Below, piece after piece: positions 1 through 64,000 of a stretch of 64,000 nt of DNA. Source of the stretch: Eutreptiella sp. 'Long Island Sound 2002'. Lineage: Eukaryota > Protista > Euglenida. A program made the translations under genes and the position numbers. The notes under the pieces are model-generated. The model was not told where the DNA came from. It did not search any database and worked only from the letters and a program-made list of their open reading frames with translations. The stretch lies in assembly GCA_964036045.1 (NCBI GenBank), contig OZ038378.1, positions 183,644,001 through 183,708,000 of the forward strand, in the 5' to 3' direction. The first letter of the stretch is position 1. The number at the start of each line of letters is the position of its first letter.

Positions 1-415
1 TCTTTGAAATTTCTTCCATGCATGTCACCCGTCGTTGGCCATGTTTGGACCTTGCCGCACAAATTGCAGCCCAAAGGTGGTTTTCCTTTGGCTCTTCGTG
101 CTGAACGTCTCAATATCAGCGATCGATGTCATTGAACATCTCAATCTCAGCAGAGGGTGCATGTTTTTGCCCAAGCCACTTCTTTGGGCTGGAGGGCTGC
201 CGGTACGCCAACCTCCACAAGGGCCTGCACTGTCGAAGTTGGGAGGCGGGAGTTGGGATGGCTCCCGAACAGGGAACCAGCGATCAAGGCGCCCTATCCC
301 CCACGTTTCTGTTTCCTCGCCGTTGTACACACTGCAAAGCCAGGCCGTAGTCCATCATTTTTCATAGGGTCGCTCTGTGTGGTACTCCTGCATCCGCCCT
401 TTGCATGATTTGCAG

Positions 416-1383
416 GGCTTGGGAACGTTCGGCTCCTTCCCCGACCGCTTTGTGAACAACACAAGTAAGCGATGTCGCAGTGCGTACCTCACGGACAGCA
501 AGACGCATGCGTTGAGCAATGCCCAATTTGATGAAATTGTCCGGTATCCCGGGAAGGCACAGGGTGGCATCTGTTGGAGTGTGCGTATGATGTACCTGCA
601 CCTGTTGGCGTGACTCTCACTGTGCCTCTGCTTCTGTATGCTCCTCGCAGTGCACGTGCTTCTACCCGCACATGTGCCTGTGCCTGTGCATGCACATGTG
701 CCTGTGCCTGTGCATGTACCCGTCCCACGGTTGTGCATCTGCATCTGCCTGTGCATGTGCCATTTTCCCTCCGTTGTCCGCCGCACCCGTCACCGCAGTT
801 TCCCACATTTCCTGTTGCACTTTGCCTGATTTTGCCTCACACCCCCGGTTTCCATCTCTCGCCATCCCTTCCTCCTTCGCTCCACGTCTCCGCCCTGAGC
901 AGTTGCTGAAGCGCAGGATGTGCCTATGGTAGACGCTTCATGAACCAGAGCTCCGGAACATTGCAGGCAGACACATTAAGAAAATAAAGCTAAAAAGTTT
1001 CGTGGGGGGCCGTGATGATTTTCCTGCTGTAGTCAATACACAACGTCAAGGTCCCGCAGGGGTGCCCGACTGGAGCCCCCGGACGTGTCGTGATGATCTT
1101 CGAAGTGGGTCATTTCATGTCGGGGGCGTTTTGCCGGCCTGGGGTACGCCCAGCATTGAAGTCCTTTCTGTTTGTGTGCAGGAAGTCCTGTTACTACTGT
1201 GGGAAGCAGAGCAACCCGCCGCATCACTACAATGGCCTCGATCGGCTTGACAGCACCATTCGAGTGTACACGACGGCCACGTGCGTCTCGTGCTGTGGCA
1301 CGTGCAACATGTGTAAGTACCGGTTCACTGAGGAGCAGTTCTTAGAACAGTGTATCAAGGTTTGTCTGCGTGACTATAGATAG
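416..1383 (+). CDS. Last two exons (416-543, 1182-1383) of a gene encoding an HNH-like (His-Me finger) Zn-binding domain; 5' exons not resolved
   Basis: AG at 414-415, GT at 544-545 and AG at 1180-1181 join in phase 2 to give ...SKTHALSNAQFDEIVR-KSCYYCGKQSNPPHHYNGLDRLDSTIRVYTTATCVSCCGTCNMCKYRFTEEQFLEQCIKV...stop 1381-1383. The CxxC...NGLDRLDS...CxxCCxxCNxxK pattern matches the HNH variant common in large DNA viruses and phages. Confidence 0.75.
672..762. repeat. Short TGTGCC/TGCATG-type tandem repeat in the HNH-gene intron
   Basis: TGTGCCTGTGCCTGTGCATGCACA repeated twice, plus TGCATC units. Confidence 0.8.
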
Positions 1384-3447
1384 TGGCAAGGGTGCCACTG
1401 AGTTAGAACTGCAGCTTAGGATGTGTTAAATGGCTTTCATGGCAGAGGCTGGGCCGAAGGCTTAGTCTTCACCATGAGGCTGAGTTCTGGAAGTCGAATG
1501 TGGGCCCAGATTCGGTGAACAATTCCTTCGGGCTACAGATTCCCATTTGTTTGTCGAATTCGCACGAAGCCAAATCTTTTGTAATTCGGCTCAACCCTGA
1601 GGCCCGATTCAACATCCCTGGAGACACCGCGAACTTGGCACAGATGCAGTGTTTGGTACTGTCGAACGCAGCCAAGTGATGAAGACATGCAGTTTTATCC
1701 AAAGGTCATTTGGGACTCATCTTTTGCACCTTCTACCAAGCTTCCTCGGTGGGCCTCACCCAGTCTGTGACTTCCCCCTGTGGTTCGGGGTTGATTGGCT
1801 TTGGTGTTGTTGCAATGGGGCACGCTTTGTTTGACGTTGTGTGTGCCATGTTCTGCCAGTGGAACCATTATCGAGTCAGGTCCACAGCATCATCCGACAT
1901 GTGCACGTGAATGCACAACCCACACATGCTGAGGCACCGGTCCTCACTGTCCACCAGGTGGCCTCGTACCAGACGGCAAATAATTCCTTGCGCCAACCCG
2001 GTCTCAAACAGCCTTGCAATGACTTCGACCAGTGACGGCCCCCCGATTGTTGCGATGTGCCACTTGCCCACTGCAACAATGAGCTGCAATGCTGGCTGCA
2101 ACGCTGCAGGCAACATGCTGCCGCGCATGAGGTAGCGTAAAATCCCCGCAGGTCCTGGCACCAGCGCCGGGCACCAGGACCGTAACCTTTCTCCACGGCG
2201 GATCAAGGGCAAGCAGCTCCAACAGAGTGTCGAGGGAGGGGAGCCTCACATGCGGTGTACGTTGTCGTCAGAGTACAGCCCCGCCTCTTCCTAAAAGTCC
2301 CAAACCGCCTCGGCCACAGCCCACGTCCGCTCTTCTAACTCCGAGACTTCCGAGATCATCGCTTGGATTTCTGTGCGCTGGGTTGCCGCAATTGCGGACC
2401 CGAAATATTCTCCAGCGCAGATCCAATGGGATCTGTCTTCGCCACCCTGGCCCCATTTTCATCACCCACACATACCTAATCCGCAAAGGAGAAGTGCAGG
2501 CTCGTAAGCAGTGGCAGTGGCTGAGGTGTATTTGATCTGCAAGCTCCATCTCAAGCCCAGGCTCAAGCTCAAGCTTTGGGACTCTGTCAATGTTGCTTAC
2601 ACACGCTTCCGGCCCCAAGGCGGCCTGCACCTGTTCCGGCAGTGCAAGCCAGCAGGCACGCTGGCAAGCTACCATCCTGAGCATTTTTATGCTGGTGCCA
2701 GGTCACCAGATCGGTGCACTGTGTAAATCATTTTAAAGGATGAATGTTCGGGCACCATGGAGCCCCTTGGCAACCCCCTCCCTGGCCTTTTTAACCCCCC
2801 AGACATCTGAGCCCTCAGGAGGGGGGTGTTGGTTAATGTGAGATATGCAGTTGTGACAGGGACAAATTTTTCGAAAATGTGGCCCTTTTGGCAACAAAAC
2901 TTTTCTGCGGCCCGCGTGCCAGGCTGGCAATGGCCTGGCCTTGTTCAGACCCACCCACCTTTCTGAGGTAGGCAGGAAGAGGCGGTCCGCCAGGTTAGAG
3001 CACATAATTAAGAGTGCGCTGTCTTTTTCTTGCAGTAGCAACGGAATAAGTGCAACCTGTACCTTGGGCGTGTGAGAACATCGGCTAGTCTCAATGCCGG
3101 CATACTTACAGAATGAGAAGGACAGTGCTAATGCTGCTCAGAGACATGAGGGGGAATGCATGCAAACGTAAGCAATTGTGCTAGCATGTTAGTCCCATCT
3201 TCATGACTGACGGTGAAGAGCAGATCAACAAAAGGTCAACAACAATAGACCATGTCCCACACTGGTTCGAGTTTTGTGGAGTGATCCCTGCATACTGTGG
3301 ACGACCGATGCTATTTCATGCACAACCAAAGCAGAGTTGAAAGCCACTGCAACTGCATTGCAGTGCAGAGCTTCTGAACTGCCAACGCATGCCAAGCAGT
3401 GCTCTACAAGGGGGGCTGTGGGGGTTATCATTCAGCGACCGGGCCTG

Positions 3448-3504
3448 CCCCCCCACCCCACCCCACCCCACCCCACCCCACCCCACCTCCCCCCACCCCA
3501 CCCC
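3448..3504. repeat. (CCCCA)n pentanucleotide microsatellite
   Basis: Directly visible array; G-quadruplex-prone on the minus strand. Confidence 0.9.
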
Positions 3505-4177
3505 TCTGCCACCTTGTGTACCTCACACTGATCAGCGTGTCATGTTGATAATTTTGCGGTACACATTTGGGCGTCACCCCCTCCCCTGCGTAGACTACCA
3601 GCTCCATCTGAACATGGTTTTTGAAGGACATTGTCACCCCAAAAAGGCAGAGGTCACCCCACTGGCTCCGCTGGTCCTTGCGGTTTGGGCTGACAACTAA
3701 GCACGATGCAGGTCCACAACAGACCATCCGTCCTGCCCGCTGCAGCCACCCGTCCAGCATGGCAGTGTCATGGTCCAAAATGGACAAACCACATTTGCAG
3801 TGAAGTTTCATAGTGAGCACCAAAGTCCCCTCTGCACCTGCAAAGAGGGCTGCCCAAATGCTTTATCGCGAGGCGGAGGATTTCCTCTGCAGAAGACAAC
3901 GCCGCTTACCGAACGTGTGTTGCGACTGTCCATTAGGACCCGACCTTTTCACTCCTTTTCTTTTTTCATACTACCGCGCCACCGCCGCTGCTTGACTGCC
4001 AACTGCCTGTGGGTGCTGGCGAAAGTTTCTTCGTTTCGTAACTGTCATTTTGGGTGAAATGTAGTAGTATTTTTTCCCCTGTCAATGGCGGTCCTGATCT
4101 ATGTGCGTGCCGGCCATTTTCTTCATCTTCTTGGCACACCCCTTCTAGCACTCACTTTTCCCAGCCCTTGGGCAGTA

Positions 4178-4571
4178 GGGCTTTCAACGGGGGGGGGGGG
4201 GGTCAATAGAGCCCCCCCAAAACTTGGGGGGGGGGGGTCTGGGAAAAGGGCTCAATTGACAGGACCATTAATCAGTTATTATGAACTCTCTGGTGCCAAA
4301 GGCGCCGAAAATTTTTTTGAGCATTGAAAATGGTCAAATTTGTTTCACCAAATAGATGGCAGATGATGACTTTTCTGAATCCCCTCAACGCGCTGATTCC
4401 AAAAAACCCATTCTCATTTTGTGCCGGTTTTTGGGTCTGGGTCACCTCTGAGGCCCGGCGGTCAGTCTCAGTAGGATTTTGGGGGTACCGTCAATTGAGC
4501 CCCTTTTGGGTGGTGGGGGTCCAGCCAGGGGGCTCTGTAGACCCCCTCTCCTCTCCCCCAATTGAAGGCCC
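4178..4571. mobile_element. MITE-like element with long (about 75-80 bp) imperfect terminal inverted repeats
   Basis: Left GGGCTTTCAA...GGTCAATAGAGCCCCC...AAAAGGGCTCAATTGAC mirrors right GTCAATTGAGCCCCTTTT...GGGGGCTCTGTAGACC...TTGAAGGCCC; no TSD seen. Confidence 0.7.
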
Positions 4572-5939
4572 GCATACCCACTTGCAGTCCTTTCGGAGGG
4601 GTTAGAGGCCGAATGTCCAGCCGGGACTGCAAGTCTTTGGGTGTACATGTTACGAATTGCGCCCCTTCAGTGAATTGCCGTGACCAACTACCCCTACAAA
4701 AACCTACAAATGACACCCCGTTTGCGTACCGCTGGCCAGTTGCCTCCAAGTGTGCCTGCAGCAGATACCTTTTGGTGTGCAGCTTTGTTAAGCAAAGCGC
4801 ACTCTGGAGGTGCCGCTCACACCTTACCTGACTGTTCCAGTCATGCCCTTTATTTACCTCTTAAATGCCCCGCCTGCACAGGGAATTCGCAGATTTGGTC
4901 TTTTGTTCCGTGCTTTGTAGGGAAGGGTGTGGGGTTGATCCTGGTCCCCTGGTCTGCTTGGCGGGCTTCTCTGGGGGAGGGTAAAACTGGGGCTCAGGTC
5001 ATGGTACTTAGCAGAAAGCTGAAGCTTGGTTGCACATTACATGTGAACATGATTAGTAAGAAAGGCGCCCAACAATGCCTCTCCTAGAATGAAAATTGAC
5101 ATGAAATAAAAAGACAGCCATCAGCAACCAGTATCTCCACTGCTACAGTTGTTTCACTCAAGAGAGAGCCCCCCATATGTGACACATTTTCCTTCATGTA
5201 CGGGTAGGGCGCCTCTGTTTCCTCGATTGGTTTGCTTCTGCATGTGGAGCAATGCATGCGCACAACCATCACTCAACTCTGTTATACCGCCTCCCCCCCC
5301 CCCTTTGCACAAGCACCAGCTTGTCCATGGGACCCGATCTGTTGTTTTCCTGGTTTTTCCTGACCCGCGGTTTTTGTAGTCAGAATGCAACGTGATGCCG
5401 TTGTGCTCCGATTGAAGGAAGATGGGGCTGGATCCTGGTTGTGGTAGTTCCTTCTGCTCATACCAACATTCTGCTTGCAACTGCAACCCAATGCTGTTTG
5501 TATTGATGTGATTTTCAGCCATGGCCAATGTTGCTATCGCTGTCATGGCTGTTACGTCCCAAAGGGCAAGCATGTGCAATTGTTTAAGATGGGGTGCAAG
5601 GTTGGAAAGGGCTTCTATTCCACAGCTCCTGATGCCCCAGATGGACAGAGAGGAGGGGGGGAGGGGGGAGGATTATTACCACCGTCACCTGCACACAGGG
5701 TAGGTCCGCTCGTAGATCCCCAGCTATGATGTCCTGCCATCGTCAGGTGAGATATGATTGTGTGCCTTTTACCCCCTAACACCTGGCCTCTGCCGCATTG
5801 ATTCTGCTTCATTCTGCTTCCGATCCCTGCCCCGCAACCAGTTTCCCGCGGCAATCCAGGTTTTCCATCCCTCCCTCCGCCCCTATGCCTGCAGCTTCCG
5901 CCCTCCCCTGACCCACACCGCTACACCACCTGGGCCCTT

Positions 5940-5964
5940 TGCATCCCACTCCTCTTTTTCGCAG
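5940..5964 (+). promoter_or_regulatory. Polypyrimidine tract + AG acceptor 33 nt upstream of ATG 5998 (candidate spliced-leader or 5'-UTR intron acceptor)
   Basis: CCCACTCCTCTTTTTCGCAG ends at 5964, after a long C/T-rich tract from about 5760; the first ATG downstream that opens the long ORF is at 5998. Confidence 0.5.
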
Positions 5965-5997
5965 TCGTACATGTAGAGCTATTGTCTGAGACACAGC

Positions 5998-8900
5998 ATG
6001 TCGCGTTTTCAAGGCCGCGGACCATCCCGTCAATACACAAACACCGATGAAGACCTTGACCAACAGTTGGAGGATTTAGAGCGGGAAATTGCTGAACGCG
6101 AACGAAGTTTGGACGCCCTCAAGCAGCACCTGGCCAGTGAATACGACGAGCCGCCCGCGCCACAGCCTGATTACGGCCCCACGAGCAGTACCCCAGACAT
6201 GCGCGGGGACCCGCTCGGCGATTTCCCTCCCGCCTACTCGGTGCTGGATCCGAGTCAGGGAAAGCGCCCGCTGGAAGACGCCACCGACGCCAACCCAAGG
6301 GCGCGCAAGAGTGCGTATGCGAAGACTGCCCCAAGCTCGCCCCCCACTGTCCCGCAGGAGCCTTCGGGTGGTCCCGTCGGGCCCAGTGTGTATTTCCTCA
6401 TGAGGCTGACCCCCGGGTCCGTCTACTGTGACAACATCAACCACGCCCTGCGTGCCGGGGTCGCCCGCTGCGAGGATGACAACTGGTCGTTGCTGCACGA
6501 GTGCTTCTCGCAGGGTTCTCAGGTGCAGCCTTGTGCCTGCATACCCTACTTCTGTCCCCTCATACGGACTTTTGAAATTGTATCCTGTTATACCCTGTCC
6601 GGCGGTTGGCTGTTCATCACAGTCCTGTCCTGGAAGATCGTCCTGCGACCCCAAGCCCAGATCATCGTGGTACTACACTTGCTAAAATAACGTTCACGCA
6701 CATGGACATATGTACACACGCTGCTCGAACAGACAAGTGTTCTCATGATGGTGAACCAAGACTCAATACTGTCTGCAGACATGTTCCGCATTTGGGTTCT
6801 AATGCATAGCAATTTTAGTTGTTATTGAGGTCAACACCATCACGTGTAGTACCATGATGATCCGGGCTTGGGGTCGCAGGGCGATATTCCAGGGCTGGAC
6901 TGTGATGGTAACCTCCGACCGCAGTCGGTTACACTCTGGCATTTAGACGAGGAATGGCTTGGCCCTGAGACTGACGATGGTAATGCCAATGCCCATCACA
7001 ATATAGCAAATACAAATGTGGCGCAGGTGCAGCATGCAATACAGTGAGACCATGCGGCATCCCAAATGGCACCACAAATTGTCAGAATGGTCGGGGGGGT
7101 GCCGTTGGGCGCCATCGCTTGCTAAAGTAAAGTTCACGCACATGGATATATGTACACACGCTGTTCACTGCTATATGTACTGCTGTTTCAGTGTATCGCT
7201 TGTAGATGGCTGGAGTGATTGATTTAAGGACGACCCGCCTTAAATCTAAAATCATTTCCTACCATTGAAGTCTGTTACAGAACCTTCCTGAAATAATTAA
7301 GTTGGGGAGGCCACATAAGCAATGTACTGGTTTTCCTCTCCTTGGGGGGTGCCCCTAGCGCAGTGCGCGCACAGTGCAACTATTTTGCCGTCAGGGCAGC
7401 TTGAGCAGTTAATATCTGAGTCTGTGGGACAAAGTCCAGAGATCTCAAAAATGGTTGCCGATGTGGTGTTGCATGTTTACAGCCAATAGGGGATGGTGTC
7501 GGTTTGCTTTGCCCATTCCACTATCGCCAATTGCATGCAAATCGCTTCATTATATCTATCCTCCAATGGGGAGCGCTTCGTGCGCAGGGCATGCTATGCA
7601 GAAATTAGTGTGTGTTGATGCAACTCTCCCACATTCATGCATACTTCCTCCCTCTGATTTTACTCGTTTCTCACAACTTTTTTTTACACTTTTTCATGGA
7701 AGGCGTCATGAAAGATTTGTATCCAGTCAGAAAGCTTTTCCTGCAGTGCGCTTTGGGTAATTTGCCTAATTGTGGAGTACTGTAGTTTACACATTGTTGG
7801 CGTCATGAAATAATGAGAGCCTCGGCCCAAACCCGACGCGCGTCTTTCATGATGCGAATTCTTGTGACGATCATCGCTGCCCCAATCGCCGTTTGATAGA
7901 TCAGGGGAGGAAGAGAACAGAACACTGATCAGAACCTGTTTGAGCACAGGATTTTGCTTGCTCCAAAAGGGCCTGCGTGCTAGGCAATGCACCACAACCG
8001 CCACGTGATATTCCCCTGTGGTTTCATTTATGCCCGCCCCCCGCCTTTTTGCTGCCAGAGAATTGAGTTCACGACCCTGGAGTAGGGTTGGTCAACACCA
8101 GATGTGTGTGATGGCACTGGTCAAATGCAGAAAGGCCCTGAGTACTCAAATATTCTGGGATCCGTGGGCTTTGTCAATATAGAGAGCCCCTGTCTTTCCA
8201 CAAATTTTGACCGAAAAGAGCAAACCTTAGAATCCCCGCAACTGTTGCTGTACTACTTCACATAACTTTAATCATCCACGTGACTGTCATAATCCATAAT
8301 AACGCTGGGTCCACTGGCCTGCATTGCCAACGAATGGGGCCAGCAGGACCCACTCACACAAACCTCTGCGCTGAAGCCCAGAAATTGTAGTGATATCGAT
8401 TTGGAAAAGGAGGTGTTCTGCCTTCCCTTTCCTCTGGGCTGTTTGACTGGGGGTTTCCTACCAGAGAAGGTGTTGAGGCGAGTATTAGAAGAGCTGCAGG
8501 CTCAGACCTCCTTGTCACATAACTGTAGGTGTTCCTCATCAACACAATATCTGGGACGGAGCATTTCCAGGGATTCATGACCATGACCTCCAACATTAAG
8601 GTCAACAACATCGGCCACCCGTTCTCGGTCCGCTGGCATGCCCTCTGCTCTGTTTCCTTCCGCGACGCCCAAAAGCAGATTCCTGCCATCACACAATACC
8701 TGGACTTCCCGGACTCGCAGATTGTGCCACTGCCCTCCATCACAGGGTCTATGCTCTGTGACATACTATCGCAAAGGTAAGTGCTGTAGAAGATGCACAG
8801 TGGGTCCACTCTGATGATGAGTGTGCGCGAAGTTGCAGCCATTAGAACCTTCCCATACCCCATCCCCCTCCACCGCTTGGTTCCCTGCTAAGAACACAAC

Positions 8901-11664
8901 ATAAGTTTGCCGCAGGCTCCCTCCACACCGTTGGTCTGCCAGCCAGACCTGTGTCATCCCTCCCTACACATTGACGATTTTGTCTTCCCTGTGCACAGTG
9001 TCAACAACTGTGCACACTGTCTACTGTCATTTTAGACGCTGTGCAAAGCGTCTACAACCTGCGCACACTGTCTACTGCAATTGCAGACACTATGGACAGT
9101 GTCTACAAGCTGTGCACACTGTCTACTGTGCTTGTTGACACTGTGCACAATGTCTATCAACTGTGCAAACTGTCTACTGTGTTTTGTAGACACTGTCCAC
9201 AGTGTCTACAAGCTGTGCACAGTGTCTACTGTACTGGGTGTAGGGTGGGGTAGCCCCACCCTACACCCCAAAAGGGCCAAAAACCCTGACTGCTTCCACC
9301 AGCTCTGTGACCCATTTGAGTACTGGGACCGTGCTGGGGAGGAAGGAATGCGGTGTTGCCCATCCCTCCATGCAAGCATGGAGCCAGAAGACTGAATACT
9401 TGTGCCAGGGCTTTGTTATCACAATGCACTGATCACTTTGAGGTATGTATCATGGGAGGAAGTGTTTTTGAAAAAAAAATTCTTCTATGCCGCTTCGCGG
9501 CGCAGGTGGTGAGTCATCATTAGAGTTTTTAGACTAGCCTCTTTGGACCGGCCTGTCACAAGAGCCCCTTTCTCAAATGCCCCCCCCCCCTCCTTTTGCA
9601 TCAAAAGTTCCGAGCACTTTTTCCAAGCTCCCCACCCAGCCTCTTTTCCAAGCACCAGTCCCAGCCCAGCCCGCTTGGCAACCTCGCATGCAACCGCACA
9701 AGCACTTTTCCCAAGCATCCCCGCCCATCAAAAGTTCCGAGCATTTTTCCCAAGCGGCGGACGCCTCTAGTCTTTCCGAGCAGTGCGCCGAACCAAATAC
9801 CGGAGATTTTTTTTTCTCTGGCCCATGCGATTTTCCGGCCCTCGCTTAGAACTGCACCTTGCAATTTAGAACCAACACTCAAAAAAATTTCTCACGTATT
9901 GTCAAGGTACAAACATATTTCATGCTGAGGGGATTTGCGACTTGTGAGGATGTATGAGGTGGGGGGCATTGGCATTGAAAAGGGGCATCCCTCTTGAAAC
10001 CAACCTGGATAGTGAAAAATACCTTAGGGCACCATTTAGTAGCTTTTGCACCTAGTTAGTGGCCTCAACAACCCCTTTTGGGGGTCAAACTCGACAAAAA
10101 AATGCCTTGAACATACTCGTGGTCTACATGCATGCAACATTAGACATCAAACTGTCCTGTGCTAGAATGAGATGTCAATGAGACAGATTATTGGGTGCAG
10201 CCATTCTGTGCCTTTTGCGTCCAATTTGCCCAAATAATCCTGACAATTGCAAGGTGACCTGTTGCCCCCCACACCTGCCAAATGACGCTTTGAAAAACCC
10301 GTTTCATGCACATTTCAAAAGTAAATGGGTGTTTCCCGGTGGGGGAGGGGGGGGGGATGATAGTGCGTGTTTCAACCTCAAGTAAGAGCCTTTTCTCCGC
10401 TTCTCGTTTTCCGTCGTGACATTTGGTGTTCTATGAAACGATGTAACCCCTCTATTTTGGATATAGACAATTCAAAAATCCAGGGTTCAGCCTTGATTGA
10501 GATGGGACCTGTTCAAAGGCATCGAAGTTGGGCCATTTTGACGGTTTCAGGTTTTGGGCCTGCCCTGCATCAGATTCCTCTCCATCTTGCTGGCCCTTCA
10601 TATGTCAGCTGGAGGTCAATTCATCGGGGTGTGTTTGTTGCATTTGATGTGTAGATGCCATGTGCACAGTGGCCCCCTTGAACTCAACGATATGTTGGCT
10701 AATTTGGCCGATAGCTACCCCTGAACCCCCCGTGCGGCGCGGTGCTACTGGGTTGCACCAGGTTGCACGGGGTGTCCGGGGTGGTTATTGGTCAAATTAG
10801 CCAGCAGACCGTTGAGTTCAAGAGAGCACACCAAATATCCCTCAGGTACTCTGGACCCCTGGTTTGTCCCATTGGGCCATTGCGCCACACCGTTGCTCTG
10901 CACCCACAATGCCAGTGTTCTGCACCGTCACTCCGTCTCATTCCGCTGTCTCATGTGCCCTGCCGATCCCACCGTATGCTCCCAGGTCCGTACCCCCAAC
11001 GCTCGACATGACATTGCCTCTGACGTTCCAAGAGAAGGTCCTGTTGGCCGGGAACTTGGGGTTGCCGCCACCAGAGCCCGAGCCCAGCCCGGTCATACCT
11101 CGACGCCCCGCTGGCGTCCCCGCCTCCCTCCCTGGCCTCCAGCACCAACCCCCCCGTCCGGGCCTGCTAGCCACTCCTCCAGCCCCTCTCCGCCCGGTGC
11201 CGGGCTTCCCAGGGATGATGCCCATGGGCGTCCTGGGCATGCCTCCCGTGCCGGGCACAGGGGTCGTGGCAATGCCCCGCGGCGCCGCCAGGCCCGTGCC
11301 GGAGAGGGACCCACAGCCCGTGCCCAAGCCCGCGGCCTCCACCGCCCGTGACCGCCTTGCGCGAACCATGTGGGTCAGTGGACTGCAGCCGCAGCACAAT
11401 CCCGTTCCCGTGGGCGTGTACTTTAGCACCTTCGGGGCGGTGGCGGAGTGCGACGTGATGCGGCTGGCGGACGGGCTGTGCTGCGGCTGGGGGTACGTCG
11501 TGTTCGAGTCGGCCGAGGACACGGCGCGCGCCCTGGGGGTCGAGCACCAGCTCGCGGGCCGCCACTTGACGCTGTACCCGGCGCTGCAGTACGACGCGAA
11601 GCCGGTGTTCGAGCCGGGGGGCCTCATTGTGGACTACCAGGCGGTGGCGGCCCCGCTCCCCTGA
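5998..11664 (+). CDS. RNA-binding protein: N-terminal coiled coil, divergent YTH-like domain, Pro-rich linker, C-terminal RRM; exons 5998-6522, 8529-8776, 10986-11664
   Basis: GT-AG junctions in phase (CAG|GTGCAG 6522, phase 0; AG|GTAAGT 8776, phase 2 into CCCAG|G 10986). The spliced protein has SVYFLMR...NINHALRAGV...VFLINTISGTEHFQGFMTMTS...GHPFSVRW...SF...DSQ...GSMLCDIL (YTH pattern) and TMWVSGL...FSTFGAV...GWGYVVFESAEDTARAL (RNP2/RNP1). Confidence 0.8.
6616..6906. mobile_element. Foldback/MITE-like element with 63-bp inverted repeats (6616-6678 / 6844-6906)
   Basis: Arms are reverse complements with 6 mismatches in 63 bp. Confidence 0.75.
8989..9233. repeat. About 51-bp minisatellite, about 5 copies, each with a near-palindromic core
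   Basis: Units of (A)GACACTGTGCACAGTGTCTACAAGCTGTGCACACTGTCTACTGT... Confidence 0.85.
9598..9756. repeat. Local direct repeat CATCAAAAGTTCCGAGCA(C/T)TTTT..CCAAGC with interspersed TTTTCCAAGC units
   Basis: Copies near 9599 and 9726. Confidence 0.7.
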
Positions 11665-13569
11665 CGCCCCCGGCTCACGGCTGCGCATGGGCAACGGGGG
11701 AGAGGCTGTGCGCATCGCGGCGTATAAGGGCCCCGTGGCGTGCTGCCGAGTTCCGTGGCCATGTCGCATCGCCTCCCGGCGGGTCGTGTGTGGCTGTCGG
11801 GTTTGGGGATGATGGGGGGGGGGGGGGTCACACTTTTGTGGCTGCAGGGGCTTGGCGTCATCAGACTTTTGGGCCGCGCATTTCGGCCTACACACCGCCA
11901 CAGGGCATTGCATTGCTGCGAAACGTCACATCATATTTGATCCTTATTCAGGGGCACAAGTCGCTAAGGTAATTCGGGTGCATGGGCGGGGGCGGGGGGC
12001 TTTGCTTTCTTTGTCTTTGCACAGTGTTTCTTCGGTTTGCTCGCAACAGTTGTAAAAGCCGGATCATCTGCCACTTCTGAGAGTAGCAGTGGCATGTCAA
12101 CGTAGAGCCCGAATGGCCATTGTACCTGATCAGCATTTGTGGACCCCCGTCCCTTGAGTCGCGGCTATATGTGACCTCGCCCGAGGGCCCTCACACAGGA
12201 GCCCTCTTTATAATCCAGGAAGTCATGCCATCCCATTCATTGCCATGGTTAAGTGAATTTCCCTCCCGATTCGGTTTTGGGGTTGGCCCATATGGCGAAC
12301 CAAGTTGGCGCCCAAAAACAGATGGCACGTTGTGGCGTCATTAGTCTCTAACTTAACACAAGCCTCGGCAGGCCTGCATTAGCCCCCCGCCCCTCCCCTC
12401 TGGACCCCCCTCCCCGTTAGAGTGGGACAAACGAAATGTACCAAAGGGGAGTGGGGGTCTGGGACCCGAAAGTTTGTGTCCCAAAAATAGTCCGAAGCAA
12501 TTTGTCCCGAAGCACTGGCCTGCTTTTGGACCCCCTGCAGCGAGGGGCGGGGATCGGCCTACGTCCCCTGATCTCCATCCAGCGTCCTGTGTCCCCCGAT
12601 GTACCCATCCGACATAGTCGCCGTATTGGTCGTCAAGCTGCTGCCGTGTTGCGGGGTGGGAGGGCTGCCACAGGGACGAAAGGTGGGGGGCTTCGGGCCG
12701 AATTTCCATCGCTGTTTCCATTGCTAAGAGCGATAACCCAACCATCTGCGTCCAAAAGGGTATCGGATGTCGATTTGAGGGACGGGGGGAGGGATTGGGT
12801 GATGGAGAGAGAGCCAGGGCCCGGGAACAGGGACAGGCGTCTGCTTCCAAAGCTTTCGCACTTGGGCAGCGGGTTGACGAGGCAACTGCAGCACACCGCA
12901 ATGTCTGCCCGCGAGCCTCTGTCAGAAGGAACCCCAAGAAGAAGCAACGTGGCTTATGCCAAAAGGCACTCATGCAGCCCGATGTGTCAATCCTTTTTCT
13001 GCTTTTGTGCCGGTAGCTGCCGACTACACACGTCAGGTCCTCGAGAATATCTGTTCCAGAGAGAGACGGACTGGTCTCCATCGCGCATATGTCTTGCAGT
13101 GTGTGTGTGTGTGTGTTTGTGTGTGTGTGCGCGCGCGGCCGTGCACCGCGTGCACCGAGGGGAAGAATGAGCACCGCAAATGTGCGGCTGCAATTGGCAG
13201 GGACGCAATAAATTGCACACATTTAAGAGGCTGAATCGCGATTTCACGCATTAAATCGCCCATTGCCCCCCCCCCCCCCCCTCCTCCCCGAATGGAATTC
13301 ACTGACAGTCCCCACGCAGCCTGTCCCTTCTGCCGATGCCTCCTGGGCCTTTAGGGGGCTGTCTGAACATGAGGTCTCCGCTGGTCCAGAGATGAGTCGA
13401 CGTTAATTGAGGAGGTCTCTTGAAGGGGGGATCTGATGCTGAAGCAAGAGGACTGAGAGGGCGCAGCCGGTGCTACCCCTGAGCGAAAAAGGCGCATGCC
13501 TTGCTCAACACGATGCCCCTTCCTCAAGGTTCTGCCCCCCCCCACACACACACTCTTTGTTGCCCCCCC

Positions 13570-13738
13570 CCCCCCCCCCCCCCCCGCGCGAGAACAACGC
13601 TCCTGTCAGAGGAACAGCAGGTGTTGTTTCTGCAACTTTTGGGCCCTTTACAAATACCCCCCCCCTTGTCAGGACAACACTCCGTGTTCCTGCCGTCAAA
13701 TTTTGGGACTTTAGTGTTGTTCTCGCAAGGGGTGGGGG
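13570..13738. mobile_element. Small MITE-like element bounded by a C-run/G-run and an 11-bp perfect inverted repeat
   Basis: GCGAGAACAAC (13588-13598) / GTTGTTCTCGC (13716-13726), preceded by poly-C and followed by GGGGTGGGGG. Confidence 0.55.
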
Positions 13739-15500
13739 TATGCTGTGGCCTGATTTTGTGCCCACTGCACAGTAGAGTTTTTATCAGGAACCTGGGATTG
13801 CCCGTCAGGGGGCGGGGGGGGGGGGACTGGGTGTGGGCCCAGGGGATACTTGTAGTGGGAGGTACGATGGGACTGTGGGACGCCATTTTGGGGGTAATGA
13901 ATGCCCAAGGGAGCGAACGGCAGGCGATGACTGTCACCGCAGCCAGAGGACCACCGGGTGCCTTTGACCCAGCCGCGATGACTAGACAAGTACAATGCAG
14001 TGACGAGGAGCGAGAAGCAAAGCACTTGAGAGCACTTGATGCCGTGCGCCATGCACATGTTAGGACAGCATTGCGTTCTTGAAATGCAGCTGCTTAGTCC
14101 ATGCAGAGTCCCCGCTAGGGCTTAGGGATTGCCCATTTGGTGGTCGATGCCGAGGCGTGGGTACAGGCGGTCTAGGCCGAAGATGTTTCTGCCTTGCAGG
14201 AAAATGGTTGTCATACTCAACCAAGGCAACATGCCACACCAACCCCTCTCCCTCACTCCACAACCCTCCGACTGTATTGCGCCATAGAAAGTCTGATGAT
14301 GGATGGGAAGGGGCGAAGAGTCACACATGAACAAGACCGTACACACACACCATCAACATAGACTGGCCCAGGGCTTCTCAACTTGGGGCAGACAGCTGCA
14401 GTTACACCGGTGAGGCAGCACCAACGCGGGACACACACTCCACGCCTCCTAGCGCTCCACACTGCATAGCATAGATTAGTTGTGGCCAGTAGACCTACAT
14501 CCTGTCGGAAATGATATGTTGACCCCACTGCATTGATGTGGAGTGATCTATGTTTTTCAACCAGGTGTGGTAGCTCCGGCTACATAGATGGGACAGTTTG
14601 CACCCAAGTCTTGCCTCCTGTCCCTCTTGGGGACACACCTTACCCATGTGAAGCTGCAGGTCACAAGATGGAGACTGTACATAGTTGTAGACCCAATGTC
14701 CAGGGGTGCCCCGTGACCACAGCCCTTCTTGGGGGCTGCTGCACACACCTAGCGCCGGAACACAAAAAAAAAGAAGAAGAAAAGTCGCACATGAACAAGG
14801 CAAGACTGGCAAAATAACATTTTCTGGGACACTCTAGTACATGCTGAGATAAAACACCATGCGTAGCAGACCTTTGGTGTTAAACGCCTTTTTACAGCCT
14901 CCCTCCTGTGTTTCAGGGAGCACGAACACCTCAACACCCAAATGGAATGGTTTGATTGCTCACATCTGCTTCATGGATCCATGTAGAATCAAATTCTGAA
15001 ATAGAGGCACTGGAATCTTTGGGACCTCTACATGCACATTGTTGCATCGAAACCAGAGCACCCTCTCAAGGGATGCCACATTTTATGGAAGGTGAAGAGT
15101 CCGGAACCCTTGAGGACAGTAATTTTTGGGTGGTGTTGTGTAGACACACCCCATCCCCAGGATACCTTGCGGGGAGTCGGGCCCTAGAGTAGGCACAAGG
15201 CAGATGCGAAGAGAGAGCTAGGCCCTTGGGGAGGCAGAGGGCCTGGCCGATAGCAGCAGCCAAGGTGGCAAACAGTGTTGAGCTCCGGGTTGCCGAGCAT
15301 GTGTGGCACCATAACGTGCACACGCATATCTTCCTCAAGGCTCGAAGTATGTGCTAATGAAATTGCCACTGATGATGGATTTCTTTAGCTGTCTGCACGT
15401 GCTCTCCTCTGCCATAGAACAAACGGCATTTTGGGACGCGAGGAATTTCTTGTGCACCGCCCCCATACACACACCCATGCACGCACACATGAGCATGATT

Positions 15501-17436
15501 AATGGGCGTCACACACACACACACACACACATGCCGCATGAGGCGGGTACCCCAACATTGCTGCAGTGCGGACAATGCTGTAGAGCGGTGCTGTATGTTA
15601 GCGAACGCTATGGAGTTTGTTGAAAAGAATGGGCGTCACACACACACACACACACACACCGGGGTTCAGCGCCGAGGACGGTGTGCTGCCAGTCAGAGAT
15701 AGATGCAAGAGGAAGCGGCAAGGGCTGCTGGAACTGCCTAACCCAGAATCTGATTATAGGGTAGGAGTAGGGCGTAGATGCACACAAGCAAAGACAGCCG
15801 TAAATCTAACTCACATGCAACGCTTTGTACCTATGTCCAAGAGCCCCAGTGGTGGCAGAGTTTCATGCTCCGCTGCCTCAGGGAGAAAATGTACATAGGC
15901 CACCTAGGGAGAAAATGTACATAGGCCACGTGATCCTGATACCCTCATAGCCTGATGATGATTGTGCACACGCCTGACCTTGCATCAAGAGATGCCTGGA
16001 CAAGCAAGCATAAAACTGCCACAAGCAAGAACTGATTGCAGGGAAAAACATCCCCGTGGCGGGGCAATTGGCAATTTGCACACACACATACACACAGATG
16101 GCTGCGGTGCAGACAGAGCCGTAGAGTGGAGATGTATGTTGGCGAACACTTCGCAGTTGGTTAAAAAGATTGGGTGTCACACTTTGTCGGAAACCTGAAA
16201 AGGCAAGACCAACCTCTAGACCAACCCACAAGTTGGTCTTGCCACGCTCGGTATAGTCCTTGTTCCATTGGTGTGCTTGACCCCTCCAATTACAGCACCT
16301 TACACTGGGCATGCGCAAAGTCAACCAACCAACCATGGGCAAAGGGTGGGCACATGCATGTTTCAATACCTTACATGTGTATATAGGGAAACGTTGCATG
16401 ATTACCTGCTAGTGTCTGACATGCACAACAACCTACCCTCCATCCATTATTATACGTCTCTCTTGTCTCCTTGACAGGTCCCAAGCAGCCAAAACAACCC
16501 TGGTTCACTTCCACTCCAAATGGTTCGGTAAAGTGAAAGAGGTAATAGTTTAAAGGGCAAGAGAAAGTGGTTATTGCCATCGGGCACAAACATTGCATCA
16601 TCATTGGAACCAATGGGTGCCCGCATAGGATGTGACTAGCTTGCACAGCAGTGAATGTTGTTGCTGTGTTGTTGCATTGCCTGTACCATGCTCTGACCCT
16701 AGCAAGGTAATACGGGACATGGAGATGAGACAGAAACGTTGGCCCTGTGGATGAATTCATGATACATATTTGACTTGGCTGTTCAACAAAATAGAGATGC
16801 GACAGAACTAGTGTCCGGTTTGCCTCAATTGTGTGTTTGGTGTTTGAGTTTTGTTGGAGCTGCTAAGTGTGGACTGCGAAGAAGCACTTTATTAGGCCAT
16901 GAATTTTCCGTGGCATGGATATTGGAGCTGACATTTCATGTTGAGCTTCCCAAAAAGGGGGAGCAAAAACAAGGCTACCAACTGCTCCAGGTCAGGTTTG
17001 GTCCACCAAAGAACAAAGGCCAGGGTGATTTTGTCATGGTTCTCATGTTCATACAGGGGTGATTTCAGCGGAAATCACCATCTGTAAGGAAGGTGGCAAA
17101 ATTCTCCCCACCCGAAATTAAAAGACATTGGCACTGCAGTATGGGTATTTCACATAACCACACACACACACACACACAAACACATACACACACAACACCA
17201 GCAATGTTAGGTATCCGCCTTTCTCCACCCGCGGCTGTCGAGGTGATATAGCGAACACCATGGTTTTCGTTGAATCATATTGGGTGTTACACACACGCGC
17301 ATGTGCACGCATGAACAACAGAACTCATGGTTCGGTCCCTTAGCAGTAGGTCTTAGGTGTTGAACCCCGTAGTTTGAGCATGATTTGAAAGGATTGGGCG
17401 TCACACACGCGCGCGCGCGCACACACACACACACAC
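15501..17436. repeat. Dispersed short repeat family ending in TGGG(C/T)GT(C/T)ACACAC, associated with (CA)n tracts
   Basis: Related ends at about 15501, 15628, 16169, 17280 and 17393; shared (T)AGCGAAC...GTTGAA upstream motif in three copies. Confidence 0.65.
15880..15929. repeat. Perfect 24-bp tandem duplication (period 26)
   Basis: AGGGAGAAAATGTACATAGGCCAC at 15880-15903 and 15906-15929. Confidence 0.9.
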
Positions 17437-18659
17437 TGCAAAGAAGACCACACCAACTGGCCCACTGTGGATGAACAGAGCAGGCAAGTGTCGGTCTTTA
17501 TTTTTAACAATTTAACAGGCCAACAATCAGAAAAAAATCATGGTCATTGGAGGTTTCTTTGCAGATCCATGGGCTCTGACTCCTGATCAAGCGCAAAATG
17601 AGATGCCTCTGGGTAAGAGGGCTGCAGGGTGTACGGTACGTGTATACCATCATCATCAACAACAACAACAACAACACATCATCCCTCGATCCCTTGCATG
17701 CCCCATCCCTTGCATGTTGCACATGACCAATTCTTGCACCTTGCATTTCTAGCTTTGTCGCCTCGCGCAAAATGTCCCAGCCAAAGGTGGACTGGGGGGG
17801 CAGGCATACAATGCCATGCCATGGAAGAGTGACAGCACTACCGCTAGGCCAAGCTGGCATACAAGGCTGCCCAGTTACTTGAGCGCCAACCAACAATTGT
17901 CCACAATGGAGATAGTGTACCAGCGCAGCATGTGCACAAGAAATCATACTATCTAGACAAGGGGACCACCATGCTGTGCAGCAGCTGCAACAGGCAAGCA
18001 TCACCATACAAAGCTACCTACACCAAAGATCCAACGAGGAAAAGACGTGGGCCCACAAGCCCAAAGCAAATACCTCGGAGCAGGTGCATCATTACCAACA
18101 TCACAAGGCAGCACTGGTGCACATAGTGCATTGACACACACCACATGCACTCTACATGAACCATATTCCTAACCCTAGCCAGGAGTGGCGGATCCACGGA
18201 TGCCAGGACTTCACCCAGGCACTGCAAACCAAAGAAGACCAATACCAGCAGGATATGTACCACATACACCAACAACTGTTCTTCCACCGGAAGTGACCAA
18301 GAGAGGAATGGGACGCATTTTGCTACTTCAGCCACTGCCCAAACGCCACAAAACACAGTGGGGTCCTGTCAAATGGGAAATCTTTTGTGCAGTGACCTAA
18401 ACCTCAGAAAACCAAAAGGAACCAGTTGCATGCTATGTTCCGTCTGCTGACTCCAGCCTGATTGACAGAAACCTGCCGAAAAGATATGCTGATTGAGCCT
18501 TCGAGCTCTGCTTGACCCAAGCGGGTCAATGGCACGAACATGTTCAGCCCTTTTGATTAAAGAAATGCTCTCCTTTTGTCTCATTCATTCATTCATTCAT
18601 TCACTCATTGTGTGGCACCTTTCTTCCCCTGCCTGGGACTCAGTTCAGGATTGTAAGAA

Positions 18660-18807
18660 GGAAACGGCGGCGCGGCGGCAGTGGCGGCGGCGGTGACGAC
18701 CACAACGACCGACGACATCAACAATCACGATGACCACAATGACGACGACTATAAGGACAAGGACAACGATAGCGACGACGACGACCAACAACAGCAGCAG
18801 CAACAAA

Positions 18808-18851
<44 letters not shown>
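18660..18851. repeat. Low-complexity (GGC)/(GAC)/(CAA) triplet run followed by a (TG)n microsatellite
   Basis: Directly visible. Confidence 0.85.
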
Positions 18852-18853
<2 letters not shown>

Positions 18854-19101
18854 AATAACCTACACAAACACTCCGCCGTCCCGATGACTCATGATCTTTC
18901 TACTGAGAATACGGCATGCAGAATGCAGAATGCGGACGGGCAGAGTGCCTTCAGCCCGGCCCTCTGAGTATTCCTCATCCCTCTGTCCACAGTAGGCTGC
19001 ACCATGGAAAGACGTAAGTCTGGGTCTGCCCAAGTCCCGGCATCTTCAACTTTCCTGTCCCGCAGTGCAATGCAGTTGACACCCCCGTGATACACAGAAG
19101 G

Positions 19102-19305
19102 ATGAAGGCCGGGGACGGGGTGCAGCATGAGACACGCCAGTTCACAGCGTTTGACAGTTCGGGCGCATTCCATTCCAATGCCACCCGTACACGGAAGTAC
19201 ACCTGGTGGAGTTTCCTGCCGCTGAACCTGTGGGAGCAGTTCCACAAGCCCCTCAATATCTATTTCTTGGTAATTGTGATCGTCCAGTCGATCCACACTT
19301 CTGAG
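19102..19305 (+). CDS. P4-ATPase exon 1 (N-terminus, TM1)
   Basis: AG at 19096-19097, ATG 19102; [31 protein letters not shown]; donor GT 19306. Confidence 0.85.
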
Positions 19306-22300
19306 GTGCTTTCCTCACACTGCATCTGCTGAAACCTGCATTTAGCTTGAACCCGCCCCTGCGGCTCTTGGCATTATTATGTTGGCCCTTTTGATCAAAG
19401 TACAATTTTCCTCGCGCTGCATCTTTTGGGATGCGGGACGCGGTCACGGTTGTGATTCTCTGATTCTTTGATGTCCTGCAACGTAGCATTTGCTGCAATT
19501 GGCTCGCCAACTGCCGTCGTTTGCCCGCCAATCGCCATCGGTTGCCAGCTGTCTTCCGTTGGGCATCAGCCCAGTGCCGTCGGAGACCGGCCAACCGCTG
19601 TCGATTCTCCGCTAATCGGTGAAGACCCGACCAATACGCCTTCAGTGGCGGTGGATGCCAGCCAACTGCCTTCCGGTACGCAATGCACGCCAACGGTAGT
19701 CGATTGCTGGCACCAGCTGGTCTGGCAAGTGCCGTGCCCATTGTCAGCTGCCGTTGGGTGGCCCATGCAGCTTGGCAGGAGCTCGGCCCAGGTCGGATGG
19801 GGCTCCACACTCAGTGGAAAGCCCGAGGAACACATTCCTATCTTTCGCGTACCGTACCGTACCCCCGCGCGCGCGCTTTGAATTGTCCCCCTGGGTGGGG
19901 AGGGGGGAATGGGAGAGTCACTTGTACCGTTTTCTAAGCAACAAGCACCCAAAAGCCAAAAGCCTCTAGAAGATGACAGCAAGCGCAAAGAAGTACGGTG
20001 CAGGTACTAGCACATAGTCCCCCCCCCCCGGTCGTTTGGTGACAATTCCTGGGGACTATTCATGGCGGCGCTGGGGGAACCCCCCCAGCCACTGAAGCCC
20101 ATCCTCGAAGGAAGTTTGTGGCTGATCGTAGAGGAGGAGATAAGAACGGTAGGAGGGGGGATGGGGGTGCCGACTCAATGTGCGACATTTTCACGTTGTG
20201 TTGTGGGATGTGAGGGCCTTCCCTTTCACTTTCCTCAGCCCCCTGTTCATCGAATAGGATGATGCATCTTCAATAATGATGGTGCCACCCCCATAGGGAG
20301 GGGGCAGGAGACTCTGCTGGCGTGGTATGTGCTGGACTCCCAGAGGGCAAGGTATGGGTCACTGCAGGGCAGGGTATGGGCCAGTGCAAGGCAGTGTGCA
20401 CACCCCGTGGGGCATGGCCGGGGCCAGTGTAAAGCAGTGTGCCGACCAGTGTGGTGTAGGGGTCGATGCAAAGTGTGCACGTCGGTGGGACATGGTTGGG
20501 GGCGGTGTAAGGCAGTGGACAGGCCATGAGGGCCACGTGCGGGCCAGTGTGCGTCCACTTTGTGCAGGTACCCACAACAAATTTGCTTCCGCTGATCATT
20601 GTGCTGGTGATCAATATGGTGAAGGATTTGATCGAGGATCAGGCGCGCAGGTGCCACACCAACCCCCCAAGCACTCAATCAGCCACTGCGGCTTGGCTCA
20701 GCATCGCCCCTGCCTGCGCGCGTTCCTTCGCATCATGCCACCGTTGGCACATTCTGGGATGGATACCTGCGGAGGGTCACCAGCAGTGACGACACAGCAG
20801 CAGGCATTGGGCAGAAGGGACTGGCCGCTGGAGCAGGGAAAGTTTGATTCTTTGATTGTCCGAGAGCTGCACCAAAGCATGCCATTGGCCGTTCAACGAG
20901 TGTAGCAAATCGTGCAACTGCTCATCAACCAAATGTCTGGGTGACCTGCATCTCGGAATTTCGTCGCTCAAGGGTTACAATTAATATCCCTGAAGATAAG
21001 ACCAACCAAGCAAAGGCCCCTCGAGGGGTATCTAGGACTAAAAACAGGGTTTGAGATCACCACTGGTTCAACCCAGAAATAGGTGAATGACCTCTACGCC
21101 CCAAGGGGTTGCTATTTCCACCTCGAAAGGGACTGCCGTGCTGAATTCTACTCCTGCCTTACAATTTGCCCATGTGCACAAATCTCATGACGTTGGTCAT
21201 GCCACTCTTGTGTCGCTACGATGCTGCTCTGCTTTTGGGCCGTTGGGTGTTTTGTGTGGTGCATTGTACCTCAAACGCATCAATGTGAACCTACAGCCCG
21301 TCATGATCTTTTCCCCCATCGCCCGTGCCTGCGCCACCCTCTGCCCCGTCATGGCCGACCCCGGCGCCTGCCCCATCGACTGCTGTTGCCGTGCTTCTGC
21401 AGTGGTTTGTGCCCTTTCCCTTGGCATTCCGCAGAAATTTAGACAAGGAAATGAACAATCGGCAGGTGAGCAGCATCCAACACGATGGGACTGTGAAGCT
21501 GATCTATTGGAAGGACGTGGAAGTCGGGTCCATTCTAATCGTTTTCGAGAATGAGCCACTGCCTGCGGACATCCTCATTCTGCAAAGCGCCGATGCGGTG
21601 CACAGTGTCGTTCACATCAACACCACCGAACTCGACGGGGAGTCCAACCTGAAGAGCAAAGTGGCGGTGCAGCCGACACACGAAGCCCAGACCCGATTGG
21701 TATATCCACGACCCTCGCCATCACCCACCCCCAGTCCCGCTTCTCGCCGCAATATGCTCCACAATAAGACCTCAACCGACCTGGTCCACCCGCACGCTTT
21801 GTGGGAAGAAACCATGCTTTGAAACACACGAGCATAAGAAAACATTTTTTGCCCCAACGATTGTGACGCGGAGGCACTTACGGTTCTGGAGCGTGGAATC
21901 AATCCATGTGAGACACTCATCTCATTGTCATTCATGGGCAACTCAGACCGAATATTTGGACAGATCTAGTGGGGAAGGAAACGTCATGTACACAAGTCAA
22001 AGCAGCTCGATAAGGACCCTTGTCAAGGGACCTCATGAAAGGACCTAGGCCACCACTAAAGGACCCTGCTACAACATCACCTTCAAAGACCACCATGAAG
22101 GGGCGTTTTCAGGCTGGCATGGGCTGGTCGATGTTTGGGTGACCTTCGTTTACCCACGGGGACCCTTGGGCCATTGTTGGGTAATCATTTGGTGGCGAGT
22201 ACGTATAAAGCCATGGGGTGCCATGTAGCACCAGCTAGGCCCTCCTAATGGTGCTTATTGGCCCCAAAAGCGCTGTTCTGGGCTTGTTTGCACCATGGCC

Positions 22301-25300
22301 GGCAAAACCTGGTTGGCCTATAGCCGTCACTGTAGGGTTGGAGACCCTCCCCCAATAGAAGTGGGCCGCAAGACCCCTTTAGGGGAGGAGAGGCTCCAGC
22401 CAAGGGCGGCAGAGGGGGGGAGGGTCAGACCCCAACAGAAGTGGCTCAAAATGATCAGCGCCATCTGGAGATCCATTTGAGTAAAATAAGTCTGTGTTCA
22501 AATGTGTTCAAATTGCTGGAGGTGAACGTCTTTAGGGAACTGTGTGAAATATTTTGTTGCATGCACTATGGTTAAGGTTGGAGTCAGGGTCACCAAGCTG
22601 GTGGACCACTGAGTATGGTTTCATAAGCCTCTTAGGGTGTAGGTGGAGCTACCCCTTCTCGCAAGTCGGCGACACCATCCAGAGCTTCGGCTCTAGGGGC
22701 AGTATGTCCAGGGGAATAGTGGATTACATTGGGGTTACAAGTCATGCACACGCCGGATCCACCTCGCTTGAGTGGTCGTCTCAACACGTCAAGCACTGAT
22801 GTCGGCTGACCACGCTATCTTCCGGAAGATACAGTTTCAATGCAGATCACTGATATCAGATGAGTCTATCTCTTTGACGGCTCTGAGGTTTTGTTGCGCA
22901 CCATCCTCCTCCACAGAGGAACAATTAATTAATGGTTCAACCCCTCTCCTCCCACCACCGAACTCCCTAACTCTTGTGACAAACTGATAACCTTGATTGT
23001 GTTGTGACCAATGCTATCTTCTTGCCCTTAGCCTGTTTTATGTCGGAAGGCATCTTTTTGAGTTCCAGGTCGCTTGTATTAGCAGTGATGAGGGGTGTCC
23101 AAAGGCCAACATACTAACGATTGGTTGGTTGGTAACATGGCAACAGCAATTGCCATGTCTCATCCATCACAAACACATGCAATTTATTGTATGTCTGCTC
23201 AACCCCCCGGGCATCCGCCTGTGCTCGTTGGTGGAACCAGCCCCCTATGGGCTTATGTTCAAGGAACGGTGTGCAGTGTGATCGCCAAGGGAGGAAAGGG
23301 GAATGGACCTCCAATCTCCAACGAGCAGTTGTTGTTGCATCATGGCAGAGTTGGTTGGGCAAAACACTGGGAATCACCTTGAAGAGCGTTGTTAGATCAA
23401 GCGCGGGCGTGAGAGCCCTATGCCCCCCCCTTTTTGGGGGGTATTCACCTAGCATACCCCAATGTATGATATCTTATGTTTAACCCCTTGGGGACGCTTT
23501 CCTTGCAGCGCGCAATCTGGGTAATTATACCAAAATACAGGCAGAATAGTGCCGCATACAAACACACATTTGTTACATACCGTTTACCCCCCCCCCCACA
23601 CACACACACCACTTTTTTCTCTTATTTGATTGCTACATTCCCCTTTTGGGGCCTCTATCTTTCACAAATGGTGCATTTGATTCCGTATGATATTGATCCG
23701 TGATGGGCACTCTTTCATTCGAGACCATGGAGTGCATCCGTTTGCCTAGTTGTACACTTCGGCTGTGTGCCGCGAGCCGTGCACCAAGTTGGGGATGAGC
23801 TGGGAGGAGTGCATCCTACGACTCCATTGGATGGTCCATGCTGTGGTTCACATCCAGCAGTTCACCAACTAGCGCGACGTCAAGTACAAGCCGTATGGTC
23901 CATGGGGTCATTTTCTTGGACAGTGTACACTAAAGCTAATGACCCTTTCCTTGTGGCGCGTGCGGCGCGCCCGCGGCGCGCAGGAAGCGTTCCCCTTGTA
24001 AAATCATCATTTAGGGATACAAAATGATCCCCCAATCAATTTTTCGATTTTGACCCCTCCACCCCCCTGTACCTGTGTGCCACTTCCGGATGCATGATAA
24101 TTGGGGAGGGATTTGTCAGTGGAACTGTGCTGACAGCAGAATGTTGCGTATCTGGACACTCAATATTAAGTGTTACACGTGGGTTCGGGGTCACCAACGG
24201 CCGGGACTCGGCGAATCTGTGTCCTGTCGCTGGTTGCTCCGTTACTCTTTCAGGGGATTGGGCCTGCCGCAGTGTCTTTCGACGGTCTGAATTACTTGAA
24301 ATCGATCAAAGTGTGCTGCGAACAGGCCAACCCAGACCTGCGCTCCTTCAGCGGGTCTGTCACGGCCGGCGACGGCGGGGCATCCACATGGCCGTGCACT
24401 AATCGTGAAGTGATCTACCGCGGCTGCACAGTTCGCAACACGGAGTGGGCCATTGGCATCACTTGTCTGACGGGTATGTGAACCCAGTCTCCCCTCAACC
24501 CCAAGGATGTATTAGAAGGGAAGCAGCCTGTGATGGGGATCCAGAAGCGCTTAGGTAGGCGGTTGAGGGCGGTTGCTGTCAGTTCCAAATGCTTCAAAGC
24601 TGGCATTTGCGGTCTGGCAGACAGCGGCTGAGCCATAGGCTGGTAACGCTGAAGGTAAGGCTCGTAACCTTCCGATGCATCCCTGCTCGACTCCCGCCCT
24701 CCAGCACAGTGTTGAAGGAGTTAAGATTCTTTTCTGTTTTTGAACTGAGGGCCGCTTTGGCCGGAATCGGTTGGCTAGTGGTTGATGGTCAACTGCCATT
24801 TATCCGTGGCTGACCGAGCGCGCGTGTCATTTCATGAGTGCAGCTGCACGATTGCCCGACCGGTGTTGGTTATTGTCAGCAGATGATGGATAACCACGCC
24901 GGCGTGTCCCGCAATGGAGTCCGGCTGTGTGGGGAAAGATGATATCAACGGATGCACAACGCCAGCCCTACTGAGGGGTTGTAGGACTGATTGAAGATGG
25001 AAGGCGTGTCTCATTCGCCCCCCCCCCCCCCCAAGCCCAGGCTGCGCTTGAAAAGCAGAGGCCAAAGGAAACAAGCCAAGAAAAGCTTTGTTGGAGCTTT
25101 GCCGGCGCCGGCATGGGAGGGATGCCAAGGGGCAGAAGTAGCACTTGTGAGCAGAGGGACAACTGTCCCACTCTCACTCAGTAACAAATGCTTTTCCCCA
25201 AGTGCTGGGGTTAGCCAAGCGGGCTCCCCACCTCTCGGATGTTTTTGAACCCGCCCTCCACACCCCCAACTCAATGGATGAACAGCCTATCCACGAGTGG

Positions 25301-28300
25301 AGGATTCCCTCCTCACAAGGCGAGGATGTAAGTACACCCGGAAATACTAATGGGCATACTCACGCAGCCTTTTTTGCCCCCCCCCCCCCCCATAGAACGG
25401 CACCTGTCAGCTGGAGCTTGCACCGCTAGGCAGTGCCCTGTCGCCTCTGAGATGGCGTGTCAACCTTGGGGCATCCCACGGGGAAGGAGTGTACAAACGC
25501 AAGCACAGGCCGTGGTGGCCTGCCCTCCCCTGTCCTTCCTCCCAACGAGCCGAACGGACCATCCCCTACTCTCAGGCACGACGGTCGGCGATCCGGCGGT
25601 GCGGCTGTCCCTCCCCTTCCACCCTGCACGTCAGTCGGCGATCCGGCGGTGCTACTGTCCCACCTCCTACTCCCGTGCACGTCAGTCGGCGATCCGACGG
25701 TGCCGCACCCCACCCAACCCCCTCCCCCCCTGTCCTGGCCCCGTACACGTGGAATGGGGCCTCCCGGCACGCGCAACACGCTTGTCAACGCACAGCCCCA
25801 CCCTCAGAACTAGACTCATAGCCGGCGGCACCCCTAAGTCACGCAAGAGACTCCCGCGGCCCAGTAGTGAGAGCGTAGGTCTTCGGTTGTCCAGTGCGGG
25901 GGTTCGATCCCGGGCGTTGGTGCTCCTGGGATCCCTGCACGTGGAGCTCTCTAGTTGGCGACGTGGGAACTACCCCCCCCTCCAGCAACTCGCACCACCA
26001 CCGATACCGGTGGATCGGGTGGAGGTCTCGTTCATTTTACCCCCCACCCTCGAAAAACAAAACACGTGGGAGCTACCCACCCCTGCAGCAGTGCGCACCG
26101 TCACTTGTACTCGAACAGGTCGATGGGAGGCCCCGTCCGGTATTCGAAGGGATCGGTGGGAGACCACCGATCCCAGGGTTCGAACCAGCTCCTTCGCGGC
26201 GCGCGCCAAGTGCGCTACCTCCAGGGCGGCTGCCTTCTGAGATACACTAACACCCGGGTCACAGGTCAAACGCGCCCGAAGCCCCCAGTGCTATGTGTCA
26301 GCCTGCCGTGGGAAAGCTCCGCTGGACCCTTGAACCGGAACGCCGGTGCACCACTCCAGCCACGGTCACCCCAACCCCCCCTCACTTCCCGCAGGACGAA
26401 GCTCCGTGCGCATCGGGCTCGTCATGGGAATCCGGCGGACCGCCGCCTGGACACCAAGTCGACACCTCTCACCTTCCCCATCCCTCTTGCTCGCAAACAC
26501 CATGCCACCGGCTGCAGCCGTTGTCCCCGATGTCTCAGCGGACGCGTTCCGCGCCCTTTCTCCAGCCGACCGTGTGGCGGCCATCACCCCCAAGGACAGC
26601 TTCCCTTGCACAGGGGCCGCCTGGAATCCCCTTGCGCGCGAGCTGCTGCTCACACTCCACCACCACCCCTCCGGGGTTCTCTGCGCGGGGTGCCCAGCAG
26701 ACGACGCCTTCTTGGGGTCCGTGTGCCTCATGTGGGCGGCTGCCACCGACTCGCTGGCACACCTCGACATGGAGTCACTGCGCAACCACGCAGGCCAAAC
26801 GTCGTGGCTGACCTACGGCATGGCCATCAACGCCCTGGTGGCCTTCCACGCCCAGGCCACGCCGGCCCACATGACCGACCTCCACTCCGAGGCCTCACTC
26901 TTTACCGCCCGCTACGGCGACCAGACCCTCCGCACGCTCAGCCAGGATGAGTTCCTGATGGTCCTGTCCGGCGAGCACGACCTGAAACCCCCGGTGATGC
27001 GCCTGCCGGTGATATACTGGTTGCTCAGCTGGGCGGCCAAGCAGGCTGGGTCCGCGCTTGCGTGCCCCGACCTCCTGCCCACGGACCCTCCAACGCCCTT
27101 GCCCACCAACAGCGTCCTCACGTCCGCCCAGTGGGTCAAGGAACTGAGAGCTCATGGCCCCGATGGGGATGGCAAGCTGTGCCACCCGGGCCTCCTCATG
27201 CGGCTGTACGCCTCCAAGGAGCGCTGGCGCAAAGAAACGGCCGACGACACGTCGGATGACCCGTGGCTCCTACAACTACGGGCACTATCTTCCGCGGACT
27301 CTGCGGATTTCCTCACCCGACTGGACTCCCTCGCCTCCGTGCCCGAGAACAAGGCCGAGGAGCATGCCCAGCCACTGCTGACACTAGCGCGGGCACACCA
27401 ACTGGGCTCCAAGGCATACGGCAACATCAACGGGGTACGGACCACGGCGGCACTGGTGGGTGTGGCCAAGTCCCTGTGGCTGACCTGCCCCGCGTACCGC
27501 CAGCCAATGTTGCGGGCAGACCTGGCCCGCTACGTCGAGGTCGTAGAAGAGCGGTACGAGAACAACAACCTGCAGGACCTCAAGACCAAATCCTTGGAGG
27601 AGATAGTCCGGCTGATCGAGCAGCCTGGCTCCCAATCCCTACCGTATGGGGACGTAGCCCGCAGACTGGCTATGCACGACGCGGTATCAGACCGGGCCTC
27701 CCAGAGCCTCCTAGTGGTCTCTACGGAGGACACGTTCCGCCAGGCCCTGGTACAGACGTTCAGGGGCATAGAGACCAAGGCGGGGGTGACGCAGATCACG
27801 CAGACCCTCAAGAAGGAGCTCACCAGCAGGGCCTCAGACGCGGCCTTCGACTGGGTGCTTCGCCGCGGCTCCACTCCGGCCAGCCCGGGCCCCGCCTCGT
27901 CACCCCAGGCCTCCAGGATGCCCAACTTCCCGCAACCACCGCTACCCCTGCAGACGCGTCCCGCCCCCACCCCCCCGGGCCGACGCCTCATCATGCTCCG
28001 GGACCTGGAGTCCATCAGGGACACACACCTGATGGCGGCCAGTGTGCAGCTCACCCATCTCCTCCTCACTCCCATCACCCTGACGCCCCAGATGATCCGC
28101 CGCCGTGTCGGCATCGCCACGGTGGACGAGTCCGTATGGGCCTCCCTCTTCACCTCCAGTGCGGACCGCACGTACCTAGACACCAGCACAGTGCCGCCCC
28201 AGTGGTCGGTCACCATGGCCAGCACGCGGCGTGATGGCTCCCCAATCGAGAGGTCCGGCGACGTCTGCGACGCCTCGGCGCCCGCCGTCACCCCTACCTA

Positions 28301-31300
28301 GACCGCTCCCAGGGACGGGCCCAAGAAGGACGCCAAACGCCCCCGCCTAGGGGACCACCAGGGGACGCACCGGGCACGCCCCCCCCCCCGTGGGACCCCT
28401 CAAGCGCAGCGGTGGTGGTCTCGCGGCCGGGCCAATGGCAGCCTCAGCTCCCTGCCCCGTGGCCACTGCCCGCTCCCCCGCCAGCCCCAGGTGGAGCCCG
28501 CGGCGCGGACACGGCCCCCTTCGATGGCACCGTGCGCCGCTGACTGCACCTCCCCCGTATTCTCCCGCGCAGCGCGTGTGGAGTGCAAAGAGGGCGCCGC
28601 AGGCCCAGCAAGCCACCCATAGTCCTGTCTGAGACGGGCGCTCTGTCTGTTCTAGAGGGAGGAAGGGCAGGAAAGCGTGTATCTGGCTGGAGATGTGGTC
28701 AACTGCATGACGGAGGGTGTGGGTCTCAGCGATGGACTGGGCCACGCGGAGGAGAGGGGCGGAGGGGCCAACCCCCCCAATGCCCACACTGCTCCACCCG
28801 GGGTGGCCTGGCCCTCCTATGCCCCCCCCCCCCCCCCCCCCCCTTGCACCCTCCCCCGAAGCCCAGCTCCGGGTTCAGGCGCGCGCGCAACTTCCTCCTG
28901 CGGTCTGGCGGCCGCTTCTGTTATTCCCCACCTCCTTATGGCACATGGTTGCCTCCAGCACCATCCATTGGCCGTCTGGCACACGCGAGCACATGCTCCG
29001 CCACCACGATGTTGCACTCGTGACCCCCCCTTTCTTCAACCCCCAGGGTGACATGCTATGGTTCTGGGACACGGTACGTCGGCTACCGCCGGCACCTACC
29101 GGCATTCTCTGCTACACGCGCCGGGGACATGAGTGGTTCCTGGATTGCAACCTCCCCCCCCCTGTCGTGTTCGTCATGGCCCCCCACTGCCCCCTATGCG
29201 GGCGACCAGAGCGCCCGGCAGCAGTCGTCCATGGCCCCTCTGGCCACTCCCACTACCCTGGGTTCTTCTGCACCTCTCCCCGACCCCTCAGTGCCACCTG
29301 CCGTACGGAACTGGCGGACCGGTCCTCATCCGATGTGACCGGGATCGTGGTCCCGAACACGATCCCGGTCTCCCTCACCACCGGTGAGCGTAGCTGCTTC
29401 TCGTCGGCAGTGGTCCCAGTTACCCCCCCTCCCCACACGGCGGTTGCACGTTGGTTCCTTGACCCGCCCACCCCACCACCTGTCCCCACCATCTTGTTTT
29501 GCAACAACCTCGGTGGTGTAGAAACCAAAACCGAGGACCTTGAGAACCACCTCCTGTCAATGGACATCGGCTACGGCCTATATCAGGAGACCTGGTCGGA
29601 ACGCAGCCTACACCACAGCATCCCTAGGCGTTATGGCTATGTCATCAGCCGCACGCAAGGGGCGGGTACAGGATTCCTGATACTTTGGGCTTGGGCTTTG
29701 GTTAAGGGACCCTCCACCCCCCACGTAGCCATGGACTGCACTGACTGGTTTGCAGTGGTGATTGAGACCACCCGGTATGGTGCTCTCCTCCTGATCTCCA
29801 TACACCTCCGGCCCCACTACAGCTTCGCTGAGAAGAAAGGCGTGCTCCAGGCGATTAAGCAGCTCATCGCCCTGTTGCGCCCCCAGGCCACCATCATGGG
29901 TGGAGATTTCAATTGTGAGGCGTTCGGAGACACCTCCCCGCTGTACTACGCGCTGCGCAGCGCGACACTTTTTCGAGATTTTCACTTGGCACACCCCCCG
30001 GGCACCTTCACCAACTGGACAGTGGTCGATGGGGTGCAACGATGCACAGGCATTGACCACATCCTCACCTTGCCAAACGTTCCCCCCCTCCACTCCACCC
30101 TCCTCCCCTCTCACAGCACCCACATGGGCCTGGTAACCACCATCGACACTCATGATCCAGCCGCACAACCGTTCCACTGGAAGCGCTTCAAATGGCGCTT
30201 ACTAGAACCTGCCCGCGCCACACAGCTCTCGGGCCTGATAGACGCGGTGTGGGCCTGGGTCACCCTTTACCCCGCCCCCCCGGACCGTTATGTCCGCGCT
30301 ATGTGGCACTATGCGTCATCCATCGTGCCCAGACCCCCCTCGGCAGCCACAGTCATGAAACGCCTGCGCGCCCTGACCCCCCCCCTATCCCAGACTCGCC
30401 TACAGGAGCTGTCCCGAGTGCTTCGCGAAACGGTCGCGGAGCGAGGGCGCGAGCGCCTAGCGGTCACCTTAGCCAAGGTGGTCGTCACCGGCACCACCCG
30501 CAGCGCCTTGCATCTGCCTGCTCAACCCCTCAAACCCCTATCTCGCATAGCCCCCAACCCTCGCACCACCCTCTCCACCCCAGACGCCCTCAAGGCAGAG
30601 ATTGACACCCAGGCTGCAATGAACGTCCAGCACCGCCATCTGGTGCTGGACGATCACTGGCTCCATGCGCACACCGACCCACAGTGTTGGGAACCGTTTT
30701 TCAACCCGGTCCTTGACCTGCCGGTACGGGTATTACTGCAGTTCCTCCGGCTGGGGCTCCGGCCTCAAGTCCCTGGGGACAGGACAGCCTACTGCAACCG
30801 TCTCTCGTCTGACCCCGTGCTTTCAGATCACCTCATGCAACCCTCCATATCCCGCCCTGGCTCCTGGGCCACGGCTGTGGACAACATCCCTCGTCGGCTC
30901 CTCCAGCCGGGGGGGTTCGGCCTCAGTGCGGGCGTACTAGCCTCGCGCAGGCAAGCCTGGCTCGGCATCCCCTCCCTCTCCACCATGCCAGTGCAGTATG
31001 GCATCTACAAGGGCAAAACCCCCAACGATAAAAAGAAACCCCCCAATCTGATGACGTCCTACCGGCCGGTAGTGGCCGAAAGCCCGGTCACAGGCGCCGA
31101 GGCGCACGCGGCCAAGTCCAAATTGGACCGCACGCTTGAAGCATCCGCTTTGTACCCCCCCGACTATTTCGCGTACCGGGATGAACTAAGAGCGGCCGAA
31201 TTAGCACTAGTCAGTCGCGCCGCCTGCACCTCCTCCTTGGAGGTGTACGAGTCCGTGGCACGCTGTGGGTGGGATGAGTCCGACGCATACCTGCGGAAGC

Positions 31301-34300
31301 AGCGTGACCATGTGCAGCACCTGTGCTCCAGGCTCAGCCCAGCGTGGAACTACGGGGAATGGGCAGCGGGATTCTACTCCCAGCTCTGCATCAGGGTGGT
31401 GTCGGCAGACGGCCTCACGCCGGGCTACACCCCCGAGGAGGGATACTCCCAAGGCAACCCCTTCTCAGCCAACGGGTATCAAGGCGCGTCCGTCCTCGCC
31501 TCCTCTTCCCTCCCCTTCCCGAAGCACATACGCATCCCCCCCTGGCCATCCCCCACAGCCCTGCCTATCAATAGAGTTTGCTACAGCGATGACCGCGCCT
31601 TCTTTGAACCCACCATAGCGCGGGTATCCGTCATTGCGGGAGAGTGTGTACGCGCGACGCTCCACACCAACGGGGTGCCCAACATGGACAAGTTGGAGTT
31701 TAGCTACCACACACTCGATGCCGTGGGCCTCCCACAACCGGCTATAGTGGAAGTGCCCAGTTTCAAAACACGCACCCTCCCTGCCCCACCCCTCATCGTT
31801 GGCATACCCATATTCCACACCCTCAAACCTGCGGACAAGCTCAGCGACCTGCTGCGCACGTTCCGGTCAGTGTATCACTCCACCCGTGACAAACCCATGT
31901 CCCCCCTGTTGATGGTGCGGTCCTTTGTAGCGTTTGCCCTGTCCCGCTGGGACTTTGTGTTTTCTGGCGTGCTAGCCCCTCCGGACTGGCACCATGACCT
32001 GCAGGTATACGCCCACAAGGCGTACCGGGCGGCCTTCGCCCTCCCACCGTGGACGTGCAACGCGTTCCTGCATCTCCCGCTGCACGCTGGCGGCGTCGGA
32101 TGCCCCTCCCTCCCCCTACGCAACCTCAGCCTTCTGGCGATGACCTACCTGCATGCGTCGGTCAGCCGCAACCCCCTGTCACGTGTGTCGGCGGTATACC
32201 TCCTGGACACTGTGGCCCCTTTTTCGGAGGGCATGGCCTTACGCACGGCCCTGGCCACCTTGCGCACGCGCGTCCACACCCACCCTTTCCCCCACCTACG
32301 TGACATGCACGTGCACGCGCACGTTGCCTTCGACCACCCCTTGCCTGACGTCCTGTGGGTTGTGACGGACGGTGCCCTAGCTGGGCATCGAGTTGGCGGT
32401 GGAATTGTCTTCTACAGCCCCCTGCTCGGAGTCCTCCGGTCGTACAGTTTTGGCATATCAGTGGTCGTTGCCACGTCCGCAGATGCGGAATGGCTGGCCA
32501 AGCTGGTCGCCCGATCCCTTCTCAAGGGCTGGGACGGCCAAGCCAGCTTCCTTGCGGATGCCACCGCATCCATGCACTGCGGATACACCAAGCCCCCCCC
32601 CCCCTGCCTCCATCCTCAACCACCTCTTCAGACAGTTGGTCTCCGCCTCGGTGGGGGCCCAGGAGTTTTGGGTGCGAGCGCAACATGACACAGGTCACAC
32701 ACACACACGGTGGCGATGCTCCAGCGGGAAGCTCACCTGCTGGCCGCGCATGGCGCCTCCCGAGCACTACCCTTCACTGCCCCACTCCTTCCTCTATTAC
32801 GCGGGGCCGCGCTAGCCACCAGCGAAGGGCGACTCCTCCTCAATGCTCCACACAGTGTAGCTCGCCTGCACGACCAGACCCTCATCCGAGAAGCGGCGCC
32901 CTTAGCAGTGTGGGATACTGCTGTCTGGAACGCCACAGCGTTCTCGGCCCTCCTCCTGAACTCCACCCTCCCCAGGGCACCCCTAGTGCTCGCCTTACGC
33001 TTGCGGGCGCTACTGTTTCGCCCCCCCCCCACCTCCGTGCATTACTACACATGCGATTACTGCGACGCACACGTGGACCACCCCTGGTCCCACGTGGCCC
33101 GCTCCTGCCCAACGTTTCTCGTGCGCAGCCAGTGGGCATTTGTGCGCCTCCTCACCACAGTGCCCAAGATGGCGGGGTCATACCTGCCTGACGGCACGAC
33201 CGTCGTGCAACCCGCCAGCAACACCTCCATCACGGTGGCGCTTGAAACGGACCTACACACGCCATCCCCCCTCCCACCCCACAGGTGGACCGTCTTTTCC
33301 CCCTCTGGCCTAGTCAGGTCCGCACACCCCTCCTCAGCAGCTCAGGACGGCACAAGCGACCGTGTTCGTGTAGTCCTGGAGGCGATGGCTGACGGCTCCC
33401 CCTCACTCACGGACCTACTGATGGTCCTAGATACCCTGGAGTGGCCCACTCGGCCCAACTCAACCCTCAATCCGCATGTGTCGGAGCTCCGTGCCCATGT
33501 CCTACCACTGTCGGTGGCGTTCCTCGCCCGATGGACCACGTGCCACCTACAGCACTGGCGAATGCTGGCGGGGGGTCGACTGCCCATGCGAATGCCCCCC
33601 CCCCCCCCCCCACTGCGCAGTGGGCCCCTACAGTGACATTTCTGGTCCACCCCAATCTGCAAGACCCGTCCATTGCGCACCTTGTGCAGGTTCACCCAGG
33701 GCCCCTAGTAGTCCTCACCATTGCATCCGCCTTACAACCCTTGCTCCTCATGCTACCTGCACCCATGAACACTCTGGCCATCCGGCATCACGTGCTCCTG
33801 TGGGACGCGGCTGTGGTTCACACGCTACCGACTCAAGAACGCTTCCAGTAAAGAATCTCGACCCGCTTTCTGTACCTTGCATGTCCCGTGCCCCATGCCC
33901 CATGCACCTTGCCAGCACAAGCACGTCCGCACTAGGAGGTGTATACCCCGCTCTCGCACCGCATGGTTCGAGGGTGAGTGCGGTGCGCCTGAGCCTAACT
34001 TCCCCAAAGCGAGGCACTCCGTGGGCCCCTAAGGCCCTCTTCGGATCGGGAAGACAAGCCCAAAGCCCAAAGCCCATAGAACGGCACACTTACTCAGCTT
34101 TCATGGAACCCCCACCCCCGTACAGCTGGACAGCTTTGCAGCAGGTTCCCGCTCTGACAGTGTGTTTCACCGGTGCGTTTTGCAGGCACCAAGTTGCATC
34201 GAGCTTTCTTCCGATTTTGTTATGAAATTATGTGCCTTTCAGAGGTTGCCATCCGGTAGCTCTTGGCATGTGGAAAGTCTACCAAAGGTTCCACCTACAT

Positions 34301-37300
34301 CTTCGCTCAGCTCACCTTAGTTAGTCGCCACCCCCCCAAACCTGCGGTGTAATGCCTCGGGTTCAAACCCGCGACCTTGAGGCCTGTCGGGGAGTTTGAA
34401 GGCCGTGGCTCCCGGCGCCGCTGTATCCATTCTGCGGCGCTGTGGACGTCAGGGCATCCCGCAGGCCCGCCTTAAGGGCGGCCCTAACCGTCTCAGCCTG
34501 CGTTCTGTCGGTGGTGTGGGGCAGACGGTGCACTGGCGTCTGTCGTCAGGGAAGGACCTGAAACTGTTCCTGAACGCGCGGAAGCGGAAGAGGACGAAGG
34601 GCAGTACTGTAGAGCGGACCCACAACGAGTTCTTCGTCGGCGTCTTGACGTTTTTGCTCGGCCTTTGTTTAGGTACGGCCCGTGCCATCCGCTTTGTTCT
34701 TTGGTCACGATCTTGTCCCAACCAAGCCTTTGTTTTAGTGGCTTGGATACCCTCCCCCAGGGGGAGGGGGGGGGGTGCCTGCCTGCCTTTTTTGAAATTC
34801 TGGGTGCCCTCAGCGGAATCACCCTCCCCACCCCCCCCCCCGGGTGGGGGTAGGCCAAGAGTGGGCTGGGATTTTTTTGGGGAAAATATTTGTAACCAAA
34901 ATATTCATTTCGCCCCTGAGCAGTGGGTTGCTAGATCTGGTCCGTACCCTAGCGGCACTATGTTACATCTGCAACACAGAGGTCCTGGATTCGAATCCAG
35001 GGCGCTGGGGTACATCAGGCAACAGACTCAACAGGCTGGGCGAGGCTAAGATTTTATGGGGGAAAAGTTTCAAACTGAAATATCTATTCCACCCCTAAGC
35101 CGGATGTGTTAGAGGTGGACAAGGCGGTGAGTGGGTGCCTGCCTCCTTGACTGGACCCCCCCCCCCTTGGGTAGGGGTAGGACAAAAGCAGTGCCTGCCC
35201 TGAAAAAGTGCCTGCCTCCTCCAAGATTTCTCCCCCCCCCTCCCCCCGTATCACAAAAAAGGCTTGGTCCCAACCGAAGCTCGACGCCTCGCGCCCGACG
35301 CCTTAACCGACGCTCCGCCGCGCCGGCGTTCGCACGCGGTGGCACTCCACACCACCGACCCCTGCATTGTTCTGCGGAACGGACTCTGCAGGGACTTTCC
35401 GCGGAACGAACGGATGCGGTCCCCGGCTGCGGAACTCCTGGTTGACTGGCGGAGGCCCTTGGGGAGGCTCCTTCAGGCCCCCGTCGTCCTCACACCCTGT
35501 GAACCGTCGGGTCAGCCACCCACGGGGGGCGCCCAGGCTCAGACCCCAACACCAACCCCCCCCCACCCCCCACCCCCGGGGGGTCCAAAACGTTGCGGAG
35601 GTCCGGAGCAGATTTGGCCCAAACTTGGCGCCAAAGGCGCCGGAAAATTTTTGTGTGCAGGCGGTGGGGGGTAAATTTTCGTTTTTACGCCATTTCTGTG
35701 GACTCAAAATGCTCTGAATTTTACGGGGAATCCAAATTCGTATGCAAAGCATGAAATTCTTTCAGACCCCTGCCCTCCCCCATGCAGCCCCCCAAACCTG
35801 CTGCTGGGACCGGACCCCCCCCAGAGGGTAATTTTGTTTTTCAAGAGCCCCACAGATGTGTGTGTTCAAGATGACCAGTGCGACGCCGGGATCATTTTGA
35901 GGTATGGATGTCGGGGTACCCGGGACCCCAGCCTGGCGACCCCCCGGACCCCCCAAGGACCCCTCCAACCCCAGGGCCCAGAAGGTTAGAGGGGGTTGTT
36001 GGTGTCAGGTCTGAGCCGGAGTGCCCCCCATGCAACCACCACCTGCCGTCGATGGGCAGCCAGTCTCTTCAGGACCCCCCCCCCCCTCTGTTGTTGATCC
36101 CTCCCAACCCGGTCTCCAGTCCCATGCACACGGGGAGTCTGCGTCCCCTCGTTGTGCTGGTGCCACGAATCCCGTTTGCGCTTGGGCTGTGGTTGGTCTT
36201 TGGTCGTCTCGCTCACTCGCGCAAGGGGGTCCCAGTCCATGAGGCCCTTCTGAAGGCCTTCGGATGGTCCGCCTGTGCCATGGATCACATGGATCGCATC
36301 GCTGCGCCTGCAGCTGGTGCTGACAGTCTGATCACCGCAGTGTTGCATCGCCCCTCCCTTGTCGCACCGCAGTGGCCGGGACTTGCGCTACCATATGGCA
36401 CCACACCCACAAAGAGGGGCAGTGGGCCCTGCACCTCACCGAACACTCGGACCTGTACATCTTCTTCTGGAGCTTCACGGAGTACCTTGTGGAGCTCAGT
36501 GCACTGGTGCCGATCTCACTGGCGGTGTGCCTGGAGCTGGTCAAGTTTGGGCATGCCTACTTCATCCATAACGATCTTAAGATGTGCTCCATAGAACACG
36601 GTGCAGCCTGTGCCCTGCCACATCCCCCGCCAGCCCTGCCCCCTGCCCCCTGCCTCCTGCCTCGCCCTGCAACCCAACCCCTCCGACAGGACCTTTGCTT
36701 GGCTTTCTGCTCTCCTGCCCCTGTCTGCTTCCGCCCTTCTGCTACGGTGGTGTCTCACGCCCATGTCCCGTTACCCCTTTTGGCAATATTTTTGACCCCT
36801 GCGTGCTGCACCCATGGAGGCGAGTGTTGCTTGTACATTTGCGCGCCCCCGTGTTTGACTTGTGGCAGGAATTCGGCCCAAATTGGTTTTTGTGTGTTGG
36901 CTGTGCATCCCAATCCCTTCGGTGCTACGATGCTTGTCTGGAACACACACCCATGAAACAATTGTTGCTGACAAAATTGTATTCCTCCCGGGACAAGTTG
37001 TCATTGGCAGCTTATTTGCATGATTCAAGGACCGCATGGTGACATGGTGGTGATGGCATGTACCTGCTTATTGACTGATCGAGATCAGGCATCACTTGCA
37101 TCCGCCCCCCCCCCCCCGCACACACACACACGGACACACACACACACACACACACAGGTGTTTTGTTTGGTGCCTGCCAGCTGGTGACACTGCATACCCA
37201 ACCGAAAGCCAAACAGGCACGTACATCGGTAACCTCAACTACACGGGCGGCCCCTGGGCTGGTGAACCCCCTGCCTGGCACGACCTCACGGGTCACACAA

Positions 37301-40300
37301 AATGTCCGCAATCACGCATGAAATTTTGGAAGCATTGCAGCGCCCGGAGCTCCTGGAAGCTCTGGCTGCTGCCCTTGCGCCACTACTCAGTGGGCGGAGC
37401 TCGCCGAAGCCGAAGCCAACGGCATCTGTCGCTGCTGCTACTCCAGCTGCAACTACAAGGGAAGAGGAGCTCCTCGGCATTATCCGGGAACTGAGAGGCA
37501 CTGTCAAAGATTTGCGCGCGGCGCTGCAAGCGGCAGGAGGTACGCTCACACCCTCGAAAGCACAGGCCAATGCGGCCAAGGATGAAACCCCCTCATACCG
37601 GGAGGCGCTACAACGACGAATGAAAGCCCAAAGCAGGCTTGTCGTGCAGGATGTCCCAGACCTGGGGGAACCACTGCAGCCCACAGCGACTGCGGTGCAT
37701 GAGATTGAGGGCAAATACGGCTTCACTGCGGTCCAAGGGCGCCGCATCTACCAGGGAGAGCACAAGACCGCACTCAAATCGCTGCAACAGATAGGAGCAA
37801 ACAAGCCTGTCAATGATTGGAAAGTCACAGAGGCCACGGCGAAGGCCTTCGAACACGTCTTGCTTGTGGGACAGCCGCTGGCGGAAGCGCACGCGATAGC
37901 AACACAGGCTCTAATGAAATATGACAGCATCCAGAGCGTCAGCGCACACGTGCTAGCGACGAATTGCAGACGAGGAGTGGTCAATGTGCCAGGCATTCTG
38001 GCAGCGCTTGGCAGCTCACGGGAGTGCTTACATATCAAGGATTTCATTCTCAGTATCAAGGTCGTTACCAAACGTATGTCTTGGGAAGTCAAGAGGGACC
38101 CGGGTGTGACTGTGATCCCGCCTGAGCATTCCATTCTGCTTTGCTGGGAACGACCCAGGGACGGAGTTGAAGGAAAGGACACGGAGCCAGAGGTTCTACC
38201 TCAGGACAAAGCCGCAATTCGGATAGTGTGCTGCTTAGACCCTTCCGCACTGCGCGCGGGACAGGACAGCACCAAAGTCAAGGCATCCCGCTGGGCTGAA
38301 AACACGTGCTGGGAGCTGACAGCCCCCCTACTCCAGCCGGCTCTCACCAGTCCCCCACCCATGCAAGTGGGCAAGAGGGGTAGCAAGTATGAAGTCACGG
38401 TGGTGCTACCAGCGCCCATGGCTAAGCAGGTGCTCTGCAGCAGTGGCAAAATCGTCGGCCTGGAATACAGGTTGTTTATGAGCAAAACCGTCGATGTCGA
38501 TGACCTGAAGGCCAACATGGTCTGGGTCAAGCTCCCTCCATCCAACAAGCGCTCCATTTCGGAGCAGTGGCGCAGATTAAGCAAGCAGCCTTGGTTCGCA
38601 GGCCTCATGGCAGGGGACAAGGACGACAGACTCGGGGTACGAGTATGGGGGGGGGCTGTCTTGCCCGAAACCAGGGAGGAGATCGCAGGACTGTTGGGCA
38701 TACAACTCACCACCCCAATGACACGAGTGAGAGTGAGAGGCTATGGGATTTCTATGGGCCTTGTCTCAGGGTCGCAGTCTGCGGCCCAAAGGGAGGCTGA
38801 CCGCGTTTTCGGCGCCAACACTGTCAAAGTGCAACGATGTCAACACCTGAAACACAGTGGGCTGATCAACCCTGTGTTTGATATGGATATTACGGGAGTC
38901 CCCCCAGACTGGGAGGGCTGCACTGCACCGGCGAAAGATTCGCGGATGCCTGTCCGTAGGTGGCACCTATGTCTGCGTAAATCCACTGGCCCCTCATACA
39001 CCCCAGTGGGGAAAAACACGACGCTCCCTGCGATCCAGGGGTGTGTCTTGCCTGATGATGAAGAAATGGAGGACTCGCCTGCAGGAGCCCCTGCGGCAGA
39101 GGAGGATGAGAGCATTCTCTGAACCCCCCCCCCCCCTGGAAGATGGCACTGAGTCACAGGTCCTCTAAAATTCGTTCAGACAAACGTTACCTCTTTGCGC
39201 GTTCATCACGAGGACGTATTCAATTTTCAGGCAGATGTGATTGGAATGGAAGAAACCCGGCTCACTGAGGCTGGGCAACGCTGCATGAGGGCAATTGCAA
39301 AAGATTGGGGCTGGGAATGCCACTGGGGAAAACCCCTGGGCTCCCCAACGGGGGGCATCTGGGGAGCTCCCCAAGGAGGGGTGGGACTTTTGTTCAGGAA
39401 GGGCTGGAGTGTCCGCAAGGTTGAGCCAGATCCAGACGACCCGATTGCCTGCAGGCTGTGGCATTCGGGGCGCTGGCTACACACACGGGCAGGAATCGGT
39501 GCAGGGCACTGTGTGCTGAACATATTTGTAGCCTATGGCATACCAGGCAACGAATCTTTGAACCAGGAGTTCTGGGAGCAGGTGGTCTGCTATATGAGCA
39601 AACTAGGCAATGCCGGATGCATCCTGCTAACGGACGCAAATTTCAATTTCGACCTGCTGCACAAAGTTCCTGCCGCACTCCTGACGGCGCTGGCAGACGG
39701 CTGGCTGGTGGATGCCGACCGCACTTTTAGCGTTCTCCATGGCACGCCATGTGCATGTGGCTTCACGACAGCAGGCAAACCCCCCAACCGCATTGACGGC
39801 CTCCTGGTCACCCCAGCGCAAGCAGGCACGTTGACTGATGTCACAGCGCTGAAGTCTCATTCCCTCCCTGGGCATGCTCCAGTGTGCTTCACTTTCTCGC
39901 TTGACGCCCCAATGCAGAAAGTTGTTAAAATGAAGAAACTGCCTCCTTTCTCCCCCCCCCCCAGATCAGCTGAGGACACTCAGAAAATCTGTGACTCGCT
40001 GCTCCGGCCACACAAGGCAGGTTGGAATGCCCTGCTGCAACAAGGGAATGTCAATGACATTTGGAACAGGTGGACCTGGCTGGCCGAGGAAGTAGGCATG
40101 GCGCTCACATGCACGCATCTTACACTGGACACCCCCAGCCCCACACTCCCATTTGCACCCAAGAGTGCCCCACGGGGACGTGGCACGGAGCGAATGTTGC
40201 AGGACACTACGCTAGCTCCGACAGGCCTGGCGCCCAACGGCGGCCCACGCACGCGCATACTTTCCAAAATCACGGGGACCTTGGGAGCCCTTCGTTCGGT

Positions 40301-43300
40301 CATCCAGTGGCAACGTGCCCAGCTGGGCATCAGGGGCAAACGAGTCCCGGCATCCGCCAAACGCAAAGCCAGCCAGGTTTTCAGGCCAGGGGTGGTGCCC
40401 AGACAGGTGGAACTATCGTGGCAGGCCGCGTGCCGCCGCATGCGCAAAACGGCGCTGGCCTTTCGTGAGGACCTGCTGCTTCATGAATTTGTGGCCAGTG
40501 CCCCTGACCCCTCCCTCCCACTCATACGCCCCCTGCCAACGCTGGTAGACTGCATGTCGCTGTATGACAGCCTGTGCGCACTGGGGAAGAGATATGCCCG
40601 ATATGAAGAGCGCACGCGCATTGATAAATGGAAATCCAAAATGGACCAGGCCTGGCTGGACAGGCCAAAGGAGGTTTATCAGTGGATACAGAACGAGTAC
40701 CAACCTCCTCTGGTTATGCTCCTGGACCCAGACACAAGCCAACCAACGGCGAACATCCCCCGCATGGATGAAATTCTTCATGCCTCTTGGGACCAGGTTA
40801 TGCGAAAATATGCAGACACCCCAGAGCCAGACGTGCACGCTTTTGCACAGAAGTATGGTAAGTTTCTGATAAAGGGAGTGCAGATGCAGTCCACCCCTAT
40901 CACAGGGTCCCGGCTCGCGCAACGCCTTAGAAAAATGGGTGTTCACACAGCCACCGGCCTGGATGGCTGGTGTGTTTCGGACCTACTACTGCTGCCCACC
41001 TGTCTGCTGGACATGCTGTCAGAAATTCTGTTTCTAGTTGAGGCAACAGGAACCTGGCCCAGGGTCCTGGCGAGGGGATACGTCTCGCTGATCCCGAAAG
41101 GGGAAGGGATGATGCCGATGCAGCAACGCCCACTGTCCGTACTGTCCCAGATCTATAGGGTCTGGGCAGGGATCAGGTTAGAAGAGTGCATGGTGTGGCA
41201 GGAACTGTGGATCCACCCGCACGCTTACGGTTTTCGCAAGAAGCGCGGCGCCACTGATGCGGCCGCCTTTATCTCCATGCTCATTGAGCTACACAAACTG
41301 ATGAAAGCAGTTCTGCATGGTTTTGGATTAGACTACATAAAATGCTTCGATTTAATCCCACAATCCATTGTACTGCATATTGCACTGACGCAGGGGATGG
41401 ATTTGGGCACACACAGGGCCCTCTCTGGCATGTATCGCACTCTCACAAGGTGCTTTAAAATAATGGGGTGTTTGGCCAGTTTTTTCGATGCCACCAATGG
41501 CATCCTCCAGGGCTGCCCATTGAGTGTGATACTCATCAATCTCCTGACCTCGGTCTGGAAGCGGGTGCTGGATGCACAGCAACAGGGCATCAAAGTCGCA
41601 GTACAGGCCCTCCCCCCCAGCGATCAGCCAGCGCAGGCCCTGCACTTCATCCTAACTGCCCTTGGGTATGCGGATGACACTTATGGGTTTGCAGCCGGAA
41701 GCAATACCCTCACCCCCCTGCTAGACTGCACCACTGACTGGCTTGAGGACACGGGTCAAGGGGTGAACGCGAAGAAATCTGTCGGTTTTTCGTCAGACGC
41801 CCGTCACCTAGTGAAGGCGGCATTACAGGGGGTGCCCTTCCCTATCTCTTCTGAGTTTAAGTCCCTGGGCGCGGGGGTCCGCACCACGGACGCGACTTGT
41901 TCGGGACCGCTCATCAAGAAAAGGATTTCCAGAGCCTGCAGCCTCCTGGATAGGGTGCATGGCGCTCAGGGCAATTTTGAAAGGAGATGCGACATCATCT
42001 CCACAATGATCACGGCCACTGGCCTGCACGCAGCAGAAATAGTGCCACTTCAGCCCAGAGACCTCCTGCCCTTCGAGACTAAGGTCATGCAGACCATTTG
42101 GGGACGGTCACGGCCCGGTAGGGCCAAAGAAATTTTTTTCACCTTGCTGTGCAAAGGGCACCGGATTGCACCCACCCTGGTACTTAAGTATCATCGCATC
42201 CTGTGGCTATCCCAGCTGTGTCGCACCAGGGGTGCTGGACAGATCACAGCCCAGGCCATTTGGGAGATGACATCATTTCACAAAGGCTCCGGCCCATACG
42301 GCCGGGCCATGTCCACAGCACAGGAGTGTGGCTGGGTTGCTACGCAGGGATGGTGGGGATGGAAAGTGCCTGGGCGCAAGGAACCCCTCCTCCTATACGG
42401 GGATAAAAACACTGTCAAGCACGAGGTACGTGAGCAGCTGCGCTCGCAAATGCTGGACAGCCTGGTTCAGAGGCGTCCCCGCCTGTTCGCGGGGGCTCAT
42501 TACACCACATGCCGGCGCCTGGTCCAGCCCAGCATAGCGTCATTTGCCACAGAGCTACAGCGCTCTCTCCTGCGGGGCATCCTATCAGGAGCAACCTGGA
42601 CAGCCCTCCGGGCCTATCAACGTGGCATGCGAGCCACATCCACGTGCCCGTACTGCGGCAATGCTCCGGAAAACGAGGAGCACATTTTTTGGCAGTGTTC
42701 AGCCTGGAGCACGGTGCGGGACGCCCACCTGCCGGGCATCAGGACGGCGGCAGCACAGATCACAGGCCTTCCCCTCATGGACCAGTGGCCCTCATGTTTA
42801 CGACTTTGTGGGTTAGCCCCAGAGTTAGACACAGACAGCGTCAAGTCAGGGACAGCGCTCGCATTCATGACAGCTCTGCACAATATGTTAGTAGCCGTCT
42901 TGCAGGCCCGCAAGTTACGAGACACACAATCCCCCATGCTTTTCATGGGGTCGAACCTCTCACAGCAGCTTCGGCAATACCCGTACCACCAACTGGTGGG
43001 ACCCCTCCCCAGACCGGAAGACAAAGGGTTACTTCTTTTGCGTACCCCTAAGAAGGTGGAATGGCAGTGGGAAATGCCCTTTTTGGCGGACCTGCTGCGC
43101 TGGCTGAGGGAACTGCACTGGGCCCCTGAACCAGGCACGGTGACGTTCTTGGAACTTGCACTGGACTTTGAGGAATTTGCGCAACGCACCCTCCCACACG
43201 CTCCACAGGCAAAATTTAAGGGCACCACCCTTTCGCTGCAAGAGAGAGGCCGGGTCTTACGACTGGCAATGGCAAATGCGCAGCGCCTGGTCACCAAAGG

Positions 43301-44395
43301 CCATTTGCATCAGGCGCGTGTGGTCACACGCTGCAGCTCTTTAGTTCCTTTGGGGGGGCCGGCACTCTGCGGCCTGAACTGCCGCCCTTATTTCACTTGC
43401 CGCAGTGCCATGAACATGCACGTTCAGCAGTTAGCGGCATACTGTGAGCGCACATGGGCCACCAAGGTTGGTCTCAACAGGATACACAAACTGCGCCCGC
43501 ACACACACAGGCCACGCAGAACAGCGCAGGAAGTGGAGGAGCATCGGCTACAGCGTGCACTCCAGGGGAATCTGCAGTTGGGGCTGGCCCCGCCCTCGGA
43601 GCAGACCACTTTTGCCAAAGGGGGGGGGGGGCTGCTCCTCCTTTGCAGCTGATTTCTTCCCTGTGATAGGGGATGGGAAGCTCCCACAGCGCCCCTACAC
43701 CGGGACACGCAGGCGCGCAAACACACACAGGGGGCCACCACCGGCGCCGCCGGCTGATCCGTCAAAGTGTGCCCAGCACTCGGCTGACGCATGCACGACC
43801 TGCAAGAGATTTCGGCGCACAGCTGAAGCGTGCTGTGCGCTGGGACATCACGCTGATGACCACATAGCACGCAGACCGCAACTGCAACTGTGCCCACTGC
43901 ATGGCCTGCCACCGTGCCCGAGGTGCACACTCAAGCAAAGGGGAGTGCGCCACTGCTGTCAGCGGGGACACCATAAAGTGTGCACCCCAGTGCCTGCGCG
44001 CCGGAAACGCCCACTTGCTGCACATGCACAACTGCCCAACAAACGACCACGCCTGCAAGGGCCTGCACGTATCTCAACGGGTCTGCTGAGGTCCCCACAC
44101 CAACCCCCCACCCCTCCAGCCCCCAAGCGCAGGAGGCCGAAAACACCCCCCCCTCCGTCCCCACCTGCCCCAGTTCCACGGGGGCTGGAGGAGACCGTGG
44201 CCGAGGATGTCGCCCGCCCGCTTTTCGTGACGAGGCACGGGAGAGCAAACACTCTGGATACTTAGCCAGTAAAATACAGAGGTTCTGATTCCGCAGAAGG
44301 GAGGGAAACAACGTCGCAAAGAGGCCTCAGCAGACCTGAGCCAAATGGGGCGTCCAGCCCAACGCTGCACAAGGATCCACCTCTAAAAGTACAGA

Positions 44396-44453
<58 letters not shown>

Positions 44454-47400
44454 ACACCTCCAGTTTGTATGTAAGTGGGGATGCCAAGACAAAACATTGT
44501 GTTCCGCTTGTTTCATTCATGAGCACTATCCTCCTGTTTGCCTGCCCCTGCCGTGCCATATGCCCGCGTCCAGGTCCATTGTGTATGGTGGGCGCTGAAT
44601 GACGCAGTACGAAAGCCCACAGAAAAGGGCAGTCCAAGGAGCGGTGCTGGCTTATACGTTAGGCCATGAGCGCCCATGAGGAGACCTTTTTGGGAAAAGA
44701 TCGCACATGACACATCCTCAAAGTGATCCGCGCGGCGTGGGGGATCATTTGGAGGGGGTCTGTGTCGGGGTATCAGGGATCCCCAGGGCTCCTTTTAACA
44801 ACTCAGCACCATTGGGGGGTCCCCCCCCCCCCTGAACCCCCCCCCCCAAGTGATTCGGCCAAATTAATCTCCGGGCCGACCAATCAAAATTTTTCTTCGA
44901 GGCCTTTGGCGCTTCTCAAAACTCAGCACGGGTGGGTGGGGGGAGGGGGGTCCCCCCTCCCTGACCCTCTTGGGGTGGCCGTTGTTGGTCCGCCAAATTT
45001 GGTAATTCGCACTTTCCCATCCAGACGCCCGGGGGAGGGGGGGATGAACCGAACCATAAAGGTCTGGAACAATGGACCGGCCAAGCAGCGGCGGGTGGTC
45101 CCCGCCCCCGGGGCGGGGGGTGGCAGCCAATCGGCCTCAAAAATTGGAGAGTGTGGGGAGGGGCTGGAGGGGGCAAAGGTCCAATTGGCAGGGACCATTA
45201 TTCTGGTTGCCTCCAAAGGCCCGAGAAGGAAAATTGTGTCCAGTGTAGCCTCCCACGGACATGCGCAGGACCTGTGCAGGTTATCACGCGTTGCTCGCAC
45301 CGGGTTGGCTTTTGGGGGTCCGCCATTGTTGTGGTCAGGGCTGGGGTCTCGCTAGGGGGCTCCAGTGACCCCCTCCCATCGGAGTGGAAAGCCCGCCCTG
45401 TCCAGTGTGCTGCACCCAGTCGATGTTTCTCGGGGAAACCCCCCCAGCCTTCCCCCATACCGTGCAAACTTTAAAGATTTGCGGAAATATTTAATTCTGT
45501 CGGCAACGTGTCTTTATATGAAAAAAAACAAATTCAAAAAATGAATTAATTTTTTAGGGCCAGGCGTTGGAAACAATAAAAGGGTGCGCAAAAGTGCGCA
45601 AAAATTAATTAATTTTGTGTGCGGATGTCCCTGTATTCCTCTTCTTTTGCAGACACAATGCTCAGTTTGCAATCATTTTTTCAAGTTATCCCCCATGAAA
45701 CTGCTGTGGCCCGCTTTGCAGCTGAAGGCCACAGGGCAGAAATCTCTGATTTTTGTCGTGGGATTGTCCGTGGTCCGGCTTTCCGTCCCCCGTGACAGGC
45801 TGGCATTTATTTAGTGTCTCATTATATTGATGGTCACATATGGGGAAAACCAACAGTGCATGTGAGTCCCAGTTTCTGTGTCCCGGAAGGTCAGATTTTG
45901 TGCATGTGTTTTCCACGTTGCGGTGTAGAAATTGGGACCCTGAAACTGGTGACAAGCATCAGACCAAATTTAGAAATTCCCGGCATGGCGGCAGGGGCTG
46001 GTAGGTGCAGAAATTGGGACCCTGGGACCAGGGACAAGCAGCATCATCATACCAGAGCGCCTTGAAAAGCATCCATTCACGAAGAGCATAATCATTTGTA
46101 CGAAAGAATTTGGTTGCGCAAGATGCGCAAAAAAAATGCAAAAAAAGAAATAATTTTTGGGTCAAATAGCTACGCAAAAATTGAAATTTGTAAAAAAAAA
46201 TTCGCAAAAATAAATTAATTTTTCCGAATTCTGGCTGTATGCGCAAAATTTTGCAAAAAAAAAAAATTCAAATCGGCCTGCGCAAAAATTAGGGTTCCGC
46301 GAAATTCAAAAGTTTGCACGGTATATCTGGGCAGATGCGGGCGCCCGGGTCTTCGGGGGGAGCCTGGAACCCCCATTAGTCGGCACGCCGAGGACTGTGC
46401 AGGCCGCCCGCTGTCCGCGTCGGGCCTCAGTTTCTGTGGCACTGGTGCGGAAAAGGGCTCACGTTCCGGCAGGCCTGTTGCCCTCTTTCCTGTGGTCGGA
46501 GGTGAGGAGGGCCCGTAGGGGCGCACACGGGCGTGCCAAGCCACGTGCGTGTGAATACCGCATGAGGGCAAGGCAGGGAGATCAGCTCCAGGCTATTGTA
46601 AAAGGAGAACCCCCCCGCGCGGGTGGGTGGGTTGGGTGGGTCAGAGGCAAAAAAAAGGTTTGTGTACCGAAAGCCGGCCTCAAATTTCCGGCCCCTTTGA
46701 TAAATTTCACTTTTTGCCGAAGGAAAGTATTTCTGATGCGGGTGGGTGGATGGGTCGGCCGGGCTGGCCAGGGCCCCAAACAACCCCCCCATCCCCCGGG
46801 GTCCTTAAGCAATAGCCTGACGGGCTCACGCACCCGGTGTTCCGCAGGGGTGGCCGTTCCAGCGGTGGCGCGCACCACGAATTTGGTGGAGGACTTGGGC
46901 CGTGTGGAGCATGTGTTCTCTGACAAGACCGGCACTTTGACGCAAAACCGCATGGATTTTCTCAAGTGCGTGATCGGCGGTGAACGGTGCCTCCTCCCCC
47001 ACATTCCCGTCCCTCCTCCACACAGCCTTGGCCGCGGAGGCAGAGGCAAAGGCAAAAGCAGAGGGACAGGCAGACGCAGACCTCAGCGTTTGTCCAGAGG
47101 GTTGTGTGATGCCAATCCGCACAGACAAAGTCTGTGCACCTCTTCCCTCTCTCTTAGTGGTGGAGATAGAGTGTATCCTAACAATCGTAATTGCGGTGTC
47201 CGACAATACCCCAAGCTCAACCATCCGCACTAGCCGCCGTGGTGGTGAGTGTCGGTGAGTGGCAAAAATTCCCATTTTTCCGTCGGTGACTGCGGTGAGT
47301 TGACTTCTTATCAAGGGTACTGTGGAGAAGGCCTACAACCCCCCCGGAAAAATGGGGGAAATGGGACTGTGAAAACGGGGTATTCCGTCCCATTTTTCTC

Positions 47401-50400
47401 TCAAATCCCCCTGTTTCTCCCTTTTTTCTCTGATTTCCCCCATTTTTCTCCTACTCTGGAAGTTGTTCCTACATTTTCCATCTTGATTTGTTTCTCCCCA
47501 TTTCCCCCCATTTTCCCCATTTTCCCCATTTTTCCAGATTCCAAAAACCTGGTTAGGTGAGCGCGGATGCTTGCAAACTCCCGAAGTGTGTATCGCATGT
47601 GTATCCCCATTTTTCTTCATTTGTAGTCCTATGTGCTCAGTTCCCCAGTCCTTCGTTCCCTTGCGGCTCTTCCCCAGACACGATGAAGCAATTTGCTTTG
47701 AAACCGCATCTTACAGCTCCCGCTGCAAAGGGACCGGGCATGTTAATATAGCATGGATGGCCAGGATCTCATTCTTTTTTTCATGTATCCTCCAAAATTC
47801 CAAAGTGTGTATCTTGTGTGTGTCCCAAAAACAAAAAGTATGTATCCCGTGATGTTCGTGCTACGCACTATCTCCACCTCTGCTCTCTCTGCGGCGCCGC
47901 TCCCCCTGTCCCTTCTCCCGCTGCCTGTGCCTCTCCTCAAAGCGCCCCTCCCTTTCGCTCTCCCCACATTGCCTCACAACCCCGTCCACAGGTACGGCAT
48001 CGGTGTCACGGAGGTTCAGAAGGCGGATGCGGTCAGACTGCACGGGAAAGAGCCAACCGTCCGCTACCCTCTTTCCTTCCGCCCAAGGCCTGGCAACAAG
48101 TTCTATGACTCTCGGATCTACGATGGGCAGTGGAAGTACGCCCCCGACGCCAAGCTCATCCGGCGGTTCTTCACGCATTTGGCACTGTGCCACACCGTGA
48201 CCACGAAGAGCGTCGCGAAGGAGGTCATGAACGCCAATTTGGAGTGGGATGGCAAAGTGTCTGAGATCCAAGTGTGTGCTTGTTGGGGTCTGCAAGTCCC
48301 TGTGTGCCTCCTTGTGCTGTGCGCCCCTTGTCGCTCTGTGCAGAGGCCGATATGCACGACACCCTTTCTTCCTGGTACAGACCGGCCTTTAACTCCACCC
48401 TGATTCGTGCCGAGCGCTGTCGGTTATCCTTCAACCGCAGGGTTCCGCGTACGGTACAAATTTCAAGAATCTTAAGGCTAGTTAATTCAAAGGGTGCTGT
48501 GCGTCGGAACTTTGGAGAACTAAAAAATGAAATTAATTGTAGCCCAATCATCGTACAAGGACGCAAAAACCTATTGAATCGCAAAAAAAAAAACGAATTC
48601 TGGGCCGTTTTGTTTGTACGCTCAAGAGTCACAGCAACTACAGTCACATCATTTCAGTCAACAAAATGACACATGCTGACCATTGACAAACAACGCTCTC
48701 ATCTGCTCTGTCTGCACAGGACTTGAAATCACTCATTTGTCCAACGTGTGCATCGTACCAAGGCCTCTTCATGCTGTTGCTATTGCTCTTGGGCTGTGGT
48801 AGTACAAATGCAGAAGGTACCAAGCATTGTCTGCAAGCACTGTGAACGCACCAGGAATGAACAGCAACCAGCCAGGAAGTCCGTGCACACAAAAGCCAAA
48901 ACAATCGCAAAAAAAAAAATCTCAGACCTGCTGTTGTCATCTTTCCAAGTTTTGGGTGCGCAAGTACAAGAAAATCGCAAAAAAAGATAATTTCTCAGGA
49001 AGACTCGGACCAAAAATGACAATTCCGCGCTTTCTTACAATTTGTGCAGCAACAGACGCCAGAGCTTTTGGTGCTGCGGTTGCCGCCCTGGGCTCCTGGG
49101 GCCGTGGCCTGCCTCTGAATGGTGCTGTATCAGGGTGCTTCGTAGGGAGTCTTTTTGTTTGCGGACCCCCCCCCCGCCTGGAGTGCAGATGGAGCTGCAT
49201 GACGCTATGGTAGTGATCCTGGTACTGCCAGGCATGCGGCTGAACGCGACAGTAACAATGCCCATGGGGCTGGTACTGAGGAAGCACGGATTGTTAAATG
49301 GGGGACATGGCGATCGTGCCCAGCGGCGCGGAGGAGCTGGCCCAATTGGCAAGGAAAATCACAGAAGAGACCAAGATGGTCCGAATCCTGGCAGCAGGTA
49401 GCCTGCTCACGGCCCAGCTCACATCCCGGTATGACTCCCTGCCATAAGACATGGTGCAGCAAACTGTCAGGGGGCCAGAGGTGGTGTATGTAACGGTGGC
49501 TCAGGGGCACTTGGAGGTGGTACAAAGACGGGGAGTCGTGAGGCAGTGTCCCTGTGCGTATTCAGGGGTGTGATGGTGCTGAACGGCGCCGATGAAGTGT
49601 GACGAAGCCCGCACCACGCAGCAGAGCAAGTACAGGCACATTCCATAGAATGGGAGTTTAGGCAAAGAAGCCAATTCACCCCCAATTACCCACAATTATC
49701 CCCCAAATGACCCACAACGACCCCTGAATGATTCCCCAATGACCTCCCAGTGGCGCCCATTGATCACGCACAACAGAAATTTACCCCATAACAATAACGA
49801 AAAAATTTTCCATACCTTTTCTAGCCGTGTGTTATGCTACAGGGCCCTGAGACCACATCATGCCTTGCCCCCCCCCCCCATCCCCCGGAGGTAGTTACAG
49901 TGGAGGTGTAAGTGAAGGGCCCGTAAAGCCACGCAACAGCACGGTGTTGGGTGTAGAGTGCAGACCAGCGCCCCAGGAGGTGCAGGTCTAGAGCCAGCCC
50001 ACAGGGCCAAGAGCGAGGCCTCAGGGTGATGGAGCGGGCAGCCCAGGAGACCAAAACCAGAGCCCAATGAGTAGGGGTCGGAGTCCGTGGTCCGCATCTG
50101 GAATGGATGCAGGAGAACGCTGCGATGTCAAGAGGGATTTCGTCTGCGCAGTTGTGCATGCTCTCGTGGTGCGTGGTGGGTGCCCACGGGGAAGGGGGCA
50201 GCCGCCCTGTACCCGGCATCCAACGGCATTCTCCGGATCCAGGTCCAGGGAGCAGGGGAGGGTTGGGTTGGGTTGGGTCACAGCTTGTGCCAAAGGCGGT
50301 GTCCCCCGGCCTGTGTGACTTTCCCTCACCTGTGCGACTGGGTCCCAACCTCCGGTTGTCTGGTCTCACAGCCGCTCAGACTGCTGACGATCCCCGAACC

Positions 50401-53400
50401 TCACCAAGGCGCTGGCGAGAGGGAGATGCTGCCGTGCCTGTGTGTGTCGGTTGCGCGCGCCCCGGGCCTGTGGGGGGTTCAAGGGCACAGGGCCAGGGCA
50501 ACTAGCTGGTCTGGCACTCTGTGCAACGCCACCTGTGACCCTCTGGGTCAGTCAAGGAACGCCTGGGGCTCAGTCGTGAGCGGGGGAAGCCGCAGTTCAC
50601 CCGACCCACAGACTCCCCCGTGTGGTAGGGCACCCACACTCCGCTGCTGGGGCCTGGAGCACCGGGCACACAAAACCCCCCCCACCCGCCAACAGGAGGA
50701 CCACAGCCCGCTGGAGGAGAACAAAATGGGGCCGTCCCAGTGGATGGAAGGTCCTGGCGTGTGCTGAGAACTTCCCTGCCCCAGGAGCACTTGAGAGAGC
50801 GGAGCTCCTGGTGAGCCCGCTGCGCTTTGGTCACTTCTGATGAGACGGGATCCGGAGGGTGACGCTACTCGCCGACCCCTTCTGCGGGGGCAGGGGAGGG
50901 GAGGGGGCTGCATTTTGCGCATGGTGCTACATGCCCCCTTTGCACTGTCGGAGGCCTTTCGCTTTCCTTACTGGACTGCCCTGCGCTATACGTCCGTCGT
51001 GCCTTTGTGCGCCCTAGTGCCCTAGTGTGTGCGCCCTAGTGCGCCCTAGTGTGTGGCCTTGTGTGCTTTTCGTTGTCCTTTGTGCACACAGTCTGCCCAT
51101 CGTTCCCTCTGCTCCCCTCTGCCTCTGTCCGCACGCAGATCGCGTACTCTGCGAGCTCCCCCGACGAAGAGGCTATGGTCATCGGGGCATGCGACATGGG
51201 GTTCTCGTTGCGGCGGCGGCACGGAGACACCGTCGAGGTCGTGATCGATGATGAGCTCCACGAGTACGTCGTGCTCAACATCAACGAGTTTACGTCGAGT
51301 CGCAAGCGCATGAGCGTTGTGCTGCGGTGCCCCGATGGCCAGATCCTGCTGCTGTGTAAGGGCGCGGTATGTGTCCGAGATCGCCCCAGACTGGACACCG
51401 AAAAGAGGGGGGCGTTCATGGGGGTGTGGGCGTGCTCCGCGGGGCCGGCAACGGCACAGGTTCACAGGACAACACGCATGTTTATCTCTCCCCCCACACT
51501 GCTACGACGAGGGCTGCTCGCCGACACGCTCGCGCACGGCCAGGCAACCTCGAGCCCATGACGTCTGTGGAGGTTGGGGGCGGTGTTCGGTTCTGTCGAA
51601 TGTCCTCTCAGGGCCGGTCTAGTGGTTGTGTACCCAGGGTTTGGTGGAGTCGGGCGCTCGAACCACTCAACCAGCACCAGTCTCGATCGGTGGGGGTGTG
51701 GTATGCGACACCAAAGGATTGGAACCGCGGGGGACTGGGGGCTCAGTGGATGCCATTTCTTTGTGCTCGCCCTTTGTCTCGGATTCCCATTCCCCAGTTT
51801 TTGGAGTGCGCAGCATCACACGTCTACAGTTTGCGAGGGTTTCCCGCACCGAACCCGAACAAGTGCGTCACATCCCCTGTGCCCGAGGCGAACAGAACAC
51901 GATTGATCTGCTGAAATGGAATGGAATGGACCCCCCCCCCCTCCACACCACCACTCGACCTCCCGCGACGCTGTGTGGGGGTATTTCCCGAACAGACCAG
52001 ACTGCAAGTGACCAGCTTCTCAGTTTTACGGTCAACAGCTGATCCCTCCCCCTGATAGCCGGCACGTGGGCAGGCGTGGGGTCCATCATCCAAGCCCTTA
52101 AGGCAGGGTAGCATGCACCTGCTGTGTAAACCCTCCCCCGGTCAATTTGATTAGAGCCGCAATGGGCGACAAGCGCCTGAAAGCAAATTTTTATGTAGAA
52201 TCCTACAACCTCCTGGGGGGGCTATAGGTGTGTGCGGGGGGTCGGGGGGTTGGCACAAGGCCTCGGTATCTGGTATCCGCAGGGGGGGGGGTTATACACC
52301 AGATGTCCTGGGAGGTGCTCTTCCGAAAGCGTGGGCACTCTATTGGGCCTGAGTGCGCCATTTTGCCCTGGTCACGCTGTACCTGAGGCACGGCTTTGTC
52401 CTCTCGCACTATGCCTTGGGCTCTGCTTTGCCCCGTCACACTATGCCTCAGGCAGTGTTCTGTTTTGTTCGGTCACGCTCGGTGCTGGCCCCCTTTCCCT
52501 TGTGCACCACTCCCCAAGCCCTGAGGACCTTCGGCCGCCGTTGTTGACGCAGGATTCAGCCATTCTGACCCCCGACCGTCTGCTGGAGGACGAGACAGGG
52601 GTGCAGGACGAAACCCACAAAGCGCTCAAACAGTTTGCGAAGGAGGGCCTGCGGACGCTGGTGATGGCGGAGCGGTACCTTTCGGCAGAGTATTGGGAGG
52701 AGTGGGACGTGCAGTTCCGGGAGGCGCATCACTCGCCGCCGGACGAGCGGGCCTCGCGCTTGGAGCACATCGCGGACGAGGTCGAGCGGCACATGGATCT
52801 TTTGGGGGCCACTGCGGTGGAGGATCGAATGCAGGTGCTCATGTGGCAGAGGCCGGGGGGGGGGGGGGTCAAAGCAAGTTGAGACCGTTGGCCTGGCGGT
52901 TAATCGTAAACCACCTGCAGTCAGTTGGTGATTGACGGGGGTTAGTGGCCCAGCAAGTGATTAACCGGCGGCGATTGGTGGTCAACTGAAGTTGGTTAGT
53001 GCTCAATCGCTGGGGGAGGGGTAAGGGGAGCCGATTGTCGAGGGAGGGGTGTACCCGACTCTAGAACGGTGAGGGTGTGGGTCCAACGTTAACACCGAGT
53101 GTATGTGTTGAACTCGGCCTCGAATTCCGACAGCTTTTTGCAAATGTCATTTTTCCGTGTGGACACACTTTTCTGATATGCATGTGAGTACATGCCCTCT
53201 CCCCTCCCTCCCCCCACATACAACGGGTGCTTGGGGGGCATTGCATGCAAAATCCTCAAAATCAACCCCCTTGGGCAGCATGTCATTGGTACCTGTGAGC
53301 GACCCCCCAGTTCCAGGCCCACAGGCGGCATGCGGCCACAAAAATCCCCAAAATCACCGTCCAAGGCTGTCCAAGGCCGAAGAAATCAACGAGCAGACGT

Positions 53401-56400
53401 CGCCCAGTACCCGGAAGACGTACAGCTATCTATGCGGGGCAGCAAAGGCATCACAGTGTTTGGACTTGCCCAGAGGACAGCGACACTGCATACCCCTACC
53501 CTGCCCCCGCCTCTGTCCCTGCCCCTGCTACACACACTCCTGACGGCAAATATGCACGGATGACATGGCCGATACAGGAAATGGGTATGGGCCCAGGCGG
53601 CCTGGCATGACAGGAGGCAGACCCAGGATCAGCAGGGTCAGGGTCTGTTTTTGCTGCAGGTCTGGGGAGAGGCGTTTCGCTTCCGGCGCCAGTGCCAACC
53701 CACTGGGGCAATATTCGGTGCGAAGCGTAGGCTCTCAGATCAACTTGTACTTGTAGGACCTCCCAGCCCTCAGGCAATCATCTTTTGGTAGCCACGCATA
53801 GTTGGTCTCGAGCCGACCACCGTCGATTTGGACTTACGAGCTGTGGTCTTGGGGTGGCATGGGTATTCTCGGGAGCGCTGGAGACGTAGCTATGGGTGGG
53901 TGTGCCCAAGCCCAGAGGCGATCATGCGAGCGTTCTCCAGCAATGCAGCTAGGACGCTCCCCGTGTCCGGCCTGGCCGGAGTATCTTGCCCGCCCCAAGC
54001 CACACGGCTGCTAGGCACCCCTGCCCCCACAAGTTCAGTTGGTGGCGAACCAACGGTCTCTCGGTTGCGTTTTGCAGATCCTGTCAGCGTGTCGCTTGCT
54101 TAGCATCCAAATCCTGGATGGCCTGCAGGGATGGGGTGCTCTAGGGGACAGCAGAGCTGCTGTTGTGTCGAGGCTGTGCTGGGGAACAAGCCCCCAGTGA
54201 ACTCGTTCTCCTGCTCCTCCCCGCCCCTGTGCCCATGCTCTTGCTGCCCCTGCCCCGGCCTTCCTGCCCGAGTCTCTGCCCACGCCCCATCCTCATGTCG
54301 CTGTGCAGGAGGGGGCACTGCTGTGCATCCAACGGCTGAAGCGGGCCAACATCAGCATCTGGATGCTCTCAGGGGACCGGGTGGAGACGTGTGTGAATAT
54401 TGCAATGGCCTGCAGCCTGATCCACCCGAACATGTATTTTGCCCGCGTGACCACCGCAGACTTGCCAGCGGCAGGGCTCGCTGGGGCTGAGGGCATTTGG
54501 GGGGCCACGCAGAAGGACAGTGTTTTGGAGAAGTTGAAGACAGCGGTGGTCAAGTGCAAGACTCCGAAATATGCGTCGCTCGACAGGGCCCTGATCATTG
54601 ACGGCACGGCGATCGAGATTGGACTTGAGGTAGGGGTCAGGGCCGGTGGGCGTTCGGGGCGAGGGGCGGGCGGGTGGAGTAATGCTCCAAGAAGCCGTCG
54701 TGACTACAGCGAAGGCGTTCGCGGATTTTGAAATGCGAATCGAAGTGGCCATTTGGGCCTACTCCGGTTCGACCCTTGGGGTCTCATGTGCTCGTCGCTT
54801 GGGGGTCTTTCACGTGGCACTGTCTCCTCGCACCTGTAGCGGGACAGCGTGACCCTTGATCTGCCTCCTGCCGTGGCCGGTCGCCTGGGCCCATATCAGG
54901 CATGTGATTAGTGGTTGGTCTACCCTCGCAGTGCCCACCTCACGATTGGGCACGGCTGCAATAGGACAGGCTGGAGGGCGCAGCAACAATCATGCGCCAC
55001 GGTTATGTGCCTCCGCACTTCACACCTGACCTGCTCATCAACAAACCCCCCCCCCCAGGACAGGGCAGACCCCGCTCGCCGAAAACGGTGCAGAGCACAG
55101 AAGGAGGAGAAGGAAAGGAAAAAAGGGAAAGAATAATTGTGGTTGTTAGAAGCCCCTGTCAGGACAATTATCCTGCAGATGCACACCCCAGCGCGCACAA
55201 GTCAGTGCTGGAGTCGGCAAACCCAGCATGCACTCGGAGTGTGCATCTGGATGCACCTGGTCAACGGCACGGGCAACAGCCCGTCTCCGGGACAGCCGAC
55301 CCTGGAGTAGTCAAACAGGACAAGTCATCCAGGAGCTCCGTTGACACAACCAAAACACGTTCGGGCCCACAGAGGGTCAGAATGAGCAGTGGCGAGAGGC
55401 CAATAGGCGCCGCCAAAGGCAAACAATCAGATACCGAGGCCTTGTGCCAACCCCCCCCCCCCCGCGCCCACGGCTTGTGTTGCCTGTAAAACAGGCGGAT
55501 CCGCAGCACCTGGGAAGGAACCTAAACTATGACGCACATATCGGTAATTTGTCTGAATCCCGAAGTTGTGGTGTCGGCCAATTCAACAGGTGGGCCCGGT
55601 GCCCCCTGGCAATGCCCCTGGCTATGCAGCTGGCCCGCCACCGTTCTTTCGTTTGCATAGGAAGAGGAGCGTTGGTATGGGCCTGGGCCACTGATGCAGT
55701 ACGGAGCGCTTTGCAAGTGCGTTGTGGCCTGCCGCCTCGACCCGAAGCAGAAGGCGGAGATCGTTCAGGCGTTCCGCAGGAAGACGAAGAAAATCACTCT
55801 TGCAGTGGGGGACGGGGCCAACGACTGTGGGATGCTGCACACCGCCCACATCGGCGTGGGGATCTCGGGCCGGGAGGGCAGCCAGGCTCTGATGGCCAGT
55901 GATTACATGATCGGGCAGTTCGCATTCCTGCAGCAGCTGCTGCTGGTGCATGGCCGGTATGACTGACGTGCCGCGTGTATGTGCAAGACGGGCATTGAAA
56001 GTAGCATTGCATGCTCCCTGAGACTTACACCACGTAAGCAAAGCAAACCACATGACCTGCTTCGTGCAGTACGAAAATTGGAGCCTAACAGTAGGGACAC
56101 TAATTTGGATATGGGTAACACACCATGTCAACCGGCCCATTTCAGGGTCCAGAAAGATTAGCTCGTATCTCCACCTTCCCGTTCTCACGGCCAGCTGGGA
56201 ATAGCGCCATTGAGACCGGAGGGGGGGGCTTGCCTCCGCGTTTGAGCCCTGCCTTACGCTCCAACAAGGCCTTCCCCCGGTGCTTGAGACAAAGCCGCAA
56301 GTTGGCGGCTCAGTGTAAAATGGAAGGCCCTTTGCCTGCCATCACAAGATGTTTTTGGTTTTTGTATTGTTGGCCTGTCAGGCATGACTGAGCACACAGA

Positions 56401-59400
56401 AACAGCCTGCAGATGTGGCGATGCACTGGGTGATCTAGCCCCACTTAAGGGCACCACAGTATGAGCTGGATCATATGGTTCTGAGGCAGCACCACCTGGA
56501 GAGGGTATGGAGCACCGTGGGATGGAGGTCGCGAGTCACGCTCGAACAATGGCAGTTCACAAGGGCACTGCCCTGTGACCCCAACACCCGCTCCAGGAAC
56601 GCAGTGACAACGGGGCAGAGCTGTGGACGGGAAGGACAGTAGTACCATATGAGGGCAGTCGTGAATGACCCGCCCTACTGAACCGGATCCGGTTGGCCAA
56701 AGCTGTCGTGAACCGTTCACCTGCTTTTTGCCAACCCTTTGGCATCAGGCTCTGACCTAACGGTAAACGATTCAAGAATGGCAGCCGGCAGTTGGCGACA
56801 GCAGTTGTTGGATCACTGATGGCGGTTGGTGCTCTCAGCTGTGACCCTGTGCCGTGCACTCTTTATGCCGCATTTCCATTCGTGTTTTTCCGTGGTTTAT
56901 TTCTGCAGTTGGTCCCTCCAACGGATTTCAAAGCTGATCATCTACTCCTACTACAAAAACGTTGGGTTCCGCTTGACAGCGTTCTGGTTCGGCCTGATCT
57001 CGGGGTTCTCTGGGACTAGCCCCATCTTCTCGATCACAGGCCCTTTCTGGAACGTCATCTTCACATCTTTGCCCATTATGGGCGTGGCCTTACTAGACAA
57101 AGATATGGCATATCAGGTCTCGTTGGTCTAAGAGGACGCCTTCAGCATATTGCGCGTGCATTTCAACAATTTGGCCGTCCCGCTGGACCAAGGACTTGTA
57201 GTTGGCTTGGTGTGGGACAAATTATTCGTGTGTTCGCTCACCACCACCACTGAAAATTGGCTGCAAATATGATGTTGAATGTTTCTACTTTTTAAGGGAT
57301 GGTGTAGGAGGATGGTGTAGGTACCATGGTCGATGATATGTCGCCACAATCCATGTTCCTGTTGGTGATCGAATAAATTCTTTCGCGCAATGTAGGGCAG
57401 CACTACATGGAAGCATCAGTAGAGGCACCATCCATCAATCCCACCTCATAACAGCTTGGGCGCCCTGTTCAAAATTGTCCAAACAGAAGGAAGGGACTTG
57501 CATGCACCACGGAGAGCGGGGACAATGGCATCCATGGTTTCGCCTGGTCTATCAACTCCATCCTTGTGCCTTGCTGAGTTACTCTCTCAGTCATTTCTTC
57601 TTCAATGACCTTCATCTTCTCATAACCTGACGTCCTTTCTTTTCCCTCTCACCCTTGCTATGTTAGGTCTTTTGCTGTATGTCTCCGGTCGCAAGTCTGG
57701 CTCTCAAGATTTGTACATTTGTGACATTTGCGTAGTACATAGTGTCTAGCTTGCATTGGCACACACGTGTGACAAGATCATGGTGGTTTGATATAACCTA
57801 ACCCCTTCTTAAAGCTTTGCTGATGTTTCAGGGTGTTATGTGCACAAGCACAACCAGTGCATGAATTACCTATCTTTTACAGCCTTTTATCTATGCTATG
57901 TTGCATTTTTTCTTGGCTTGGGGGAAGGGACCCTCATGGTACCTTTAAGTGACCTACAGTATCCAAAGCACCCTTAGGGTATCCCACAATATCTATCTAG
58001 GCACCATTAAGGTATTTTACATATCTAGAGTACATATCCAAAGTACCCTCAGACCACCCTCAATGGTCAGGGTACTTTCAGGGCACCCTCAATAAATATC
58101 CAAGGTAATCTAAGGGTACCTTTGGGGTACCCTCAAAGGTACACTTAAGGTACCCTTGATACCTAAGATACCCTCATGGTACCCTCAATATCCAGGGCAC
58201 TCTGAGGGTACCCCTAGAGTACACTCAATATCCTCAATATCCAGTGTATCTTGAGGGTACCCTTACTACCCAGGGTACTCTCAACATGGAGGGTACTCTG
58301 AGATTACCCTCAGAGCACCATTAATGTCTAGTGTACCCTCAGTGTACCCTCAATATCTAGAGTGCCCTCAATATTGACTGATTGAGGGCACTCTGAAGGT
58401 ATCCTAAAAGTGCCGTTGATATCCAATGCACCCTCAAGGTACCTTGATGTCCAGGGTACCCTGAATATCACTTTGAGGGTATTTTCAGGGTACCTTCATT
58501 ATCCAATGTACCCTCAGGGTATCTATGACCCTCAAGAATACCCTTAGTAATCCCAAGTACCCTCAGTGTGTGTGGCTCAAGGTACCCTCCTGGAATCTTG
58601 AGGGTACCCTCAATGTCCAAGGTTCCCGAACTGTTTTGTGTACCTTTGGGTTACCCTCAGGGTACCAGGTGATCCACATTCTCCAGAATACCGTCTTCAT
58701 GGCACTTTCACCAATGTAGCCGCAGAGTACCCTTCATATCCACAGTACCCGCAATACACAGGGCATTTTGAGGGTACCACCACGGAATCCTCGGGCCACC
58801 CTTATGTTTGGAATATTGTAGCATAAGAGGGCTACACCCCTACGGCGCTTGCGGTGCGCCCTGCGGCACACGTTAGGAATAATCCCGATAGCAAACAAGA
58901 CAGGCAATTCATTGTTATTGGATTCACTACTTTTTGTCACTCCGCCCCTTTGCACTGTGCAATACATCCATTGGGGATTTTTTCCTTTTTTGAGCCCCCC
59001 CCCCCCCGCCCACCCCCTGCTGACCCGTGTGTGTTGGGGCTTGGGGTTGGGGTGATGGGGAATGCCGGGCTATGTAGCCGTTCCACCCACGGTCTATGGG
59101 TACCAAGTTTGCTTCCTCTACATTTTGGTGCATTTGAAGGGGTTAGTAAAATAGTTTAGCCCATGTGGTCATGCTCAAGAAGGCAGGGGTTATGTTGCTA
59201 CGTGAGAACATAGGGGTTCCCCTTTGCTTCCCCGTCATCAAACGTCCACGCCAGATTCGCAAGATGAGCCGCTATACAAAGGAATGTCGTTGGTTGCTCG
59301 GTGAAGATCTTGCATTCGGAGCTCTTCCCCGGCTCAAGTGCGGTCCTTGTGCTATTCACTCAGTGGGTTTTGTACAGGCAGGTGCTTCAAATGGTCATGG

Positions 59401-61339
59401 AGTGGTGTTTTTTCCTTCTTGTTGCAAGTTTCACCGTTTCTACAGTTTAAGAGGATTATTCTTGCCGTGCGGCACCTGCGGCGCACCCTGCGGCACGCAG
59501 GTGTAGCCCTCTCAAGCCACTAGCAACACAATATGGCCATGCACCCCATCTCCCATAGGCGAAGTCACAGGGCAAAGCCAGAGTAAGAAGAGGAGGATCC
59601 TAGAGGTGTCCAAAGCCCTTTACATAACTCACTGAGCAGATGATCCGGAGCAGTGGAGCTAACAGGACTTAGCACCTACGGTTTGAGAATATTTTGGCCC
59701 TGTTGTAGGCCTGCTCTATGATTTGAATGTGATGATTTGAATGTGTTGTTGTGGCTGTGTTACAGCAGCTCCATGTAGGAATTGTGCAGTCAAGAGGGCA
59801 ATCCCTACCCCTAAGGCAGTTCCAAAAACAAATTGCCTTTTGATTCCAACCCTTGTAATTGATTTGAGAAGCCTTCAAAATTTGACCTCAATCAAAATCA
59901 ACACAGTCAAACATGAAGCCAACAGAATCTTTGTGCCCCTCGATGTGTATGGGTTTCAAATCTACTACAGAGTCCTCATCAGCTGTAGACACAAACAATC
60001 AAATATTCACAACATGCTGGCGGCATAGAATCAATGCACAAATCATGAATACGGCCACCCAAAAAGCAATCTCTTCATTTCAGCACAGAAAATGGCTTTG
60101 AGATTTTTTATTGGTCGTGACACAGCGAATAATTTGAGGCCTTTCATGAAGCGCAGGCGTCTCTGAACACTGCATCTTCTCACAATTTCGCGATCTCTTC
60201 CTCTTCCATCTTCAAGCCTCGAAATGAATGGATGCCATGTTCCACATCAGGCCAATCCTGCTTAGGCCCGACAAGGGCTTTTTCCTTTCACGAAGGAGCC
60301 CTCGTTGGCCCTGCAGCTAGCTCTAGCTCTAGCTCTGTCTTTACACGCAACCCCCATTATTCCAACGCCTTGACTGTCAATTTAACTAGGGTAGGGACTA
60401 GGGTAGAGAACCACCTCCGCCTCCTCCGTTGATTTTGTTTCACTAACAGCCCCCTTAATGGAGAGGGATCAGGTCACAGAAATAGAATGAGAAGATTGTG
60501 GGCCGCCATTTGAGGCCTAGCGGTGCTCCGTGACCATGGCGTAGTGTGCACACAGCCACACGGCGTCTAAGTGCCCCTAGTTTCCATCGATACTGTGCTT
60601 GTCAGCCCTCTAGCATTGGCTGCACGAGCCCTCTGGATAGTGGCATTGGGACTGGATGGGGGCACGGTATTGGCGTCCCACTCTAGGCAGCTCAAGGCCG
60701 GTTGGGGGGGAATTGTCCTCTGGGAGAACCCCCTCCCCGGTTCCCGGACGGGGGATTTTTGTCCCATTTGGGTACCGGGGAAGGGGTTTCTCCCAAGAGG
60801 ACACTAATCCCCCGTTTGGAACCTGCCATAGTATATGCCCATTCCTGATTGGGGGGGTACTGATGGGCTGCTGCGAATGGCTGGGAGAAGCCCCCGTTCC
60901 CAAATGGGGTCCTCGGAGGACAGAAATCCCCCTTTCGGAACCAGCGAGGGGGTTTCCCAGAGGACAATTCTCCCCCATTGTGGAACCCGCCTGGGCAGCT
61001 GTGAGTGACCCCAAGGGCCCCGGTCAATGCTTCGGCATGAGTTCCCACTGCATTTCCTGCCAATCCCCCACCCCTCTGGTTGTTCCTCTGGTGTGTCTCC
61101 TGTACCATTAACCCACTCTGCAGGAGACGCTGCTGGGCATCCCTGAGCTCTATCGTGATGTTCAGCAGGCGCAAGATCTGACACCCACTCTGTTCTTTTT
61201 GATCTTCTGCGAGTCTATCTTCTATGGCGGCATCATTGCATTCCTCTGCGTCGGGGGAATGCATTTCGTGACGACGACAAGTTTTGGCGTAATGAATGTG
61301 TTCTGGCACCTGTCGCTGGTGGTGCAGGGAGTCATTCAG
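19102..61339 (+). CDS. P4-type ATPase (phospholipid flippase), 14 exons, about 1031 codons; C-terminal TM segments lie beyond the window or were not found
   Basis: All junctions are GT-AG and phase-compatible. Motifs: [53 protein letters not shown] (TM4), DKTGTLTQN phosphorylation site (46922-46936), [63 protein letters not shown] (TM5). A further upstream exon is possible. Confidence 0.95.
19495..19790. repeat. Degenerate CCAAC(T/C)GCCGTCGG-type short-period repeat
   Basis: Recurring CCAAC.GCC..CGG units; loosely similar GGCGGTT-rich tracts at about 24550-24660, 52880-53000 and 56690-56830. Confidence 0.55.
20568..20650 (+). CDS. P4-ATPase exon 2 (TM2)
   Basis: [27 protein letters not shown]; AG 20566-20567, GT 20651. 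Confidence 0.9.
21435..21699 (+). CDS. P4-ATPase exon 3 (A domain)
   Basis: DKEMNNR...WKDVEVG...PADILILQS...[13 protein letters not shown]; AG 21433-21434, GT 21700. Confidence 0.92.
24254..24473 (+). CDS. P4-ATPase exon 4 (A domain)
   Basis: [13 protein letters not shown]...[21 protein letters not shown]; AG 24252-24253, GT 24474. Confidence 0.9.
26502..28301 (+). CDS. LINE-A ORF1 (about 599 aa, no domain recognised)
   Basis: Long open frame (open from 26346; ACACCATG at 26502) directly upstream of the pol-like ORF; helical/Pro-rich composition. Confidence 0.7.
   Translation: MPPAAAVVPDVSADAFRALSPADRVAAITPKDSFPCTGAAWNPLARELLLTLHHHPSGVLCAGCPADDAFLGSVCLMWAAATDSLAHLDMESLRNHAGQTSWLTYGMAINALVAFHAQATPAHMTDLHSEASLFTARYGDQTLRTLSQDEFLMVLSGEHDLKPPVMRLPVIYWLLSWAAKQAGSALACPDLLPTDPPTPLPTNSVLTSAQWVKELRAHGPDGDGKLCHPGLLMRLYASKERWRKETADDTSDDPWLLQLRALSSADSADFLTRLDSLASVPENKAEEHAQPLLTLARAHQLGSKAYGNINGVRTTAALVGVAKSLWLTCPAYRQPMLRADLARYVEVVEERYENNNLQDLKTKSLEEIVRLIEQPGSQSLPYGDVARRLAMHDAVSDRASQSLLVVSTEDTFRQALVQTFRGIETKAGVTQITQTLKKELTSRASDAAFDWVLRRGSTPASPGPASSPQASRMPNFPQPPLPLQTRPAPTPPGRRLIMLRDLESIRDTHLMAASVQLTHLLLTPITLTPQMIRRRVGIATVDESVWASLFTSSADRTYLDTSTVPPQWSVTMASTRRDGSPIERSGDVCDASAPAVTPT
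29053..33851 (+). CDS. LINE-A ORF2 polyprotein: Cys-rich N-terminus, APE endonuclease (about 29491-30150), RT (YSDD 31582-31593), RNase H (from 32356), CCHC knuckle (33052-33108); three frameshifts
   Basis: NNLGG, LYQETW, IMGGDFN, TGIDHIL (APE); [23 protein letters not shown] (RT); VTDG...DAEW...LAD...FWVRAQH (RNase H); CDYC-x9-H-x4-C. The frame breaks at C12 (32593-32604), (CA)n (about 32696-32708) and C17 (33595-33611). The start codon is uncertain (frame open from 28717). Confidence 0.88.
34550..34672 (+). CDS. P4-ATPase exon 5 (start of TM3)
   Basis: [41 protein letters not shown]; phase 1/phase 1; AG 34548-34549, GT 34673. Confidence 0.88.
34944..35013 (+). pseudogene. tRNA-derived (Cys/Ala-like 3' half) SINE head or tRNA pseudogene
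   Basis: 11-bp closing stem GTACCCTAGCG/CGCTGGGGTAC; CTGCA...AGAGGTCCTGGATTCGAATCCAGG resembles a tRNA variable loop + T-arm/B-box; no proper D-arm. Confidence 0.5.
36373..36600 (+). CDS. P4-ATPase exon 6 (end of TM3, TM4)
   Basis: AGTCATIW...[37 protein letters not shown]; AG 36371-36372, GT 36601. Confidence 0.92.
37302..39122 (+). CDS. LINE-B ORF1 (606 aa; N-terminal coiled-coil-like segment, remainder unrecognised)
   Basis: ATG 37302 to TGA 39120-39122; [23 protein letters not shown] heptad-like stretch; directly upstream of the APE-RT ORF. Confidence 0.8.
   Translation: MSAITHEILEALQRPELLEALAAALAPLLSGRSSPKPKPTASVAAATPAATTREEELLGIIRELRGTVKDLRAALQAAGGTLTPSKAQANAAKDETPSYREALQRRMKAQSRLVVQDVPDLGEPLQPTATAVHEIEGKYGFTAVQGRRIYQGEHKTALKSLQQIGANKPVNDWKVTEATAKAFEHVLLVGQPLAEAHAIATQALMKYDSIQSVSAHVLATNCRRGVVNVPGILAALGSSRECLHIKDFILSIKVVTKRMSWEVKRDPGVTVIPPEHSILLCWERPRDGVEGKDTEPEVLPQDKAAIRIVCCLDPSALRAGQDSTKVKASRWAENTCWELTAPLLQPALTSPPPMQVGKRGSKYEVTVVLPAPMAKQVLCSSGKIVGLEYRLFMSKTVDVDDLKANMVWVKLPPSNKRSISEQWRRLSKQPWFAGLMAGDKDDRLGVRVWGGAVLPETREEIAGLLGIQLTTPMTRVRVRGYGISMGLVSGSQSAAQREADRVFGANTVKVQRCQHLKHSGLINPVFDMDITGVPPDWEGCTAPAKDSRMPVRRWHLCLRKSTGPSYTPVGKNTTLPAIQGCVLPDDEEMEDSPAGAPAAEEDESIL
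39153..44265 (+). CDS. LINE-B ORF2: APE, RT (YADD 41667-41678), CCHC (42645-42698), C-terminal tandem Cys/His motifs; one frameshift at G12 (43620-43631)
   Basis: [35 protein letters not shown] (APE); [48 protein letters not shown] (RT); CPYC-x8-H-x4-C. Removing one G extends the frame to TAG 44263-44265. Confidence 0.9.
45460..46321. mobile_element. Non-autonomous Tc1/mariner-type DNA transposon (AT-rich, 862 bp)
   Basis: Perfect TIR CCGTGCAAACTTT / AAAGTTTGCACGG flanked by TA on both sides (45458-45459, 46322-46323); subterminal GCGCAAAA repeats; no transposase ORF. Confidence 0.8.
46589..46819. mobile_element. MITE-like element (231 bp)
   Basis: CAGGCTATTG(TAAAAGGA) / (TCCTTAAG)CAATAGCCTG imperfect 18-bp TIR; no TSD recognised. 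Confidence 0.65.
46848..46986 (+). CDS. P4-ATPase exon 7 (phosphorylation motif)
   Basis: [38 protein letters not shown]; AG 46846-46847, GT 46987. Confidence 0.95.
47340..47545. repeat. TTTCCCCAT/GGGAAATGG low-complexity repeat
   Basis: Tandem TTTCCCCAT units with an inverted GGGGGAAATGGG copy at the left end. Confidence 0.65.
47992..48271 (+). CDS. P4-ATPase exon 8 (N domain)
   Basis: YGIGVTE...FYDSRI...[11 protein letters not shown]; AG 47990-47991, GT 48272. Confidence 0.9.
51006..51052. repeat. (GCGCCCTAGT)-type minisatellite, about 4 copies
   Basis: Directly visible just upstream of exon 9. Confidence 0.8.
51139..51366 (+). CDS. P4-ATPase exon 9 (N domain)
   Basis: [12 protein letters not shown]...[14 protein letters not shown]...CKGA; AG 51137-51138, GT 51367. 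Confidence 0.95.
52553..52834 (+). CDS. P4-ATPase exon 10
   Basis: DSAI...[12 protein letters not shown]...[12 protein letters not shown]; AG 52551-52552, GT 52835. Confidence 0.95.
54309..54629 (+). CDS. P4-ATPase exon 11 (P domain)
   Basis: [38 protein letters not shown]...ALIIDG; AG 54307-54308, GT 54630. Confidence 0.93.
55661..55956 (+). CDS. P4-ATPase exon 12 (P domain hinge)
   Basis: [15 protein letters not shown]...[13 protein letters not shown]...[16 protein letters not shown]...LVHG; AG 55659-55660, GT 55957. Confidence 0.93.
56909..57116 (+). CDS. P4-ATPase exon 13 (TM5-TM6)
   Basis: [18 protein letters not shown]...FSG...[19 protein letters not shown]; AG 56907-56908, GT 57117. 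Confidence 0.92.
57930..58790. repeat. Degenerate satellite built from the palindrome GAGGGTACCCTC and CAATATCCAG units
   Basis: Dozens of GGTACC/GGGTAC/GTACCC motifs interleaved with CTCAATATC. Confidence 0.8.
58826..59512. mobile_element. Non-autonomous DNA transposon, possibly PIF/Harbinger-like (687 bp)
   Basis: Perfect 13-bp TIR AGAGGGCTACACC / GGTGTAGCCCTCT; subterminal CCTGCGGC repeats; with a 12-bp TIR the flanks read TAA / TCA. Confidence 0.65.
60704..60976. mobile_element. Foldback-like element with nested inverted repeats
   Basis: GGGGGGGAATTGTCCTCTGGGAGAACCCC (60704-60732) mirrors GGGGGTTTCCCAGAGGACAATTCTCCCCC (60948-60976); an additional inverted copy near 60783-60812. Confidence 0.7.
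61124..61339 (+). CDS. P4-ATPase exon 14 (TM7, start of TM8)
   Basis: [11 protein letters not shown]...[17 protein letters not shown]; AG 61122-61123, GT 61340. Confidence 0.88.
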
Positions 61340-61769
61340 GTCACAGCCTTTTCACGTCCGTGGGACCTTGTAGCATTCATGGCACATCGGCGTCAAAAGC
61401 AGATCGCTGTTCCGACGAGAGTATCAATCACGAGAGGAAAACACTCAATTGCCTCTCAATTGCCGTGCCTGAGGCAAAGCAAACAATACAGGGGAAAGGC
61501 CAGGCAGGGGTATGGGGAACTAGGGCATGGTCCAAAGCCACCCCTCTAGGTAAGCCATCACCTGTGTCGCATTTGTGCCACATGCCCATCATTTCCGGCT
61601 GTCGTGGTTGCCCGTTGACAAACAACGCTTCACGGCCAACCGATATCAGTTGGCGGCTCAACAGTCGTTGATATGCAACCCGTAATTATGGTGCCGAACT
61701 CTGTCCCAACGGTCAGGTGTTACTGGATAGTTGTATACTTTGAACTTGTCCTTAGCAGTTTCATTGCGT

Positions 61770-62170
61770 TTAGAAGTGGGGAGGTGGCGAATGGGAAATG
61801 TGCAGGGTCCCCAAAGCGGGGAGGTGGCAAATGGCAATATAATCCTTGGTGCGAGGTCCCCAAAGCAGCTTGCCAACGCAAGGCAGCAACAAATGGCTTA
61901 CAAAGTGGGGAGAAGGCAACTGGATTCAGGACCTCTGCTGTATTGGGTTCCGAGTGCAGAGGTGGTAGATGGCTCTATAACCTGTGGTCTATCAGGTTTG
62001 CCAAAGCACAGGAGCCAAATAGCTACACAACCCTTGCCAAGGTCCTCAAAGTTGGGGGTTTGCAAATGGTTACACAACCCCTGCCATATTGGGGTCCCCA
62101 ATGTGGGGAGAAGACGAATGGCTACATAAGCTTTACCGTGTTGGACTCCCCAAAGTGGGAAGGAGAGAGA
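61770..62170. repeat. Degenerate tandem repeat with CCCCAAAG(C/T)GGGGAG...AATGGC(T)A units
   Basis: At least five recognisable copies. Confidence 0.65.
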
Positions 62171-64000
62171 AAGAGTGTCTGAAACGCACCTCGCATGTGA
62201 CATTTGATCATTGTGTGCGGTCACAGGTTCAAAAAAATCAGTTTTAGAAATTCTGAATTTTTCGCCTTTGAGGTTGAAACAGCCACACTGCTGACAAGAT
62301 AAATATAGAAATCATTCCATTTTACATGTTTGGAGCGTCTGTAGGGGTTGGAATGGCTATTTTTGAAAAAGGGCCCATTTTTTTGTCCTACCCTGTTTTT
62401 AGCTCTCTGTGACCCCTTGTTCGGGCCAAATACCCAATTACACCCATCCGATTTCCTTCTGTGACGTGTTGTTGTTTTTTTGAGCTCTGCACCCTCAAAG
62501 TGGGGGATGGGTCCCTAGTTGCCTCCCAAAGGCCACTTGGTGGCAATACAGGGGCGTGGTATTTTGGTGGAGGTGTGCCAATTAGTATGATATGCATGAC
62601 ATGCACCATCCAAAACCTCAATGTGTGCTGCAAGAATGCGCCATCTGCTTTTGTGGTTGTGAGCTGTTGTTGTCAAAAACAAGGCACACAGCAACTGCAC
62701 ACCCTCCAAAAAGCATGCGCTCTTACTATCGCCGTGGTAGCATCTGCAAGTTATTCATATGTGAGCTGCAACAGGGAAAACAAAAAGCTCTACTTCACAG
62801 GTTTCCATTCCAGCCAGGGTAGCAGCCAATGTGCACACTTCAAGGCGGTACGCTGTCTGGGCAATACAGGTGAATGGGTGACCTTGGGTTTGTTCATGAC
62901 ACCACACAAACATGGAAACTCATGTGGGACACATGGCTCTAATTGCTGCCATTCTCTCATTTGCAAAAAGTGCCAACCAAGAATAGAAACTTCTCAGCCA
63001 AGCGCCCGGCTATTGTAGCGTGGCAAAAAAATCTAAAGATCAATAAGACCCAAACAGATGGGAAATCTAAATCTGACCAGCACTCCCAGATCTTTTGGAG
63101 TCAGGCCCTTTTCTGGTCTATGGCCACCTTGCATGACGTGTTGGCGCGCCTCAAAGCCCTTTTGCATGGGGCAGGAATAGTGTGCACGGGGAACAGTGAA
63201 AAAGCACCTTGAGGGACAACTAGCCACAAGGGGCTCATGCAACCTTCATGTCCGTGGTGTCTGTGGTCAAGACAAACAATACTACGACTCTGTATGGCCA
63301 TGCATTGTGTACTCAGAAGTCAACAAAGGATTTGCAATGTGCCAATGACTTGAGAATGGCTTGGTCGAGGGAAATGGGCCACAAGTTTCCAAATTGCACG
63401 CATCACATACTATGTCACGTTGTGGAGATTGTGCGTGTAGTGTAGCACAAAAAGCATAGTGCTTGCAGGACCTTTGCTGCCAGTATTGAAGGGGCATGGC
63501 ATTGTATTCAAGAAGTGAAGCCACAGTTTTCTGTCTAGCAGCAATCCAACGCAGGTTGCATGCACAGCCCCAGGTTTGTGGATTTTGAGGGGTGGGTAAA
63601 CAACACCCTGTTTGTCTTTGCTTGTGAGTTGCTGTAATGGTGCTGCTTTGTCCATCCAGTGCAGGTGTAGAAAGCGTCATTTTTGCATTAAACATTTTTT
63701 CCATGAAATGCTGCAATTGGATGGATTGGGAAAGTTTTGTATGCAGCTGATTGGCAAAGAGGATGCTGCACTGCAAACAATTACCTCCTTGCCACTGTGC
63801 CTTCTGCATGGTTGCAGCACGTTCTGGTTCTTGTCACAGACAAGGACCAAGGGACTCAGCATAAGCTGTGGAAGGACACAGCAAGAGGTTTTTGTCTGTG
63901 TCTTATGATTCCTCCCTGGACGATGTCTTTGCACAGTCTTCTGCTCCGTGTATTTCCCAAGGTCCAGAAATCTTTCTTTCTTCCAATTCCCGCAGCGAAT

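Follow-up and report, generated by a model that had tools for sequence, protein, structure and literature searches.

A predicted zinc module, repeated in tandem, in the basic ORF2 tail of an APE-type LINE clade of Euglena, Diplonema and related protists

We describe a Cys/His module that follows the pattern C-x2-H-x4-C-x2-C-x(5-15)-CC-x2-(G)-HH over some 28–32 residues with a net charge of about +3, and that stands, one to three times in tandem, in the basic tail with which the ORF2 protein (ORF2p) of an APE-type LINE clade of Euglena, Diplonema and related protists ends. No described family claims this module. It came to light in a stretch of 64,000 nucleotides from Eutreptiella sp. 'Long Island Sound 2002' (GenBank assembly GCA_964036045.1, contig OZ038378.1, positions 183,644,001 to 183,708,000), here called the window; coordinates given without a locus name are positions in the window, where all features described lie on the forward (+) strand.

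Results

Two modules with the same ligand spacing

In the frame-1 translation of the + strand, module A (43768..43851) reads C-x2-H-x4-C-x2-C-x9-CC-x2-GHH; module B (43891..43974) has the same ligand spacing, and a linker of 13 residues (43852..43890) lies between the two. The peptides quoted for both stretches in an earlier note on this DNA, made from the sequence alone, match that translation exactly. Also borne out is the statement that the two have the spacing of eight ligands in common and little else: 10 of the 28 residues are shared, made up of the eight Cys/His plus a Gly and an Arg. At the DNA level, 38 of 84 bases are identical, so that modules A and B do not go back to a recent DNA duplication. 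When a relaxed form of the motif pattern was run over the six frames of the window, it found modules A and B only, and it had 0 matches in 200 shuffles of the window.

The surroundings are as the earlier note had described them. Three basic NLS-like clusters follow on the 3′ side (43999..44142), with RRKRP at 43999-44013, KRPR at 44041-44052 and PKRRRPK at 44122-44142, and the modules lie well downstream of the CCHC knuckle of ORF2 (residues 1129-1170), at a distance of about 370–440 residues.

The LINE that carries the modules

Both modules are part of a full-length LINE (non-LTR retrotransposon) of about 7.24 kb (37157..44396). A (CA)n stretch, its target microsatellite, lies directly 5′ of the element (37119..37156; Tandem Repeats Finder), and a (CA)n tail or 3′ target microsatellite follows it (44397..44457), the length of which varies between copies. 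ORF1 (37302..39122) specifies 606 amino acids and matches no Pfam family. ORF2 of the window copy (39195..43652, frame 3) includes a reverse transcriptase (RT) of the non-LTR type (residues 633-884; 41091-41846; PF00078 RVT_1, E=4e-13) and the zf-RVT-type CCHC knuckle (42579-42704), a weak match to zf-RVT (PF13966). The APE endonuclease match in the window ORF2 is weak (PF03372, E=0.13, residues 10-89) and is clear in some homologues, e.g., in P0100 (E=2.8e-7); PF03372 and PF00078 are both found among the homologue annotations. As is usual for a LINE, the copies end alike on the 3′ side, in a simple-repeat tail, and are truncated to varying extents on the 5′ side.

For the last 1 kb of the element, at least 1421 candidate matches lie in the 2.28-Gb genome from which the window is taken; 40 of them were scored and showed 99–100% identity. 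For its first 0.4 kb, there are at least 155, mostly at 99–100% identity. The LINE family is very young and of high copy number, and evidently it is active or was so very recently.

Three further observations concern the ORFs. The ORF2 frame of intact copies opens 43 codons 5′ of the first Met, and the gap between ORF1 and ORF2 is only some 30–70 bases long, which suggests that ORF2 may be translated by reinitiation or from a non-AUG start. The region of roughly 300 residues that separates the CCHC knuckle from the G-run discussed below (42705-43619; ORF2 residues ~1171-1475) has no Pfam match and is conserved in relatives down to 27% identity, e.g., in the stretch LELALDFE. In the relatives P0007, P0127 and P0017, an RNase H follows the RT in ORF2.

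The reading frame through the modules

In the window copy, ORF2 is ended early by a frameshift in a run of 12 G (43620..43631): its stop is met at 43652, just 3′ of the run. The motifs lie in frame 1 as against frame 3 for ORF2, within an ORF that spans 43444-44265, and the basic, Pro-rich C-terminal tail of ORF2 is accordingly read in frame 1 here (43632..44265; stop codon 44263-44265). The earlier note had assigned the motifs to the C-terminus of ORF2, an assignment that does not hold for the window copy but is right for copies with 11 G. Among the 32 genomic copies read, 24 have 11 G and eight have 12 G. The 11-G copies, natural sequences none of which was edited, have a single open frame of 1703 codons that leads from the APE region over the RT and the CCHC knuckle through both motifs to the same stop (for example L031:2753-7861 and L033), and the frameshift repair invoked in the earlier note is thereby found in nature.

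The 12-G copies have no further diagnostic substitution in common, by which a tail-less sublineage is ruled out; they are recurrent homopolymer slips or long-read assembly errors. Contigs over the tail from public RNA libraries have the 11-G form in three of four runs, where the libraries are estuary metatranscriptomes and one coded organism, and contigs in them are by themselves no proof of transcription.

Comparison with described domains

That the earlier note did not recognise the motif from described LINE or zinc-finger families agrees with our searches of Pfam, PDB sequences, Foldseek, VIA-align and the ESM Atlas. Pfam at E<=1 gave no match on the window tail, the zf-CCHC and zf-RVT knuckle models included, and at E<=10 no consistent match on 18 tandem pairs (only zf-CCHC_4, in two members, at E=6); a PDB sequence search with the tail gave no match at E<=10. 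AlphaFold2 models, built with family alignments and without metal, are of moderate confidence, with a mean pLDDT of 77.7 for the tandem (82–85 over the modules) and of 78.5 for the single module (87 over its core). In the models, each module has two short helices, of which the first begins in C-x2-C and the second spans the CC pair. Neither model had a significant Foldseek match in the PDB (best: a B-box, E=3.8, TM 0.20) or a neighbour at Z>=2 in a wide VIA-align search, and the ESM Atlas, searched by features and by shape, returned only noise. For a metal-dependent fold of 30–40 residues, such blanks are weak evidence that the modelled fold may be new.

Among the better known Cys/His families, the classical C2H2 pattern C-x2-4-C-x12-H-x3-5-H differs from the module in both spacing and ligand order, and there is no Pfam C2H2 match. 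The B-box type 2 has the pattern C-x2-H-x7-C-x7-C-x2-C-x5-H-x2-H. For this family too, Pfam gave no match and VIA-align no neighbour, and the Foldseek rows are insignificant. Like the CCHC or zf-RVT (PF13966) knuckle, the module is a Cys/His motif that lies towards the C-terminus of a LINE ORF2p and is thought to contact nucleic acid, but it has eight ligands instead of four, is repeated, lies those 370–440 residues further downstream and matches no Pfam model; the window element has its own CCHC knuckle besides the new modules.

A full-text literature search with the motif pattern led only to the Cys-rich domain (CRD) of the piggyBac transposase, by way of a shared sub-pattern. The piggyBac CRD, C-x2-C-x11-C-x2-C-x4-C-x2-H-x4-C-x2-C, binds two zinc ions with seven Cys and one His (PMC5861402). 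Like the present module, it is transposon-encoded, C-terminal and eight-ligand, with conserved basic residues. The shared C-x2-H-x4-C-x2-C, which is all that the module has in common with the piggyBac CRD or PHD-like cross-brace pattern, forms the piggyBac pattern's C-terminal end but the N-terminal end of our module; the CRD lacks CC-x2-GHH, comes from a DNA transposase and not from a LINE, and shows no fold match to the module. The literature on Euglena LINEs and microsatellites, on the Diplonema genome and on the Euglena gracilis assembly has no description of the module, and the Diplonema and Euglena genome papers contain no LINE domain analysis.

Distribution and conservation of the module family

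With nothing but the tail as query (ORF2 residues 1500-1703), a word-index protein search gave no match at E<=0.01; relatives were reached via the region of ORF2 from the RT to the start of the tail and, afterwards, via a profile of the module. Among those found through ORF2, P0003 (43% identity) and P0005 (41%) have one module each, that of P0005 ending in GHEGH, while P0008 (28%) has two and P0006 (27%) has three; in Diplonema papillatum, P0009, P0012 and P0011 (26–35% identity) have three, two and one, respectively. When 12 modules are aligned, seven columns are invariant (C, H, C, C, C, C, H); the eighth ligand adjoins the last His. The HMM search proposed in the earlier note was run with a profile from these 12 modules against 1.84 billion representative proteins, and matched 127 clusters at E<=1e-3, 38 of them at E<=1e-10. 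Of the profile matches, 43 have one module, 50 have two and 26 have three, with none recognised by regular expression in seven of the weakest.

The loop between C-x2-C and CC varies from 5 to 15 residues (modes 9, 13 and 5), and about 60% of modules have a Gly before HH, which about 40% lack. In 211 of 224 distinct modules, the CC pair has two or more Cys/His after it. The mean net charge per module is +3.1, and a basic cluster occurs within 120 residues past the last module in 62 of 92 relatives. Three-module arrays have a recurring order, in which an HH-ending module without Gly is followed by a short-loop module and then by a long-loop module with RRP. In Euglena-type relatives, two modules stand at a fixed spacing of 41 residues; the linker of these tandem pairs is partly conserved as x3-[H/Y]-x2-RRP-x4, and the loop of module B has an invariant R-G-V.

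Over 85 codons around the modules, two Euglena-type subfamilies differ with a pN of 0.29 and a pS of 0.78 (saturated), which implies strong purifying selection on the protein. The suggestion in the earlier note that selection acts on the ligands is sustained by their retention in ORF2 relatives of 27–43% identity, in Diplonema papillatum LINEs and in the 127 clusters. In the window's own genome, candidate sites of the module number at least 7526, and several belong to open frames 1703–1704 codons long.

The context of the modules is that of LINEs. In a Pfam scan of eight long profile matches, all of which have the look of LINE ORF2 or of pieces of it, RVT_1 was clear in five (one of them also with APE) and weak in two (one of them also with RNase H); one match had zf-RVT only and one had no Pfam match. 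Among the 96 profile matches in which 60 or more residues precede the first module, the upstream parts of 52 align to LINE ORF2 regions that precede the tail, and the other 44 are short fragments whose start falls in the poorly conserved linker; among the 96 compared, the module was seen in no context other than that of LINEs.

Two side observations were made in these relatives. In the P0006 and P0008 elements, an OTU-domain ORF lies 5′ of ORF1 and ORF2 on the same strand (L034:569-1942 and L036:1231-3603, on ENA metagenome contigs), in one case after a weak ubiquitin-like match; this suggests, from ORF order, that there may be a LINE subgroup with an OTU deubiquitinase-like ORF. On Diplonema papillatum contig JAPJBO010000604.1 (L075:8168-10533), a second, related three-module LINE tail is located directly 3′ of the first element, so that nested or tandem insertions of module-bearing LINEs occur in Diplonema too.

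Insertion sites and the (CA)n association

We analysed the element ends at loci L001-L030 and L037-L066. The 3′ UTR (44266..44396 in the window) ends in ...AAAAGTACAGAT in 29 out of 29 copies read and is followed in each by (CA)n of variable length. On the 5′ side, a script count found (CA)n within 20 bases of the common first base in 25 of 29 full-length copies; by eye, (CA)n is upstream in 28 of 29, in two of these through a spliced leader, and absent in one. The element is (CA)n-specific, being strictly associated with (CA)n. Several insertions lie inside the (CA)n tail of another element, either an earlier, truncated copy or a different (CA)n-tailed one, by which head-to-tail stacks have formed (e.g., L010, L026, L071 and L074).

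The two copies with a spliced leader at the 5′ junction are the full-length copies L054 (G000:C11:18468932-18472335) and L064 (G000:C5:63263105-63266508). In both, ACACTTTCTGAGTGTCTATTTTTTTTCG stands between the upstream (CA)n and the first bases of the element, where it replaces the 'AG' found before GTGTTTTG in other copies. It is the sequence of the spliced-leader primer of Euglena gracilis (PMC5654406). The leader identifies the host as Euglena-type, in agreement with the Diplonema relatives, and a vertebrate or other animal host is thereby discarded. Apparently, the LINE RNA was trans-spliced to the spliced leader at that AG, then reverse-transcribed and inserted.

The earlier note suggested that the modules could provide the (CA)n target specificity and proposed to test whether they co-occur with CA-flanked insertions. 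Co-occurrence is seen in the window family and in P0003 (43% identity), which ends in (CA)n and has one module where the window family has two; all Euglena-type subfamilies sampled end in (CA)n. It breaks down in Diplonema papillatum, where three copies of the three-module LINE (L067, L075 and L076) share the 3′ end ...CATTTCAAGTTCACACTGCTTAAC (also given as ...CACTGCTTAAC) and, past this end, continue into unrelated sequences with neither a (CA)n tail nor a (CA)n flank. This Diplonema LINE, with its three copies, is the one distant family that has a defined 3′ end. P0008 and P0100, each read from a single contig, are free of (CA)n over the 900 bases that follow the stop, and P0006 has none in the 148 bases between its stop and the contig end. 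Since a three-module LINE does without (CA)n and a (CA)n-tailed relative does with a single module, reading (CA)n is not a property of the module family as such, and the suggested link between modules and (CA)n specificity finds no support.

We regard it as unlikely that the element is guided to CA microsatellites by its tandem modules, acting as a DNA-binding domain with sequence specificity for (CA)n/(TG)n. Such a domain would fit the strict (CA)n association at the 3′ ends and at nearly all 5′ ends, the (CA)n end of P0003 and the invariant R-G-V loop of module B among Euglena-type relatives, and it would have a precedent in the C-terminal, eight-ligand cross-brace finger of piggyBac, which binds DNA sequence-specifically (PMC5861402). 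It fits poorly with the unrelated flanks of the three Diplonema copies, with the sequences free of (CA)n after the stops of P0008, P0100 and P0006, and with a module count that differs, one versus two, between (CA)n-tailed families. Nor would a reader be needed: target-specific APE LINEs, such as those of the R1 clade and the telomere-specific ones, owe their specificity to the endonuclease and to base pairing between the 3′ end of their RNA and the nicked target, tail annealing and APE specificity being sufficient in these other LINEs, and where the RNA ends in (CA)n, it would pair unaided with a nicked (TG)n strand. It is more likely that (CA)n specificity is set by the (CA)n RNA tail, through its annealing to the (TG)n strand once nicked, and by the nicking preference of the putative APE, with the protein tail at most assisting.

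Microsatellite-specific APE-type LINEs exist in the insect R1 clade, where Mino inserts into AC repeats and Waldo into ACAY repeats. The present LINE is like them in that it inserts into a simple repeat and has the same repeat as its 3′ tail; we know of no such C-terminal module in Mino, Waldo or other insect R1-clade elements of this kind.

Discussion

Zinc binding by the module, at a binuclear site, is plausible from its ligand pattern, as eight ligands would probably hold two Zn per module. With somewhat more belief than doubt, we take the module for a zinc-stabilised, nucleic-acid-binding or chaperone tail without strong sequence preference, conserved in the ORF2p of a protist LINE clade. 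The modules would bind Zn and, together with the flanking Arg/Lys clusters, would contact nucleic acid, that is, the 3′ end of the element RNA and/or the nicked target strand. The tail would then help annealing and priming in target-primed reverse transcription, in the way of C2 in L1Tc, and the basic clusters may also serve nuclear import.

For a basic zinc-module tail in a euglenozoan LINE protein, there is one analogue that has been studied by experiment, the C2 domain of L1Tc in Trypanosoma cruzi. The two fingers of C2 are of the classical C2H2 type and are flanked by RRR and RRRKEK; the domain binds RNA, ssDNA and dsDNA and acts as a nucleic-acid chaperone, with strand annealing (PMC2805920). 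Both are C-terminal tails of a euglenozoan APE-type LINE protein, with tandem zinc motifs, Arg/Lys flanks and an NLS-like sequence. The fingers of C2 (C-x2-C-x12-H-x4/5-H) have four ligands and one Zn, whereas the present module has eight ligands in another order and spacing; there is no sequence similarity between them, and the role, experimental in L1Tc, is inferred here. An L1Tc-like role would accordingly be one of analogy, drawn from position and composition and not from homology.

Many two-zinc cross-brace fingers, such as the B-box, MYND and RING, are protein-interaction surfaces, and the module equals them in ligand count. It could, with a small probability, be a surface for protein-protein interaction or assembly that recruits a host factor, ORF1p or a second ORF2p, or that acts in nuclear import; NLS-like clusters adjoin the modules, and the best Foldseek rows, though insignificant, are B-box domains. 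No significant fold or sequence match links the module to any such family, and the strongly basic character of modules and flanks fits nucleic-acid binding better.

There is a slim chance that short DNA or RNA sequences are read by the modules, which would then be two-zinc fingers of a new class, and that module number and module sequence set the target or tail preference of each LINE family. If that were true, they would read (CA)n in the window's host and other sites elsewhere, and would constitute a compact, modular targeting domain for retrotransposon insertion.

It is very improbable that the GHH-ending modules are miniature HNH/EndoVII-type nucleases with a second cleavage activity. Only the letters 'GHH' and the Cys pairs recall the zinc-stabilised His-Me fingers of the Tox-GHH families, and Pfam gave no HNH or Tox-GHH match even at E<=10; the Gly is optional, being absent in about 40% of modules, the models consist of two short helices and no beta-beta-alpha unit, and a unit of 28 residues would be too small, in an element that already has a putative APE endonuclease. 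Finally, that the motifs, out of frame with ORF2 in the window copy, are a chance Cys/His-rich stretch in a non-functional 3′ region is refuted by their being in frame in most copies and conserved in 127 clusters, by the 0 matches in 200 shuffles and by a pN far below pS.

Cys/His motifs in the C-terminal part of LINE ORF2 were already known, and their roles are poorly understood. New here is an eight-ligand module that has no Pfam model, solved structure or fold neighbour and that is conserved across a protist LINE clade. For structural study, it offers a small fold that is putatively new and metal-binding. It merits the definition of a family in the domain databases, because current euglenozoan annotations give such proteins misleading names, e.g., 'X-element' or 'R2DM'. 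The putative zinc-stabilised tail, present in the 11-G form and absent from the 12-G form of one and the same LINE, provides a clean system in which to study the role of a C-terminal zinc domain of a LINE in target-primed reverse transcription.
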